Origin: an uncultured Bacillota bacterium | GTDB taxonomy: Bacteria > Sysuimicrobiota > Sysuimicrobiia > Sysuimicrobiales > Segetimicrobiaceae | Length of the DNA: 64,000 bases | Assembly (NCBI GenBank): GCA_963804645.1 | Contig: CAWDRG010000017.1 | Location: forward strand, 288,001 to 352,000 | Direction: 5' to 3' | Part shown: one piece after another, positions 1 through 64,000 of the stretch | How the letters are laid out: each line of letters begins with the position of its first letter | How positions within the stretch are numbered: position 1 is the stretch's first letter | Program-made: the position numbers and the translations under genes | The notes under the pieces: generated by a model | What the model was told of the DNA's origin: nothing | The model's input: only the letters and a program-made list of their open reading frames with translations | Databases searched by the model: none

Positions 1-1482
1 CGCCTCGACGTGCAGGGACGCCCGCCAGATGCGGTCGGCACCCATCCCTTCGAGCACACGCACGGCGCGATCTTGCAGAAACGTCAAGAGGCGCCGCTCA
101 TTCTCGTATTGGTCGAAGGTGATCCGGATCACCGGCCGCCCAAACGGATCGCGCACGTTTGGGTCCAGGTCGAGGAAATTCGCCTCGTACGGCAGCGTCT
201 CTGCCCCGACCGTCAGCACGGCCGTGCTGGTGTAGTAGCGCGCGAGGAACGCTTTGTACGCGCGCCCCCACCGCGGGACGTCCGGGGGGATGATCACCGT
301 GCTCTCGATCGGCGTGAACTGGTGGACGACCGCGATGCGGCCGCCGCGCAGAAATCCCACGCCCGTGTGGTCAAAGTTGTCCGCGTTGAAATCATCGATC
401 GTGTATCCCTGCGCGGCGGGCCCGGTAAACGCATTGAGCCGGCGGCCGCCGAACGTGCCGAACACCGGGAGGTGCTGTCGCGCCATGTAGTACCGGCCCA
501 CTTGGCCCGTGTTGTTCCCGAGGCCGTTCGGAAACCGGCGGCTCGGCGACAACAGCAGCAGGCGCACGTTCTCGTAGCTGTAGGTCGCCAGGATCACGGT
601 GCCGGCCGGCTGAAAGTGCACCCCGTCTGGCGCGGCGTACTCGACGCCGGTCGCGACTCCGCGCTCGTCCGTGACCACCCGAAGCGCCCGACACCCCGTG
701 CGAATCTCAAGCTTGCCGGTGGCGAGGGCTTTGGGCAGCACCGTCACGACCGTGCTGCCCTTCGCGTTGACGTGGCACGCCAGGCGGTTGCAAAAACTGC
801 AGTATGTGCACTGCTCGCGGCCGTCGTAGGGTTCCGACAGGATCGTCGCCGGCATCGGGAAGGGGTGGTAGCCGGCCCGCCGCGCCGCATCGCAGAAGAG
901 CTGCCCCAGCCCCGACGTCCGAAGAGGCGGCATCGGGTACGGATGTTGGCGCGGACCTTCGAACGGATTGCCCCCGGGGAGCAGCGCTCCGCGCACGTTC
1001 CCCGCCTGCCCGGACACCCCCACCAGGCGTTCCGTCAGATCATAGTAGGGCTCCAGGTCGTCATAGCTCAGCGGCCAATCCGCGAGCGCGGTGCCCGCCG
1101 GCAGCGCGTCCGGACCGTACCGGGCCAGCGCGTTCGACCACGCGCGGAAGTCGTCGGGATGAAACCGGAACGAGACCGCGCCGTACACGAGCGAGCTTCC
1201 GCCCACGCCGTTCGCCAGCCGCTGCGTGTACGGGGTGGGCTGGCGGGCGCTGCGGGCGTTGGGGCGCCAGGTCGGGATCTCATGATTGAACTTCGCCGCC
1301 CCCCACACGTTGCGCGCGTTGCTCGACGTGATCTCGTCCATCGCGTGCTCGTGGCCGGTCCAGGCCGGTCCCGCCTCGAGCGCGACCACGCTCCTGCCCG
1401 CGGCCGCCAGGACGGCCGCCGCCATCCCGCCGGTGCCGCCCAGGCCGATCAGACAGACCTCAACCTCACGCTCCACCCGCAT
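1..1482 (-). CDS. GMC-family FAD oxidoreductase (gluconate 2-dehydrogenase flavoprotein-like), runs off the left edge
   Basis: Read by hand, absent from the ORF track because it has no stop in the window. Starts MRVEREVEVCLIGLGGTGGMAAAVLAAAGRSVVALEAGP (FAD-binding GxGxxG...LEAG); the same frame still reads plausibly at the window edge. Confidence 0.85.
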   Translation of the reverse strand, partial: MRVEREVEVCLIGLGGTGGMAAAVLAAAGRSVVALEAGPAWTGHEHAMDEITSSNARNVWGAAKFNHEIPTWRPNARSARQPTPYTQRLANGVGGSSLVYGAVSFRFHPDDFRAWSNALARYGPDALPAGTALADWPLSYDDLEPYYDLTERLVGVSGQAGNVRGALLPGGNPFEGPRQHPYPMPPLRTSGLGQLFCDAARRAGYHPFPMPATILSEPYDGREQCTYCSFCNRLACHVNAKGSTVVTVLPKALATGKLEIRTGCRALRVVTDERGVATGVEYAAPDGVHFQPAGTVILATYSYENVRLLLLSPSRRFPNGLGNNTGQVGRYYMARQHLPVFGTFGGRRLNAFTGPAAQGYTIDDFNADNFDHTGVGFLRGGRIAVVHQFTPIESTVIIPPDVPRWGRAYKAFLARYYTSTAVLTVGAETLPYEANFLDLDPNVRDPFGRPVIRITFDQYENERRLLTFLQDRAVRVLEGMGADRIWRASLHVEA

Positions 1483-1681
1483 ACGGGTACGGTTCTGACC
1501 GGCGGCGCCGTTTGCCTGCCGCAGCGAGCGGGCGGACGCGCTGATCCGACGCCTCGTCGATGACGGTCGAAAAGGAAGTTCCCGCACCCCGGCGAATCCG
1601 CCAATGTTCTGCGCACCGAACACACGGAGCGCTCGTGTGCAGGCCAGTCTGGACAAGTCCATGCAGCCAGAAGGAGGCGAC

Positions 1682-2716
1682 ATGATCACCCGTTCAGATC
1701 GTCCGCAAATGCGCCGCCGCTGGAACCGTGCCGCGGCGGCGGGATGCGCAGTGATCTCGAGCGTGCTGCTGCTCCTGGCGGCGTCATCCGGGATGGCCGC
1801 GCCGACCGGCACCTACAAGCTGAGCGTGCTGGAGACGACGCCGGGGTTCTTCGATCTGCCGCTCTGGACGATGATGAACGACGGCGAGGCGGCGGCAAAT
1901 CACCTCGAGCTCACGCTCGCGCAGTTCCAGACGGGCGGCGGGACGACGTCCCAGGTGTTCGCCGGCGGCACTGGGGACCTCATGATGGGCGGCATGGATC
2001 TCCCCGTCCGGCTCATGCAGACGAAGACGGTCGACGTCACGGTGATCGCCACGATGCTGCAGCGCGGGGTGTTTATCCTCGTCGCCAAGGCGGGGTCGCC
2101 CTACCACACCCTGCAGAGCCTCCGGGGCCAAATCGTCGGGATCAGCGGCCCGGGCGCGTTCAGCGAGTTCGCGCTGCACACCGCGCTGAAGGGTGCCGGC
2201 ATGAGTCCCAACGACGTGCAGATCGCCGCGCTCGGGGGCACGGCGGCCCAGTATGCCGCGCTCACCTCCGGCAAGGCCGCGGCCGTCCAGCTGCAGTCGC
2301 CGATCTTGGAGACCGCGCAGTCGAACCACACCGTGCAGACGGTCTACGACTTCCGCGTCGAGCAGGGGCTGCAGGCCTCGCTCGTCTTCACGGCCCGCAC
2401 CGCAGCGGTCAGGGCCAATCCGGCTCCGTACCAGGTGTTCATGCGGACCTACCGCCAGATCATGAACCGGTTCCGGACGGACCCCGCGTACGCCATGAAG
2501 ATGGCGACCGCGGAGTGGGGAGCGACCACGTCCGCCGCAGATCTCCAGAGCCAGCTCGCCGCGTATCTGACCAACCCCGGCATCTGGTCGCCGGACTGCG
2601 TGTACACCGTCGTACTGTACACCAACACGCGCCAGTTGCTGCTCGATTCCGGGCTCTTCACGGCGGACGGCTTCCCGACCTACCGTCAGCTGACGCAGTA
2701 CGCGCCGCCGCTGTAG
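1682..2716 (+). CDS. ABC transporter substrate-binding protein, NitT/TauT/NMT1 family
   Basis: AGGAGG RBS before ATG 1682, signal peptide, LRGQIVGISGPG motif, next to an ABC ATPase. Confidence 0.85.
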   Translation: MITRSDRPQMRRRWNRAAAAGCAVISSVLLLLAASSGMAAPTGTYKLSVLETTPGFFDLPLWTMMNDGEAAANHLELTLAQFQTGGGTTSQVFAGGTGDLMMGGMDLPVRLMQTKTVDVTVIATMLQRGVFILVAKAGSPYHTLQSLRGQIVGISGPGAFSEFALHTALKGAGMSPNDVQIAALGGTAAQYAALTSGKAAAVQLQSPILETAQSNHTVQTVYDFRVEQGLQASLVFTARTAAVRANPAPYQVFMRTYRQIMNRFRTDPAYAMKMATAEWGATTSAADLQSQLAAYLTNPGIWSPDCVYTVVLYTNTRQLLLDSGLFTADGFPTYRQLTQYAPPL

Positions 2717-2753
2717 TGCGCCTGAGCACGCGGGACTCGGGACCGGGCCGGCG

Positions 2754-3617
2754 GTGAAGCCGACGGTTCTCGGACAGGATGCGGCCGGCGGCGCTCCCGG
2801 CCGCATCGGGGAGCCCGGCGGGACCGACCCGTCGTGGGCGTCCCACACCCACGCCGCATCGATCGACGTGTTCGGGGTCACGGTCCGGTACGCCGGTGCC
2901 GCGAGCGCGGGGCAGGCCCACCAGGGCACGCTCGCGGTCGACGATGTCTCGTTCCGCGTGAACCCGCAGGAGATCGTCGTCATCGTGGGGCCGAGCGGCT
3001 GCGGCAAGACGACGCTGCTCAAGACGATCGGGGGCCTGCTGCGTCCGTCCCGCGGGTCGGTCCGGATCAGCCAGGCCGGAGCGGCCGATCCGCGGCTCGG
3101 ATTTGTCTTCCAGTCCGACGCGCTGCTGCCGTGGCGCACGGCGGTGCAGAATGTGGAGTTGGCCGTGCGGCTGGCCCGCGAGAGCCCGCGGGTGGCCGGC
3201 GCGCGGGCGGCGCATCTCATGGAAGAGTTGGGGCTCGGCGATTCGCGCGACAAGTACCCCTCGCAGCTCTCCGGCGGCATGCGCAAGCGCGTCGCCCTCG
3301 CGAGGGCGCTGGCGTACGAGCCCGCGGTGTTCCTGATGGATGAACCGTTCAGCGCACTGGACGCGAATACGCGGATCCACGTGGGGAACTTCTTTCTGCG
3401 CATCGTCGAGCGCTTCGGCCAGAGCGTCTTGTTTGTGACGCACGACATCGACGAAGCGGTCGCGCTGGGAGACAGAATCCTGGTGCTGTCGCGCGGCCCG
3501 GGACGGCTCGTCGGCACGTTTGACGTCAACCTGCCCCGCCCCCGCGACTACTACAAGAGCCGGTTCGAAGACGGCTTTCGGGAGCTGGCGCGCTCGGTCT
3601 TCGAGCTGATCGGATGA
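2754..3617 (+). CDS. ABC transporter ATP-binding protein (TauB/SsuB-like)
   Basis: GPSGCGKTT, LSGGMRKR, LMDEPFSALD, VTHDIDEA. Confidence 0.95.
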   Translation: MKPTVLGQDAAGGAPGRIGEPGGTDPSWASHTHAASIDVFGVTVRYAGAASAGQAHQGTLAVDDVSFRVNPQEIVVIVGPSGCGKTTLLKTIGGLLRPSRGSVRISQAGAADPRLGFVFQSDALLPWRTAVQNVELAVRLARESPRVAGARAAHLMEELGLGDSRDKYPSQLSGGMRKRVALARALAYEPAVFLMDEPFSALDANTRIHVGNFFLRIVERFGQSVLFVTHDIDEAVALGDRILVLSRGPGRLVGTFDVNLPRPRDYYKSRFEDGFRELARSVFELIG

Positions 3618-3639
3618 GCGCCGCGTCGGAGCCCGCCGG

Positions 3640-4704
3640 ATGAGTCTCCGCGTCGGGCTCGGACTCATCACCGGGCAGGTGCCGCCGGACGACAGCCGGT
3701 CCGTCGCGGACGACTACGACGACGTGCTCGCACTGGCGCGGACCGCGGAAGCCGTCGGGTTCGACTCGCTGTGGGTATCGGAGCACCACTGCGCGGCGGA
3801 CAGCTATCTCCCCTCACTCACCGTGATGCTGGCCGCGATCGCGGCCGTGACCACACGGCTGGCGCTGGGGACCGCGGTCGTGCTGGCTCCGTTTCAGCAC
3901 CCGCTTCGATTCGCCGAGGACTGCGCGGTCCTCGATCAGCTGTCGCGGGGACGGCTGATCGTCGGCCTCGGCGCGGGATGGCGCAAAGAGGAGTTTCGCG
4001 CGTTTGGGATTCCGCTCGCCGAGCGCGTCGGCAGAACCTCCGAGTTGGCGCGGATCTGCCGCGAGGCGTGGGATCACGAGACGTTCTCGTTCCAGGGGCG
4101 CTACTTCGCGTACGACAACGTACGCGTGACCCCCAAGCCCTTCGGCCGCCTGCCCCTGATGCTTGGGGGCACCGCACCGGCGGCGATCGCGCGCGCCGGA
4201 CGCCTCGCGGACGGCTACATGGGGACGCCGATGAATCGCATCGAGGAGTTTCGACGCGCGGTGGGCATCTTCGACGACGCCGCGCGCGCCGCGGGACGGG
4301 ATCCGGACGGCCTCTCGCTGGGCTACCATGTGAACACGTGGGTGTCGCCCGACGGCACGATTCCCGCGTCCGTCAGGGCGGCGATGTGGCACCAAATCGC
4401 GACCTATCAGGTCTGGCACACCGAGGACGACACCGGACGGCCGCCCTCCGCGTTTCCGCCGATCGACGACAATGCGATCCGGCCCCGCACCGTCGCGGGG
4501 ACGCCTGTCGACGTGATCCAGCAGATACGGCCGTGGGTGGAGGAATTCGGCGGGCGAGAACTCCACGTGATCGTACGGCTGCACTATCCGGGCATGCGGC
4601 GCGAGGAGGCGGAGCGCGCGGTGCGGCTGTTCGCGGCGGAGGTGATCCCGCCGCTCAAGCGCCTCGGCGGCCTCGAGGCGCGGGAGGCCCCGGGCCGCGC
4701 CTGA
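3640..4704 (+). CDS. LLM-class (luciferase-like) flavin-dependent oxidoreductase
   Basis: GFDSLWVSEHH, HPLRFAED...LDQLSRGRLIVGLGAGW. Confidence 0.9.
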   Translation: MSLRVGLGLITGQVPPDDSRSVADDYDDVLALARTAEAVGFDSLWVSEHHCAADSYLPSLTVMLAAIAAVTTRLALGTAVVLAPFQHPLRFAEDCAVLDQLSRGRLIVGLGAGWRKEEFRAFGIPLAERVGRTSELARICREAWDHETFSFQGRYFAYDNVRVTPKPFGRLPLMLGGTAPAAIARAGRLADGYMGTPMNRIEEFRRAVGIFDDAARAAGRDPDGLSLGYHVNTWVSPDGTIPASVRAAMWHQIATYQVWHTEDDTGRPPSAFPPIDDNAIRPRTVAGTPVDVIQQIRPWVEEFGGRELHVIVRLHYPGMRREEAERAVRLFAAEVIPPLKRLGGLEAREAPGRA

Positions 4705-4782
4705 ACCACCCGGGAGCGCCTGACTGCCGTCGGCCGCTCCGAGAAACGCCCGAAGAAATATTCTGAAGTCGGGAGACACGAC

Positions 4783-6498
4783 ATGCACGTTGGGGATCAG
4801 CTCGCGGATCGACTGATCGGGTACGGCATCCGGCGCGTCTTCGGCTGTCCGGGCGGCCAAACGCTGCCGCTCTACGATGGCATTGCGAAGCGCCGCGGCC
4901 GCATCGATCATGTGCTGATGCGGGACGAACGGAGCGCGGCGTACGCGGCCGACGCGTACGCCCGGGCGACCGGCACGGTCGGCGTGTGCGACGCCACGGT
5001 GGGTCCGGGCGCGAGCAATCTGGTCTCGGGCCTGGTGGAAGCCCTTGCCGCATCCGTCCCGGTGCTGGCGATCGTCTCGGATATCCCGCGGCACTGGGAG
5101 CACCGCCGACACCTGGGGTCCGCGTCCCAGGGCTTCGAGCAGCGGCGGTTCCTCGAGCCCTGCGTGCGCTGGTACGGCCGCGTCGAAACCGCGGACAATC
5201 TGGCGGAGATCCTGCACGCGTGCATTCGGATCGCGACGGCCGGGCGTCCCGGCCCGGTCGTCCTGGAGATCCCGGCCGACGTGTTCTACGGCCCGGCCGG
5301 CGCGGAGGGGTTTGCGCCCTTCCCGGAATGGGCGCGCGTGCCGCGCCTGCGGCCCGGCCCCGACCCCGCAGCGCTCGAGGAGGCGGCCAAGCGGCTGCGC
5401 GCCAGCAAGACGCCCATGATCATCGCCGGAGGCGGCGCCCTGCGGGCCGACGCCGGTCCGGAGATCCAGGTCCTGGCGGAAACCCTGCGGTGTCCGGTCG
5501 CCACCACCGTGACCGGCAAGGGGATCATCGCCGAAACGCACCCCCTCACCGTGGGCGTGGCCGGGTCGTTTGGGGTCCCGATGGCCAACGCACTGCTCGC
5601 GGAGAGCGACTGTGTGACGTTCATCGGATCGAAAGCGGGGCAAACCGTCACGCTGGGATGGACCGTCCCCAACCCGGACACGCCGGTGGTCCACATCGAT
5701 ATCGACCCCGATGAGATCGGCAGGAACTATCGGCGCTCAATCGGCCTGGTCGCGGATGCCCAACTCGGGACCCGCGGTCTCGCGGCGGCGCTTCAGCACG
5801 CGCCGGTCAGCAGCGCGTGGGACCCCGAGCGCATCGAGCGCATGCGCCGCGAGTGGTGGAGCGGGCCCATGGCCTACAAACAGGCGCCCGTGCCGGGCAT
5901 CCTCAAGCCGCAGGATCTGATGCGCGCAATGGGCGCGATCACGTCGCGCGACGATGTGGTCGTGACCGACGCGAGCCTCGCGTCCGGGTGGGCGGCCAGC
6001 CGCTGGCAGGCCAAGACCGCAGGGCGGTGCTTCTTCGCCCCGCGCGGCCTCGCGGGCCTCGGCTGGGGCCTTCCCGCCGCGGTCGGGGTCGCCGCCGCCG
6101 CCAGGGATCTCGAGCACCCGGGCCGGATCGTGTGCCTCGCCGGCGACGGCGGGTGGGCCTACTCGATGGCGGAGGTCGAGCCCGCGGTCCGGCTCGGCCT
6201 GCCGATCGTGGCCGTGGTGCTGAACAACCGCAGCCTCGCGTGGATCAACCATGTCGCCGCGGCCCGGTTTCCGGGCGAACGCGTGGCCGACCGGTTTCTG
6301 GACGCGAATTTCGCCAACGCGGCCGGTGCGCTCGGCGCCGTGGCCGAGCGCGTGGATACGCTGGACCGGTTCGAGGCGGCGTTCCGGGCGGCGTCGACCG
6401 ACTCGGCGTCTCGTCCCTGGGTGATAGAGGCGATCACCTGCGATGCGGAAACACCGGTCCTGCAGCCACCGCCCGGCACCCCCAAAACGGGCTATTGA
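4783..6498 (+). CDS. Thiamine pyrophosphate-dependent enzyme (acetolactate synthase-like)
   Basis: VFGCPGG, RDERSAAYAADAYAR, GPGASN, GRPGPVVLEIP, GDGG...LNN TPP motif. Confidence 0.9.
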   Translation: MHVGDQLADRLIGYGIRRVFGCPGGQTLPLYDGIAKRRGRIDHVLMRDERSAAYAADAYARATGTVGVCDATVGPGASNLVSGLVEALAASVPVLAIVSDIPRHWEHRRHLGSASQGFEQRRFLEPCVRWYGRVETADNLAEILHACIRIATAGRPGPVVLEIPADVFYGPAGAEGFAPFPEWARVPRLRPGPDPAALEEAAKRLRASKTPMIIAGGGALRADAGPEIQVLAETLRCPVATTVTGKGIIAETHPLTVGVAGSFGVPMANALLAESDCVTFIGSKAGQTVTLGWTVPNPDTPVVHIDIDPDEIGRNYRRSIGLVADAQLGTRGLAAALQHAPVSSAWDPERIERMRREWWSGPMAYKQAPVPGILKPQDLMRAMGAITSRDDVVVTDASLASGWAASRWQAKTAGRCFFAPRGLAGLGWGLPAAVGVAAAARDLEHPGRIVCLAGDGGWAYSMAEVEPAVRLGLPIVAVVLNNRSLAWINHVAAARFPGERVADRFLDANFANAAGALGAVAERVDTLDRFEAAFRAASTDSASRPWVIEAITCDAETPVLQPPPGTPKTGY

Positions 6499-6564
6499 AG
6501 TGAGTGCGCCCGCAGGCGGCCATTCTGAGTCAGTTTCGAGACCGTGCCGAAGAAGGAGGCGCTG

Positions 6565-7428
6565 ATGCCACAAGCGGTTGAGCTAGATCGCGGGTCGGAC
6601 GCCCCGCCTTCCGCCGCCCCCTCCGCGGGGGCAGGGCCCAACTGGAGCGCGCTCGTGCGCGACGCCGCGGTTCGCATCGGCATGTTCGTGCTGGTGCTCG
6701 CCATCTGGCAGTGGCCGGGCGGATGGTTCATCGGGAACAAATGGATCAGCAGCCCCGTGCTGGTGTTCCAGCGCCTCGTGAACATGGCACGCGACGGATC
6801 TCTCGCCCGCAATACGAACGCGACGCTCCAGGAGACCGTGATCGGACTGATCATCGGCATCCTCGTGGGGCTGGTGGGCGGCATTGTGATCGCGCGCGCG
6901 CCCACGGTCATCGCCAAAGCGCTCGACCCCTATCTCCTCGCGGGCTACAGCCTGCCCCGAGTCGCCCTCGCGCCGTTCTTCATCCTCTGGTTCGGCATCG
7001 GCCTCGCGTCCAAAGTTGTGCTCGTCGTCTCTGTGGTGGGGTTTGTCGTGCTGTTCAACGTGCGGCAGGGCATGGAGTCGGTCGACACCGACATGCTCGA
7101 CGCGATGCGCAGCATGCGGGCCGGCCGATGGGAAGTCATTCGGTATGTCGTTATCCCGTCGCTGGTCCCCTGGATTCTCTCCGCGGTGAAGATCGCGGTG
7201 GGGATCGGCTTCGTGGCCGCCGTGGTTGGAGAACTGGTGGGGTCGACGAAGGGGTTGGGATGGTACATCAGCGAGTCACTGAACTCATTCGACATGACGG
7301 GCGGCGTCACGTCGCTGGTCATCATGGCCGTGCTGGCGCTGATCCTGTACGCCATTGTGGGAGAGATCGAGCGCCGGGTGTGCCGGTGGCAGGCGAGCGC
7401 GACTGCGGCCAGAACCGTGCCGATGTAA
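6565..7428 (+). CDS. ABC transporter permease (TauC/SsuC-like)
   Basis: AGGAGG RBS, hydrophobic helices, PRVALAPFFILWFGIG, EAA-like loop, GELVGSTKGLG. Confidence 0.9.
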   Translation: MPQAVELDRGSDAPPSAAPSAGAGPNWSALVRDAAVRIGMFVLVLAIWQWPGGWFIGNKWISSPVLVFQRLVNMARDGSLARNTNATLQETVIGLIIGILVGLVGGIVIARAPTVIAKALDPYLLAGYSLPRVALAPFFILWFGIGLASKVVLVVSVVGFVVLFNVRQGMESVDTDMLDAMRSMRAGRWEVIRYVVIPSLVPWILSAVKIAVGIGFVAAVVGELVGSTKGLGWYISESLNSFDMTGGVTSLVIMAVLALILYAIVGEIERRVCRWQASATAARTVPM

Positions 7429-7531
7429 GCACGGCGCGCGCTGCGCTGCGCGTTCCCTTCGCCTCTGCGTGCGTGGTTCCGCATTCATGGGGTCTCGGAC
7501 GTCCGAGACCGGACAGGAAGGGAGCCGCACG

Positions 7532-8725
7532 ATGACCAGTGTCGTGGTTCTCGATGGCGCCCGCACCGCGTTTGGACGCTTCGGCGGAAGCCTCCGCGGG
7601 GTCGCCGCGAACCAGCTCGGGATCGCAGCGGCGCACGGAGCGCTGGCGAAGTCGCGGATCGACCCGGGCGCCGTCGACCACGTCGCCTTCGGCAACGTGG
7701 TGCACTCGAGCGGTGACGCGGTGTATCTGGCCCGCCACGTCGGGCTCGGCGCCGGGCTCCGAATCGAGTGTCCCGCGGTCACCCTCAATCGCCTGTGCGG
7801 ATCGGGCCTCGAGGCGGCGGTCTACGGCGCACGGCTGATCGAGACGCGGGAAGCCGAGCTCGTGCTCGCGGGCGGCACCGAGAACATGAGCCAAGCTCCC
7901 TTTGTGCTGCGCGGCGCCCGCGAGGGACTGCCGCTCGGGCCGGCCGTGCTGGACGATACGCTGTGGGCGGCACTCACGGACACCGCGTGCGGGCTCGGCA
8001 TGGCGGAGACGGCCGAGAACTTGGCCGCCCGCTACCACATCACGCGCGAAGCGCAGGACGAGTTTGCGGCGCGAAGCCACGCGCTCGCCGCCCGCGCGCG
8101 CGGAGAGGGTCGCTTCGCCGAGGAGATCATTCCGGTCGATGCCGCATCCGTCGTGAGCGGGGCGCGGGGCACCCCGAAACCGGTCGTCGAGGATGAACAT
8201 ATCCGGCCCGAAAGCACGGTCGAGCGGCTGGCCCGGCTGCCCGCGCGATTCCGTGAACACGGCACCGTCACGGCGGGCAACAGCAGCGGGATCAACGATG
8301 GTGCGGCGGCTGTGGTCCTTGCGTCGGCGCGCGCCGCCGAGCGGCTGGGGGTCCGGCCGCTCGGGCGGCTGGTCTCGTGGGCCGTGGTGGGCGTGCCCCC
8401 GGAGATCATGGGTATCGGCCCTGCCCCGGCAAGCCGGGAGGCACTGGCGCGGGCTGAGTTGCGGCTTGACCAGATGGACGTCGTTGAGATCAACGAGGCC
8501 TTCGCCGCGCAGTACCTCGCGGTCGAACAGGAACTTGGGCTCGATCGCGACCGCGTCAACGTGAACGGCGGGGCGATCGCGCTCGGCCATCCGCTCGCGG
8601 CGAGCGGCGCGCGGCTGCTGCTCACCCTCCTGTACGAACTCCGCCGCCGTGCGGGCCGGTTCGGGCTCGCCGCCCTCTGCATCGGCGGCGGCCAGGGGAT
8701 CGCGGCCGTAGTCGAGGCGGGCTAG
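7532..8725 (+). CDS. Acetyl-CoA C-acyltransferase (thiolase)
   Basis: NRLCGSGL, GNSSGINDGAAA, EINEAFA, GHPLAASG, CIGGGQG. Confidence 0.95.
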   Translation: MTSVVVLDGARTAFGRFGGSLRGVAANQLGIAAAHGALAKSRIDPGAVDHVAFGNVVHSSGDAVYLARHVGLGAGLRIECPAVTLNRLCGSGLEAAVYGARLIETREAELVLAGGTENMSQAPFVLRGAREGLPLGPAVLDDTLWAALTDTACGLGMAETAENLAARYHITREAQDEFAARSHALAARARGEGRFAEEIIPVDAASVVSGARGTPKPVVEDEHIRPESTVERLARLPARFREHGTVTAGNSSGINDGAAAVVLASARAAERLGVRPLGRLVSWAVVGVPPEIMGIGPAPASREALARAELRLDQMDVVEINEAFAAQYLAVEQELGLDRDRVNVNGGAIALGHPLAASGARLLLTLLYELRRRAGRFGLAALCIGGGQGIAAVVEAG

Positions 8726-8736
8726 AAACCACCGCG

Positions 8737-9183
8737 CGCAAGATTGCATTTGCCTCGACCCGCGATGGAGTGTTCCAAATTTATATGACGAACGTTGACG
8801 GCTCAGCCGTAATCCGCCTGACCAATCCGCCCGATGCGACTACGAGTCCCGCATTCAGTCCGGATGGCAAGATGATCGCGTTCCACCGTCTCGGCGACTA
8901 CGACACCTCACAGATCTACATCATGAATGCTGATGGCTCCCACATGACTCGTCTGACGAATGCACAGGGAGGAAATGAAGACCCTACATTCAGCCCCGAT
9001 GGCTGCACCGTCGTATTTGGCTCGAATCGCAGCGGAGGGTCGCTCCAGATCTACGTGATGAATGTCGACGGATCGACTGTCAGGCAGCTGACCGGTGCTT
9101 CTGGAAATAGTTGGGCTCCTTCGTTCAGTCCCGATGGCCGTAAGATCGCATTCCAATCCGACCGTAACGGGAATGATCAGATC
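8737..9183 (+). pseudogene. TolB-like/PD40-repeat protein fragment, truncated at both ends
   Basis: Repeated P.FSPDG..IAF / QIYVMN.DGS units. The frame begins mid-repeat (RKIAFASTRDGVFQIY) just after the thiolase stop and breaks at NDQI, where the ISL3 end begins (9184). Confidence 0.75.
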
Positions 9184-9222
9184 GGGACTTCAGGAACCCG
9201 GGTGGGTTGCATAGAGTTCTAA
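9184..9222 (-). mobile_element. Detached 3' end of the ISL3 element (last codons LELYATHPGS* and terminal repeat)
   Basis: Minus strand reads tta gaa ctc tat gca acc cac ccg ggt tcc tga agtccc and joins in frame to the ISL3 ORF at 12366 through a shared TCTAA. Confidence 0.75.
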
Positions 9223-9357
9223 TATGAATGGGCCGAAGGGAAGACTTCAGGAACCCAAGAGGTGTGTGCGCCGATTCAGGCATCCGAAGTGAGGTTGTTT
9301 GAAACCGCGGCTCGGGATTGAGCTCGGCAGTGAAGGGACTCGATGTCGTCCAGCTCC

Positions 9358-9918
9358 CTAAGGAGTACCGCCTCGTATGCGATAGTGCAAGTGGATTACT
9401 CCGGTGCCGACACGGCGCGTCTCAAGGAGTTCGAGATTCCGTCGTAAGGCGGCTCGGAATGCCGGCTTTCCGCCGCCGAAGATCACCGGGTTGAGAAACA
9501 GGTGACATTCGTCGACGAGATCGGCTTCGAGCGCAAGCCCCGCAAGCTCGGCGCCGCCAATGCTGATGTCGTGCTCCGATTCCCGCTTGAGCTTCCGAAT
9601 AGCCGCGAGGTCGAAGTCCCGCTCGACACGCGTGTTGCGTGTCGTAGCGCCTGTCAGCGTTCGTGAAAAGACGATCTTCTCGGGCTTCTGCCAGATCCGT
9701 GCGAAGTCGCGGTGTTCGGGCGGATAGCCCTCCACCGGCGCGTCCCAGTAGGCCATCGTCTCATAGAGCCGCCGCCCATAGAGATAGGTTCCGACGGGCC
9801 GCAACAACTCAATGACGAACGGGTGTACTTGATCGGGATTGTCCCAATCGAAGGCACCGGTTTCGTCCTCGATGTAACCGTCAAGTGCCGTATTGGTGAT
9901 GTAGATCAACTTCGACAT
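9358..9918 (-). CDS. Dihydrofolate reductase-family / RibD C-terminal domain protein
   Basis: MSKLIYITNTALDGYIED, YLYGRRLYETM, KIVFSRTL, IGGAELA, LVDECHLFLNPVIFGGGKP. Confidence 0.9.
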   Translation of the reverse strand: MSKLIYITNTALDGYIEDETGAFDWDNPDQVHPFVIELLRPVGTYLYGRRLYETMAYWDAPVEGYPPEHRDFARIWQKPEKIVFSRTLTGATTRNTRVERDFDLAAIRKLKRESEHDISIGGAELAGLALEADLVDECHLFLNPVIFGGGKPAFRAALRRNLELLETRRVGTGVIHLHYRIRGGTP

Positions 9919-10233
9919 ACGAAAGGTTTCGTGCGGCATACGCATGACGACCTCCTCCGCATCGTCGCGTAAGACCTCGCCACGAGCGCGCACTTGCTGG
10001 TACATGCCAATTCGTTGCGCGAGGTGCCGCCCACCGGACTCCCGACGACTAGACCATTTCAATCACGTTAAAATCTAGGCAAAAATATTTGAAATTTTGA
10101 GAGCGTCGCAAGTTGCGTGGGTCCCGAGAGTCGACTGGGCTCACAGATCGGTATCGTGCGGTTGCCAGGCCCTGAACGCCGGCCGGCCTTCAAGCACAAC
10201 ACGTCTCCCGCTCCCCACCGGCGGAGGGGCCGA

Positions 10234-10623
10234 TCATGCGTAGCTCTGCTCTGCGATGAGCCGGGTAGGGTAGCCGAGAATGGTGCGGACGGTCCTGGCG
10301 TCTTTGGCAACGTAGACGAAAGCGTCGCCGTCGATCTGGTACTGGCCGGTCCACCCGATGGTGAAACTGGTGGCCGTATCTTCCACCTGCACTGGCAGAG
10401 GATCGCCCTCGCGGGCCACCGGCGTGGCGAGTTGATCGGCAGGATCCAAGACCCAGGCGTCGCCCGTCTCGGAGGAGAAGAGGACGAGTGGCCCGACGGT
10501 GATGATCCGACTGTCGTAGTCGGCGGCGCGGCGTTGAATGTACTGCACTTCGTCGGCGAGCCGCCACCTCGCTCCGTCCACCAACCTGGTCTCGTGGCCC
10601 TGCTTGCGCGATCGCCGAGCCAT
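10234..10623 (-). CDS. Hypothetical protein (129 aa), divergent partner of the putative mobile-element protein
   Basis: Globular beta-rich composition (GPLVLFSSETGDAWVLDPAD...FTIGWTGQYQIDGDAFVY), GAGG-type RBS upstream, lies inside the TCTA-bounded unit. Confidence 0.65.
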   Translation of the reverse strand: MARRSRKQGHETRLVDGARWRLADEVQYIQRRAADYDSRIITVGPLVLFSSETGDAWVLDPADQLATPVAREGDPLPVQVEDTATSFTIGWTGQYQIDGDAFVYVAKDARTVRTILGYPTRLIAEQSYA

Positions 10624-10675
10624 GCGCGTGTGTCCACCTCGGGTCCTATCTGCGGCGCGGGAGGGACCGATCCCG

Positions 10676-12295
10676 ATGGAACGATTCTACCAATTGTTTG
10701 GCAAGTTCCTCGTGTTTGTCTACCATTGTTTCGATCGCATCGTGATCAACGGCTACTTGACCGGCCTGATGCGCCCGGAGAATGCGGTGTATTTTTTCCG
10801 AGACGTCCTGGGACGCCGCGCCATCACCAAAGAGGTGTTGCGGCAGCGGACCACCGATTACGCCCACTGGGTCGAGGCCTACGCGCGGAATCACCATGTG
10901 CCTATCGAGTGGGCTGCGAAGGGGGTCCGGAAAGAAGACTATGTGCGGCCGAGGCTGCGCCGGATGGAGCGTGCGCACCGGTATGGGGTCTACTTCATCT
11001 TCAAGAGCATGGAACAAGGCCTGACGTTTCGTTCCATCATGCCCAAGTTTCCCACTGCGGATCCCGATTACCGCATCCTCCGCCCGCACCGGAGCCGCTT
11101 CACGCACTACTACTTCTACCTCCGGGACCACACCCTTGGGCCGATGGTGGTGCGGGTCGCCTCGTTCGTGCCGTTTCATACGACCTACTACCTCAACGGG
11201 CACTCGTTCATCGAACAAGAGCTGACCCGAGTCGGGCTCGCCTTCCGCAAGGACGATAATGCGTTTCTGGCCGTCGCAGATCCGACCGCCCTCCAGGCGG
11301 CCGCCGATCGCCTGAGCCCAACCGTCATTCAGCATCGGCTTGACTACTGGACCCTCGTGCTTGGCCCGAAGTTTTCTCGACGCGAACGCCAAGCCATGAT
11401 GCTGCGCCGGTTCTACTTTCTCCAACAGGTCGAATACTGCCGAAACTTCATCTTCAAGCGGTGCTTCCCGATCCACACGCTTTTTGAGCGGTCCTGCGAG
11501 CTCGGCCTCAGCCAGTTGACCGCGCACCAGCTCTCCGAGGTCTTCGGCCTACGCCTGACCAAGCGGCTCAAGGGGAAGTTGCACACCACGCTCGAGCAAC
11601 TCGCACAAGGCCATCATATCCTCCGGATCTATTGCAAGAGCGCCTTCCTCCGGCAGTACGAGAAGTTCGCCATGTTCCTGCGCAACGAGCTCTGCTCCAA
11701 TAACCTCGCCGACTTCCAGCTGAAGAAAGGCCTCGCGCATCTGGGCGCCGTGCGGGAGACGTTTCTCGCCATCACCGACCGCTTCGCCGACGCGCAGGCG
11801 CAGTGGCTCAACGTCCACGTGGAGTTTCCACTCCTCCAACGCGTGGCGCTCCCGATTCAGGTCGGTACCGCCAAGGTGCCGGGCATCAAGATTCACGACG
11901 CCCGCATGATCCGCCTCATGGAAGTGTTGCTGGACGGGCGCACCATCATCGGTGGTCAGCGGGCGACAGAACTGCACCAGGCTGTCGTGACTCGATTCCA
12001 TCTCTCCGCCGAGCGGTACGGGCTCAACCAACTCCGGTACGACCTCCGCAAGCTCCGGGCGCATGGGCTCCTCCAACGGGACGGCCGCCGCTACGCATAT
12101 CGCCTGACCGACAAGGGGCTCCGCGTCGCTCTTCTCTTCCTGCTCTTCCATCAGCGACTCTGCGGACCTCTCGCTCACAGCCTCTTTCATCACCGGCCCG
12201 ATCCCAAGACCCAGCTCAACAGTCCTCTCGAAGCGGCCTACCACAAAGCCGATGCGGCGATTCAGGACATCATTCAGCTGTTGCAGGCTGCTTGA
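10676..12295 (+). CDS. Unclassified putative transposase / replication-initiator-like protein (539 aa) with C-terminal winged helix
   Basis: GGGAGGG RBS. Basic and aromatic protein with FDRIVINGY, HYYFYLRD, YLNGH, QVEY, QYEK...LRNE, and YDLRKLRAHGLL...YRLTDKG (wHTH). Sits inside an insert that splits another IS. Confidence 0.7.
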   Translation: MERFYQLFGKFLVFVYHCFDRIVINGYLTGLMRPENAVYFFRDVLGRRAITKEVLRQRTTDYAHWVEAYARNHHVPIEWAAKGVRKEDYVRPRLRRMERAHRYGVYFIFKSMEQGLTFRSIMPKFPTADPDYRILRPHRSRFTHYYFYLRDHTLGPMVVRVASFVPFHTTYYLNGHSFIEQELTRVGLAFRKDDNAFLAVADPTALQAAADRLSPTVIQHRLDYWTLVLGPKFSRRERQAMMLRRFYFLQQVEYCRNFIFKRCFPIHTLFERSCELGLSQLTAHQLSEVFGLRLTKRLKGKLHTTLEQLAQGHHILRIYCKSAFLRQYEKFAMFLRNELCSNNLADFQLKKGLAHLGAVRETFLAITDRFADAQAQWLNVHVEFPLLQRVALPIQVGTAKVPGIKIHDARMIRLMEVLLDGRTIIGGQRATELHQAVVTRFHLSAERYGLNQLRYDLRKLRAHGLLQRDGRRYAYRLTDKGLRVALLFLLFHQRLCGPLAHSLFHHRPDPKTQLNSPLEAAYHKADAAIQDIIQLLQAA

Positions 12296-12365
12296 GCGGG
12301 ACTCGGTGCGCCCTTCTTGAAATCTTGAAGTGCTTCTGTCGAGGAAAGAGCGGCTAAGAATCTAA

Positions 12366-13195
12366 ACCACCACAAGGAAAGAGGATCGACCGCATGAAGC
12401 GGGCCTCATTGCGGAACCCGCGTGCCTGATACTTGAACCACTGGATCTTGCTGTTCACGGATTCGCGAGCGACGTTCGTTATCGGGATTCGCAGATAGGT
12501 GAGGATGTTCTCGATGTGCCGCGCGATCACGCGGGCGACTTCCTTCATGTGCCGGAGCCTCGATCGAATCGCCCAGGCGTACCAGTCGGTGAAGAACGTG
12601 CGGGCCGCTCCGATGTACGTGTAATCCCACAGTTGCGTGAAGGTCTCTTTCATGGCCCACGCTCGGCCTAGCCGCTCATGCGCTTTACGAAGCTTGGCGA
12701 ACTCGATGCGCTCGGACTGCGTCATGCTCTCGGGCCGCCGTAGCCACCGATAGCGCGTTCGCTTGAGGGTCGAATCGCTGCGCCCAGCCGCACGGCGTTC
12801 TAGGTCAACAGCGTGCGTGAGGTACTTCATGACATGGAACTTGTCGAAGACGATCTTCTCTTCGGCTTCAGGCAAGTTGTCGAGTGTGGATTCGATGTAG
12901 GCCGGCCACATGTCCATCGCCACGCCGGCAATCCCGGCGAGATGCTGCTCAGAAAAACTCTCCCAGAAGGCATCGAGGGTCTCACGCGTGCGGCCGGAGC
13001 CAACCCAGAGGAACCTCGCTGGCGTCGAGGTCCGTGACGATCGTGACGTACTTGTGCCGCTTCTTGAAGGACTTCTCATCGATGCCGATGTGCTTGACGA
13101 TCCGGTCTTTCCGAAGCGCAAGGCCGCGATCGATCGCCCGCGGCATAATGCCGTCGATTTGATCCTAGCTCAGCCGCAGGGTTCGCGCGACCGCG
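12366..13195 (-). pseudogene. ISL3-family transposase pseudogene (5'-truncated, internal stop, frameshift, 3' end displaced)
   Basis: LS*DQIDGIM...IGIDEKSFKKRHKYVTIVTDLD in one frame, then VAMDMWPAY, IVFDKFHV, ITN...ESVNSKIQ...ARGFRN...FPCGGL in another. Confidence 0.9.
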
Positions 13196-13231
13196 TGAAA
13201 CACCTCGTCGCCCGCACGACCTCGATCCGGA

Positions 13232-14254
13232 TCATGTTCCCGGCTCCTCGAACTCCGGCATCACCTTGGTCGCGAACAACTCCATATTGGCCAAGAGCTC
13301 GCCCATGGTGTTCACCACAAACACGATCCCAAGATGCGAAGCGCCGGTTGCCTGAAACTCCCTGATTTGATCCACGATGGCGGCCGGCGTGCCGAGGAGG
13401 TTGCCGACGCGAAATTCCGCGAGCACCTCCTCATTGGTGCGGCCGCGACCGTCCGCGGCCATTCGGCGGAAATGCTGAGACCCCATGACCCGCTGCTCCG
13501 CGTCCTCCTCACTGTTCCCGAAGGCCAGCCATGTCTGGACATGCAGGCTGAGCAGGTTCGGGTTCCGGCCGTTCGCCTCCGCCGCTGTTCTCACCGTATC
13601 CCATTCGCGCCGTGTTTGCTCCGGAGTGCGCGACGCGGCGATCAATCCGTCGCCGAGACGCCCGACCCGTTCCAGTGCGGCAGAGGCGTGCGCGGTCATA
13701 TAGATGGGAAAGGGATTCTGGCTCGGTTTGGGGGCCAACTCGATCCCGGCAAATTGCACGTACTTGCCGTGAAAGCTCGCCTGGCGGTCGGCGAACAGGT
13801 GCCGGAGCCCTTGAATGCTTTCGTCGACCATCGTGCCGCGATGAGCGCCTTTGAGCCCCGGGTGGACGGCGTCAAATTCCTCCCGATACGCGCCGATGCC
13901 GACGCCGAGCACCACGCGCCCCCCGCTTAGCCGATCCAGTGTCGCCACCTGCTTGGCCAGCAGGACGACTTCGCGCTGGGGCAGCGTGATCACGCCCAGC
14001 ACAAACCGCAGTCTCTCGGTGATGTTGACGAAACTGGCATACGTGACGAGCGGCTCATAGAAGTTCGGGACATCTGCCTGGGTCGCGCTGACCCTGTAGG
14101 GAGTGGTCAAGTGATCGTTAGACCAAATCGAGTAGTAGCCGAGTTCCTCGGCACGGCGTGCCACCGTCGCGAGTTCTCCCGGGCGGACGAATCCAACCGG
14201 ATACGCGGTCCCTTCGCGGCAGCCGGGGAAGCCGACGCCGAAACGCATCTTCAT
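13232..14254 (-). CDS. LLM-class oxidoreductase, probably F420-dependent
   Basis: AEELGYYSIWSNDH, LAKQVATLDRLSGGRVVLGVGIG, PKPSQNPFPIY. Confidence 0.85.
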   Translation of the reverse strand: MKMRFGVGFPGCREGTAYPVGFVRPGELATVARRAEELGYYSIWSNDHLTTPYRVSATQADVPNFYEPLVTYASFVNITERLRFVLGVITLPQREVVLLAKQVATLDRLSGGRVVLGVGIGAYREEFDAVHPGLKGAHRGTMVDESIQGLRHLFADRQASFHGKYVQFAGIELAPKPSQNPFPIYMTAHASAALERVGRLGDGLIAASRTPEQTRREWDTVRTAAEANGRNPNLLSLHVQTWLAFGNSEEDAEQRVMGSQHFRRMAADGRGRTNEEVLAEFRVGNLLGTPAAIVDQIREFQATGASHLGIVFVVNTMGELLANMELFATKVMPEFEEPGT

Positions 14255-14693
14255 CCGTCACTCTCCAATCTGTGACTTCGCCGCCCCCGCATGGCACTCC
14301 CACCCCGCCTTGCTCACGCCTCGGATATCACGACCCAGACGCGGATGGAGCCGACTCCCCCGCGTGATGTACGATACGGTGCCCAACCGCGACGGACACT
14401 AGATGGTTCTTTTTCGAACCCCGGGCCCCTCCCTTTGCCTCACAATCCGCCCATCGAGTTGACACCTGCGTTTATGGTCTTGCTCGCTTCATCGGGACGA
14501 CTCTGGAGATGGACAGTCGGCGTTCCACTTCGACCCTGATGCGCCTGCAACGGGTCAGCATGACGTGCGCCGCGGATAGCCGTGCGTTCCACGTCGCGCC
14601 CAGGGGAAGCGCCGGGCCGGGCGGAGAACTCCGTGAGCGGCGAGCCGATCACGGCGCACATCGCGGACGCGCCCGGTCGTGGGGAGGGACTCA

Positions 14694-14840
14694 TTGGACC
14701 CGGGTCATACTATCTCTCGGCCGTCGAGCAGAGCGCGCGACGCAAGTACCGGACGCTGTCGCCCGTTGAGATCGTCGCGGCACTGCTCGATCGGATCGCG
14801 CGCTACAACGACACGCTCCACAGCGACATTGAGGTGACAC
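14694..14840 (+). pseudogene. Amidase/GatA-like N-terminal fragment
   Basis: YYLSAVEQ...TLSPVEIVAALLDRIARYNDTLHS resembles an amidase N-terminus, then decays. Confidence 0.5.
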
Positions 14841-14985
14841 AGGTGTCCGACCGATCGCGTCGCGAAGGGCCCATCCGCCGATCTCCACCGGGGAGACGGA
14901 TGGGCGGGATCAACAGATCCGGGGCGCACCACGCATGTGCGTCGGGGGGGCGTAGGGCCAGATCGCGGGCCCTCGCCTCGGCGTG

Positions 14986-15933
14986 ATGGCGCGATTTCTG
15001 TGCTACCGGATCGTAGCGACGCTGCCGCTGCTGCTCTTCCTAAGTATCGGCATCTTTTCGATGCTGCATCTCGCGCCGGGCGATCCGGTCACCACGATGC
15101 TGAGCGAGGACCTCGCGAGCCCGCAGGTTGAACAAACGCTTCGCCATCAACTCGGGCTCGATCGGCCCCTGTACGTCCAGTACTGGCTGTGGCTCGATCA
15201 CGCGCTCCACGGCGATCTGGGCTATTCGTTCCGGTCGAAGGCCCCCGTCGCGTCGGAGGTGCTGTCGCGGCTACCCGTGACGATTGAGCTCACGCTGACC
15301 GCGATGATCGTCTCGGTCGTGACCGCGGTACCGCTGGGAACACTCGCCGCGCTGCGGCGGAACACCGGCCTGGACGCGGTGATCTCAGGCATCGGCACGC
15401 TCGGGCTCGCGATGCCGGCGTTCTGGCTCGGGGTGCTGCTTATCCTACTGTTCGCGGTTCGCCTGCACTGGCTCCCGCCGTCCGGTTATGTGCCCCCATG
15501 GCAAGGCATTGGTGCCAACCTTCGGCTCTTGATCCTTCCGGGGGTCACGCTCGCAGCCTCGTATACCGCGGTAATACTGCGCGTCTCCCGCATGAGCGTG
15601 CTCGACGTTATCAAAGCAGACTACGTCCGTACCGCGAGGGCGAAGGGGATCGGTGAACCGCGCCTCGTCCTTCGCCATGTCGTACGGAGCGCCATGATTC
15701 CGCTCATTACCGTCGTCGCGCTCGAGACGGGGCGCCTGCTCGGGGGCGCCGTCGTCACCGAAACGATCTTCGCGTTGCCCGGGGTCGGTCGGCTGGCGGT
15801 CGACTCCGTGCTCAACCGAGATTTCCCGGTCCTGCAGGCCGTCACCCTGTTTATGGCGCTCGCACTGATCACGGCGAACTTCCTGGCCGACGTACTATAC
15901 GCGTGGGCCGATCCGAGAATACGCTATGGGTAA
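14986..15933 (+). CDS. Peptide/nickel ABC permease (DppB-like)
   Basis: LAPGDP, LGLDRPLYVQY, GDLGYS, DYVRTARAKG, ETIFALPGVG, RDFPVLQ. Confidence 0.95.
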   Translation: MARFLCYRIVATLPLLLFLSIGIFSMLHLAPGDPVTTMLSEDLASPQVEQTLRHQLGLDRPLYVQYWLWLDHALHGDLGYSFRSKAPVASEVLSRLPVTIELTLTAMIVSVVTAVPLGTLAALRRNTGLDAVISGIGTLGLAMPAFWLGVLLILLFAVRLHWLPPSGYVPPWQGIGANLRLLILPGVTLAASYTAVILRVSRMSVLDVIKADYVRTARAKGIGEPRLVLRHVVRSAMIPLITVVALETGRLLGGAVVTETIFALPGVGRLAVDSVLNRDFPVLQAVTLFMALALITANFLADVLYAWADPRIRYG

Positions 15934-16834
15934 AGACGCCCACGCGACGGAGTTCATGCATCCGCGCGTCCACCACCGCCGCGCCAGGCGGCCGGGCACA
16001 ATAACGGTGCTGCGGCGCTTCGCCTCCCGGCAACGTCTCGCATGCGCTGGCGCGGCCATCTTGCTCGCCGTCGCCCTGGCGGTCGTAGCAGGCCCGCCGC
16101 TGGACCGCCAGCCACCTAACGCCGTGCACATCTCGTCAATGATGACGCCGCCATCGGCCGCGTGGTGGCTCGGCACCGACGATCTCGGCCGCGACATCCT
16201 CAGCCGGCTGCTGACCGGCGGCCGTATCTCCCTCGGCGTCGGGGTCGCTGCGACCCTTGCCGCGGCGGCGGTGGGCGTGCCGGTGGGCATGGCCAGCGGC
16301 TTCCTCGGACGGTGGGTGGATGGGACCTTAATGCGCCTGATGGACCTCCTCTTCTCCATTCCCACGATCATGCTCGCCATCGCCATCGTGGGGGTGCTGG
16401 GGCCGAACCTGTTCAACGCGACCCTCGCGATCGCGATTGTCGCCATGCCGCCGTTCGCGCGACTTGTCCGCGGGCAGGTACTCTCCCTGCGAGAGACGGA
16501 GTTCGTCCAGGCGGCGCGGGCAATCGGCGCGACGACCACCCGCATTCTGCGGCACCACTTGCTGCCGAATCTCCTCGCACTCGTGGTCATCCAGAGTACG
16601 CTGACGGTCAGCTTCGCCATTCTCACGGAGGCGGCGCTGAGTTTTCTTGGGCTCGGCGTCCAGCCGCCGACGCCCTCGTGGGGAGCGATGCTGCGGTACG
16701 GCTATCCGTTTCTGGACCGGGCGCCGTGGGCGGCCGTCGCGCCCGGGGTCACGATCATGATCACCGTGCTCGGCCTCAATCTCTTGGGTGATGGCATTCG
16801 AGACGTGCTGGACCCTCGAGTGCGCACCGGATGA
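15926..16834 (+). CDS. Peptide/nickel ABC permease (DppC-like)
   Basis: LGTDDLGRDILSRL, EFVQAARAIGA, EAALSFLGLG, PSWG, DVLDPR. Confidence 0.95.
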   Translation: MGKDAHATEFMHPRVHHRRARRPGTITVLRRFASRQRLACAGAAILLAVALAVVAGPPLDRQPPNAVHISSMMTPPSAAWWLGTDDLGRDILSRLLTGGRISLGVGVAATLAAAAVGVPVGMASGFLGRWVDGTLMRLMDLLFSIPTIMLAIAIVGVLGPNLFNATLAIAIVAMPPFARLVRGQVLSLRETEFVQAARAIGATTTRILRHHLLPNLLALVVIQSTLTVSFAILTEAALSFLGLGVQPPTPSWGAMLRYGYPFLDRAPWAAVAPGVTIMITVLGLNLLGDGIRDVLDPRVRTG

Positions 16835-16912
16835 CATCGCGCGTGGCGCTCGGACACGTCCACGCGCGATCCGCACCCGTACTCCCGGACTCGGCGCAGC
16901 CCCCGGGGCGGG

Positions 16913-18496
16913 CTAGCCTCGGAGCCACGCGCCTTTGAGTCGCAGCATCCCATCGGGGCTGGCGGGGATTCCCTGCACCGCCGTCCGCATCCCCACCATC
17001 AGGTTCAGAAAGGCCAAGAAGATCCACGGAGCATCGTCGATAATCATGTGCTGAATCTGTCGGTACAGCTGGACCCGTTCCGGCCCGTCGGGAATCGTGC
17101 GCGTCTTCTCAAGGAGCGCGTCGACGGTCGGATTATTGTAGGACACGGAGTTGACATTGCCCCGGGTGCTGAAGTGATTGTACATGGTGCCGTCGATATC
17201 CGGACGCGGCGTCCAGGACCCGATTTCCGCTTGGAATCGCTTCGCGGTCACCCGATCGATTAGCGTGGCAATCTCGTACGCCTGAATCTTCGCCGTGATG
17301 CCGACGTCGGCAAGCTGCGCCTGAATCAACTCCGCGAGCCGCGTCTGCTCGGGCGACGCGTAGATCTCCAAGGTGAACGTGAACCCATTCGGCTGACCGC
17401 CCTCGGCGAGTTTCGCCTTCGCCTTCTGCGGGTCGTACTGATACCCGTATCGACTCACCGCCGGATCGTAGTACTCTCGGTAGACCGGAGAAATCGGGCC
17501 GTAGGCCGGGCGGGCCTCGTCAAAGTAGATCCCCGTCACCACCTGATCGCGGTTGACCGCGTACGACACCGCCTGCCTCAGCGCCTTGTTGTTAAACGGC
17601 GGGATCGCGTTGTTGAGGCGAACCATCGGCCAGTTCGCCCCGGCGAGGATAAACGTACGAAACCGCGAATCTTGGCGGATCGCGCGCTGTTCGCCCGCGG
17701 GAATGACATCCACCACGTCGAGCGCTCCCGCCCGGAGATCCGCCATCTTCACCGTCTCATCATCCATCGGCAGGTACATGATCTCGTCGACATAGGGCAG
17801 CCCCTGCTCCCAGTACTGCGGGAACCGCTTAAGACGGATGTGGTCGCTCCGCACCCATTCGTCGAACGCGAACGCACCGGTCCCCACCGGGAACAGGCCG
17901 TACTGGCTGCCGCGTTGTTGTACGGCGGTGGGCGACACCATAAAGCCCGGCCCCTCGCTGAACCAACTCAATAAGGGCGTGAACGGCGTGCTGAGCGAGA
18001 GCTGGACCGTCGTCGGGTTCACGACCCGCACCGCTTTCACCGGCGCTAAAATCGTCCGGAACGCCGATCCCGTCGCGGGATTGAGCGTGCGGTCGATATT
18101 AAACTTGACCGCCGCCGCGTCGCATGGAGTGCCATCCTGAAACCGCAGGCCGGTCTGCAGGTAGAACGTCAGCAGCAGTCCATCGGGAGAGGTCGTCCAT
18201 GACTTCACGAGCCCGGGCGCGAGCGTGAAGGACGGGGTAAGCGACACGAGCGGAGTATAGATCGAATAAAAGATCTGCCGCTCCGACAAATTAATGTAAT
18301 GCGGCGGATCGAGGGTCGTCCAGTTTCCCGTAATCCCGACGCGCAGCGCCCCGCCGCGCACGGGGGTATCGGCAGTGGCGGCCGACGCGCGGGGGCCCCG
18401 CGTGACGAGCGCGGACAGCGGGTCGCGCACCACAGCGAGCCCCGCCCCGGCGAGGGTCGCGGCCTTCAGGATCCCACGGCGCGTAAGGCGTGACAT
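16913..18496 (-). CDS. Peptide ABC substrate-binding protein (family 5), Tat-exported
   Basis: MSRLTRRGILK twin-arginine signal, FQDGTPCDAAAVKFN, PVGTGAF, LRQAVSYAVNR. Confidence 0.9.
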   Translation of the reverse strand: MSRLTRRGILKAATLAGAGLAVVRDPLSALVTRGPRASAATADTPVRGGALRVGITGNWTTLDPPHYINLSERQIFYSIYTPLVSLTPSFTLAPGLVKSWTTSPDGLLLTFYLQTGLRFQDGTPCDAAAVKFNIDRTLNPATGSAFRTILAPVKAVRVVNPTTVQLSLSTPFTPLLSWFSEGPGFMVSPTAVQQRGSQYGLFPVGTGAFAFDEWVRSDHIRLKRFPQYWEQGLPYVDEIMYLPMDDETVKMADLRAGALDVVDVIPAGEQRAIRQDSRFRTFILAGANWPMVRLNNAIPPFNNKALRQAVSYAVNRDQVVTGIYFDEARPAYGPISPVYREYYDPAVSRYGYQYDPQKAKAKLAEGGQPNGFTFTLEIYASPEQTRLAELIQAQLADVGITAKIQAYEIATLIDRVTAKRFQAEIGSWTPRPDIDGTMYNHFSTRGNVNSVSYNNPTVDALLEKTRTIPDGPERVQLYRQIQHMIIDDAPWIFLAFLNLMVGMRTAVQGIPASPDGMLRLKGAWLRG

Positions 18497-18656
18497 CTGC
18501 GTCTCCTCCGCTGCGTATTGGGTACGACGGGATGATTCCCGCCACGGCATAGGGGGGTTCCACCGTTTGCACTCGAACCCCTTCCCCAGACAGGCGCTCG
18601 GCACGGGAGACGTTGGCGCCGTTCGAGCGTCTCACTCGGCGCCAAGGGGGGCACCC

Positions 18657-19067
18657 ATGGAGATTGACATCGTACTCGCCGGTGTAACCGGACGGATCAC
18701 GCTGCTTGAGACCAAGGCCCCACGCGCGACCGCGGCGCTGTGGGCTGCGCTGCCGATCAACGACCGCGCCGTACAGGTGAAGTGGTCCGGCGACGCGTGG
18801 CGGACGGAGGGCAACTACGATCTCGGCGTCACGGACATCGAGAATGAAGGCCACGTGCTCGAGGCCGGCGACGTGATTCACTTCCCGCGATCGAAGAAAA
18901 TCGGAGTCGCCTACGGACGCGCAGAGTGGCGCCACCCGGATCTGACGCTGGTGATGCACATTTCAGTCATCGGCAAAGTCACGGCCAACCTTGACGCGCT
19001 GGTCAAGGCCGGTGAGCGGGTCTGGATGGAAGGCGCCCAGCCGCTGCGGCTGACCCGGGCCCGATAA
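18657..19067 (+). CDS. Cyclophilin-like fold protein (DUF3830-like)
   Basis: APRATAALWAALP...WSGD...EN....AGDVI...GVAYG; GGGGG RBS-like run upstream. Confidence 0.7.
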   Translation: MEIDIVLAGVTGRITLLETKAPRATAALWAALPINDRAVQVKWSGDAWRTEGNYDLGVTDIENEGHVLEAGDVIHFPRSKKIGVAYGRAEWRHPDLTLVMHISVIGKVTANLDALVKAGERVWMEGAQPLRLTRAR

Positions 19068-19094
19068 CACGCCGCGCGGTGGGCCTGTCGCCGT

Positions 19095-19598
19095 TCAGTC
19101 GCCGGCGGGCGCCGGGAAGAGATCGTCTCGCGGCGCGCAGTCCCGTTTCCACACCATGACGCTGCGCACGTATTCGATGACCACCTGCCCGCGCTGATTC
19201 ACACCTCGCGTGAGCACCTTCACGATCCCCTGCTGCGGGCGAGACCGGGATTCGCGGACCTCGCGGACTTCCGACTCGGAGTAGAGTGTGTCTCCCGCGA
19301 AGACCGGGTGAGGCAACGCGATCGCGTCCCATCCGAGCGCGAACCCATTCTCGCTCACGTCGGTCACGCCCAAGCCGGCGACGATCGCCAGCGTCAGGAT
19401 GCTGTTGACCAGGGGACGCTCAAACTGCGTCTTCCGCGCGTATTCGGTATTGAAGTGAATCTGATTGGTGTTGTTCGTCAGCAGCGTGAACCACGTGTTG
19501 TCAACGTCGGTCACCGTGCGCCCGATGCGGCTCCGATACACATCGCCGACACTGAAGTCCTCAAAAAACCGCCCCTTCCAGCCCTCTTTCACGACCAT
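19095..19598 (-). CDS. MaoC-family dehydratase
   Basis: FFEDFSVGD, GRTVTDVDNTWF...NQIH, PVFAGDTLY, NQRG. Confidence 0.9.
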   Translation of the reverse strand: MVVKEGWKGRFFEDFSVGDVYRSRIGRTVTDVDNTWFTLLTNNTNQIHFNTEYARKTQFERPLVNSILTLAIVAGLGVTDVSENGFALGWDAIALPHPVFAGDTLYSESEVREVRESRSRPQQGIVKVLTRGVNQRGQVVIEYVRSVMVWKRDCAPRDDLFPAPAGD

Positions 19599-19674
19599 CG
19601 CACCTCAGCCTCCTCCCGGATTCGGGCCGCGATCCACGACGCAGTGCGGCCCTCGGATCGCTCCACCACGCGGC

Positions 19675-21084
19675 TTACAAGACACTCCGCAGATCGCGCA
19701 TCAGCGTCACGATTCTGTCGGCGTGCTCGAGGTCCCGGATGGTCGCGATCACGCGATCCTGTACCGTCCTGGCGAGCCGCCCGTCCGCTAACCCCCTGAA
19801 TTTGTCTTCAAGATCGCTCCACGACAGCGGATTCTCAGGTTCACCCTTCGGGATCGGTTGCACGCGGCGCAGCATCTCGCCGTGTCCGCGCACCGTGAGC
19901 GACGCGCCGAGCTGCCGTGGATAGAGCGCCTCGACTTCAGGGTCACACTCCGCACGGATGCGATCCATGAAGGCGACGGCATCCGGCTGCCGTACCATCT
20001 CGTACTCGCGCATCCCAAAACGTCCCCAGAGCAGCGACGCGGCGAGCGCGAAATGCACGCTGAACTGGGCATCGACCGTGTTCTGCGGCCGTCGCTTCTG
20101 CGGCTCCGGCACCGCGACGAGGTCCAGGCCCTTCGCGGGCAGCCCCACCGTCACGGACTCGACGTCATCACGCATCCATGCGTGCTCGGTCCGCAGGGCG
20201 AGCGCCAGATCGATCGCGGCATGGCTGAAGCGGCAGCACGGATACGGTTTGAACGCCGTCCCCAACAGGGCATAAGTGTCACCCAAGCGCGCGACCAGCA
20301 GGGCGGGATCGCTCCCATCGCTGTAGGCGCGCAAAAATCCGTACCGCCCTTCCAGGGCCGCGGCCGACCCGACGAACCCCGCGCGGGCGAGCACGAGGCT
20401 CAGGATGGCGTTGTGTGCGGCCAGCCCCGGATGCAGCCGTTTGTTCCACGCGCCGTTTTCGAGGAACTGCATCGATCCCGCGGCTTGGCTGCCGTTGATC
20501 CCGAATGCGTGCTCCAACCCGTCCGCGGAGACCCCCAGGAGGTTGGCGCCCGCGGCGGTCGCGCCGAAGATCCCCGCCGTTGCCGTGGGATGAAACCCAC
20601 GATCGTAATGCGCCCGCGGATTCGCCGCCATACTAACGCGGCAGGTCACCTCATATCCCGCAACGACGGCCGACAAGAACCGCGCCCCGGACGCCGCGTG
20701 CTCCTCGGCAAGCGCCATGCACACCGCAATGACCGGGGCCCCGGGGTGCAGCGATGCGCGCGCATGCGTGTCGTCGAAGTCCAGGCTGTGCGCGTACGCG
20801 CCGTTGAGCAAGGCCGCGTACTGCGCGGGCAAAGGGGATGGGTGTCCGATGGCGGTGCAAGACCCCTCTCCCGCCAATTCAGCTACGGCATCGGCCATCG
20901 CCGGGGCCGAATCGGAGTCGTGGCTAGCGCGGACCGCGATCCCCACGAAGTCCAGGACGCACTGCTTGGCGTGTTCCAGCACGGGCGCTGGAATTGCGTC
21001 GGCGTCAAGGCTGACGGCGAACTCGGCGAGCCGCCGGGTCGCCCCCCCGTTAGTGGCTTTCAGGCGTGCGTGTGGCCTGTCCAC
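19675..21084 (-). CDS. MmgE/PrpD family protein
   Basis: HSLDFDDTH, HPG, GFHPT, KRLHPG, FKPYPCC, AQFS, KGEPENPL. Confidence 0.9.
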   Translation of the reverse strand: MDRPHARLKATNGGATRRLAEFAVSLDADAIPAPVLEHAKQCVLDFVGIAVRASHDSDSAPAMADAVAELAGEGSCTAIGHPSPLPAQYAALLNGAYAHSLDFDDTHARASLHPGAPVIAVCMALAEEHAASGARFLSAVVAGYEVTCRVSMAANPRAHYDRGFHPTATAGIFGATAAGANLLGVSADGLEHAFGINGSQAAGSMQFLENGAWNKRLHPGLAAHNAILSLVLARAGFVGSAAALEGRYGFLRAYSDGSDPALLVARLGDTYALLGTAFKPYPCCRFSHAAIDLALALRTEHAWMRDDVESVTVGLPAKGLDLVAVPEPQKRRPQNTVDAQFSVHFALAASLLWGRFGMREYEMVRQPDAVAFMDRIRAECDPEVEALYPRQLGASLTVRGHGEMLRRVQPIPKGEPENPLSWSDLEDKFRGLADGRLARTVQDRVIATIRDLEHADRIVTLMRDLRSVL

Positions 21085-21087
21085 GAC

Positions 21088-21288
21088 CTACTCTGCCATC
21101 TGGAACTCGACACTGCGAGCCTCGGTCACCCGTCGAGACGCGTCCAGGATCTCAAGAGAGATGAGATTGCCCTGCTCATCAGAGTCAAGGATCACCCCAG
21201 GCTTCTCCCCGTCGCTCTCGGCGACGGGTGAACCCTCGCGGAGCACAACCCGAAGCGTGTCCGTCCGCTGATCGTCAACAACCTTCAT
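21088..21288 (-). CDS. DUF2283 domain protein (putative antitoxin-like)
   Basis: MKV..D..TDTL.V.L...PVAESD..KPGVILD.DEQGNLISLEILDAS. Confidence 0.8.
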   Translation of the reverse strand: MKVVDDQRTDTLRVVLREGSPVAESDGEKPGVILDSDEQGNLISLEILDASRRVTEARSVEFQMAE

Positions 21289-21344
21289 TTGCTTTCCCTC
21301 CAGCACTTAGAGAGCTTGCTCGTGCGATAGACCGTAGTGACGTC
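21285..21344 (-). pseudogene. C-terminal remnant of a DUF4258-like partner gene
   Basis: Reads DVTTVYRTSKLSKCWRESK*, with ATGA overlap into DUF2283; nothing upstream except the tRNA 3' end. Confidence 0.55.
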
Positions 21345-21393
21345 TGCAGGGTGCCGTACTATGTCAGCAACCTTCAGAAACCCTGGTGTTCCT

Positions 21394-21468
21394 TGGTGGG
21401 CGAGGCAGGAGTTGAACCCGCGACATCCTCGGTGTAAGCGAGGCGCTCTTCCGCTGAGCTACTCGCCC
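21394..21468 (-). tRNA. tRNA-Val(TAC)
   Basis: GGGCGAGTAGCTCAGCGGAAGAGCGCCTCGCTTACACCGAGGATGTCGCGGGTTCAACTCCTGCCTCGCCCACCA forms a cloverleaf with TAC anticodon and encoded CCA. Confidence 0.95.
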
Positions 21469-21471
21469 ACC

Positions 21472-21487
21472 CCCTGAGTATAGCAGA
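21472..21487 (-). promoter_or_regulatory. Extended -10 promoter of tRNA-Val (TGCTATACT)
   Basis: Minus strand TCTGCTATACTCAGGG just upstream of the tRNA; identical 16-mer at 24872-24887. Confidence 0.65.
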
Positions 21488-21800
21488 GCCCTACAATCGG
21501 CGAGGCGGCCCTATTCGCGGCACTCGCTGACGTCATACGATTGGCCCGAGAACGCGTTCCCGCCTGTTCGTGAACCCAGCCTCGCCCGTCCCCCAATCGT
21601 GCATCATTCGCACAGCGTGCCAAGTGGCCGACTTCGATTGGAGGGTGACAGTGTGACATTGATCCTTTCCTGGACGAAGGTGATGAACCCCGACGTACAT
21701 AGGTCACGACCGCGTCACGGATGATCTACTGCCCACCGTTCGATCCACTCTGCGTGACCACGCGGCGGCGTCCGCTGCCCCGCGTGAGCGAGCTACGGCA

Positions 21801-23381
21801 TCACCGGCGGACCGTAAGGCTGGAGAAGTTCGGAACGCCTGGGGTTGCCGTGAACCCCTCGACCCCCTGCCGGTAAGCGTATGCAAAGATGAGCTCGATC
21901 GGCCAAATCCCAACGACGTCGTCCCACAGGATTCCACAGGCCTCCGCGTACAGGACGCGGCGCTGGGTTTGGTCGACGGTCGCGGCCGCCGCGTTGAGGA
22001 TCTGGTCTAGCTGAGGATTGGCGTAGCCGGTCCGGTTTGCCTGCGTCGTGTAGAGCCGCCGGAGGGCAAAATCGGCGTCGCCCGTAGTGTCGCCGTTCGA
22101 GAAGAAGTTCAGGTCCCAGTCGAGCTTGAGCAGCCGATCGATCCAGATGGAGCGTTCCTGCTGATCGTCACGCACCTTCACCCCGATGGCGCCCCAGTAC
22201 GAGACAAACGCCTGGGCCAGCTCACGGTCCTGCGGGCCAGAGCCCGGGTTCCAGGCCATCGCGCACTCGAAGCCGTCAGGGTGTCCGGCGGCCGCAAGCA
22301 ACTGCTTCGCCATGGTGGGATTGTAGGCGAACGGCCGCTGCGGCGCGTACCCGAACGCTGTAGACGGCACCGGCGCCGCCATCCGCCGCCCAACGCCCTT
22401 CATAAGCGTAGCCACCATGGTATCCACATCCAACGCGTAGGCCATTGCCTGACGCACGCGCTTATCGGTAAACGGCTCGCGCTTGATGTTCATCCAGATT
22501 TGGTAGTAGCGAAAGGACGGGGTGCTGGTCACCCGGATCTCCCGGTTCTGCTGCAGCGTCGCGATCTGATCTGGAGGCAGGTTATAGGTCAGGTCGATCT
22601 CACCGGTTATGAGCGCGGTCACGCGGGCCGCGACTTCCGGGATGTCTTTGAACTGGAGCGTCTTCACGCCCGGCGCGGGGCCCCAGTACGCGGCGTTCGC
22701 CTCCAGCACCAGTTCGTTGTCGGGTTGGTACGAGACGACTCGAAACGCGCCGGACCCAATCGGCTTGTTCTGAAAAAAGCTTGGCTGATCCACTTTCGCG
22801 ACCGGCACAATGGAGAGAAGCGTGAGGTTCGGGAGCATAGTCCCGAGCGGTGCCTTCGTCTTGATCCTCACCGTGGCGTCGTTCGGAGCGTCCACGCTGT
22901 CGAGGCTCGTCCATAGCGGTGCGAGCGGTCCGCGCAGCGCGACCAACCGCTCGAGTGATCCCTTCACATCTCCGGCCGTCACGGGGGTCCCGTCAGAGAA
23001 CTTCGCTCCGGGTCGCAGCGTGAAGACCCAGGTCAATGGGTCGGGCGTCTCCCACTTGACCGCCAAGGACGGGAGGTACGCGGCAGACCGTGGACTGCGG
23101 ATCACGAGCGAATCGTAGATGTGGGTTGCTACGAGCCTCACGGAGTCTTCGGCCGAATCGGGCCCGAGCGGGTCAAGACCGACAATACGGGCGGGCAACG
23201 AGACGGTAAGCGTGCCGCTCGGAACACGCGACGCTGGAACCGGGCTCGTCGCCGCAACCGCGCGTTCAGCAGGCCGCGCGGCGTCCGCCGCCACAACGCC
23301 CGCAAGCGTGACCGCTCCCTGGAGCAGTGTCCGCCGGGTTATGTGCCCGGCGCGCTGGTGGAACTCCGCCCCCGTTGTCAC
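21801..23381 (-). CDS. Peptide ABC substrate-binding protein (family 5), Tat-exported
   Basis: ITRRTLLQ signal, FSDGTPVTAGDV, PIGSGAF, VRQAMAYALD. Confidence 0.9.
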   Translation of the reverse strand: MTTGAEFHQRAGHITRRTLLQGAVTLAGVVAADAARPAERAVAATSPVPASRVPSGTLTVSLPARIVGLDPLGPDSAEDSVRLVATHIYDSLVIRSPRSAAYLPSLAVKWETPDPLTWVFTLRPGAKFSDGTPVTAGDVKGSLERLVALRGPLAPLWTSLDSVDAPNDATVRIKTKAPLGTMLPNLTLLSIVPVAKVDQPSFFQNKPIGSGAFRVVSYQPDNELVLEANAAYWGPAPGVKTLQFKDIPEVAARVTALITGEIDLTYNLPPDQIATLQQNREIRVTSTPSFRYYQIWMNIKREPFTDKRVRQAMAYALDVDTMVATLMKGVGRRMAAPVPSTAFGYAPQRPFAYNPTMAKQLLAAAGHPDGFECAMAWNPGSGPQDRELAQAFVSYWGAIGVKVRDDQQERSIWIDRLLKLDWDLNFFSNGDTTGDADFALRRLYTTQANRTGYANPQLDQILNAAAATVDQTQRRVLYAEACGILWDDVVGIWPIELIFAYAYRQGVEGFTATPGVPNFSSLTVRR

Positions 23382-23687
23382 GTGTCACCTCTCCGTCGGT
23401 ACGATCCCACTCGATGGAGCTGCGTTTCGGGCGGGCATCGCCATCATCTGTTTGCTCGATTGTCGAGCGGACTCAGTGATCGTGCGTCGTGTGATGAGGG
23501 TGCGCGAACGCTGAAGCGCGTATCCAAAGGATGGGCGCTGGCCGTGTCGAATTCCGCCCGACGCGAGCATTTAGACACCACGGCCAGCCATTTCCTCCTG
23601 GAGGGATTTCCGTCCTACCGTCGGTGCGCGACGCACGCGTCGTCCGCCGACGCGGAAACCGCATGCTCGGTGTGAGGGGGAATCGCA

Positions 23688-24740
23688 GTGACGAGCGAGG
23701 ATCCGCAGGATCAGCCGTCCACGCCGGAGCGCGAGAGGGCCGAGCGGCTGCACCGCGCGGCAGTGGTGTTCAACGCCCTCGACTGCACCCCGTGGCCGTT
23801 CGGCGACCGCACCTACATGGAGCGCGTGCGTGCGTCGAGCACGACCGCCATAAATCACGCGGTGTCGATCACTGAAGGCCCAGCGCCGGCGGTGCAGGCG
23901 ATGGTGCAGTGGAAACGCGTTTACTGGGAGTTCGACGCCTATGCGGTGCACGGTGAACGTACGGCGCACGTTGCCGAGGCGAAGGCGACGGGGCGGACGG
24001 CGTTCTTCCTCGGATTCGAGGACACCGTGCAACTGGACGGCCGGCTCGCGCTTCTCGAGGCGTTTTACGCGCTGGGGCTGCGTTTTCTCGGCCTCACGTA
24101 CCAGCATCGCAACCAGGTCGCCGACGGCTGCGCCGAGGACGCCGACGCGGGCCTCAGCCGGTTCGGCCGCGCGGTGGTAGACGAATGCAACCGGCTGGGC
24201 ATCGTGCTCGACCTGGCGCATACCGCGCCTCGCAGTAGCATGGAGACCTATCGGCGATCGAAGCACCCCACGATGATCACGCATGCGGCGCTCCGCCACT
24301 TCGTTGACGACCCCCGCAACAAGGCGGATGACGAGATTCGCGCGCTCGCGGATCACGGTGGAATCGTGTGCATCGCCGCGAAGTCCGGGTTCCTTCTCCC
24401 GCAAGGCCAGATCCTGGGCGCGACGATGGACGATTATGTGAATCACATCGAGTACGCCGCCGAGTTGGTTGGTATCGACCATGTGGGCGTGGGCACCGAC
24501 ATCGCCGACGATCGCAAGTACACCCCCGAGACGATGCGCGAGGCGCACCGCCGGTACCCGGAGATTCCGTTCATTAGCGACGACCTCAACATCGCCACGA
24601 TGCATCCCCGCGGGCTCGCGAGTCCTCAGGCTTTGTACTCGGTGACGGCCGCCCTCGTGCGCCGTGGCTTCAGCGACGACGACATCAAGAAGGTGCTCGG
24701 AGGCAACGCGGTCCGCGTCATGGAGGTGGTGATCGGCTGA
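23688..24740 (+). CDS. Membrane dipeptidase (peptidase M19 family)
   Basis: GLSRFGRAVVDECNRLGIVLDLAH, TH...PRNKADDEI, GIDHVGVGTD, LGGNAVRV. Confidence 0.9.
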   Translation: MTSEDPQDQPSTPERERAERLHRAAVVFNALDCTPWPFGDRTYMERVRASSTTAINHAVSITEGPAPAVQAMVQWKRVYWEFDAYAVHGERTAHVAEAKATGRTAFFLGFEDTVQLDGRLALLEAFYALGLRFLGLTYQHRNQVADGCAEDADAGLSRFGRAVVDECNRLGIVLDLAHTAPRSSMETYRRSKHPTMITHAALRHFVDDPRNKADDEIRALADHGGIVCIAAKSGFLLPQGQILGATMDDYVNHIEYAAELVGIDHVGVGTDIADDRKYTPETMREAHRRYPEIPFISDDLNIATMHPRGLASPQALYSVTAALVRRGFSDDDIKKVLGGNAVRVMEVVIG

Positions 24741-24809
24741 CCAGCACGCCCCCAGGCGCCACGCCATTGGTACGATGCGGAGCATCTGGAACGGCTCGAG
24801 AACGCCATC

Positions 24810-24887
24810 GTTGAACCCGCGACATCCTCGGTGTAAGCGAGGCGCTCTACCGCTGAGCTACTCGCCCGCGACCCTGAGTATAGCAGA
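24810..24887 (-). repeat. 3'-truncated copy of tRNA-Val (5' 58 nt) with promoter; direct repeat of 21411-21487
   Basis: 58 nt with one mismatch to the intact tRNA, followed by the same CCCTGAGTATAGCAGA; lacks the 3' T-stem and acceptor strand. Confidence 0.9.
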
Positions 24888-24928
24888 CTCCCGACCGCGG
24901 CGAACGGCCACCGGGCAGGAACCGCTCG

Positions 24929-26185
24929 CTAGTCGCGGACGCGCCGAACGTTCGCCCCGAGACCGCGCAGCTTCTCTTCGAGGCCGTCGTAACCGCGGTC
25001 CAGGTTCTCGAGGTTTGTCACGGCGGTTTCACCCTGCGCGATGAGTCCGGCGATGACCATCGCCGCCCCCGCCCTGATGTCCACGGCTTCCACGGGAGCG
25101 CCAGAGAGATGGGGCACCCCCGTGATAATCGTGGTGTCGCCGTCGACGCGGATGTCCGCACCCATCCGGCGCAGTTCGTCGACGTAGCCAAATCGATTCT
25201 CGAAGATGGTCTCCCGAACCGCGCTGCGTCCGGACGCGATCGTGAGCATCGCCGCGAACTGCGGGTGGAGGTCCGTCGCAAACCCAGGATAGGGAGCCGT
25301 ATCGAGATCCACCGGGCGCAATACCCCATCCGCCCGCACGTGGACCCCCGCGGGATCCAACTCCACCGTGGCGCCGGCATCGGCAAGCTTCGTGAGCAGC
25401 GCCGTGACGTGCTCGGAGATCAGGTCCTCGACCAGCACGTCGCCGTGAGTGGCCGCCGCGGCGATCAGATACGTCCCCGCCTCGATCCGATCGGGGATCA
25501 CCGTGTACGACGCGCCCCGCAGCTTTGTGGTCCCCTCGATCGTCACGGTGCTGGTCCCGGCGCCGCGGACGCGCGCGCCCATCAACGACAGGAACACCGC
25601 GGTATCGACGACCTCCGGCTCGCGGGCGGCGTTCTGCAACGTCGTCACGCCCGGCGTTCTCGATGCCGCCAGCATCAAGTTGATCGTGGTCCCCATGCTC
25701 GTGCGCGGCACGTAGTAGGTCGCGGGAACCAGCCCGGGCGTCTCCGCTTTGAGGTATCCGTGCTCGGTCACGACCCGCGCCCCGAACGCTTCAAAGCCAC
25801 GGATGTGGAAATCGACGGGGCGGCTGCCGATCACGCAGCCTCCCGGCAGCGGGACTTCCGCCCTTCCCACCCGCGCGAGCAGCATGCCCGCCGTATAGAC
25901 GGAGGCGCGCATCTGCCGGCAGAGCTCGTACGGCGCGACGTGGCTCGTAATATCGCGGGCGTCCAGCTCGAGCCGGCCGGGACCGCTCCACTCGGCGACG
26001 ACGCCGAGCGCCCCGAGGATTTCGACCAAGGTGAGAATGTCCCGGCAGTGCGGCACGTTCTCGATGACGGACCGATCCTCGGCAAGCGCGGCGGCCACGA
26101 TGATCGCAAGTGAGCTGTTCTTGGCGCCGGCCACGCGCAGCCGCCCCTCGAGCCTCGCGCCCCCCTCGATCAGGAGGCGCTCCAT
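24929..26185 (-). CDS. murA: UDP-N-acetylglucosamine 1-carboxyvinyltransferase
   Basis: GAKNS, MRAS, LPGGCVIGSRPVDFH (active-site Cys), NAAREPE, PDRIEAGT, PYPGFATDL, FENRF, LDRGY. Confidence 0.97.
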   Translation of the reverse strand: MERLLIEGGARLEGRLRVAGAKNSSLAIIVAAALAEDRSVIENVPHCRDILTLVEILGALGVVAEWSGPGRLELDARDITSHVAPYELCRQMRASVYTAGMLLARVGRAEVPLPGGCVIGSRPVDFHIRGFEAFGARVVTEHGYLKAETPGLVPATYYVPRTSMGTTINLMLAASRTPGVTTLQNAAREPEVVDTAVFLSLMGARVRGAGTSTVTIEGTTKLRGASYTVIPDRIEAGTYLIAAAATHGDVLVEDLISEHVTALLTKLADAGATVELDPAGVHVRADGVLRPVDLDTAPYPGFATDLHPQFAAMLTIASGRSAVRETIFENRFGYVDELRRMGADIRVDGDTTIITGVPHLSGAPVEAVDIRAGAAMVIAGLIAQGETAVTNLENLDRGYDGLEEKLRGLGANVRRVRD

Positions 26186-26204
26186 GCGGGTCTCTCGGGC
26201 GACG

Positions 26205-26495
26205 TCAGCGCGAGCCAGCGGGAGTCCCTCCCAACGCGACGCGCACGTAGCAGCGCACGAGTTCTTCAAGGAGCCGGTCGCGATCGATCTGGCGGATGAG
26301 GGTGCGCGCATCCTTGTGGCTCGTAATGTAGGTAGGATCGCCGGACGTCAAATACCCGACGATTTGGTCCACCGGATTATACCCGCGCTCCGCCAGCGCC
26401 TCGTAGACGTACCGCAGCGCCTCACCCACGTCCCGCAACTGCCGGGTCCCGACCTGAAAGACTCCGGTCTTGTCCTGCTCTCCCACCGCGCTCAC
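26205..26495 (-). CDS. ireB: IreB/ReoM-family (UPF0297) regulatory phosphoprotein
   Basis: [38 protein letters not shown]...[11 protein letters not shown], with N-terminal DKT..F. Start uncertain (GTG 26495 or 26486). Confidence 0.9.
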
Positions 26496-26808
26496 CTCGA
26501 TCCCGTCCCGCGGCCTCTGGGCGACCGCCCGGGCACCCACGGCGCCCGGAACAGCGTCCCCGTCTCCCCGCGGCGGCGAGTCATGGCCGCAACAGGGTAG
26601 TGTTCGTCCCACCGCGAACCTTTCCTCTAGACTACCGCGCGGGAATCAACCGCCGCACGGCGTAGCGTTGCGCCGGGGCGGCGCGATTCTTAACACCCGC
26701 GTCATAGAGCGTTCATCCGGAGATCGCGAACGCGACATTATAGCTCGCTAGGTTGGGTAGGTGCACCACGCAGATTCGGGTCGTATACGCAACATCGGGG
26801 GGTGACGA

Positions 26809-28101
26809 ATGCGAAAGTGGACGGCGTGCCTCGTCGTGCTGCTCATCGTCGGCATGCTGATCCCGGGCGGCGCGCGCGCGCAGACCGGGATCACGATCAC
26901 GTACGACTTTCCGATCGGGGTTTCGGGCCCGCTCTACGACCTCATGACCGGAATCGTCAACGACTTCAACCGCACCCATACCGGTATCACGGTGCAGCCG
27001 ATCTTCTCCGGCAACTATGTACAGGCGATGGCGAAGGCGATGACCGGGGTCATGGCCGGCAGCCCGCCGGACGTGGCCGTGCTGGATACCCCTGAGCTGT
27101 ATTCGCTCCTCGACCAGAACGCCATCATCCCGCTTGACGACCTGATCGCCAAGCAGCCGTCCGGATGGCTGGACGACTTCTACGCGGCCCTCCTCTTGAA
27201 CGCGAGGTCCAACGGCCATATCTACAGCATTCCGTACCAGCGCAGCACCGTGATCTTCTTCTACAACAAGGATCTGTTCCAAAAGGCCGGCCTGAATCCG
27301 AATACCCCGCCCAAGAACTGGACCGAGCTCCTCGCCGACGCGCAGAAGCTGACGGTGCGGGATGCCAGCGGGCAGGTCACGCAGTGGGGAGTCGAAGCCC
27401 CGATCGTCGACACGTCCCCCTGGGTCATCCAGGGGTTCTTCATCGAGCAGAAGGCGAAGTACTTCGACGCGCTCAGCGGGAAATGGGTCAAGTTCAACTC
27501 GCCGGAGACCGTCTCGGCCCTGCAGTTCTATCTCGATCTCCAGAATAAATACAAAGTCGCCCCAACCGGACCGTCGAGCGGCACGTTCTGGGGACAGGTT
27601 CCGCAGGACTTCATCCAGCAGAAGGCGGCGATGATCTACACGACGACCGGCAACATGACGTTCATTCGAACGAACGCGCAGTTCAACTGGAACGCCGCGT
27701 TCATGCCCGCGGGCAAGCAGTGGGGCTCGCCGACCGGCGGCGGGAGCATGTACATCTTCAAGACGACGCCCGAACGTGAGCAGGCGGCCTGGACGTTCGT
27801 CACGTGGATGACCGACCCGGTGCAGGCAGCCCGCTGGAGCATCGGGACCGGCTATGTGCCGATCCGGAAGACCGAACTGTCGACGCCGGCGTTCGCCGCG
27901 TACATGCAGCAGGTGCCGCAGGCGCTGACGGCGACGCTCCAGCTCCGGGTCGCGGGCGAGCAGATGACCATCCACGACGTCGATCGCGTTGGGACCATCC
28001 TGTTGACCGCGGTGCAGGAAGCGCAGTCCGGCAAGCGGACCGTGCAGGCGGCGCTCGACGAAGCGCAGCGAGAGGCGACCCAGGATTTGGCGAAGTACTA
28101 G
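26809..28101 (+). CDS. Carbohydrate/glycerol-3-phosphate ABC substrate-binding protein (UgpB-like)
   Basis: Signal peptide, YSIPYQRST..FYNKDLFQKAGL..PKNW.EL, WSIGTGYVP. Confidence 0.85.
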   Translation: MRKWTACLVVLLIVGMLIPGGARAQTGITITYDFPIGVSGPLYDLMTGIVNDFNRTHTGITVQPIFSGNYVQAMAKAMTGVMAGSPPDVAVLDTPELYSLLDQNAIIPLDDLIAKQPSGWLDDFYAALLLNARSNGHIYSIPYQRSTVIFFYNKDLFQKAGLNPNTPPKNWTELLADAQKLTVRDASGQVTQWGVEAPIVDTSPWVIQGFFIEQKAKYFDALSGKWVKFNSPETVSALQFYLDLQNKYKVAPTGPSSGTFWGQVPQDFIQQKAAMIYTTTGNMTFIRTNAQFNWNAAFMPAGKQWGSPTGGGSMYIFKTTPEREQAAWTFVTWMTDPVQAARWSIGTGYVPIRKTELSTPAFAAYMQQVPQALTATLQLRVAGEQMTIHDVDRVGTILLTAVQEAQSGKRTVQAALDEAQREATQDLAKY

Positions 28102-28203
28102 GGTCTGTTGCGGGTGGGAGGTTGCGATCCAAGACCGTGGCGCACGGCCGCGCCGTGACGGGCGCGGCCGTGCGTCCTTCGGGCCGGAGTTGATCGCCGG
28201 CCC

Positions 28204-29130
28204 ATGACGTCTGAGAGCGTGCTCCACGGAGCCCCTGCGCACATACCGCGAGCGCGCGGACGCTGGTGGCGGGGACGCGCGTATCTGTTCCTGCTTCCTT
28301 CGCTCGTGTTCCTGGCGTCCTTCACGTACTATCCGGTGCTCCGGACCCTCTACCTGAGCCTGGAACAGATGCGCCCGGCCACGCACCGCCTGGCGTTCGT
28401 CGGACTCGACAACTACACCGCGCTCGCGTCCGACGCGGTATTCGGCCAGGTCGTGAGGAACAGCGCCGAATTTCTTGTCGGCACGGTTCCCGTCACGATG
28501 GCCATCGCGCTCGTGCTGGCGCTCCTACTGTCCCGAACGCACGTGCTCAGCACCGTCTTCCGCACGGCGTTCTTCTACCCCGCCCTGCTCCCGCTCGTCG
28601 GCGCCGCCGCGATCTGGCTGTTCGTCTACGCCCCCGGGTACGGGCTGATCGACGTCTACTTGCGCGGCCTCGTGCCAAGCGGGGTCAACTGGCTCAGCAG
28701 CCCCACGTATGCGCTGCCGGCGGTCATCGTCATGACCGTCTGGAAAAACGCCGGATACTACATGCTCTTTTACCTCGCCGGGCTCCAGACGATCTCGGCC
28801 GAACTGTACGAAGCGGCCCGCCTCGAGGGCGCCTCCGCCTGGCAGCAGTTTCGGACGATCACGTTCCCGCTGCTCGCGCCGACGTCGCTGTTCGTGCTGG
28901 TGATCGCGAGCATCAACGCGTTCCAGTCGGTGGATCAGATCTTCGTCATGACGAGCGGCGGACCGGACAATACGACGAACCTGCTGCTGTTCTACGTCTA
29001 CCAGAACGCGTTCGTATTCTTCGATCTCGGCAAAGCGGCGGCGCTGACTGTGGTCCTGCTTGCGGGGCTGATCGTCATCGCGGCCCTCAGTTTTGGCCTG
29101 CTCGAGCGCCGTATCCACTACGAGGCGTAG
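28204..29130 (+). CDS. Carbohydrate ABC permease (UgpA-like)
   Basis: FVGLDNY, WKNAGYYM.FYLAGLQ, LYEAARLEGA, TSGGP. Confidence 0.9.
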   Translation: MTSESVLHGAPAHIPRARGRWWRGRAYLFLLPSLVFLASFTYYPVLRTLYLSLEQMRPATHRLAFVGLDNYTALASDAVFGQVVRNSAEFLVGTVPVTMAIALVLALLLSRTHVLSTVFRTAFFYPALLPLVGAAAIWLFVYAPGYGLIDVYLRGLVPSGVNWLSSPTYALPAVIVMTVWKNAGYYMLFYLAGLQTISAELYEAARLEGASAWQQFRTITFPLLAPTSLFVLVIASINAFQSVDQIFVMTSGGPDNTTNLLLFYVYQNAFVFFDLGKAAALTVVLLAGLIVIAALSFGLLERRIHYEA

Positions 29131-29131
29131 C

Positions 29132-29971
29132 ATGTCGCCGCGCGCACACCGCCGCGTCCTCGTAATCTGCTGGACCCTCGGCGTCTCGGCCATGGCGTTC
29201 ATCTGGGTATTCCCGCTGCTGTGGGTGTTCTCCGCGTCGCTGCGGGCGCCGGGCCAGCTCGGCGGTCAGCTGGCCTCGCTGTGGGTCCAGCATCCAACGC
29301 TCCAAAACTTCTGGGACGCCTGGCACGACGCGCCGTTTCTCCGCCTGTACTACAACACGGCGGTCGTGGTCTTTGGCATCCTCGCGGTGCAGCTGGTCAC
29401 GATCACCCTTGCCGCGTACGCATTCGCGCGCCTCGAGTTCTGGGGGCGAGAAGCGCTGTTCCGGCTGTTCCTGCTCCAGTTGATGGTGGCGCCGTCCGCG
29501 CTCATCCTGCCGAACTTCGAGACGCTTCGAGCGCTCGGGTTGCTGGACACGCGGCTCGGGATCATGGTCCCCTACTTTGCCTCCGCGTTCGGAACGTTTC
29601 TGCTCCGACAGGCGTTCCGGGGAGTGCCGCAGGACTTGGAAGACGCCGCGTCGATTGACGGCTGTACCGCGCTCCAAACGCTCCGACACGTCTTCATCCC
29701 ACTCGCGAAGCCGACGCTCATCGCGTTCTCGATCGTCAGCATCGTGTACCACTACAACGAATTTCTTTGGCCGCTGATCGTCACGAACACCGAACGGGCG
29801 CGAACGGTCACAGTCGGCCTGGCCTCGTTCACCCAGGGCGCGGAATCCGCCGCACAATGGAACCTGATCGCCGCCGGCACCGTGATCGTGATTCTGCCGC
29901 TGCTGGTGGTGTTCATCCTCTTCCAGCGGCGCTTCGTCGAAAGCTTCATGTATTCGGGCCTCAAAGGGTAA
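29132..29971 (+). CDS. Carbohydrate ABC permease (UgpE-like)
   Basis: AAYAFAR, FLLRQAF, LEDAASIDG, NEFLWPL, FQRRFV...GLKG. Confidence 0.9.
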   Translation: MSPRAHRRVLVICWTLGVSAMAFIWVFPLLWVFSASLRAPGQLGGQLASLWVQHPTLQNFWDAWHDAPFLRLYYNTAVVVFGILAVQLVTITLAAYAFARLEFWGREALFRLFLLQLMVAPSALILPNFETLRALGLLDTRLGIMVPYFASAFGTFLLRQAFRGVPQDLEDAASIDGCTALQTLRHVFIPLAKPTLIAFSIVSIVYHYNEFLWPLIVTNTERARTVTVGLASFTQGAESAAQWNLIAAGTVIVILPLLVVFILFQRRFVESFMYSGLKG

Positions 29972-30046
29972 CGCACCCACCGGATCACGCCGGCGTTTCC
30001 CGCAACGGTTGCCGGGCGCGCGGCCCACCACCCCGGTCCAATCGGG

Positions 30047-31033
30047 CTAGCGCCGATCGAGCGCGCCTGGGTTCACGAGCGTCGGTGGCCGCTTGCCGGT
30101 CACCCCGGCAAGGCAGTTCTCCGCGGCCAACTCAGCCATCTTGATCCGCGTCGAGATGCTCGCGCTCCCGAGATGCGGCGGCAGCACGACATTGTCCAAC
30201 TTCAGGAGCGGCTCGTCGGACGGCACCGGCTCGACCTCGAGCACGTCCAACCCCGCCGCCCAAATCTGCTTGTCAACGAGCGCACGGTACAAGGCCCGTT
30301 GATCGACGAGCGGACCGCGCGCGATGTTCACGAGCACGGCCGTCGGCTTCATCAGCTTCAACTCCCGCTCGCCGATCAGATGCCTGGTTTTCGGGGTGAG
30401 CGCGGTCGACAGCACCACGAAGTCGCTCCGCCGCAGTAGATCGTCGAGCGAAAGATACACCGCTTCCAGCTCACGCTCGAGTACTTCGTTCCGCTTCAGA
30501 TCATGGTAAACCAGCGGCATGTCGAACCCCTTGCTCCGGCGCGCGATCGTCGATCCGATCCGACCCAACCCGACGATGCCCAGCGTGGCGCCGTGCACGT
30601 CCTGACCTGTCAACCCCATAATCTCCCACGTCTTCCATTGGCCCGAGCGCGTAAACTTGTCGCCCTCGACGACCCGCCGCGCGGTCGCCATCAAGATGGC
30701 CCACGCCATGTCGGCGGTCGTCTCCGTGAGCACGTCCGGCGTGTTCGTGACAAGGATCCCTCGCTTCGTGGCTGTCTCGACGTCGATGTTGTCGTAGCCC
30801 ACCGCGACCTGTGAGATAATCCGGCACTGCCGCGCCCGTTCGATCGCCTCGGCATCCATCTTGTCCGTTAGGAGGCAGATGATCCCGTCGACGTCGGCGA
30901 CCTCACGCAGCAGCGTGTCCCGAGGCACAGGCACATCCTCTCGTTCCCACGTTCGATACTCTACCGCGCCCTCCAGCTTCTTCATGGCAGACACTGGTAG
31001 CGGTCGCGTGATGTAAACCCTTGGGGTCGACAC
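30047..31033 (-). CDS. D-isomer 2-hydroxyacid dehydrogenase (glyoxylate reductase / D-glycerate dehydrogenase)
   Basis: AVGYDNID, NTPDVLTETTAD, GLGRIG, NIARG, GLDV..EP, PHLGSA. Confidence 0.92.
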   Translation of the reverse strand: MSTPRVYITRPLPVSAMKKLEGAVEYRTWEREDVPVPRDTLLREVADVDGIICLLTDKMDAEAIERARQCRIISQVAVGYDNIDVETATKRGILVTNTPDVLTETTADMAWAILMATARRVVEGDKFTRSGQWKTWEIMGLTGQDVHGATLGIVGLGRIGSTIARRSKGFDMPLVYHDLKRNEVLERELEAVYLSLDDLLRRSDFVVLSTALTPKTRHLIGERELKLMKPTAVLVNIARGPLVDQRALYRALVDKQIWAAGLDVLEVEPVPSDEPLLKLDNVVLPPHLGSASISTRIKMAELAAENCLAGVTGKRPPTLVNPGALDRR

Positions 31034-31247
31034 AGCACACCCTCCCGTCCCGATAGTTTCCGGCGCTGCTCCAGGTACAAGCGTAATCCCGCGCGGCTGG
31101 CCGGGGGAATCCGTCGAGGGCCCTATTGGGGAACACATCTGAGATGGGCGGCGACGAACCGCGACGACGTTTGCGGTTCGAAGGCCGGTGCGGCGTCGGA
31201 CCGGTCCTGTCCCGCGGAAGCGAAGTCAACCCCGCGCAAACTTGTAG

Positions 31248-31256
31248 TGCTATAAT
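31248..31256 (+). promoter_or_regulatory. Extended -10 promoter (TGCTATAAT) of tRNA-Ile2
   Basis: Perfect TGnTATAAT ending 7 nt before the tRNA. Confidence 0.75.
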
Positions 31257-31263
31257 CGCGTCG

Positions 31264-31337
31264 GGGCCCGTAGCTCAAGGGTAGAGCATCCGGCTCATAA
31301 CCGGCGGATCCAGGTTCGAGACCTGGCGGGCCCACCA
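31264..31337 (+). tRNA. tRNA with CAT anticodon, most likely tRNA-Ile2 (lysidine)
   Basis: GGGCCCG...CTCATAA...GGTTCGAG...CGGGCCCACCA. G1:C72 pair, no initiator GGG/CCC anticodon stem, C4:G69 and C5:G68 as in TilS substrates. Confidence 0.85.
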
Positions 31338-31802
31338 GTGTGAAGAATTCGAACCGCCCTCCGATGACGCCCTGTTGTGTGGTGGCGCGTCGAGCAGGGC
31401 GAGCGTGTTGAGCGACGTTCGCGCTGTGTAGCAGGGACGGCCCAATGTCGCCGTGCGTGGGGACCAAACGGACTGGGGCTGAGTAGGTTCCTCAGCAGTA
31501 AGGGCACCTGACGCGGCGGCTGTTCGGGGCGATCGTGCAGCGGCTTAGGATGCTGCCGGGGCCCGCGGGATAGCAGCCCGCGATCGTGGCGGCCAACGAG
31601 GGCGAGAGAGAGGCCCGGGGGACGTGTCTGAGAAATCGGTTGCCAGCGTAACCATGCTCGAGGTTAGGGGTTTCGGACGGGCCCGAACAGCCTTTCATGG
31701 GACCGTCGGTCACACTCGTCCCCGAAGAGCGAGATGGACTTCTTCAACAGAAGATCCTAACGCACAGGTATTGGAAATTCCGGTCAACATCTGTGGTGGG
31801 CG

Positions 31803-33443
31803 ATGGTGAAAACCGTCTGTGGATTCGATGTTGCGATCGTCGGCGCAGGGTTCGCGGGGCTCTATATGCTCCACCGTCTGCGCGGGCTCGGCATCCCGGC
31901 ACGGATCTACGAGGCTGGTAGTGGCGTCGGCGGCACCTGGTTTTGGAACCGGTATCCGGGCGCGCGCTGCGATGTCCAGAGTCTGGAGTACTCTTATTCA
32001 TTCTCAGACGAACTCGAGCAGGAGTGGCACTGGACGGAACGCTACGCCGCGCAGCCAGAGATACTGCGGTATGCCAACCACGTCGCAGAGCGCTTCGATC
32101 TCACACGGGACATCCAGTTTGAGACGCGTGTCACGGGTGCGATTTTCGACGACACCACGGACCGCTGGACAATCCGCACCGATCGTGGCGACCTGATCCC
32201 CGCAACGTTCTGCGTGATGGCGACGGGCTGCTTATCTACCGCGAAGGTCCCCGATTTCAAGGGGCTCGAGATATTTCGGGGATGCAGGTATCACACTGGG
32301 CACTGGCCCCATAAAGGCGTGGACTTCACCGGTCAACGGGTCGGTGTCATCGGTACGGGCTCGTCCGCGATCCAGTCCATCCCGATCATCGCCGGCCAGG
32401 CGTCACACCTGTTCGTGTTCCAACGGACTCCCAACTTCAGCGTGCCCGCGCACAACGGACCGCTCTCCCCTGCGGTGACCCGGGATTGGGAAATGAACCG
32501 CAACGAGTACCGGCACCGGGCCCGGACGTCGCGTACCGGTATCCTCCATGAATGGGGAACCGAATCGGCGCTGGACGTTCCGCCAGAAGAGCGCGACCGC
32601 GCATACGAGTTGCGATGGCAACGGGGCGGCTTGGGCTTCGGTGCGGCATTCTCCGACATCGGAGTCAACAAGGAAGCCAACGACACCGCCGCCGAGTTCG
32701 TGCGCGCAAAGATATGCGGGATCGTCCGGGATCGGGCCGTGGCCGAGATGCTCCTCCCGAAAGACTACCCGTTGGGAACCAAGCGTCTCTGCGTGGACAC
32801 TGGGTACTACGCCACGTTCAACCGTGAGAATGTCACCCTGGTCGACGTTCGATCGACGCCGATCGAAGAGATCACCCCTGCGGGCGTTCGGACCTCGACG
32901 GCTGAGTACGCGGTGGACAGTCTCGTGTTTGCGACCGGCTTCGATGCGATGACGGGCACGTTGTGCAGCATCGACATCCGCGGCAGAGCCGGCGCCGCAC
33001 TGAAGCAGAAGTGGTCGCAAGGACCACGCAGCTATCTCGGCATCATGGTGGCCGGCTTCCCCAACTTGTTCACCATCACCGGCCCCGGCAGTCCCTCTGT
33101 CCTCAGCAACATGATCGTGTCGATCGAGCAACACGTCGACTGGATTGCCGACTGCCTCGCGTTCTTGCGCCAGCACCGGCTCACGGCCATCGAACCGACC
33201 GTGGACGCGGAGAACGCATGGGTCGCGCACGTCAACGAGGTCGCCGATAGCACGCTGTATCCCCGAGCCAACTCCTGGTACATGGGAGCAAACATCCCCG
33301 GGAAGCCGCGCGTATTCATGCCGTACGTGGGCGGGCTCGGAGTCTACAGGCAGAAATGCGACGAAGTGGCGGCCAACGGCTACGAAGGCTTTACCCTCGC
33401 CGCCCCTGCTCCGGAGGCGGATCGGAGCGTCGACCGCCCATAG
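31803..33443 (+). CDS. Baeyer-Villiger monooxygenase (cyclohexanone/phenylacetone monooxygenase-like)
   Basis: GAGFAG, GGTWFWNRYPGARCD, FRGCRYHTGHWP (FxGxxxHxxxW), GTGSS, KRL, ATGFD. Confidence 0.95.
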   Translation: MVKTVCGFDVAIVGAGFAGLYMLHRLRGLGIPARIYEAGSGVGGTWFWNRYPGARCDVQSLEYSYSFSDELEQEWHWTERYAAQPEILRYANHVAERFDLTRDIQFETRVTGAIFDDTTDRWTIRTDRGDLIPATFCVMATGCLSTAKVPDFKGLEIFRGCRYHTGHWPHKGVDFTGQRVGVIGTGSSAIQSIPIIAGQASHLFVFQRTPNFSVPAHNGPLSPAVTRDWEMNRNEYRHRARTSRTGILHEWGTESALDVPPEERDRAYELRWQRGGLGFGAAFSDIGVNKEANDTAAEFVRAKICGIVRDRAVAEMLLPKDYPLGTKRLCVDTGYYATFNRENVTLVDVRSTPIEEITPAGVRTSTAEYAVDSLVFATGFDAMTGTLCSIDIRGRAGAALKQKWSQGPRSYLGIMVAGFPNLFTITGPGSPSVLSNMIVSIEQHVDWIADCLAFLRQHRLTAIEPTVDAENAWVAHVNEVADSTLYPRANSWYMGANIPGKPRVFMPYVGGLGVYRQKCDEVAANGYEGFTLAAPAPEADRSVDRP

Positions 33444-33785
33444 GACCGGACTTGTGACTGTTGCCTAAGCGCCGGGCCCGACCGGTGCGCCGTCAAATCT
33501 CTTCACGCTTGATTTCAAAGGGAAATTTGCGCGATTTGGAATCCGCGTGGGTGCGACCACTATCGCTACCGATTGGTCGATTTTCTCGAGCCCCGATGAC
33601 AAAGCCCGCTTCCGATCCGCCTGACTCGATCGATGAAATTCACGTGGGCTATCTCTAACGGTTGGGGTCCGCCCGCCGCGCCGATTCGCGCTCAGTACTA
33701 GTCAGAGCCTCGAAATTGCGGGTCGGAGACTCTGAATCAGATGCGTGTGTAACGGACTACAGCTGAGATACCTCGGTGGCGTCGG

Positions 33786-34226
33786 TCAGGTCTCCGATCG
33801 ATAGACGTCCTTGGTGATGTGTGATGCGAACTTCCACGTTCCCGCTTGACGCACGAAGATGTCGCTGCACTCGGTGACCGCCCACGGCACGGGCGGTGCG
33901 ATCTCCGAGCCCTCGCTCCGGAAGATCACCGACATCGAGCTCCCCTCGACCTTGTCCTTGCCCACGACGCGAAAGCGGAAGTTGGTCATGATGTGCCTCG
34001 TGGTGCGGTCGACCGCGGCGCGATCCTTACCCCACGCCTTGACAGCATCCTTGCCGACCATGGGCCCATAGGCCATCTGGATGAACACATCGTCAGTGAC
34101 CAGCTCGTGGATAGTGTCCGCACTCCGATGGTCGACGCGCCAGGCGAATTCGACGACAAGGTCGATCAGGTCTTGACGGTCGCGCTCCGTTAGCGCGTCC
34201 GCACTGTCATTTGTTCCGGCGGGCAT
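33786..34226 (-). CDS. SnoaL/NTF2-like protein
   Basis: LIDLVVEFAWRVD, GKDAV, TRHIMTNF, DIFVR..GTWKF. Confidence 0.8.
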   Translation of the reverse strand: MPAGTNDSADALTERDRQDLIDLVVEFAWRVDHRSADTIHELVTDDVFIQMAYGPMVGKDAVKAWGKDRAAVDRTTRHIMTNFRFRVVGKDKVEGSSMSVIFRSEGSEIAPPVPWAVTECSDIFVRQAGTWKFASHITKDVYRSET

Positions 34227-34581
34227 TGAACACTCCTTCAGCCACCGGACGCGCGGTCAGCACGACGCCGACGCCCACATAGAGCCCGGTGTGGACGATC
34301 ACCTCGCGAATCTCATTCTCCGTCGCGCCGTTCGCAAGGGCTCCCACGACATGAGCGCGTAGGGCCTCGTCGGGCATGTGCGCCGCTACGAGTGCGGCGA
34401 TCGTGCAGAGACTCCGTGTCCGCAGATCCAGCTCCTGGCGGTTCCAGAGCTCACCGAAGAAGCGCTCCACGATGAACTCGTCCAGGTAGCCGAACGCGCC
34501 CTCGGCCTCCGACTTCTTGTACTCCGCCCCGAACATGGCGTGCCGGATCGCAATGCCTGCTTCCTTTGGGTCCCGTGTCAT
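34207..34581 (-). CDS. Carboxymuconolactone decarboxylase family protein
   Basis: FGELWNRQELDLRTRSLCTIAAL, HVVGALANGAT.NEI.EVI.H..LYVG. Confidence 0.88.
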   Translation of the reverse strand: MTRDPKEAGIAIRHAMFGAEYKKSEAEGAFGYLDEFIVERFFGELWNRQELDLRTRSLCTIAALVAAHMPDEALRAHVVGALANGATENEIREVIVHTGLYVGVGVVLTARPVAEGVFNARRNK

Positions 34582-34632
34582 TCTCCCCTCCAGTCAGTCT
34601 CACGACCATTGATGACTCGTTTGGTCCGCCGG

Positions 34633-35871
34633 TCACGTTGGATTCGCCGCGTGCCGTGAGATCGAGGCGTCGATCACGACGGCGATGACCAAGACGACGC
34701 CTTGCACCGTCCACTGAACCTGTTGCGAGACAGCCATCAGCTGCAGGCCGTTCTGGATGCTGCCCATAAGGATGCCGCCGAGGAGGACCGACCAGATGCT
34801 GCCTCTGCCGCCGAACAGGCTGACGCCGCCGATGACCACGGCTGACAGCGCCACAAGCAACAGGGTGAGATCAGTCGATTGCGCGGACACGCCCAGGGAT
34901 CGCGAGGCGTTGATGACACCGGCCCAGGCGGCGACGAATCCGGCGATGCCGAACGTGATCGCGGTCACTCCCTCGACCCTGATGCCGGCGCGGCGCGCGG
35001 CCTCTGGGTTCCCGCCAATCGCATAGATGTGCTTGCCGAGCGGGGTCTGCGTTCCGACATACGACAGCACGGCTGCGATGGTGACGACGATCACGGCCGG
35101 AAGCGGCACCCCGCGGTACGGGTTGAAGACGGAAATGAGGATCCCGAATACGGCGACCGCCAGCCCGGCGGTCGGCAGCACCGTGCTTCGCAGTAGGTGG
35201 GACGGCGACCCCTCACGGAGCCGTGCCGCGTGGTAGTTCCGGCGTAACAGCCCGAAGAGCGCGACACCCATTCCGCCCAGCAGGTAGCTGAGCCAGTCCG
35301 GGAGATACGTCCCGGCGATGGCCTGCAGCGGAGTTCCCGACAGGACAATGACCTGCGTCACCGGCAGCATCCACATCAGTGCCGCGTTCAGGATGAACAT
35401 CCCACCGAGCGTGACGATGAACGACGGCGCCCTCGACTTCATCACAATCCAGGACTGGAACGTGGGAACGCACACACCCGCGATCAGGGCCAGCGCCACG
35501 GCGACTACGGGATTCCAGCCCTCTTCTGCGCTCAGATACGCGGCGATTCCCCCGCAGACTGCCGCGAGCGAGGCGAGCGAGATATCGATCTGTCGAACGA
35601 CGACGACGAAGACGAGCGCGAGGGCGAGCAACGACGAGACCGCGATCTGATTCGATAGGTTCGTGAGATTCCGACTGCTCAGGAACAGCGGGCTCTCGAT
35701 CGCGAAGAGGACCCAGACCACCCCAAGCGAGAGGACGAGCGGCAAAGTCCGCCACGGACCGGTCAGCCCGGCGACCACCTGCCGACGCAGGTCGACGCGG
35801 CGCGGCGCTGGGCGGTTCGTCGGGGCCACGGCGGGGAACGTCTCGCGTTGCTCAGCCGACGGAGCGCTCAT
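34633..35871 (-). CDS. Sugar ABC permease (XylH-like)
   Basis: QIDIS, PSFIVTLG, GKHIYAIGGNPEAARRAGI, AVVIGGVSLFGGRGS. Confidence 0.92.
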   Translation of the reverse strand: MSAPSAEQRETFPAVAPTNRPAPRRVDLRRQVVAGLTGPWRTLPLVLSLGVVWVLFAIESPLFLSSRNLTNLSNQIAVSSLLALALVFVVVVRQIDISLASLAAVCGGIAAYLSAEEGWNPVVAVALALIAGVCVPTFQSWIVMKSRAPSFIVTLGGMFILNAALMWMLPVTQVIVLSGTPLQAIAGTYLPDWLSYLLGGMGVALFGLLRRNYHAARLREGSPSHLLRSTVLPTAGLAVAVFGILISVFNPYRGVPLPAVIVVTIAAVLSYVGTQTPLGKHIYAIGGNPEAARRAGIRVEGVTAITFGIAGFVAAWAGVINASRSLGVSAQSTDLTLLLVALSAVVIGGVSLFGGRGSIWSVLLGGILMGSIQNGLQLMAVSQQVQWTVQGVVLVIAVVIDASISRHAANPT

Positions 35872-36674
35872 TGCAGAAATGCATCGCTCGCGCTTGCCTG
35901 ATCGGCGAGCTGCTCGAGGCGAGCGGCGCCGGTGATCGCCGACACGAGCGCATGCTCGGTCCACTCCGCTGCGGCCTGGTCGGCGATGGTTTCGCCCAGT
36001 CGAAGGACCACGATGCGGTCGGCCACTCGAAGCAAATCGGGGATATTGTGTGAGATGACGATGACCCCCCGCCCCTGCGCCTTCAGGCGTCCGATGAGCG
36101 TCAACACATCCTGCGTTTGACTCACGCCGAGCGCGGCCGTCGGCTCGTCGAGCACGATCACCTTCGGGTCGCCGAGCACGGCCCGGCAGACCGCAGCACA
36201 CTGACGTTGTCCGCCGGAGAGGGCGCCGAGGGGCACGTCGATGTGGGTGATCCGGATGGCCATCGAGTCGAGGATCTCCCGCCCCACCCGCTCCATCTCC
36301 GGCCGCTTCAGCCGCCAGCCCTGCAAAAACCCGCTCCGCGGCTCACGTCCCAGGAAGATGTTGTCGATGATGTCGAGGTTGTCGCAGAGCGCGAGATCCT
36401 GATACACGGTCTGGATCCCGAGATTGACCGCGTCGCTCGGCCGCCGGATCTCAACCGGGTTACCCTCGAAGCGGATCACTCCGCGATCGAGCGGAACGCT
36501 CCCGGACAGGATCTTGATGAGCGTCGACTTGCCGGCGCCGTTGTCCCCCACCAGCGCGACGACTTCGCCACGATGCAGAGTGAGGTTCGCATTGCGTAAG
36601 GCCACGACGGCACCGTAGGCCTTCGCGATGCCGCGGAGTTCGAGAAGGGGGCCGCCCTGCCGATCAGCGATCAC
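35868..36674 (-). CDS. Sugar ABC ATP-binding protein
   Basis: GDNGAGKST, YQDLALCDNL, LSGGQRQ, LDEPTAALG. Confidence 0.95.
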   Translation of the reverse strand: MIADRQGGPLLELRGIAKAYGAVVALRNANLTLHRGEVVALVGDNGAGKSTLIKILSGSVPLDRGVIRFEGNPVEIRRPSDAVNLGIQTVYQDLALCDNLDIIDNIFLGREPRSGFLQGWRLKRPEMERVGREILDSMAIRITHIDVPLGALSGGQRQCAAVCRAVLGDPKVIVLDEPTAALGVSQTQDVLTLIGRLKAQGRGVIVISHNIPDLLRVADRIVVLRLGETIADQAAAEWTEHALVSAITGAARLEQLADQASASDAFLQ

Positions 36675-36733
36675 TGCCCCTCCCGTGCGGATTCGACAAC
36701 GGCCGTTCCTTTTTCTCCTTCTTGCGGGACGCG

Positions 36734-38233
36734 CTATTCAATGGGTTTCGTGAATTCCCTCTGCGATACCGGCAACGAATCCATGACCATCGTCTTCGTC
36801 TCCAGGAACGGCAATAGACCCTCCAGTCCGCCTTCGCGGCCTAGGCCGGATTGCTTGAACCCGCCCATGGCGATTCTGGCGTCTGTCCGCGAGCCGTTGT
36901 GTCCGACCGAACCTGCCCGCAACCGGCGTCCCACCACATAGTAACGTTCAACATCGTTGGTGAACACAGCGGCGTTCAGCCCATAGATCGTGTCATTGGC
37001 GATGTCGATTGCGTTCTCCTCGTTTTCTGCCGGGATCACGGACAACACAGGGCCGAAAATCTCCTCCCGCGCGATGGTCGAGTTGTTATCGACATCTCCG
37101 AATACGGTCGGCTCGATGAAGAATCCGCGATGGAGATGCGCCGGCCGTCCTCCGCCGGTCGCGAGCTTCGCGCCTTCTGCCTTGCCCTTGGTGATGTAGC
37201 CTTCGACCCGGTCGCGCTGACGGCGCATCGCCAACGGCCCCATCTGGCACGCCGAGTCGAACGGATCGCCCACCGTGACGCTTTCAAAATACGCACTCAG
37301 CGCGTCAACCAGCGCATCATGGCGTTTGCGATTCACGACGATACGAGTCAGTGAGGAACACACTTGCCCAGTCAGGAAGATGGCACTTTCGCTAATCGTT
37401 TTCGCGGCCATACCGACATCGTAATCGTCTAGGATCACGGCGGCTGATTTTCCTCCGAGTTCGAGCGTGTAGCGGGCAATGCGCTCACCGCAGATCGACG
37501 CGATCTTTCGGCCGGCTGCCGTCGAGCCGGTAAACGTCACCTTGTCGATATCGGGATGCCGTACCAACAATTCGGAAACCTCACGGTCCGCCGTCACCAT
37601 ATTGAAGACTCCCGACGGCAGGCCGATTTTCTTACAAATTTCCGCGAAGACGTACGCCGCGCCAGGCGCTTCTGGCGACGCCTTCACGACAACCGTGCAG
37701 CCCGCCAGCAGCGCTGGTGCGGTCTTGTTGGAAATCAGCGCGCCGGGGTGATTCCAGGGGACAATGGCAGCCACCACGCCCACCGGCTCGCGCACCAGCA
37801 GACCGATTCCGCTGCCGGCGCTGGTCTTGTGCTCTTCCTGAAAGACATACGTGTCGGCAAGCCCGGCATAGAACCGGAATTTATCACCGAGGCCGCGCGT
37901 GGCAGCCTTGGCGATGTTGTGCGTCACGCCGGACTCCGTGACCCAAATCCGGGCGAGTTCATCGGTACGAGCGTCGAGTTCGGTTGCGATAGCATTCAAA
38001 TAGCCAGCGCGCTCCTTATGGCTCATGCGCGGCCACGGACCTTTATCGAATGCTTTACGCGCGGCGGCTACTACTCGATTGATGTCCGCGGCTTGGGCTT
38101 CCGCGACGCTGACGAACAACTCCTCCGTCCCGGAATTGATGACATCGATCTTGGACGCGCCGGAGGGGGCGGCCCATTCGCCATCGATGAAAAACCGATC
38201 GGGATGGGCCACGGGTGAGGTACTGACTGTCAT
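36734..38233 (-). CDS. Aldehyde dehydrogenase
   Basis: PWN, FTGST, LELGGKS, GQVC, EEIFGP, GGFKQSGLGREGG; GGAGGAG RBS. Confidence 0.95.
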   Translation of the reverse strand: MTVSTSPVAHPDRFFIDGEWAAPSGASKIDVINSGTEELFVSVAEAQAADINRVVAAARKAFDKGPWPRMSHKERAGYLNAIATELDARTDELARIWVTESGVTHNIAKAATRGLGDKFRFYAGLADTYVFQEEHKTSAGSGIGLLVREPVGVVAAIVPWNHPGALISNKTAPALLAGCTVVVKASPEAPGAAYVFAEICKKIGLPSGVFNMVTADREVSELLVRHPDIDKVTFTGSTAAGRKIASICGERIARYTLELGGKSAAVILDDYDVGMAAKTISESAIFLTGQVCSSLTRIVVNRKRHDALVDALSAYFESVTVGDPFDSACQMGPLAMRRQRDRVEGYITKGKAEGAKLATGGGRPAHLHRGFFIEPTVFGDVDNNSTIAREEIFGPVLSVIPAENEENAIDIANDTIYGLNAAVFTNDVERYYVVGRRLRAGSVGHNGSRTDARIAMGGFKQSGLGREGGLEGLLPFLETKTMVMDSLPVSQREFTKPIE

Positions 38234-38324
38234 AATGTCTCCTCCGTTTTCTTGGGGTCGCGGATGACGCTTCGTAGCGACTAGCGCGTCTTGATCGATA
38301 TGGCCCCGACGTTGAGATATTCCT

Positions 38325-38667
38325 CCATGTGTTCGCTGCGAGGGCGACCTCGCCTCGCGCCTCCGCGAGCGGCTTGCCGTGCTCGGCGGTCATGATCGCC
38401 GCGATCTCCTCGGCGGTCGACGATGAGTTCGCGAGCGCGCGCAGGACGCGCGCCCGCTCGAGAGCCGTCCGTCCGCGCCAGCCCGCTGGTGCCCCGGCTG
38501 CGGCATCGGTCGCAGCGAAAATGTCAGCCGCGCCCGCGTCGGTCACCAATCCGATCACGGCCCCCCGACGCTGGGTTCGTGAGGTCGAGACGGCCCGCGC
38601 CCGCGGCCTCAGTCCAGCGTCCGCCGATGAACAATCGCTCGACGACCTCCGCCGCCAAGGCGGTCAT
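38325..38667 (-). pseudogene. N-terminal remnant of a succinate-semialdehyde-dehydrogenase-like ALDH
   Basis: MTALAAEVVERLFIGGRW...TNPASG, a frameshift, then W...TALERARVL...IMTAEHGKPLAEARGEV, then the sequence breaks off. ATGA-coupled to the upstream gene. Confidence 0.8.
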
Positions 38668-39179
38668 CGGGTGAACGAGATGTCGCCGCGGCCGCGGATC
38701 GGCTGGATGAACGTCCCTTCCTCACTTGGCGGGATCGGGAACGGCGTGCGGCCAGCTACGTCGCCACGACTCCACTCGTGCACCGTCTCGCGGAGGACCA
38801 CGCCCCAGCGTCCGTTCCGGCGCTCCCACCGATCCACGTACCGGCCGGCGAAGACGTCGATGACCTCCCGGCCATCCTGACTCCGGCCCGCGTACGTCAT
38901 AAAGTACGCCTCCGAGAACGCTTTGTCCCCGACGACATCGATCGACAGGTTGCCCATGAAATGCGTGGTGAACGTGGTCGCTTCCTTATTCGCTGGAATG
39001 AAATGCGCGACGAACTCCCAGGCCGGTGCCTTGAAGGCGCGTGCGTCCTTGTGGAAGATCGAGCGCATGAGCTCTTCGTCGCAGCGGTCGACCCCGCGGC
39101 AATAGCGCATCAATGCATCGTGGATCTCCTGCTTGTCGAGGAGGATCCGCAGCTCAGGAGCGATCGGCAGGTCACCCAT
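38664..39179 (-). CDS. SnoaL/NTF2-like protein
   Basis: EIHDALMRYCRGVDRCD, THFMGN, GRYVDRWERRNGRW. Confidence 0.85.
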   Translation of the reverse strand: MGDLPIAPELRILLDKQEIHDALMRYCRGVDRCDEELMRSIFHKDARAFKAPAWEFVAHFIPANKEATTFTTHFMGNLSIDVVGDKAFSEAYFMTYAGRSQDGREVIDVFAGRYVDRWERRNGRWGVVLRETVHEWSRGDVAGRTPFPIPPSEEGTFIQPIRGRGDISFTR

Positions 39180-39229
39180 CGCGTCGTCCCTTCAGGCCCC
39201 GGCTTCGTCGTCGCTGCCCATCGGTCGCG

Positions 39230-40357
39230 TTAGGCATGCTTGAGCGCGCGGGCGATGTCTCGAGCCTCGTAGCCGAACTCGCGGAACATTCCGCTGATGT
39301 TGTTCTTGAAGCCGACGAAATACAAGCGTGGCGCGTTCGGTGCCGCCTCGCCGCCATACACGATCGGCCGGCCGCGTTCGTTGAGAATGTCGAGATGGCC
39401 AACGAGCGGCTCGAGGCCGCGGCGGTAGCCAACGCAGGCGATCACTGCGTCAGGCGCGAGACGGCTGCCGTCCGCAAGGACGACCTCCCCGCCCTCGATA
39501 CGCTCGACCGCTGGAACCGGCGTGATCCTCCGCTGCTTGACGAGCGGAATCATCCCGACATCGATGACTGGGATGACATCATCGCGGATCATCTGCGTGA
39601 CCACGCCACGGGGGGAGGGCGGCAACCCGTACTCGGACAGGTCGTGCAAGCCGCCCTTGCGTTGTAAGAACGCCATCAACCGATCGCCGAATTCCGTGGA
39701 CGCCCCGAAGGACCGCAGCAGGATGCCGAGCAGCGGCGGCGGGATGGGACCGTCGCGTGTTGTCAGGTTCGGCGGTGTGCGATACGAAAGCCAGACCTTA
39801 CCGGCACCACCTTCGACCAGATCGACGGCGATCTCGGCTCCGGTGTTGCCGATGCCCACCACCAGCACATCGCGGCCCCGATATGGGGCGCCGTTCTTGT
39901 AGCGCGCACCGAGCGTGATGTTCCCTGGAAACTGGTCAAGTCCAGGCCAGGTCGGCTCGACCGGCACTCGGTTGTAGCCGGTCGCGACCACCACAGCCCA
40001 CGCGTCGAACGGGCCCGCCGACGTCTCGAGGCGCCAGCCGTCCGGCGTACGATCCACTCGCCGCACCTCAACACCCGTCCGGACGTCCAATCCGTGATGG
40101 GCGACGTATCGCTCCAAGTGCGCAACCACGCCGTCGCGCGAGACCCACTTCCCCTCGCTGCGCGGGAATCGGAGCCCGGGCAGATTCGACAGCCAGCGGA
40201 TCGTGTGCAGATGAAGCCGGTCGTACTGACCGCGCCAGAACTCGCCGACCCTGCCCCGTTCGAAGACCACGGGCTGGTACCCGCGCCGCTTGAGCACCGC
40301 GGCAGCGGAGAGCCCCCCGGGTCCGGCGCCGATCACTGCGACTACCCGCTTAACCAC
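39230..40357 (-). CDS. Flavin-containing monooxygenase (FMO/YUCCA-like)
   Basis: GAGPGG, W...YDRLHLHT, ATG, GIGNTG.EIA; FMO fingerprint degenerate (FPGNITLGARY). Confidence 0.85.
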   Translation of the reverse strand: MVKRVVAVIGAGPGGLSAAAVLKRRGYQPVVFERGRVGEFWRGQYDRLHLHTIRWLSNLPGLRFPRSEGKWVSRDGVVAHLERYVAHHGLDVRTGVEVRRVDRTPDGWRLETSAGPFDAWAVVVATGYNRVPVEPTWPGLDQFPGNITLGARYKNGAPYRGRDVLVVGIGNTGAEIAVDLVEGGAGKVWLSYRTPPNLTTRDGPIPPPLLGILLRSFGASTEFGDRLMAFLQRKGGLHDLSEYGLPPSPRGVVTQMIRDDVIPVIDVGMIPLVKQRRITPVPAVERIEGGEVVLADGSRLAPDAVIACVGYRRGLEPLVGHLDILNERGRPIVYGGEAAPNAPRLYFVGFKNNISGMFREFGYEARDIARALKHA

Positions 40358-41156
40358 GGCGGCGAGGCACCCATCTGAATCCGCTTCCCGACCGCTCGAC
40401 GCGCGCTGGAGCCTGACCCGGGATATGGGTCGCCAACACATCGACGCCGCGGTCGGCGAATTCGTTTAGCAGCCGGCGCCGCGTTTCGAGCCCGAGAGCT
40501 TGGTCGATGTCCGGAACGACGGCTTGGGGCCGCTCGACGAGCTCGATCGCGTGAATGAGGTCGGCCGCGAAGACGAGCGGCTCGCGGCCGTCAACCTCCA
40601 CGACCGAGTGCCCCGGTGTATGCCCGGGCGCGGGCCGCAGGCGAACGCCCGGAGCGACCTCGACGTCGTCCGCGACGGCGACCAGCACGGGCGCGAGTGC
40701 CGCGACCGCGACGGGGCCGCCTTCGTTGATACGGCCAGACCCTCCGCCCCGGGACCACTCAACCTCGACGGCAGAGGCGACGACACGAGCGTTGGGGAAC
40801 GCCGGGGTGAGATCGTCCGGCCATGAACCGTGGAGCGCTCCGCCGACGTGATCCCCGTGGAGATGGGTCAGTATGACCAGATCGATATCGGTCGGCTTCA
40901 CGCGATGCGCGCGCAGCGCCGCGTCCAGATCCATCTGCAAGCCGTCGATGAGATGGGCCATCACGCCGGTTCCCGTGTCGACGATGATCGTCTGCCCGCG
41001 CCGCTGGAGCAGGAGCGCATTGACCGCGACGCGGATCCTCACGCCCGGGTCGGCGTCCACGACGAATGCACTCAGCGGGGCTTCGAACTGCTTGAGCTCG
41101 AGGACGGTCACAGCCCAGTTGCCGTCGTCCGCGGCTCTCGGCAATTGGCGTCTCAT
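40350..41156 (-). CDS. Metallo-beta-lactamase fold hydrolase (lactonase/phosphotriesterase-like)
   Basis: VDTG, THLHGDHVGG, PGHTPGH, ADL.H, TH. Confidence 0.9.
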   Translation of the reverse strand: MRRQLPRAADDGNWAVTVLELKQFEAPLSAFVVDADPGVRIRVAVNALLLQRRGQTIIVDTGTGVMAHLIDGLQMDLDAALRAHRVKPTDIDLVILTHLHGDHVGGALHGSWPDDLTPAFPNARVVASAVEVEWSRGGGSGRINEGGPVAVAALAPVLVAVADDVEVAPGVRLRPAPGHTPGHSVVEVDGREPLVFAADLIHAIELVERPQAVVPDIDQALGLETRRRLLNEFADRGVDVLATHIPGQAPARVERSGSGFRWVPRRRG

Positions 41157-42091
41157 GCAGCCACCCGCCGCCACTTTCGGAGACTGATTTCCTCGCTCGC
41201 GGGAACGGGGAGACCGAGCTGGCCGGTGGACCACGTTCGGCGTGCCTCGGCGACATAGAGATCGCCCTTCGAATCGAGCGCGAGTCCGTGTGGTGCGAGG
41301 AACTGGTCGGGCGCGTCGCCGGGAAGCGTCGACCCGATCCGGGCGACGGTCTCGCCGTGATCGTTGACCACGATCACCCGATTCCCGAGATTCGGCAGGC
41401 CGTGCTGGGACGGAGCGGGACCAAGCTCCGCCACGAAGAACAGTCCGTCTTGGGGCGAGCGGGTGATGGCCAGCGGTCTGAACGCGTGCCACTGCTCAAC
41501 GAACTTTCCGTCCAGGGTGAAGATCTGGAGCCGGAAATTCTCACGGTCGCAGACGATGACATGATCAGCGTCCAGGAAAGTGATCCCGTGGGGCACGGAG
41601 AATTGGCCAGGGTACCCGCCTGACTCGCCCCACGACAGGATGTGCTCGCCTCCCGGGCTGAACCGGTGCACGCGTGCATTGCCGTATCCGTCCGTGACGA
41701 ACAGCTCGCGCGTCACCGGATGCACGGCCACGTCGGTCGGCCCGTTGAAATACCGCCCGCTGTGTCGTTCGGCTGGCTGACCGAAGGTGCCGATCTGCAT
41801 CAGCAACTCGCCGCTCTTCGTCCGCTTCTGCACGACGTGGCCGAGGCGGCTGTCGACGAGATGGAGGTTGTCATCAGCATCAATCGTGATGGCGTGGGGG
41901 TTCTGGAACTCGCCATCGCCCCATCCACCCAGGAGGGTCCCGTCGGTTCGAAAGACCAGCATCGGCCGAGGGCCGCGATTGAACACGTACACCCGGTCCG
42001 CTGAGTCGACCGCGACGGAATTCGCGTCACCGCTGAAGCTCACGCCAGCCGGCACGCTCCCCCACTCCGCTGACGGTTCATACCGCAGCAT
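41153..42091 (-). CDS. NHL-repeat protein, peptidyl-alpha-hydroxyglycine alpha-amidating lyase-like
   Basis: VYVFNRG, FNGPTDVA, DGYGNARVH, GQFSVPH, DRENFRLQIF, PHGLALDSKGDLYVAE. Confidence 0.85.
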   Translation of the reverse strand: MLRYEPSAEWGSVPAGVSFSGDANSVAVDSADRVYVFNRGPRPMLVFRTDGTLLGGWGDGEFQNPHAITIDADDNLHLVDSRLGHVVQKRTKSGELLMQIGTFGQPAERHSGRYFNGPTDVAVHPVTRELFVTDGYGNARVHRFSPGGEHILSWGESGGYPGQFSVPHGITFLDADHVIVCDRENFRLQIFTLDGKFVEQWHAFRPLAITRSPQDGLFFVAELGPAPSQHGLPNLGNRVIVVNDHGETVARIGSTLPGDAPDQFLAPHGLALDSKGDLYVAEARRTWSTGQLGLPVPASEEISLRKWRRVAA

Positions 42092-42145
42092 TGCCCCTCC
42101 CGTGCGGTACCGACCACGGCCGATCCCGTCGCAACGCGCTTGGCC

Positions 42146-43309
42146 CTAGTTTCCCTTGCAGAAGGCCGTGTTCGCCACCGCGGCCGTGCAGATCTTGTCC
42201 TTTGTCAGGAACCCGTCGTCCACGATTGTCTGTTGCATGTTCGCCGCGGTGACGAGCGTTTCCGTCGCAAGGTAAGTGGGCACGCCCTCGGGGTAGTACG
42301 CATTGAGGAACCTCGCGTTGATGTAGCCCGTGCTCTGCGGCGTCTTCCCCTGGATCGCCGCGATGACGAGCGCGACGGTCGCGAGCGCCGTCTGCCTGCC
42401 GTCCGGGTGGAACGTGCCGTATTGGTACCCGAGCAGGATCCGCTGGAGCGCAAGGACGTCACCGTCGTGCCCGCCGTAGAACTTCACCTTGCCGAGCAGG
42501 TTTTGACTCGCCAGCGAGGCGGCGACGCCATTTCCCGTGCTGTCCTGCATCACTAGGACGGCGTCGACGTTGCCGCCGTTCGTCGTCAGACACTGGTCCA
42601 TCTCGGCCTGTGCGGACGCCGGGACGAACCCCTTCGTGTCCGTCTTGCACACGATCTGCACCTGCCCACTGCTGACCAATGCATTCAGTGCCGGGCTGAT
42701 GCCATTGGTCCAGCGGTTGTACACCTCGAAGGTCGGGTCCCCGAGGATCTCCGCGAGCCGGACCGGTTTGTGCCCCACATCCGCCGTCAGGTGCGCCGTG
42801 AGGTAGTCCCCCCAGAACTTCCCGACGCCCTCGAAGTCGACCCATACGTAGCTGTTGACTGGCCCGCCGATCGGGTCCTGGCGCAGTGCAATGACCGGGA
42901 TCTTGGCATCGGCGAACTCCTTGAGCGCGCCGCCGGCGGCCGTGGGCACGACGGGGCTGTAGACGACGGCCATCGCCTTGGCCGTGATGGCGGCCTCGAC
43001 CTGTGTTTGCTGCAGCGCCTGGTCGTTGTTGCCGACCTGCTGCACCAGCGTCACGCCCGGGAGGTACTGCTTGAACGCGGCCACCTCGGTGGGAATGGTG
43101 TAAAGTGGCCAGGCCGGCGTCGTCGTGTTCGGCCACAGCGCGTAGATCTTCCCGGTGATGTTGCGGTTCACAACCAGCGGCACCGGCGTCGTCGGACTCG
43201 TTCCCACGACGAGCTGCGGGCTCGTGGCGGGCGCGGCGCTCGAACTGTAGGCCGATGCGATGACCGCGGCGATTGCCACCAGCGCGAGCGCGATCTTCTG
43301 CCTGTTCAT
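42146..43309 (-). CDS. Sugar ABC substrate-binding protein (XylF-like)
   Basis: Signal peptide, QQTQVEAAI, GDPT, AQAEMDQ, GGHDG...LQRIL.G.Q.GT. Confidence 0.8.
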   Translation of the reverse strand: MNRQKIALALVAIAAVIASAYSSSAAPATSPQLVVGTSPTTPVPLVVNRNITGKIYALWPNTTTPAWPLYTIPTEVAAFKQYLPGVTLVQQVGNNDQALQQTQVEAAITAKAMAVVYSPVVPTAAGGALKEFADAKIPVIALRQDPIGGPVNSYVWVDFEGVGKFWGDYLTAHLTADVGHKPVRLAEILGDPTFEVYNRWTNGISPALNALVSSGQVQIVCKTDTKGFVPASAQAEMDQCLTTNGGNVDAVLVMQDSTGNGVAASLASQNLLGKVKFYGGHDGDVLALQRILLGYQYGTFHPDGRQTALATVALVIAAIQGKTPQSTGYINARFLNAYYPEGVPTYLATETLVTAANMQQTIVDDGFLTKDKICTAAVANTAFCKGN

Positions 43310-43725
43310 GGCCCGACCTCCTTCGGTTCTGATGGACCCTCGCGGATTGGCTGGCGGCTGCGCAATTCCGCTTTCCGCGTACCAACCGCTACTATGGACC
43401 CGGCGCGACCAGCGCGCCTTCATTCGCCTGCATCACGAGCGGTTCCTACCCCATCCTTAGCCGTGGCGGAAAGCCTTGTCGGAGGCCTACTTTGGCGATT
43501 CACCCCGCTTGCCGGTTTTACCGAATGAACCTTTTTATATTTCTGAGCGAACGAGGCCGAGCATCTGATGGCCCGCGCGGATAAATCCCTAAACAAGGGC
43601 GGAGACGATGAAACTAGTGGCACCAGTGACGAAAAAACGCATCCCCTAAACTCCTTTTCAAAGTGACATTCCGCACTCAATATGCCGCTGCGCGTTCATG
43701 ACGTAAATCCACAAAAGTCCAAATT

Positions 43726-43769
43726 TATTGCCTAATAGTCCAGGAAAAGCCATATTGCCCAATAGTCCA
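43726..43769. promoter_or_regulatory. 17-bp direct repeat TATTGCC(T/C)AATAGTCCA x2, putative AraC-family operator
   Basis: Copies at 43726-43742 and 43753-43769 (one mismatch) in the AT-rich divergent region before the AraC gene. Confidence 0.55.
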
Positions 43770-43805
43770 CAACGCTCTATGATGACGATGGTCCTAATTT
43801 GAGAG

Positions 43806-44750
43806 GTGTCATGTTTGAATGACTTTCGCTCTGATCTTGCAAAAATAATCAATCGCTTCTCCCTTGGGGACGGGGCACATGAATCGCCCCTCCCTGGCAC
43901 ATATTGCTTGAAAGTATCTCGCCCCGGTCATCGCACGAGAGAAGTTTGGCGCGCATCATTATGTATCGTCGCTCAGGGATCTAAGGAAATCGTTCTGGGC
44001 CGCGAAGTCTACCGATGGGATCGGACTCATTACATTGCTACTGCGATTGATTTGCCGGTCACCAGTCGCGTCTCTTCGGCAACACCAGAGAAGCCGTTTT
44101 TATGCCTCAAAATCGATTTCAATTCGCTGACGCTAAGTGAGTTGGCTGCTCAGTTAGAAACGGACCCGAAGGAAACGGACAATCCTCTGCGCGCGGTGTT
44201 CATCGGAAAAACGAGTGATCAAATGCTCGAGGCTGCGATTCGCTTGGGGAAGCTTTTTCACGTTCCCGAGGACGCATCCGTGCTCGGGCCGTTAGTGATC
44301 AAAGAAATCCTCTACCATCTCTTGAAGGGAGCAGACGGACCGGCGATCCGGCAGTTCGTTCGCTCCGGAAGCAAAATGCACAAAATCGCTCAGGCAATTT
44401 ACAACTTAAGATCCGAACTCAGTGAAGATGTCGATGTGACCTCTTTAGCGAAAGCTGCGAAGATGAGCCGCGCTGCTTTCTTTGAACACTTTAAAAAGGT
44501 AACGGCAATGAGCCCAATTCAATATCAGAAACGCCTCCGTTTGCTGGAGGCAAGGCGTCTCCTGATACATGAAGGTGAAACAGCGGAAGGAGCAGCGTTT
44601 AAGGTCGGGTACAACAGTGCATCACAATTCAGTCGAGAGTATTCTCGAATGTTCGGAAGCTCTCCCTTGAGAGATGCGCTAAGATTTAAGAGGACTGGTG
44701 ATGCTCCTTCAAAGGTATTTGGACCTACATTCCGCACTTCCGTTCGATGA
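43806..44750 (+). CDS. AraC-family transcriptional regulator (YqhC-like N-terminal domain)
   Basis: CIVAQGSK, LAKAAKMS...HFKKVTAMSPIQYQKRLRLLEARRLL, VGYNSASQFSREYSRMFG. Start uncertain (GTG 43806 or TTG 43815). Confidence 0.92.
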   Translation: MSCLNDFRSDLAKIINRFSLGDGAHESPLPGTYCLKVSRPGHRTREVWRASLCIVAQGSKEIVLGREVYRWDRTHYIATAIDLPVTSRVSSATPEKPFLCLKIDFNSLTLSELAAQLETDPKETDNPLRAVFIGKTSDQMLEAAIRLGKLFHVPEDASVLGPLVIKEILYHLLKGADGPAIRQFVRSGSKMHKIAQAIYNLRSELSEDVDVTSLAKAAKMSRAAFFEHFKKVTAMSPIQYQKRLRLLEARRLLIHEGETAEGAAFKVGYNSASQFSREYSRMFGSSPLRDALRFKRTGDAPSKVFGPTFRTSVR

Positions 44751-44953
44751 TCCAGGGCTGTGTACTGCGCGCGACGATGGTCAGATGCCCTGAGTCATTG
44801 ATCCGGAACCAGACGAGGCACCTTCGTCCCGAGCACGCGACCGATGTATGGTCGTCCCAAACCCGATGCCCGCTTTGCCGGCCGGTCGAACGCGCGGCGG
44901 CATCGCGCGATCTCCCCTACCGCATCGACGGTCGCGGCGGGCGCGACCAGCGG

Positions 44954-45601
44954 TCAGGCGCTCGGAAACAGCCGGTGCAGCTCGGCGACCTGCGCCGCCG
45001 TCAGGTACCGGGTCGCGTACCCTCGCAGCACGAAGAACAGCTTCGCGGTCTCCTCGAGTTCCTCGGCCGCGTACACCGCCTCGTCCAGGGACGGCGCGGA
45101 GACGACCGACCCGTGGTTGGCGAGGAGTACGGCGCGGTGCCCGTCCATGGCGGACTCGACGGCCTGCGCGAGCCCGCGGTCGCCCGGCGGATAGTAGGGC
45201 ACCAGCGGCAGCGTGCCGACGCGCATGATGTAGTAGGGCGTGATCGGCGGCAGCACGTCGGCCGGGTCTCTCTCCGCGAGGCAGGACAGTGCCACCGCGG
45301 AGGGCGAGTGGAGGTGCACCACGGCCCCGGCCGACGGACGCGCTCGGTACACCGAGAGATGGAGCACCGCCTCCTTGGAAGGCGGATCGCCGGACACCAG
45401 TTGGCCGTGCATGTCAAGCTTGGAGAGCGTTGTGGGGTCGAGCCGACCGAGACACGAGTTCGTCGGCGTGACGAGGTACCCGTCGCCGACCCGAACGCTC
45501 AGATTGCCGGAGCTGCCGGGCGCCAACCCGCGTCCGTAGAGGACCGCGCCCACCTGCGCGAGCTGCTGCCGCACCGCGTGTTCGCTGACGAGGGTCGTCA
45601 T
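44954..45601 (-). CDS. otnC: 3-oxo-tetronate 4-phosphate decarboxylase (class II aldolase family)
   Basis: GSSGNLSVR, TPTNSCLG, PSKE..LH, VHLHS, LPPITPYY.MRVG, LLANHG; coupled to otnK. Confidence 0.85.
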   Translation of the reverse strand: MTTLVSEHAVRQQLAQVGAVLYGRGLAPGSSGNLSVRVGDGYLVTPTNSCLGRLDPTTLSKLDMHGQLVSGDPPSKEAVLHLSVYRARPSAGAVVHLHSPSAVALSCLAERDPADVLPPITPYYIMRVGTLPLVPYYPPGDRGLAQAVESAMDGHRAVLLANHGSVVSAPSLDEAVYAAEELEETAKLFFVLRGYATRYLTAAQVAELHRLFPSA

Positions 45602-46857
45602 CTCATCGTCTCCAGCGCCCGCAGAAAAAACTCGGGCGACCCAAAGTTGCCGGACTTCAGCGCCAAAGCAAGGGGGTGCGCCGCGATGCTCAACGTCCAC
45701 GGGACCCCCGTCTCGATCGGCGGCCCGATGCGGAGGGCGTCGATCCCGAGCGCCTGGACCACCGCGCCGGCCGTCTCCCCTCCCGCCACGACCATGCGGC
45801 GGACACCCAGGCCAACGAGGCCCTCAGCGATCATGGCGAATGCGCGTTCCACGAGCATCCCGGCGCGTTCACGGCCAATCGCCGCCTGCACCCGGGCCAC
45901 GGTCTCGGGCAGGGCGGTCGAGTAGATCAGGATCGCTCCCTGCCCCACGTGCTCCTCCGCCCACCGGACCGCCTGGGCCGCGACATCGGCTCCGGCCGCG
46001 AGCGCCATCGGATCAATGGCAAACGACGGCCACAGTCCGCGCGCCGCCAACACCTGGGCCAGCGTCGCCGCAGAGCAGCTCCCGGCGAGCACGGCGGCGC
46101 GACCGCCGGGGGATTCCAGCGCGGTGGCCGCCCCTTCGATGAGGTATCCCTGTCGGCGAAAATTGCGGGGCAGTGCTCTCGCCACCCCGGATCCCCCGGT
46201 GACGAGCCGCAGGTCGTCGCACGCCTCACCGATCGCATCCAGCATCGCGCCGTCGAGCGCGTCGACGACCGCGTACGCGGTCCCGGTGCGGCGCAACGAC
46301 TCTAGGACCCGGCGAATAGCGTCGGGGCCAGCGGCGACGGTCGCGTACGGGATTAGGCCCACCTTACGACGCGTCTGGCGCCCCATCACCCGCACCAGGT
46401 TGCTGTCGGTCATGGGCGTCAGCGGGTGGAACCGCATCGGCGAATCGGACAGGAGTGTCTCCCCGACAAACAGGTGCCCCTGGTACACGGTGCGCCCGTT
46501 CTCCGGAAACGCAGGACACACGACCGTCAGCGCCTCCTCGAGCGCGTCGAGCAGCGCGTCGGCGACGGGCCCGATGTTGCCAGCGTCGGTCGAGTCAAAC
46601 GTGGAACAGTACTTGAAGAAGTACTGACGCGCCCCCGCCGAGTCGAGCCAGCGCAGCGCTTCCAGCGACCGCGCCACCGCCTCGGTCGCCGGCGCGGTGC
46701 GCGTCTTCAGCGCGATCACGGCTGCATCCACATCCGGGGGCGGTGGCCCCGCCGGGGTGTTGATGAACTGGACCGTCCGCATGCCGCCGCGCGCAAGCGT
46801 GTCCGCGAGATCTGTCGCGCCCGTGAAGTCGTCGGCGATGCACCCCAGCAGGACCAC
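45598..46857 (-). CDS. otnK: 3-oxo-tetronate kinase (four-carbon acid sugar kinase)
   Basis: GCIADDFTGATD, FKYCSTFDST..GNIGPV, HPLTPMTDSNL, GSCS, VAGGET, LKSGNFG. Confidence 0.9.
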   Translation of the reverse strand: MVLLGCIADDFTGATDLADTLARGGMRTVQFINTPAGPPPPDVDAAVIALKTRTAPATEAVARSLEALRWLDSAGARQYFFKYCSTFDSTDAGNIGPVADALLDALEEALTVVCPAFPENGRTVYQGHLFVGETLLSDSPMRFHPLTPMTDSNLVRVMGRQTRRKVGLIPYATVAAGPDAIRRVLESLRRTGTAYAVVDALDGAMLDAIGEACDDLRLVTGGSGVARALPRNFRRQGYLIEGAATALESPGGRAAVLAGSCSAATLAQVLAARGLWPSFAIDPMALAAGADVAAQAVRWAEEHVGQGAILIYSTALPETVARVQAAIGRERAGMLVERAFAMIAEGLVGLGVRRMVVAGGETAGAVVQALGIDALRIGPPIETGVPWTLSIAAHPLALALKSGNFGSPEFFLRALETMR

Positions 46858-47003
46858 GGCGGCTTCTCGACCGCTAGGTCGCGCCCGCGCCTACCGATTG
46901 CGACGCGCGCGTCAGCGAGGGTCTCGGGCACGCCGGCGCGGGCACACCCGCGTGCCCCGCGAGTATCCAGCGCCGACCCCGGGAGGCCGCCGCCCCCACG
47001 TGT

Positions 47004-48185
47004 CTACCGTGCCGAGATTTCCGCATGGCTCCGCCCCACCGGGAAGACGTGTTCAATTACACCGTTGCGGATGCCGTAGATGTGTTCCTGCATGCTGATC
47101 ACGAGCGTCGCGTTGTTTGGCACGATCTCCAGCCGGTCCCCCACACGAAGCCGCTTGTCCGGGCCGATCGTCGGGTCCATGTAATGCACGCAGGCGCTCT
47201 CCGCGGCGAGACGGCCCATCCAGAGATCGGAACGGCCCTGCACCGCTCCGTAGCTCGGCATGCCGTTCCAAAACGCCCCCGGCAGTTCACGGAGTTGGAT
47301 GAGGGAGTCGGCGCCAAACGTCTTATAGCCCGCGTCGATCACGACGTACCGGGGATCGCTGGTGCTCATCACGCTGCACACGACTGCCGCGGCGCATGCG
47401 TCACGCGCGTTGACTTGCGCGCGCACGTGCCACATGTCGCCGACCGCGCAGTGCCCCGGGTGGATCTCTGTGATTTCGGAGAACAAGCCTTGTCGCAGCA
47501 ACGCGCAGGTATGACGCAGCGTCGGCGAGGAGCCGACGGAAACGTGCCGTGCGGGGAGGCCCGCGCTCGCGAACAGCCTCGCGGTCTCCGACATCATCGC
47601 CGCGACCTCTCGGGCGAGCACGGCCTGGCTCTCTAGGTTTGGCTGCCCGCCCGATTCGTGCGCGTAGACGCCCTCGAGCGCGATCCTGGGCAGGCGGGAG
47701 ACGCGCCGCGCCAAGTCGAGCGCGGGTTCTCCCGGACGAACGCCGAACCGGTCCCCACCCGTGTTGATCTTGAGCAGCACGGGGATCGTCGTGCCCGCGT
47801 CCTCTCCCACGCGGGAAATACCGAGCGCCTGCTCGAGCATGTCGACCAGCACCGTGACCTTCACGTCCGGCCGCTCGAGGAGCCGGCGAAGAATCCTCAG
47901 CTTCTGCTCGCCGTAGAACGGGTGGGCAACGACGATATCATTGATGCCCGCCTCGGCCATGCAGATCGCCCGGTCGACGGTACCGACCTCGATGCCGACG
48001 GCCCCGGCGGCGATCTGCATCTTGGCGATGTCGGGCGATTCGTGGATCTTCGTGTGGGGCCGCAACCGCACCCCGGCCTCGCGCGCGAGCTGTGACATCT
48101 CCGAGATGTTCGATTCGAGGACGTCCAGGTCCACAACGATGCTGGGCGTCGGAATGACCGCCTGCTCTACCAGTCCGGGCTTCAC
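47004..48185 (-). CDS. Fold-type III PLP enzyme (D-threonine aldolase / D-serine dehydratase-like)
   Basis: TPS.VVDL, LRPHTK (PLP Lys), G..RFGV, GSSPT, TEIHPG, DAGYK, VGDRLEIVPN. Confidence 0.85.
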   Translation of the reverse strand: MKPGLVEQAVIPTPSIVVDLDVLESNISEMSQLAREAGVRLRPHTKIHESPDIAKMQIAAGAVGIEVGTVDRAICMAEAGINDIVVAHPFYGEQKLRILRRLLERPDVKVTVLVDMLEQALGISRVGEDAGTTIPVLLKINTGGDRFGVRPGEPALDLARRVSRLPRIALEGVYAHESGGQPNLESQAVLAREVAAMMSETARLFASAGLPARHVSVGSSPTLRHTCALLRQGLFSEITEIHPGHCAVGDMWHVRAQVNARDACAAAVVCSVMSTSDPRYVVIDAGYKTFGADSLIQLRELPGAFWNGMPSYGAVQGRSDLWMGRLAAESACVHYMDPTIGPDKRLRVGDRLEIVPNNATLVISMQEHIYGIRNGVIEHVFPVGRSHAEISAR

Positions 48186-48281
48186 CGCTGCCCCTCCCTC
48201 ACCGTTGTGCCGTCCGAGCCCGACGCTTCGCCGACGCGGACGCGGTCCGGCCGCCGCACCGCGTCCGCGGCCGGGCGGCCG

Positions 48282-49058
48282 TCACTCGCGAATCCCCGCG
48301 AAGAGCAGACCGCCATCGATCCGCACCATGCACCCGGCCACGTACTGTGCGTCGCGCGAGGCGAGGAACGCCACGACCCCCGCGATGTCCTCAGGCGTTC
48401 CGAGCCGCCCCACGGGGATCCGCCGCACGCGTGCGGCGCGCGCGTCCTCGCTCAAGATGCCGTCCAGAAAGGGCGTGGCGATCGTCCCCGGCGCGATCCC
48501 GTTCACTCGGATGCCGACCGGCGCGAGCTCAAACGCCATGGCACGGGTGAGCGCCTCGATCCCGGCCTTGCTGGTCGCGTACACGGCCTGGGCGCTGTGC
48601 GCGATGTGCGCGGCGATGGAGCCCATATTGATGATGGTACCACCGCCGGACCGCACCATCCGGCGGGCTACCTCTTGGGAGGTAATGAACATCCCGGTCA
48701 GGTTCACCGCGAGGACGTTCTCCCAGGTCTCGTCGGTGAGGTCCAGAAACGGTTCGTGCACGCCGATCCCGGCGGTGTTGACGAGGATGGTAATCCTGCC
48801 CCACTCCGCGATGACGCGCTCCACCGCGGCCCGGACCTGCGGCCGGTACCGCACGTCGCACTGGACCGACAGCGCCCGGTGGCCGGCGCTGGTCAGCGCC
48901 GCAGCGGCGCGTTCGCCGGGTTCGGCATGGCGGTTCAGGATCGCCACCGCGGCGCCGTCGGCAGCGAGCCGCCGCGCGATCGCCTCCCCGATGGCCCCGC
49001 TGCCTCCCGTCACGACCGCAATCTCGCCCTCGAGCGTGCCCCTGCCACTCCCGCTCAT
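48282..49058 (-). CDS. Short-chain dehydrogenase/reductase
   Basis: TGGSGAIG, NTAG, YATSK, IRVNGIAPG. Confidence 0.93.
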   Translation of the reverse strand: MSGSGRGTLEGEIAVVTGGSGAIGEAIARRLAADGAAVAILNRHAEPGERAAAALTSAGHRALSVQCDVRYRPQVRAAVERVIAEWGRITILVNTAGIGVHEPFLDLTDETWENVLAVNLTGMFITSQEVARRMVRSGGGTIINMGSIAAHIAHSAQAVYATSKAGIEALTRAMAFELAPVGIRVNGIAPGTIATPFLDGILSEDARAARVRRIPVGRLGTPEDIAGVVAFLASRDAQYVAGCMVRIDGGLLFAGIRE

Positions 49059-49097
49059 TCGATGCCTCCTCTTGCCGTCCCGGGCCCGGACGGACGT

Positions 49098-49982
49098 CTA
49101 CCCAAACGCATAGGACGGCCGCCCCCTCGGGCCCGGTTGGCACACGAATAGTCCGCCAGCGGTTGGCTGCGCGGCCGCTTCGTCGGCCGTCAATCGATGC
49201 CGCGCGGTGGTGACGTACAACTTGTCCAATGCGGCGCCGCCGAATGCGCAGCTCGTCACCAGCGACACGGGAAACCTGATCTCCATGTCGATACGCCCGT
49301 CCGGGTCGTAACGTCGAACCCGACCGGCTCCGAACAGGGCGACCCATAGGTAACCTTCCGAATCGACCGTCATGCCATCGGGCAGCCCCTCCGCGGGTGG
49401 TATTGCCACAAATGTGCGGCGATTGCGCAGCGCGCCCCGGTCGGCATCGAAGTCGAACATATCGATGCGCTGCGTGACACTGTCGATGTAGTACATCCGG
49501 GTGTTGTCGGAGCTCCAATCGAGACCATTGGCAATGGTGAGCCCCGGGAGCTTCCTCGACACCCGAAGACGTCCGTCCGACCGTTCCAAACAATACAGCG
49601 ATCCGGCACCGCGGGTGTGATCGACGGCCTGGGTTCCCGCCCAGAATCGGCCGCGGCAATCGCACTTCCCGTCGTTCATGCGGTTCGCCGGCCGATCCTT
49701 CTCCACGTCGATGAGCTCGTCGATGCGGCCACGGTCTGAACGCAGGATGCCAAACCCGTCTCGCAGCGCCGCGACGAGACCGCCGTCGGCCCGCAGTCCG
49801 ACGGCGCTGATCGGCTGGCCGACGTCCGTAACGGTGTCGACGCCCGATGCCGGGTCGAACTCGTGCAGCGCGTTGCCGGCGATGTCGACCCAGAGCAGAT
49901 GCAACCGCTGGTGGTCCCACACCGGCCCTTCCCCGATCATCGCGCGGCTATTGAGAACCAACTCCACCTGAACCTGCGTCAC
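49098..49982 (-). CDS. SMP-30/gluconolactonase family sugar lactone lactonase
   Basis: GEGPVWD, RMNDGKCD, NGLDWS, PDGMTVD, TSCAFGG. Confidence 0.92.
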   Translation of the reverse strand: MTQVQVELVLNSRAMIGEGPVWDHQRLHLLWVDIAGNALHEFDPASGVDTVTDVGQPISAVGLRADGGLVAALRDGFGILRSDRGRIDELIDVEKDRPANRMNDGKCDCRGRFWAGTQAVDHTRGAGSLYCLERSDGRLRVSRKLPGLTIANGLDWSSDNTRMYYIDSVTQRIDMFDFDADRGALRNRRTFVAIPPAEGLPDGMTVDSEGYLWVALFGAGRVRRYDPDGRIDMEIRFPVSLVTSCAFGGAALDKLYVTTARHRLTADEAAAQPTAGGLFVCQPGPRGRPSYAFG

Positions 49983-50313
49983 GGCGACCTCTTTCCCCCT
50001 GGTCTCGACGGTCCGTAGGACGGTCTCGCCACGGCGCCCCCGTCGGGCACGAACCGCACGAGGTGCCTGCGAGGCACCGCGCGGTCGACGGACGGAAACC
50101 GCGTGCGCGCGTCCTCCCCGCATCGCGGCGGGCGCGACGATCGGCAAGGCAGCGGGCCGCCCCACCCTCCCGGGCCGCTCGGCTGGAGCCTGCGGTCCAA
50201 CGCGCGGGGGGCCCGAGCGACGCCCCCTGCGGGAACCGGCGCGTGCGTGCGCCGACCGGGACGCTGGCCGTCGGCCGGCGTACGCGAGGCAGCACGGCAC
50301 GGCGCGGCCATCG

Positions 50314-52365
50314 TCAGCCGCCGGCCGCGAGCGGAAAATGACACGCGACGGTATGCCCGACGCCTGCCTCGGCGAGTTCGGGCGCCCGTTCCGCACAGAT
50401 GGCCTGCGCATACATACAGCGAGTGCGAAACCGGCACCCGGAGGGGGGGGCGCTCGGAGACGGCGGATCCCCGCGCAGCACGATGCGCTCACGAACCGGG
50501 CCGCCCGCGATGCTGGGAACCGACGAAAGGAGCGCCGCCGTGTACGGGTGCCGCGGCCGAGAGCACACCTCTTCGCTCGGGCCATATTCGACGATTTGGC
50601 CCAGAAACATGATCGCGACATCTGTACTGAGGTGGCGTACCACCCGCAGATCGTGGCTGATGAAGATCAGCGTGAGATGACGTTCGCTCTGCATGTCTCT
50701 CAGCAGATTGATCACCTGCGCTTGAACCGAGACGTCCAGCGCGGAGATTGGTTCGTCGGCCACAATGAGCTTGGGGTTTAGGATGAGCGCGCGGGCGATC
50801 CCCACGCGCTGACGCTGCCCTCCGGACAACTGGTGAGGGTAGCTGGCCTCAAAGCGTTGGCCCATGCCGACAAATTCCAACACTTCGCGCACGCGTTCCA
50901 CGCACTCGTCGTGCGGCACACCGAACGCCATCAGCGGCTCCCCAACGATGTCCCGCACGGGGCTCCGCGGATTCAGCGACGCGTACGGATCTTGGAAGAC
51001 AGGCTGCATGTTCCTGCGAAGCTGGCGAAGTTCTTCGCCGCCGATCCGGGTGATGTCTCGATCCATGAAGCGGATAGAGCCGGCGTCGACGTCGAGCAGA
51101 CGGAGAATGCAGCGTGCCAGCGTGCTCTTGCCGCACCCCGACTCCCCGGCCACGCCGAGCACTCGACCCTCGCGGACGAGCAACGACACATCGTCGAGGG
51201 CATGCACGTGCCCGGGCGGAAAGAAGGGCAGGAGACTTGGAATGAGGAAATGCCGTGTAACGTGCTCCAGGCTCACAATCACCGCTGATTTATCCTGGGG
51301 GGGCGCGTCGGCTGTTTCAAGAACCCCGTCGCTGCGCACCTCGACCGTGGCGGCGGTCGCCTCGACCGGCGCCGCCGGCAGCGACCCGTCTTTGGCGAGC
51401 CAGCAGGCAACCAAGGAATCGCCTAAGCGCTCCAGCGGCGGCTCGGCCGACCGGCACACGTCGGCTGCGTAGGGGCACCGCGGGTGGAACGGACAGCCCG
51501 TTGGGAGGCCGCCCACGGGAGGCGGCTCCCCCGGAATCGCCAGGAGTCTTGCCGACCTCGGCATGGTCGGAGACGGCATCGACTGCACCAGTGCCCGGGT
51601 GTACGGGTGCCGGGGTCGGGCCAGCAGAGCACGCGTCGGACCGACCTCCACGAACCGCCCGGCATACATGACGGCCACGGTCTCGCAGATCTCACCCACC
51701 ACCGCCAGGTCGTGGCTGATCAGGATGACCGCGACACCCAGCTCACGGTTCAGCCGGTCCAGCACCTCCAGGATCTGCGCTTGGACGGTCGCGTCCAGGG
51801 CCGTGGTTGGCTCGTCCGCGATCACAAGCGACGGCGCCGCAATGAGCGCGGTGGCGATGATGGCCCGCTGCCTCATCCCGCCGGAGAACTCGTGCGGGTA
51901 CCGCAGCACCGCGCGTTCGGGATCCGGCACGTCCAGCCGACGCAGCCCTTGTTCTGCCTGCGACGTCGCAGCCCGTTTCCGCGCCATGCGGTGCAGCAGG
52001 AGCGGCTCCCGCACCTGTGGCCCGATCCGCATGACGGGATTGAGCGACGTGAGCGAGTCCTGAAACACCATGCTGATTTGTCGACCGCGGAGTTCCGACA
52101 GGCGCTTCCTCGACACTTCGAGCAGGTTCTCGCCCCGAAAAAACACGCGGCCGCCGGTCACCCTGGCACCCGCCGGAAGCAACCTCGGAATCGCGGACAC
52201 GGTCATGGTCTTCCCCGACCCGGATTCTCCCACAATCCCCAACACTTCGCCCACGGCGAGCCGTAACGACACGCCGCGCACGACCTCGATGGGCCGCTCG
52301 ACGGTGCCAACCGCGACGTGGAGATCCTCGATCTCGAGAAGTGCTTCCGACCGTTCGCTGTTCAC
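50314..52365 (-). CDS. Fused DppD/DppF-type ABC ATP-binding protein
   Basis: Two NBDs: GESGSGKT...FSGGMRQR...HPYT and GESGCGKST...LSGGQRQR...HPYT. Confidence 0.95.
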   Translation of the reverse strand: MNSERSEALLEIEDLHVAVGTVERPIEVVRGVSLRLAVGEVLGIVGESGSGKTMTVSAIPRLLPAGARVTGGRVFFRGENLLEVSRKRLSELRGRQISMVFQDSLTSLNPVMRIGPQVREPLLLHRMARKRAATSQAEQGLRRLDVPDPERAVLRYPHEFSGGMRQRAIIATALIAAPSLVIADEPTTALDATVQAQILEVLDRLNRELGVAVILISHDLAVVGEICETVAVMYAGRFVEVGPTRALLARPRHPYTRALVQSMPSPTMPRSARLLAIPGEPPPVGGLPTGCPFHPRCPYAADVCRSAEPPLERLGDSLVACWLAKDGSLPAAPVEATAATVEVRSDGVLETADAPPQDKSAVIVSLEHVTRHFLIPSLLPFFPPGHVHALDDVSLLVREGRVLGVAGESGCGKSTLARCILRLLDVDAGSIRFMDRDITRIGGEELRQLRRNMQPVFQDPYASLNPRSPVRDIVGEPLMAFGVPHDECVERVREVLEFVGMGQRFEASYPHQLSGGQRQRVGIARALILNPKLIVADEPISALDVSVQAQVINLLRDMQSERHLTLIFISHDLRVVRHLSTDVAIMFLGQIVEYGPSEEVCSRPRHPYTAALLSSVPSIAGGPVRERIVLRGDPPSPSAPPSGCRFRTRCMYAQAICAERAPELAEAGVGHTVACHFPLAAGG

Positions 52366-52380
52366 GGCGCCACCCGAAAC

Positions 52381-53271
52381 CTAGCGTCTGCCGCCAAGCC
52401 AGGGATCCAAGGCGTCACGGATCGAATCCCCCAAGAGGTTGAATGCGAACACGAGCGTCAGGATGGCAAGGCCGGGAAAGGTTGCGACCCACCATTGATC
52501 CATCACGTCGACCCCGTCCGAGACCATCGATCCCCACTCCGGCTGCGGCGGTCGCGCTCCCAGGCCGAGAAAGCTCAGCGTGGCAAACATCAAAATCGCC
52601 CGCCCGATGTCGATCGCGGCCATCACTAGGAGCGCGGGGAGCACGTTCGGCATGATCACTTTGTACAGCGTATGCAGCGGCAAGCGTCCCGACGCCCGCG
52701 ACGCGATGACGTACTCCTTCTCCCGCAAATCCATCACGAGGCCCCTGCACACCCGCACGTACTGGGGCCACCAGACGACCGCCAACGCCATCACGCCGTG
52801 AATCAGACTCGCGCCCAGCGCCGCGGCGACGGCCATCGCCAGGACCAACACGGGAAAGGCCAAGACCATGTCGGTCACTCGCATGATCACCTCGTCCACG
52901 GCGCCGCCGACGTATCCGGCGATCGCCCCGAGAGAAATCCCGACGGTCAGGCCGATGCCTACCACGATCATGGCCGCGGGCACTGAGGTCCGCCCCCCGT
53001 AGAGGACCCGGCGAAGAACATCCCGCCCCACCTCGTCGGTGCCGAGCGGGTGGGCAAGACTGGGTGGCTGCAGCCGGATGTCGACGTTCTGGGCGATGGG
53101 GCTCCCGGGGGTCAGGAAACCGGCACCGGCCACGGCGATGACCCACGCCAGAATCACCGCCAGGGCGATGGTCATCTGTGGATCGTGGGTGGCAACGCTG
53201 ACCCACGTTCGAACGACGACAGAGGAGTGCCCGAAGGCACCGGCGTTTCCGCGGCGTGACACGGCACACAT
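52381..53271 (-). CDS. Peptide ABC permease (DppC-like)
   Basis: HPLGTDEVGRD, LSFLGLG, PEWG, DALDP. Confidence 0.93.
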   Translation of the reverse strand: MCAVSRRGNAGAFGHSSVVVRTWVSVATHDPQMTIALAVILAWVIAVAGAGFLTPGSPIAQNVDIRLQPPSLAHPLGTDEVGRDVLRRVLYGGRTSVPAAMIVVGIGLTVGISLGAIAGYVGGAVDEVIMRVTDMVLAFPVLVLAMAVAAALGASLIHGVMALAVVWWPQYVRVCRGLVMDLREKEYVIASRASGRLPLHTLYKVIMPNVLPALLVMAAIDIGRAILMFATLSFLGLGARPPQPEWGSMVSDGVDVMDQWWVATFPGLAILTLVFAFNLLGDSIRDALDPWLGGRR

Positions 53272-53436
53272 CCTACGTCACCGCGTCCACGACCGGTGTC
53301 GTGTGTCCTTCCGACGCACCGCAGGGCGGCGCCGTCGGCGTCGCGGCACCGCGGCGAACGCGCGCCGTCCGGGCCTCATCAAGAAGACGCTGGGAGCCGC
53401 CGCACCGCAACCCTCCCCGCCGACGGTGGGACGCAT

Positions 53437-54456
53437 TTACTGGTGCCTGGTCGTCATGGCGGCTCGGATCCGCGGGTCCAGCAACGCATAGACGATATCC
53501 ACGCTCAGATTGACCGCGGTGTAGATGATGCCGAAGATCAGCGTGACACCCATGATCGCCGGAAAATCCGCGTAGATCGCCGCCTCGTAGGCATAATGGC
53601 CGATCCCCGGCCATCCGAAGATGGCTTCGATCAGGATCACGCCCGTCAGCAGGTCGCCGTAGGCGAGTCCCACGATCGTGACGACTGGAATCAAGGCATT
53701 CGGCGCCGCGTGGCCGAGGATGGTGCGAAGCTCCGTCGCACCCTTGCTACGTGCCATCTGCAGAAACCCCTGCGGCAACACGGATAACATGCTTGTGCGG
53801 GTCATGCGCGTGAGGGCGCCGGTGCTCCACGACGCAAGGATCAGCGCCGGTAGCGCCAAGTGGGACAGCGCATCCCAAAAGGTGCCCATGTCGCCGGCGA
53901 TGAGGCTGTCGATCGTGTACATGCCGGTCACCGTCGGGGGGGGTATGTCGGTCGGGCTAAGTCGTCCAGGAGCCGGGACGATTCCCCAGTGCAGGTAGAA
54001 CACGTCCAAGGCGGCCAGGGCGAGCCAGAAAATCGGCATGGCGACACCGATCAACGTCAGGAGCCGCACGATCAGATCGATAATAGTTCCGCGCTCGACG
54101 GCGGCAAGCATCCCCAGCGGCACGGACACGACGGCGCTCAAGAGAATGGTGGCGGTCGCCAGCTCGATCGTGGCTGGCATGTAGGCTTCCAAATCGTCGG
54201 TGACCGGACGGTGCGTGTAAATCGATTCCGAGAGATCGCCGTGCAGAAGGTTCTTCATGTACGTGAGGTATTGGACCGGCAGCGGCTTATCGAGTCCCCA
54301 GTGCTTGCGATAGGCCGCGACAATGGCCGGGTGATCTGCTGCCTGCTGGCCAAGCGCGGCGACGATGGGGTCGGTGGGGATCGCGCGGCTCACGGCGAAC
54401 GCGATCGCGGTCATGCCCAACAGGATCGGCACAAGGAAGATCAGTCTTCGAGCCAC
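53437..54456 (-). CDS. Peptide ABC permease (DppB-like)
   Basis: GLDKPLPVQY, PATIELA, ARSKG, EAIFGWPGIG, LDPRIR. Confidence 0.93.
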   Translation of the reverse strand: MARRLIFLVPILLGMTAIAFAVSRAIPTDPIVAALGQQAADHPAIVAAYRKHWGLDKPLPVQYLTYMKNLLHGDLSESIYTHRPVTDDLEAYMPATIELATATILLSAVVSVPLGMLAAVERGTIIDLIVRLLTLIGVAMPIFWLALAALDVFYLHWGIVPAPGRLSPTDIPPPTVTGMYTIDSLIAGDMGTFWDALSHLALPALILASWSTGALTRMTRTSMLSVLPQGFLQMARSKGATELRTILGHAAPNALIPVVTIVGLAYGDLLTGVILIEAIFGWPGIGHYAYEAAIYADFPAIMGVTLIFGIIYTAVNLSVDIVYALLDPRIRAAMTTRHQ

Positions 54457-54777
54457 ATAAATGATCGTGGTGGCTGCTCCCCGATCCAGATTACACGGTC
54501 AGAAACGTCGTCGGCACGGTCACGTCAGGCCCGCGCGCGTACCGATCGTCGCCTGCGCTTCTCCCCGCGGCAGGGGGCGGACCGGAGCCGTTCCACTCGC
54601 GGTCCGTCCTCGCCGCGTGGCGGTCCCTAAGGCGCCCTGACGGTCCCGCCCGCCGTCGCGTCGCGCGCGGCACCCCGACCGCGGGCGCTCGCGGCGCGGG
54701 GCGCCAACCTTCGACTGCGGACGCGCATCCCTCCCACGCCTTGCAGCATCCGTCGTTCACAAGCTCCGTTGACCGTG

Positions 54778-56436
54778 CTAGGCCGGCTCGACGTTCCCCG
54801 CGTCGAGGAACCAGACCGGGTTGGTCGCCATCGGCTTGAGGATGTCCTTGCGGTACCCGATCTGGACATTGGCCTCAAACAGCCACACGTAGGGCCCCAC
54901 TTGGTTCATCAACCGCTGGGCCTCGTAGCACAGCTGCTGCTGCTTCATGGGGTCGAGCGTCGTCACGGCCTGCGCCGACAGATCGGCGATCTTCTTGGCA
55001 TCGGCGGAAAACTCGGGTGTCCATCCTTGACGAGGCGCCGCCACATGTCCGCCCGGGGCGAACACGGGGAGGAAGTCTGTCCACCCGATGTAATCGGCCC
55101 CCCACTCGTGAATGTCCGCCTCCAATCTGCCGGCTCGGAAATCCGTAGATTCCTGGGTCGCCGGGATAGGATGAAGATTGGCCGTGAGGCCAATTTGCGC
55201 GAGGTCGCTTTGCACCTTCTCGGCGATCACGGACGAGGGAATGTTCCAGAAGAGCTCGTCGGACGGATACGTCAGCTGGAACGTGAACCCGTGCGGATAG
55301 CCCGCGGCCGCGAGGGCGGCCTTCGCACGCGGGATATCCCGCTTGAACCGCTCCGCAACCGGCAGCGCGTTCGGAAGCCCGGGTGGAATGACCCCCGCAA
55401 GGGGCTGCCCGCCCCCGCGGTAGATCTTCGCCATGCCATCGTAGTCGATGGCGTACTTAACCGCCTCCCACGACTTGGGTGACTTCAGGGCCGGGTTCCG
55501 GTTCACGTGGAACCCAATCCACGGGAATCCGAGCGATGGGATGTTCAGAACGCCTACCGTCTTCGAATTTTCGAGCTCGGCGGCCAGGTCCGGTGTGAGG
55601 TTCGCCGCGATGTGTGCGTCCCCCCGCACGAGGAGGTCGCGCTGGGTGTTTGCATCTTTGGCGAATCTGAACACGACCCGCTCAAAGGGCGACGGCGTCC
55701 CCCAATAGTTTGGATTGCGCTTCATCGTCAACTCGGACCCGTGGGCCCAGGTGTCCAGCACAAATGGGCCGCTGCCGGCACTGTGCTCATCGATCCAGGC
55801 TCGCGCGGTATCGGTCGTCGCCGCATTCGTAGCGTCGTTGGCACCGTGCTGCGCGAGCACGGTGCTGTTGGCGATACTCAAGAACGGCGACGTGAGCAGA
55901 AACAGCCAGTCGGGGTTCACGGAGGTGAGCTTGATGGTCACCTGGTTCGTGCCGGTTTGCGCGATCGACGCAACACCGTCCTGAAACCAAGATGCGGGCC
56001 CCCCTAGATACTTCTGACGCTTCAACGAGAACACGACATCGTCCGCCGTGAGGACCTTCCCATCCGAGAACTTAACCCTGGGATTCAAGTTGAACACATA
56101 GGTCAGGCCGTCGGGACTCACCCTCCAGCTTGACGCAACATCTGCGACTACCCGGCTGAACACAGACCCCGGAAACGTCACCAATTGATCATACATGGCG
56201 ATCAAGAACATCGGAACGGTAAGCTCATTCGCACCCTGCGGGTCCAGGGTACGTGTATCCCCTTCCTCTGTCGCCACGACCAGCGTTGTGAGTTTGTTTG
56301 CCTGCGCGAAGGCTCTCGCCGCCGGCCCAAAGAGAAACGGGGCCGCCGCTGCCGCCCCCATACCGCCCAAAACCGCGCGCCTCGATATCCGTGTGCGCAG
56401 GAGCCGTTCAGCAGAATCACTCGACCGACCTCTCAT
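54778..56436 (-). CDS. Peptide ABC substrate-binding protein (family 5), Tat-exported
   Basis: ISRRAVLG signal, FSDGKVLTADDVVFS, GSGPF, RNPNYWG. Confidence 0.9.
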   Translation of the reverse strand: MRGRSSDSAERLLRTRISRRAVLGGMGAAAAAPFLFGPAARAFAQANKLTTLVVATEEGDTRTLDPQGANELTVPMFLIAMYDQLVTFPGSVFSRVVADVASSWRVSPDGLTYVFNLNPRVKFSDGKVLTADDVVFSLKRQKYLGGPASWFQDGVASIAQTGTNQVTIKLTSVNPDWLFLLTSPFLSIANSTVLAQHGANDATNAATTDTARAWIDEHSAGSGPFVLDTWAHGSELTMKRNPNYWGTPSPFERVVFRFAKDANTQRDLLVRGDAHIAANLTPDLAAELENSKTVGVLNIPSLGFPWIGFHVNRNPALKSPKSWEAVKYAIDYDGMAKIYRGGGQPLAGVIPPGLPNALPVAERFKRDIPRAKAALAAAGYPHGFTFQLTYPSDELFWNIPSSVIAEKVQSDLAQIGLTANLHPIPATQESTDFRAGRLEADIHEWGADYIGWTDFLPVFAPGGHVAAPRQGWTPEFSADAKKIADLSAQAVTTLDPMKQQQLCYEAQRLMNQVGPYVWLFEANVQIGYRKDILKPMATNPVWFLDAGNVEPA

Positions 56437-56697
56437 ACGCTCACCCCCGCTCAATTGTGTCTCTCCACGCCGCTTCCTATGGTGCTGCTGCGCCGTGGCC
56501 CCCGTCCATGCCGAGCGACGGGGGCGCGCCGGTGGACTGAACAGCGCCGAACGGTAGTACGGCCTCACCCACTCCAGTCCATAGCTGAAGCTTGCTTTCT
56601 GTTTCGGGCCACCCGGACCGCCCGGACCGTGTAGTATAAAGTTGAGCGCGCCATGAACCAGCTGGCGGGGCCGGCTGATCGACCCCGCCACGCCGGG

Positions 56698-57612
56698 TTA
56701 TAGTTGCGCCCACGCGTCGGCGAAGACGCGCTTGGTACCCGCGATCACCGTAGCCGTGTCCTCGCCCGGTCGCGGCTTCACCTCGAAGCTCAGAAACGGC
56801 AAGTGTGCCGTACTGCCCAGGAACCCGATTTCGAACAGCACACGCAGGTATTCGAGCACCTCCCGCGTGTCGTTTTTTCCGCCCGCGATGCCGAACCGTG
56901 GATGCTGGTCCCCGTACGCAACATGGGCAGGATCGTCCATGACGCAGTTACCAATGTGTGCGTGTACGAGGTGTGCGCGCGCGGCGACAAGCGCGTCGCG
57001 CGTTTGCTCACCGAGCAACGGAAGGTGGCTCAGGTCCAGCAACAGTCCGAACTCGGGATACTCCCGCCGCACCGCTTCGGAGATCTCTACGCACAGCGAC
57101 GTCGGCCCGGCGAGGCACTTCTTTTCGATCGCCCGGTCGAAAGTCTCGAGCACAATCGCCATGCCCCGCTGACGGGCGTACCCGGAGAGTTCCATCAGCG
57201 AGTTCACAAGCTTGGTCTTGGCCTTGACTTCGTCTGCCGGCCCTGGGTACGGACCGCTCAACACCACAACGGCCTTCGCGTCGAGCGCGGCGCCCTGGTC
57301 GATGCACTCCTGCACGAGGGTAACCGCACTCTGCCGTGTCGGCTCGTCGAGGGCGTTGAGGTCTCCCTTCGTCGCAAGCAGCGCCGGCCCAGCGGCGAAT
57401 CCGACGGCGAGGTGGCTTTCGCGCAGCACCGCCGCCGCTGCCGCCCGCTCCGCGGCGTCGTGCGCCCATGAAACCTCGATCGCTGTAAAGAACTCATCGG
57501 CGGCGATTTGCCGAATTGTGTCGGCGTAAGGCCCGTCGCCCGTCATCACCGCCGGGAACGCCATGCAATGCACGATCCCCAACCGAAGATACCGGTTCCA
57601 AGACTCCTGCAT
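56698..57612 (-). CDS. Sugar phosphate isomerase/epimerase (TIM-barrel) family protein
   Basis: LETFD, DLSH, HAHIGN, GDQHPRFG, SFEVKP metal-binding pattern. Confidence 0.8.
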   Translation of the reverse strand: MQESWNRYLRLGIVHCMAFPAVMTGDGPYADTIRQIAADEFFTAIEVSWAHDAAERAAAAAVLRESHLAVGFAAGPALLATKGDLNALDEPTRQSAVTLVQECIDQGAALDAKAVVVLSGPYPGPADEVKAKTKLVNSLMELSGYARQRGMAIVLETFDRAIEKKCLAGPTSLCVEISEAVRREYPEFGLLLDLSHLPLLGEQTRDALVAARAHLVHAHIGNCVMDDPAHVAYGDQHPRFGIAGGKNDTREVLEYLRVLFEIGFLGSTAHLPFLSFEVKPRPGEDTATVIAGTKRVFADAWAQL

Positions 57613-57736
57613 GGCTCACCTCTCAATCCATGCCGTACAGACGCTGATGCAACTCCCGTGTTCCATGGGCAACGCTCCCGTCCAGCACAACGGAAGACGC
57701 CCCACCACAGGAGAGCCAAACCATGGCCCCAACCAA

Positions 57737-57752
57737 TTTCATTAAAATGAGA
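57737..57752. promoter_or_regulatory. AT-rich imperfect palindrome TTTCATTAAAATGAGA, possible repressor operator
   Basis: Dyad ~125 bp upstream of the first gene of the 57612-44954 operon; TTGACA on the minus strand at 57790-57795. Confidence 0.35.
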
Positions 57753-58082
57753 CGTGTCCGGAAAATCCATCGGGCCCCGGGTGTATCTTTGTCAACAGCA
57801 AGTATCTGAGCAATAACAATCTTGTTCGATACAGGGACAAGTCGTTATGCGTCCGGCGGATTCGCACAGGCGAGGCAGGATCGTCGCGGGCGTTACTTGC
57901 GAAGTAGCAACAGCCGAGCCGGCCATCCTGTGAGCCAAGGATGATGCCCGCGACCGCGCAATGCCCCCAACGCGGCACAACGGGCGGTGACTGTTGGGAT
58001 CAGGACGCAACCGGAAGCCGATCTGACCTCCGCTATAGCGCGGGGGAAGTCCCACGGGACCCTTTCAGCCCAGTCGCGCATT

Positions 58083-58692
58083 TCAGCCTCGCGAGCGCGC
58101 GACTCGCCTGAGCGCCAGGGGCACGATGCCTGCGAGGATCAGTAACATCGACGACGGCTCAGGGACGGGACTTGCATGTCCTTGTACCGTGAACGGAGTG
58201 GCCTGGCCGGTCGCCGGGTCCACGCCCACGACATACGCCTGATGAGCACTATCATAAATCGTTGCCACGTCTGTCACGGGCGGGTCCGGGGCGGTGAGTC
58301 CGAATACCGGAGTCCCCTCTTGCGCGCCGCCACTCTCGCTAAAGCACCACGTAATCATGCCGGGAGCGAATGGTGGGAAGAAACCGTAATAAGTAGGGAT
58401 CGACTGATAGGGGCACATACTGGTGTACGTGTCGGTAGAAGGTTTGTATCCACGGCGAAAATCCAGGCCCATTCGCAACCGTTGACACGACATTTCCCGG
58501 ATCCGGGATGGAAAATGTTCCCGCGAATCCTTGGAAGTTGACGATCTGATAATCGTACTGATAGAGGCCCGATGGCAGGAGCGTGACGGAGCCACTTGGA
58601 CTATCCCCCAGATGGATCATCGTCGTGGCGCTTCCCGGGACAGCGGTGCACAGCACGATGGCAAGAACGATCCATGTCGCACGTCCCCACAT
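58083..58692 (-). pseudogene. PEP-CTERM surface protein gene with a frameshift near 58450-58465
   Basis: MWGRATWIVLAIV... signal peptide in one frame; VPEPSSMLLILAGIVPLALRRVAR tail in another. Confidence 0.75.
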
Positions 58693-58866
58693 GTGAGGTG
58701 CCCCTCCCACGATTGGAAACGCTAGATTACCACGTACCCCGTTCGCCGGAACATCCCAATAGCGAACCAAATCGCGCGACTAGAATACTCGGAAACACCT
58801 CCGCGCGAATCCGATGAGCCCGAAGACGCCGCCGGTGCCGAGCAACGCCAGGCTGCTAGGTTCAGG
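58677..58866. repeat. ~190-bp direct repeat copy 1 (PEP-CTERM tail, intergenic region, MWGRA start)
   Basis: Aligns with 59523-59710, including the shared CCCCTCCCACGATTGGAAACGCTAGATTACCAC. Confidence 0.9.
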
Positions 58867-59538
58867 TAATGGAATACACAAGCAACCCCCGCCCCCGGTA
58901 GGCAGGTTGGTTTCGAAGACCGCGGGAGCACCGCAGCACTCAGAGTAGACCATCTCCAACGACACATTGTTGAGAGTCGGGCCAGTATAGGTGAGAACGT
59001 TCTGAATCGGCGATGTCGGGAGCGGGCTCATTCCAGGGAGGGCAACCCGGTTGATGAGGATGGTCATGCCATCGTCGTGAGTCACGGTGAATTGCTCACC
59101 GTTTGTCACGTTCACGGTCCCCTGAAAGTCCCAGTATGAGTTGTTCATGGTATTGACCAGGGCAGCCGGAACGCCGAACCCGCTGGGGCTAGCAAAGCTC
59201 CCGAGGACCTGCGTACCGACGACGGGCTGGGTAGCCAGCCAAGGGCCGAGGGTGTACGCAGTCGTCGGCCCCGTACATATCCCACTGGGCGAAAGGGTCA
59301 GGCAAGAACTGAAGAAGAGGTCGTCGCTCGATGTCACCGTAAACGTCAGGTCCGGCGGTGACGGTGGAGTGGGCAACGATGCATTCATGGACACCGAGGC
59401 GGGTTGGTTAAGCCAAGCACTTCCGGTCAATGTCACTGGGACGGCCTGCGCCGCACCTGCCCCGAGAGCCAGCCCCACACCGCACAGAAGGGCTATGCTC
59501 GCCATTTTCAGTGCTGCGCGAATCGCACGTCCCCACAT
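58780..59538 (-). CDS. PEP-CTERM sorting domain protein, PA14-like
   Basis: AQA signal cleavage, FTVTHDDG, VYSECCG, LPEPSSLALLGTG...FARR. Confidence 0.88.
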   Translation of the reverse strand: MWGRAIRAALKMASIALLCGVGLALGAGAAQAVPVTLTGSAWLNQPASVSMNASLPTPPSPPDLTFTVTSSDDLFFSSCLTLSPSGICTGPTTAYTLGPWLATQPVVGTQVLGSFASPSGFGVPAALVNTMNNSYWDFQGTVNVTNGEQFTVTHDDGMTILINRVALPGMSPLPTSPIQNVLTYTGPTLNNVSLEMVYSECCGAPAVFETNLPTGGGGCLCIPLPEPSSLALLGTGGVFGLIGFARRCFRVF

Positions 59539-59710
59539 GTGCGGTGCCCCCTCCCACGATTGGAAACGCTAGATTACCACATACCCCGTTCGCCGGAACA
59601 GCCCACTAGCGAGCCATACCGAGCGACTCCCGTACCCGGAAGCGTCTCCGCACGAATCCGATGAGCCCGAAAACGCCGGTGCCGAGCAACGCCAGGCTGC
59701 TGGGTTCAGG
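59523..59710. repeat. ~190-bp direct repeat copy 2
   Basis: Aligns with 58677-58866. Confidence 0.9.
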
Positions 59711-60370
59711 AATTGGAGATACAACATTGAGTACCGCAGGAGCGCCGCAACACTCACTGTAGACCAACTCGATCGACGCGTCGTAGATGCTGGGACCAGT
59801 ATACGTGATGGTTTCCGGAACCGGCGACGTCGGTCCCGAGTTGGTCCCAGGGATGGCAGTGCCGTTCACGTAGAAGGTTACGCCATCTTCGTGGGTTATC
59901 GTGAACTGTTCCCCGTTGAATAAGTCCGCTGTCCCGGTGAAGGTCCAGTACGAGTTGTTCATGGTATTAGCCTGCGCGGCTGCGACGCCAAACCCGCTCG
60001 GGCTTCCGAAATTGTAGACGAACTGAAAGTCCCCCGGAGGCTGGTTGGCTAACCATGCGCCGACGTTATACGCTGACGACGGCTGAAGGACGCATCTCAA
60101 AGGACCACAAGACGTGAAAAAGAGGAGCTCGAAGGGCTCGGTGATCGGGGGCAATTCCGGTGGGTAGGCCGCCAAAAATGTCAGGTCCGGGGGTGTTGCC
60201 GGAGTTGGAAGCGTCGCGTTGCCCGCTACCGCTGGGTTGACGTTGAGCCAAGCACTTCCGAACAACGGCATATCAAAGCCCTCGGCCTGCGCCGCACCCG
60301 TTCCGAGAAATACACCGACGCCGCACACAATGGTCATGCTCGCCAGCTTCAGCCACAATGGTCCTTTCAT
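59606..60370 (-). CDS. PEP-CTERM sorting domain protein, PA14-like; paralog of 58780-59538
   Basis: GAGGAG RBS, AQA signal, NTMNNSYW, FTITHEDG, VYSECCG, IPEPSSLALLGTG...VRRR. Confidence 0.88.
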   Translation of the reverse strand: MKGPLWLKLASMTIVCGVGVFLGTGAAQAEGFDMPLFGSAWLNVNPAVAGNATLPTPATPPDLTFLAAYPPELPPITEPFELLFFTSCGPLRCVLQPSSAYNVGAWLANQPPGDFQFVYNFGSPSGFGVAAAQANTMNNSYWTFTGTADLFNGEQFTITHEDGVTFYVNGTAIPGTNSGPTSPVPETITYTGPSIYDASIELVYSECCGAPAVLNVVSPIPEPSSLALLGTGVFGLIGFVRRRFRVRESLGMAR

Positions 60371-60963
60371 GTTCTGTTCTCCTCGCAGACGCCGATTGAT
60401 CGTGCTGCTGGTGTTCGAAGATCGGGTTAACTTCTTGTTCCCGCCGAGCAAACCCAAGGTTCCGGACATTAGCTGTCGCATCTCGATGCCCCCCTCGTGG
60501 TGACCGCGAGCCTCACGCCCCGGTTTCACCTTCGCCCCGCCAGCCAGGCGTGGGCCATCAAGAAAGACAGCAATATCGTTCAATAAAACAACTATTGCCT
60601 GTTTCGCGACCCGGAGACACCCTCCGATTGGACAGGGGGGGAGGGTTCTTAAGGCCGTGTTACTGAGGCCGCGGATTCACGCCCCGGCTGAATCGCCACG
60701 GCGTCCACTTTCTGGATGCGCCGAAAGGAACTCTCTTCGGACCAGCCCCGGTCGGCGCGGTCGCGCCTTGCTGGATGCGGGTTTGCGGGAAACGGTTTCG
60801 ACCCCCTTTCGGGCCACCAACGTTTCTCCGCCCTCGGGGGAGGTGCTGGACAGGATCCCTCGGTCAGGCTACCCAAACAGGTGAATGTGCTCGCCCCAGT
60901 CGATCCTCCACTTTCGCGTACTGCGCCGGTCCCCACTCCATGTACGCACGGACTATGTGAGCA

Positions 60964-61968
60964 TCAAGAATGCGTCGGTACAAGCTTGCCAAGAGCTTGC
61001 CAGTCTGGTGTATAGCCACAATGCCAGTACAGCACAGGCCCGTCATCGAAGGCAGGTCTGCGAGACAGATACTGCTCCATCACCGACCACGTCTTGCCGC
61101 CGAAAATCGGATCGATACGGATGCCCGACTCCCGCTGCAACGTCACGCATAACCTGGCCACGTCCTCGGGGTATCTACCGAATCCGCCGTAGAGGCTGCT
61201 GGATACGAGCTCAATACGCTCCCGGGGAACATGGTCGCGTAAGCCAAGAAAGCGCTCGGTCCAACGGACGAGACCTAGCGTCCACAACCGCGCTTGCCCG
61301 GGATACACTTGAACCCCGACGATGCGCATCGGGGCGGATCCGTCGCATCGCAGAGCATGCTCCGCGAGAAGGAACCCAGCAAACGTGGTCCCGGAGGCCG
61401 CGGTAATAAATACCGTCTTCGGCAACGGACCGCCCGTCGCGCGTACTTGTGACACCATTTCGATAAACCCGCGCGCGGTGCCCACGACTCCAGCCGGATG
61501 CATGATACTCGGGAGCGCCACAAAAGGGCGCCGATTCCGCCTGCGGCTCTCCACCGCGGCACTGACCACGCACGCGACCGCACGCAGATGCCCCGAGCCG
61601 AGTAAGTGCACGTGGTCGCGAAGGTCACTAAGTATCTCTTCGCGCTCAGCGCGTGGTAATGCCGGTTCGTTGACGATGAAGATCTGCCAATGCAGCCCGA
61701 ACCGTTGAAGCACCGGCACAATATCGCGAACGAGATTGGTAATGTTGGCCACCACGGTGATGAGTTCATTGTAGCCATGCGCAAGCATGTATCCGACCAG
61801 GTGCTCGATCTTGCGAGTTTTCACCCCGCCTCGCCCATGCCCCGACAGGTCGTCACGTTTGATCAGGATTCCGGACGTCCCGGAGCGCGGCAAGAACGAA
61901 ATGGGCGTGGGCCACTGGCCCAAGTTGACCGTGGGAAAATCGAGCAGTCGCGCAAGATCAGACGGCAT
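60964..61968 (-). CDS. Fold-type II PLP enzyme, divergent D-cysteine desulfhydrase/ACC deaminase family
   Basis: PTPI, IKRDD, GGVKTRK, SGTTFAG, GIRIDPIFGGK, LYWHCG. Confidence 0.8.
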   Translation of the reverse strand: MPSDLARLLDFPTVNLGQWPTPISFLPRSGTSGILIKRDDLSGHGRGGVKTRKIEHLVGYMLAHGYNELITVVANITNLVRDIVPVLQRFGLHWQIFIVNEPALPRAEREEILSDLRDHVHLLGSGHLRAVACVVSAAVESRRRNRRPFVALPSIMHPAGVVGTARGFIEMVSQVRATGGPLPKTVFITAASGTTFAGFLLAEHALRCDGSAPMRIVGVQVYPGQARLWTLGLVRWTERFLGLRDHVPRERIELVSSSLYGGFGRYPEDVARLCVTLQRESGIRIDPIFGGKTWSVMEQYLSRRPAFDDGPVLYWHCGYTPDWQALGKLVPTHS

Positions 61969-62043
61969 CCCCGGCTCCCCTCCAGCACTTCACGGGCACC
62001 GACCGTGGACGCCAGCGTCTGCGACACGCGACCTTGCCACCGC

Positions 62044-62583
62044 TCACGAGGACTTTCTCGCCGTGTTTCCAAGGGGGCGGAGGATCATGATCGGAATTTC
62101 GCGGCTGGTACGCTTCTGGTAGTCCACATACCCCGAGTATTCCGCAACGAACAGCGGCCAGAGTCGGCTCCGCTCCCCCGTATCGGCCTCGTGGGCCGTC
62201 ACCGGGACCAGCCGGCGACCGATTTGAAGGTGCGCATTGGGATTGGCCCGCAGATTCAACCACCAGGCCGGAGGCTGATCGAGTCCGCCGTGTGACGCGA
62301 TGACGACGACCGTATCCGAGTCGTCGATGCTCAGCAATGGAACCGTGTGCGGCTTGCCGGTTTTGCGTCCGGTCGTCGTGAGGAGGACGAATCGGCCGTT
62401 GGGAAGTCCGAATCGTCCTCCGGCCACCCCGCCGGTCACGCGGTAGATAAACAGATGCAGCCGACTCATGACTCGTATGAATTCACGCAGCGCCGCCGTG
62501 GATCCGCCGATTGACCGCATCACCCTGCGCAGCATCGCCGCGAGTAAGTGCGTCGAGGGCGCCTCGTCGCGCGGCCTAGTCAT
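62044..62583 (-). CDS. Deazaflavin (F420H2)-dependent nitroreductase-family oxidoreductase (Ddn-like)
   Basis: LLTTTGRKTG, ASHGG...PAWWLNLRANP, YQKRTSREIP. Confidence 0.9.
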   Translation of the reverse strand: MTRPRDEAPSTHLLAAMLRRVMRSIGGSTAALREFIRVMSRLHLFIYRVTGGVAGGRFGLPNGRFVLLTTTGRKTGKPHTVPLLSIDDSDTVVVIASHGGLDQPPAWWLNLRANPNAHLQIGRRLVPVTAHEADTGERSRLWPLFVAEYSGYVDYQKRTSREIPIMILRPLGNTARKSS

Positions 62584-62598
62584 GGTGCGGCATCCTCG

Positions 62599-62841
62599 TC
62601 AACTGACCAGTTTGCGCTCGATCCCAGCGATGATGTCGCCAAACGTCTGGATCTGCCGGAGGTCGGCCGTGGCGATATTAATCTTGAACAACCGTTCAAA
62701 CGCGAGCGCCAGCCGCAGGACATCAAGGGAATCAATCCCAAGGTCCACGAGCTTCGTCCCGGGGTCGATCCGATCGAAACGACGCCCGGTTTCCTGCCCG
62801 ATCACGTTTGTTGCGATCGTCACGACCTCGTCCCGCGTCAT
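62599..62841 (-). CDS. Acyl carrier protein
   Basis: 80 aa, DLGIDSL phosphopantetheine motif, FERLFKINI...TFGDI. Confidence 0.9.
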   Translation of the reverse strand: MTRDEVVTIATNVIGQETGRRFDRIDPGTKLVDLGIDSLDVLRLALAFERLFKINIATADLRQIQTFGDIIAGIERKLVS

Positions 62842-62928
62842 GGCTCACTCCCCTCTTCTCGAGCGTCGCCCATGAAGGGACCTGCGATGACCCGTGCCCC
62901 GCTCCATCGCCCGATCATCCGGACTGCC

Positions 62929-64000
62929 TCACCCGGTATACCGACTGACAATGAGCACCGCATTGCTGCCGCCAAACGCAAATGAGTTGCTCATGGCGTG
63001 GCTGACATTCCAAGACCTGGCGCCCTCCGCCACGTAGTCCAAGTCGCACTCGGGGTCCGGCACCCGGAGATTGATTGTTGGAGGCACGACATTGTCGCGA
63101 ATCGAAAGCACGCAGCTGATCAGTTCGAGGGCGCCGCTGGCCGCGATCGAATGACCGATCGCCCCTTTGATGCCCACGACCGGAATACGTCCCGCGCGGG
63201 CCCCAAACACGGCCTTGATGCCGGCGGTCTCCGTCTTATCGTTCCACATCGTCGCCGTGCCGTGCGCATTGATGTAATCAATCTGTTCGGGGGGCAGATG
63301 CGCATCGGCCAATGCCAGCCGCATCGCATCACTGGCGCCCTCGGAGGAAGGCTGAGTCAGATGATAGCCATCGCTCGTGGCGGCGTACCCGGTGACCTCC
63401 GCGAGAATGCTGGCCCCCCGCTCGCGAGCGGACCTTTCAGACTCGAGCACGAGAATACCTGCGCCTTCGCCCAGCACGACGCCGTCACGATCTCGACTAA
63501 ATGGGCGACAGGCCACCGCTGGATTGTCGTTCTGTTCAGACAGCGCGCGGAGCGCCGACCACGCGTGAATCAGTGATGCGGAGAGGGACGAGTCAGCGCC
63601 GCCGGTCAGGACCATGGGCACCACGCCGAACCGGATCAGGTTGAACGCATAGCCGATGGCATGGGACGACGACGCGCAGGCCGCATCGATAGTCATCAGC
63701 GGACCTTTAAAGCCAAACTTGATCGACACGTTGGAAGCCGGCGCATTGTTCATCAGGATGGGCAGGGTCATCGGATCCCGGATGGTTTTCTCTATGAAAA
63801 ACCTCAGCAGTGCCGGTTCGAAGCCGACAAATCCCCCGGACGTCCCCCCCAAGACCACGCCCAGCCCCAAGGGATCGCAGTCGCTGACATCGAGGCCCGC
63901 ACTCCGCACGGCCTCAGTCGCGGCGACAAGCGCAAGTTGGGACACGAACCCCATCCGCTTCAAGTCCCGTGGAGAAAAGTACAGACTGGGATCGTACCCG
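62929..64000 (-). CDS. fabF: Beta-ketoacyl-ACP synthase II-like enzyme, N-terminus outside the window
   Basis: AACASS (Cys), INAHGT (His), KGAIGHS (His), SNSFAFGGSNA. Confidence 0.88.
   Translation of the reverse strand, partial: GYDPSLYFSPRDLKRMGFVSQLALVAATEAVRSAGLDVSDCDPLGLGVVLGGTSGGFVGFEPALLRFFIEKTIRDPMTLPILMNNAPASNVSIKFGFKGPLMTIDAACASSSHAIGYAFNLIRFGVVPMVLTGGADSSLSASLIHAWSALRALSEQNDNPAVACRPFSRDRDGVVLGEGAGILVLESERSARERGASILAEVTGYAATSDGYHLTQPSSEGASDAMRLALADAHLPPEQIDYINAHGTATMWNDKTETAGIKAVFGARAGRIPVVGIKGAIGHSIAASGALELISCVLSIRDNVVPPTINLRVPDPECDLDYVAEGARSWNVSHAMSNSFAFGGSNAVLIVSRYTG

Follow-up and report, generated by a model that had tools for sequence, protein, structure and literature searches.

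The transposases described so far belong to the DDE, DEDD and HUH catalytic classes or are tyrosine or serine recombinases. Among insertion sequences (ISs), IS200/IS605 and IS91/ISCR use HUH tyrosine nucleases, lack terminal inverted repeats, have dissimilar ends, and insert directly beside a short specific sequence that abuts one end and is present in one copy at the empty site; DNA flanking one end may be mobilised with them, and in the one-ended transposition of IS91/ISCR one end is canonical and the other boundary displaced. Hairpins and a strand bias are expected for a single-strand mechanism of the IS200/IS605 kind. The IS5 and IS701 groups prefer YTAR targets.

The Rep_trans or MOBT proteins (PF02486), which include RepC and RepD of the pT181 family, RepSTK1, NicK of ICEBs1, Orf20 of Tn916 and filamentous-phage Rep, are described in excerpts of PMC5714925 and PMC4797284 as carrying the catalytic tyrosine on a β-strand, together with YxK and RxE motifs and three acidic metal ligands; the RepDE residues are given as Y191, D46, D142 and E214 (PMC4797284, excerpt). 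The Rep-Arvir proteins (DUF7845) are initiators of archaeal pleolipoviruses and plasmids, in which an N-terminal TBP-like nuclease domain is followed by a MarR-like winged helix. Excerpts of PMC13107129 present this fusion as their defining feature, unseen in bacterial Rep_trans, and their relation to Rep_trans as unrecognisable from sequence.

Here we analyse a locus in the window (the whole 64,000-nucleotide stretch of DNA under study) where, as we judge somewhat probable, a decayed ISL3 transposase gene has received nested insertions at one CTA, the active one being a 2,287-bp IS whose transposase would combine a TBP-fold nuclease of the Rep_trans/Rep-Arvir kind with a winged helix. Its features are:

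8770..9186, plus strand: PD40/TolB-like beta-propeller gene, 3'-truncated (PF07676 PD40, E 7e-29)
9185..9222, minus strand: detached ISL3 3' end with the ten final codons (LELYATHPGS), stop codon and ~5 nt of terminus (from translation and relatives' C-termini)
9223..10074, no strand: 851-bp mosaic block in ISL3 at CTA, single-copy in the genome and outside the repeated IS
9242..9275, minus strand: apparent remnant of a second ISL3-type 3' end, reading ..RTHLLGS* (from comparison with ISL3 tails)
9358..9918, minus strand: complete RibD_C (dihydrofolate-reductase-like) gene, 186 aa (PF01872, E 6e-16)
10075..10077, plus strand: left CTA, a target copy or half of a 3-bp duplication (CTA in all left flanks, single TCTA at the empty site)
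10078..12364, plus strand: insertion sequence proper, 2,287 bp with one CTA counted (four genomic copies; absent from the X5 contig)
10078..10101, plus strand: conserved left end GGCAAAAATATTTGAAATTTTGAG (family consensus GCCAAAnATATTTGAAATTT), containing TTGAAAT
10234..10623, minus strand: orfB, 129 aa, a conserved accessory gene divergent from the transposase gene
10676..12295, plus strand: putative transposase, 539 aa, with predicted TBP-like (Rep_trans-like) domain (1-380), winged helix (~383-505) and helical tail
12310..12364, plus strand: conserved right end ...TTGAAATCTTGAAGTG...GCGGCTAAGAATCTA (compared across copies)
12365..13188, minus strand: body of the decayed ISL3 transposase gene (PF01610; tblastn against the ISL3 copy on contig C22)

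The host gene (12354..13188 plus 9190..9222) encodes an ordinary ISL3 transposase with an end of the usual GGL(D/E)LYP type. It is recognised by PF01610 in the Pfam search (E 1.7e-56) and by NF033550 in the NCBIfam search (E 8e-47), in the latter case under the family cut-off because the gene is truncated. Its body corresponds to residues ~187-461 of the 474-residue open frame of a 48%-identical ISL3 copy on contig C22 (tblastn), with one in-frame stop, one frameshift and the N-terminal third absent; this copy is dead and serves as a target only. As read in the initial annotation, the minus-strand ORF (12354..13121) has the C-terminus FPCGGLDS* with its stop at 12354, positions 9190-9222 translate on the same strand to LELYATHPGS*, and TCTAA is present at both 9218-9222 and 12361-12365. 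The detached residues had been taken for the genuine ISL3 end, and the relatives agree: full-length ISL3 proteins 80-85% identical end in GGL(D/E)LY(A/P)THP(T/G)S, and the 29 closest full-length ISL3 proteins among the matches listed (P0271-P0299, 59-85% identical) carry 10 residues after the conserved C-G/A-x-L, so that the join across the insert is not due to chance (P0272 ends GGLELYATHPTS, the reconstructed protein GGLELYATHPGS). A second ISL3 type in the genome, 48% identical, ends GGLDLYPLESR*. On the outer side, the frame of the PD40 gene continues into the ISL3 end, PD40-like sequence ceasing at ~9184-9186 where the ISL3 terminus starts. Misassembly at 9222 or 12365, which had been considered, is unlikely since each outer junction is spanned by an independent contig (X1 record 2 at 9222/9223 and X10 record 14 at 12365).

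The insert had initially been regarded as a single 3,143-bp unit. This does not hold: only ~2,290 bp of it (10074/10075..12353-12365) are repeated, in four copies in this genome at 99.6-100% identity, and positions 9223-10073 are single-copy. Moreover, a 727-nt contig from a peat metagenome (X5 record 22) joins 10070 to 12359, with a single TCTA left and 0 mismatches across 12359-12700; the joint omits 2,288 bp, its allele having one A fewer. This contig, in which the 851-bp block still lies within ISL3, reveals an empty site, with one CTA, for a 2,287-bp IS (10078-12364). An empty site is therefore seen in a metagenome contig, but as the junction between the block and ISL3 and not as an intact ISL3. 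The IS family is multicopy and near-identical inside genomes and patchy among them. Three MAGs hold 10, 9 and 7 near-identical copies with sharp common boundaries, and the minimal form, of 1.75 kb, reaches at least 10 near-identical copies per genome with a gene of the 539-aa type as its sole gene, no further non-overlapping ORF having been found in it. The suspicion that the 539-aa protein represents a mobile family left as 'hypothetical' is thus borne out; the element to which it belongs measures 2,287 bp, however, and not the 3,143 bp that it had been thought to mobilise. Although this protein is the only ORF above 250 aa, it is not quite alone in the insert, which also contains the 186-aa RibD_C gene and the conserved orfB. 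The latter has a 45-65% identical ORF at the same position in all examined variants of at least 2.1 kb, is absent from the 1.75-kb variants and has no Pfam, PDB or Atlas match; it may be an optional helper.

The 851-bp block is a separate mosaic block left of the IS and inside ISL3, and most probably represents flanking DNA mobilised through the same chemistry, either together with the IS (flank transduction) or earlier, at that same CTA. The left terminus of the block is seen again where a contig of another genus (L118) begins, and the apparent ISL3-type remnant within the block has the 14-mer GACTTCAGGAACCC in common with 9188-9201. Four genomes, from three other genera, contain 9265/9273-9925 at 93-95% identity, each in a different context. 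An alternative, which keeps the initial reading in a weaker form, is that the whole 3,143 bp entered ISL3 at once, the transposase cutting at an upstream CTA in place of the true left end and carrying along the 851-bp donor flank with RibD_C, and that the IS-free form arose by later precise excision. Such an entry is in line with several observations: removal of 9223-12365 restores the ISL3 frame exactly and leaves one TCTAA, the ISL3 site AGAGTT-CTA-A agrees with the family target consensus, the block combines unrelated pieces in the way a captured flank would, and the right end is canonical, only the left boundary being displaced. We nevertheless regard it as rather unlikely, since the extended left boundary occurs in no other copy (85 left ends scanned) and the block is single-copy, with neither a second copy in this genome nor a donor site found. 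In addition, the X5 contig, where ISL3 contains the block but no IS, is most simply explained by the block arriving first, and a ~9% diverged variant (X1 record 3) has the ISL3-tail/block junction beside a different outer flank, so that this junction seems to predate the 99.6-100% identical IS copies.

The IS itself has ends typical of its family. Terminal inverted repeats, already noted as missing, were not found over 10060-12380, and across at least five phyla the family ends lack them, each end being conserved and the two mutually unlike. In all 19 of the diverse elements compared, the first 24 columns of the left end hardly vary, and the right-end consensus consists of TTGAAGTATTCTTGTTTA, ~13 variable nt and yAAGAATCTA (in short, ...TTGAAGTATTCTTG...yAAGAATCTA, conserved but unlike the left end). 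A TTGAAR motif occurs at both ends in direct orientation, the right-end TTGAAATCTTGA being a direct-orientation repeat of the left-end TTGAAATTTTGA. A motif search retrieved the ends in most of the 52 loci examined, and the predicted (T)CTA ends are present in every copy examined. Each of the 78 unique left flanks has CTA directly before the left end, with A at -4 in 91% and A or G at -3 in 83% of them, and A or G follows at +1 in 96% of 62 unique right flanks. The arrangement is always N-CTA-[IS...AAT-CTA]-R and the target A-A-R-N-N-CTA-R; within a genome, the 1.75-kb form occupies 10 or more unrelated chromosomal loci with only ~5 specified bases in common. CTA at both boundaries together with a one-CTA empty site fits a 3-bp target duplication by staggered double-strand cuts equally well.

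Like IS200/IS605 and IS91/ISCR, the family has dissimilar ends without inverted repeats, lies next to a CTA, has one CTA at its empty site, and may mobilise flanking DNA past one end. It differs from them by the same trinucleotide at both boundaries, by a 539-aa protein with a predicted winged helix and without HUH, Y1 (TnpA) or Y2 domain in Pfam and NCBIfam searches, and by the lack of detectable subterminal hairpins and orientation bias: no conserved hairpin was found at either end (in RNAalifold the right end had 0 pairs, the left end a single invariant stem of 4 bp), nor any bias with respect to local GC skew (20/51 positive, p=0.16, in a weak test). A proposed model of two-hairpin ends, with 65.6% of cells paired against 64.2% in shuffles, did no better than the shuffles. 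The lack of hairpins and of a bias counts against a single-strand mechanism of the IS200/IS605 kind.

The 539-aa protein resembles rolling-circle replication nucleases rather than any transposase known so far. In agreement with the absence of DDE, HUH and recombinase signatures in the initial annotation, no such match was found in Pfam or NCBIfam, and searches of Pfam, NCBIfam, PHROG and PDB sequences gave nothing except weak winged-helix matches. PF02486 matched neither the window protein nor 20 family members at E<=1, DUF7845 matched none of 20 family members at the same threshold, and no PF02486 proteins were found in this genome. The resemblance appears in predicted structures. Models of the family protein reached pLDDT values of 85.4 and 88.2, and Foldseek gave a predicted model a probability of 0.97 to 4cij and of 0.92 to 4cwe. 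Among its 29 matches in BFVD at E<=1e-3 are A0A345MNV4 (probability 1.00), an Inoviridae Rep_trans initiator according to an excerpt of PMC13107129, and a phycodnavirus TBP that RepSNJ2 also matches in that excerpt. The best 50 structural matches of either model contain no transposase, integrase or RNase H chain. The predicted fold is TBP-like and not RRM-like, and the model fuses this TBP-like domain with a MarR-like winged helix. Across 17 sequences with identities as low as 23%, residues D20, R21, D151, N174, N195, Q251, E253, Y328, K330, R336 and E338 never change, and K/R326, D20, D151 and D194 are invariant or nearly so in the family. Most invariant residues lie on predicted β-strands, mapping to a long antiparallel sheet with TBP-like two-fold pseudo-symmetry; they include the invariant motifs K/R-x-Y328-x-K (Y328 on strand 323-330) and R336-x-E338 (E338 on strand 334-341).

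With Rep_trans/MOBT, the family would share the predicted TBP-like catalytic fold, the location of conserved polar residues on β-strands and, when matched by eye to a RepC/RepD alignment, a basic-x-Tyr-x-Lys followed by Arg-x-Glu in the order of motifs III and IV (excerpts of PMC5714925); also by eye, its N-terminal F-D-x-hydrophobic-x-I-x-G resembles the D46 motif of RepC, and its presumed site-specific cut adjoins a protein-binding site. However, no sequence-level relationship was detected (hhalign of the N-domain alignment against ten RepC/RepD-type proteins gave a probability of 0.13 with a narrow Rep profile, its members being at least 80% identical), the Tyr-to-Glu spacing is 10 residues against 23 in RepDE, the TBP-like domain is ~130 residues longer than the Rep_trans catalytic domain, a predicted winged helix stands in place of the four-helix DNA-binding domain of RepD, the gene resides in a chromosomal multicopy IS instead of a plasmid, phage or ICE, and a hairpin origin was not found in the IS family. 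Rep-Arvir has the same two-part architecture as that predicted here, the same fold-search matches, to a giant-virus TBP and to Inoviridae Rep_trans (PMC13107129, excerpt), and a relation to Rep_trans that is likewise invisible in sequence. The differences are the lack of a DUF7845 match, the bacterial and chromosomal rather than archaeal or viral setting, the absence of a conserved downstream hairpin and of a third C-terminal α/β domain, and the probable role, transposition here as opposed to circular-genome replication.

We propose that the 539-aa protein is the transposase, that it stands outside the DDE, HUH and recombinase classes, and that it joins a TBP-fold nuclease domain of the Rep_trans/Rep-Arvir kind to a DNA-binding winged helix. 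This winged helix would recognise the TTGAAR sites. Tyr328, in its invariant β-strand motif, would attack one and the same strand at the two boundaries, either after CTA or within it, and acidic residues that do not vary would hold the metal, the candidates being D20, D151 or D194, and E338. With attack on the same strand at both boundaries, the element would move as one strand, lifted out or copied and re-joined beside a new CTA, the left CTA coming from the target and the right one from the element. The logic would be that of IS200/IS605 and IS91, served by a non-homologous enzyme, and would entail movement without inverted repeats or true duplication, as well as the occasional carriage of neighbouring genes past the left end, as may have occurred with the RibD_C block.

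An extremely divergent DDE (RNase H-fold) transposase, making staggered double-strand cuts and a true 3-bp CTA duplication like IS5/IS701, would explain the CTA on both sides and the single CTA of the empty site, so similar to a classic duplication; the YTAR-targeting groups offer a parallel, and invariant D, D and E residues are present. We consider such an enzyme improbable given the absence of terminal inverted repeats, the two quite different ends, the lack of any DDE family match in Pfam or NCBIfam and of related chains among the 50 best structural matches of either model, and the predicted placement of the invariant residues on a TBP-like sheet. Still less credibly, the protein would serve a small integrated element as replication initiator or DNA-binding regulator, with another enzyme moving the element in trans: the TBP-fold nucleases in excerpts of PMC5714925, PMC13107129 and PMC13595969 are all replication initiators or relaxases and one homolog, owing to its winged helix, carries an ArsR-family regulator annotation, but the 1.75-kb form has no other gene, its ends lie directly beside that gene, the unrelated chromosomal sites of each genome have so few specified bases in common, and the element crosses phyla with its ends intact, which makes a host-specific helper unlikely.

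The family whose transposase we thus take to be a TBP-fold nuclease is large, widespread and unannotated, its proteins being labelled 'hypothetical protein' in databases. We confirmed 419 relatives in species genomes, the 80 retained being from Acidobacteriota, Nitrospirota, Verrucomicrobiota, Alpha- and Betaproteobacteria and Armatimonadota, and at least five phyla contain the family at 66-71% protein identity. Representative clusters (50% identity) number 6,163 at E<=1e-3, many on ~2-kb contigs, and some members are encoded on plasmids, in Rhodococcus, Mycobacterium, Burkholderia and Paraburkholderia. More tentatively, it is quite possible that this is the first IS family with a transposase from the TBP-fold Rep_trans/Rep-Arvir superfamily, making single-strand cuts with Tyr328 at both boundary CTAs and carrying flanking genes, and that few unannotated mobile elements are as common in soil and peat bacteria. 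With its asymmetric ends and its short, fixed target, the system lends itself to bench work, and an enzyme that cuts and rejoins single strands at a defined site would be a candidate DNA-insertion tool. Thousands of 'hypothetical' protein clusters could be annotated as transposases, and many ~2-kb assembly breaks in soil metagenomes would be explained. If our reading is true, a TBP-like Rep_trans-fold class would be a new entry among transposase catalytic classes and a second, independent rolling-circle nuclease family that gave rise to transposons; the Rep_trans/Rep-Arvir superfamily would, like the unrelated HUH superfamily, comprise replication initiators, conjugative relaxases and transposases as its three branches.

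The ISL3 transposase gene of the window is interrupted: its main ORF, matching PF01610 (E 1.7e-56), terminates FPCGGLDS*, the minus strand of 9190-9222 translates to LELYATHPGS*, and TCTAA is present twice, at 9218-9222 and 12361-12365. The features concerned are as follows:

9190-9222, minus strand, detached end of the ISL3 transposase gene
9223-10073, 851-bp block, a mosaic with a RibD_C gene (9358..9918, minus strand)
10078-12364, 2,287-bp insertion sequence (the IS), flanked by CTA on both sides
10234..10623, minus strand, orfB, 129-aa ORF of the IS
10676..12295, plus strand, 539-aa protein, putative transposase of the IS
12354..13121, minus strand, ISL3 transposase ORF

The initial annotation proposed that the two ISL3 pieces join through the shared TCTAA, and both the translation and the C-termini of related proteins bear this out. 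Using the ISL3 fragment as query, we retrieved 349 longer proteins and compared the ends of the closest 29 (59-85% identical, mostly 404 aa). All 29 carry ten residues after the conserved C-G/A-x-L, and the C-terminus of one relative, P0272, GGLELYATHPTS, differs by one residue from the reconstructed GGL-ELYATHPGS, in agreement with the predicted continuation; a further ISL3 type in the same genome terminates GGLDLYPLESR*. These comparisons indicate that the split is real. The interrupted copy is dead regardless of the insertion: its frame is broken by a stop and by a frameshift, one of each, and its first ~186 residues are missing. The region 9240-9360 was considered as the missing ISL3 5' end and rejected, since tblastn with the full-length ISL3 frame from contig C22 gave no match there. 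A third ISL3-type element has two copies in this genome (C15:179289-179952 and C9:1381407-1382072) with C-termini unlike each other: one terminates ...PENAG*, the other continues for ~50 more codons from GGATCTATTATAGG, as if by insertion or divergence exactly at an ATCTA.

The 3,143 bp separating the ISL3 pieces had been read as a single element, a real and interesting find whose borders were drawn too wide. In BLASTN against the whole genome, the repeated part of the insert spans only 10074/10075 to 12353-12365, and 9223-10073 has no second copy. The IS itself is mobile and present in four copies, one in the window, two on contig C15 and one on C10, which are 99.6-100% identical and all (4/4) encode the identical 539-aa protein. 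Alignment of their flanks sets the boundaries (slashes) at N-CTA/GGCAAAAATATTTG... and ...GCGGCTAAGAAT-CTA/N. Contigs from four public metagenome runs were mapped to 8900-12700, and one of them (run X5, record 22, 727 nt) joins 10070 straight to 12359, skipping 2,288 bp, with no mismatch over 12359-12700. Read against the window, its junction is ...CACGTTAAA-TCTA-AACCACC, with a single TCTA between the 851-bp block and the directly abutting ISL3 body. This contig, which keeps the block without the IS, shows the IS site empty, either as the ancestral state or after precise excision; its allele has an A-run shorter by one A and also occurs in occupied form in run X7. Misassembly at 9222 or 12365, a possibility raised at the outset, was checked with independent metagenome contigs: the assembly is sound, since X1 record 2 bridges 9222/9223 and X10 record 14 bridges 12365.

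Among seven genomes of the genus, no empty site was readable with the loci L006 and L008, the flanks being just 70-85% identical and on different contigs. The window's genome holds four left ends and three canonical right ends, with no solo ends or miniature derivatives. At one C15 copy (G000:C15:378242-378260, L007) the right end is aberrant, TGATCTA standing in place of the final 11 nt CTAAGAATCTA with the TCTA end kept. No right end abuts a left end, as a tandem or circle junction would, among the 85 left ends in the loci examined.

The 539-aa protein belongs to a large family. Among 8,000 candidates scored, 6,489 are relatives at E<=1e-3, and an exhaustive search gave 6,163 representative clusters at E<=1e-3, a number that falls to 622 at E<=1e-30. 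The 120 relatives listed are without exception nameless or 'hypothetical' and lack Pfam domains; their contigs are mostly 1.7-3 kb long. In cultured bacteria, homologs on plasmids likewise carry the annotation hypothetical. With the single 539-aa protein as query, 419 stretches in species genomes were found to encode relatives. Of these, 80 were retained (66-71% identical); they belong to Acidobacteriota, Nitrospirota, Verrucomicrobiota, Armatimonadota, and Alpha- and Betaproteobacteria (Bradyrhizobium erythrophlei and Caballeronia choica among them). Presence in the window's own lineage is patchy: 6 of 41 relatives carry it, as do 13 of 94 genomes from the phylum, the latter count taking in one unpublished genome (G062) without use of its sequence. 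A distant subfamily occurs on the Mycobacterium riyadhense plasmid NZ_OY970457.1 as one intact copy plus fragments. There, within locus L143 (142750-149195), a 27%-identical homolog annotated hypothetical adjoins a pair of IS4-family transposase genes and another gene, of 553 aa, that is also hypothetical; the plasmid carries several 80-94% identical fragments of this region. Elsewhere, one MAG contig bears a full copy and, ~2 kb upstream of it, part of a related element (L063:1-581; 88% identical) comprising the right-end-proximal 577 bp.

Within a genome, identity between copies is 99.6-100%, and their boundaries are sharp and common to all copies. Bryobacterales forms measure 1,750-1,762 bp and hold the gene alone, preceded by ~85 bp and followed by 50-60 bp, so that one gene is enough for the element; the other forms (~2,080-2,290 bp) add a second ORF, of 120-129 aa, that is transcribed divergently and is 45-65% identical across phyla. 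No clue to the function of this orfB came from Pfam, from a profile search of the PDB or from the ESM Atlas. As had been anticipated for homologs, CTA lies at both boundaries and the ends are common to all forms: the left is CTA-GCCAAAnATATTTGAAATTT, the right TTGAAGTATTCTTGTTTA, ~13 variable nt, then yAAGAAT-CTA. We found no terminal inverted repeats in the IS, and TTGAAAT/TTGAAGT occurs, directly repeated, close to each end. The target consensus, drawn from 78 unique left flanks and 62 unique right ones, is a(-5, 50%) A(-4, 91%) R(-3, 83%) N N CTA / R(+1, 96%). One target (L072:2505-2547, CCTAAGGAT-CTA) agrees with the right terminus of the element itself at 9 of 11 positions; at position -4 the family consensus otherwise departs from the right end. 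Altogether, we are highly confident that this is an autonomous IS family, with the 539-aa protein, we infer, as its transposase.

The 851-bp block has a composite origin. One part, 34 bp long (9242-9275), is left over from another ISL3 tail and has a 14-mer in common with the main ISL3 end; a second holds the RibD_C (dihydrofolate-reductase-like) gene and ~90 bp of its 3' flank (9265-9925); a third measures 148 bp. The RibD_C part recurs at 93-95% identity in four genomes from three other genera of the family (L115, L116, L117, L118), each time in a different context, and is absent from all six same-genus genomes (6/6). Its behaviour resembles that of a single-gene cassette that moves horizontally. 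An integron cassette was rejected, the alignment of contexts having no sharp GTTRRRY-type boundaries. In a contig of run X1, 37 nt of the gene (9540-9578) are skipped and replaced by GGCGG, an indel allele. The block as a whole is bounded like an insertion of the IS family: its ISL3 target AGAGTT-CTA-A fits the consensus, and it ends ...TTAAAAT-CTA. Its left terminus (9223-9256), TAATATGAA...GACTTCAGGA(A/G)CCC, recurs with 84% identity exactly where a contig from another genus begins (L118:2-38, G010:C106); there it is joined straight to position 9368 of the RibD_C region, with 111 bp missing relative to the window. A variant of the ISL3-tail/block junction (X1 record 3, window 9184-9347; 15 differences in 164 nt, ~9% diverged) runs on into an outer flank unlike that of the window, which suggests that the ISL3 element plus block has itself moved; this combination may occur at a different site or in a different organism. 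We favour, as the probable order of events, that the block entered first and the IS landed later on the CTA at its edge. The alternative, in which all 3,143 bp arrived at once by left-end read-through and the IS was later excised in some cells, would make the empty site a product of excision, and we consider it unlikely.

By sequence, the 539-aa protein has no match in Pfam, NCBIfam, PHROG or PDB except weak winged-helix hits at ~445-485, and its ESM Atlas neighbours are nameless. AlphaFold gave confident models (full-length pLDDT 85.4; N-domain pLDDT 88.2, pTM 0.87), and Foldseek returned 4cij (probability 0.97) and 4cwe (0.92), with no transposase, integrase or RNase H chains among the structural matches listed. 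A search of viral models returned 29 matches at E<=1e-3, many of them Inoviridae proteins, including A0A345MNV4 (probability 1.00), a Rep_trans initiator (PMC13107129), and a phycodnavirus TBP that is also matched by the archaeal initiator RepSNJ2 (PMC13107129). In filamentous phages, Rep_trans is described as the commonest initiator, with a TBP-like fold (PMC13595969). The closest known proteins are the Rep_trans initiators/relaxases and archaeal Rep-Arvir, the latter likewise fusing a TBP-like domain to a winged helix (PMC13107129). The predicted model has this fold; no sequence match places the protein in either group, and hhalign of the family alignment against that of the Rep_trans proteins RepC/D gave a probability of 0.13.

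In Rep_trans proteins the catalytic Tyr lies on a β-strand, with motifs N'(D), I (RxD), III (YxK) and IV (W/LxRxE); D46, D142 and E214 hold the metal around Y191, and religation requires R189 and K193 (PMC5714925, PMC4797284). Alignments of the 539-aa family down to 23-24% identity keep D20, R21, D151, G155, P166, N174, G175, N195, Q251, E253, Y328, K330, R336 and E338 invariant, nearly all on predicted β-strands, often as i/i+2 pairs facing one side of the sheet. The possible correspondences with RepC/D are a lead, not a test.

Table. Candidate active-site motifs of the 539-aa protein and RepC/D, matched by eye.
539-aa protein; RepC/D
F19-D20-x-I-x-I-x-G26; F45-D46-x-M-x-I-x-G52
K192-x-D194-N-A-F; R140-x-D142-L-A-F
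K/R326-x-Y328-x-K330; R189-x-Y191-x-K193
F334-x-R336-x-E338; L210-x-R212-x-E214

On the predicted model, we lean slightly towards a TBP-fold tyrosine nuclease, and we give single-strand chemistry at CTA somewhat less than even odds. The winged helix would bind the directly repeated TTGAAR sites, the Rep_trans-like active site with Tyr328 would nick one and the same strand at the CTA of each boundary, and one strand would then be moved or copied to a new CTA. HUH insertion sequences are the closest known elements by behaviour, and the IS would work like IS200/IS605 or IS91, yet as a member of neither family. Two results speak against a strictly IS200/IS605-like mode: its ends support no conserved hairpins, and its orientation relative to local GC skew is unbiased by a weak test (20/51 loci positive, p=0.16). 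The flanking CTAs could possibly reflect a duplication of 3 bp made by a DDE enzyme of divergent sequence, but this fits poorly with the unlike ends and with the predicted fold.

The initial annotation had suggested that the protein stands for an unrecognised kind of mobile-element enzyme, and this view holds. The literature searched, on IS or transposases with a TBP-like/Rep_trans fold and on new transposase families, describes no such element; ISfinder lay outside this search, and a possible entry there is the main risk to the claim of novelty. If the proposal is true, this would be, with no described counterpart in that literature (ISfinder aside), an IS family with a TBP-fold, Rep_trans-like transposase.
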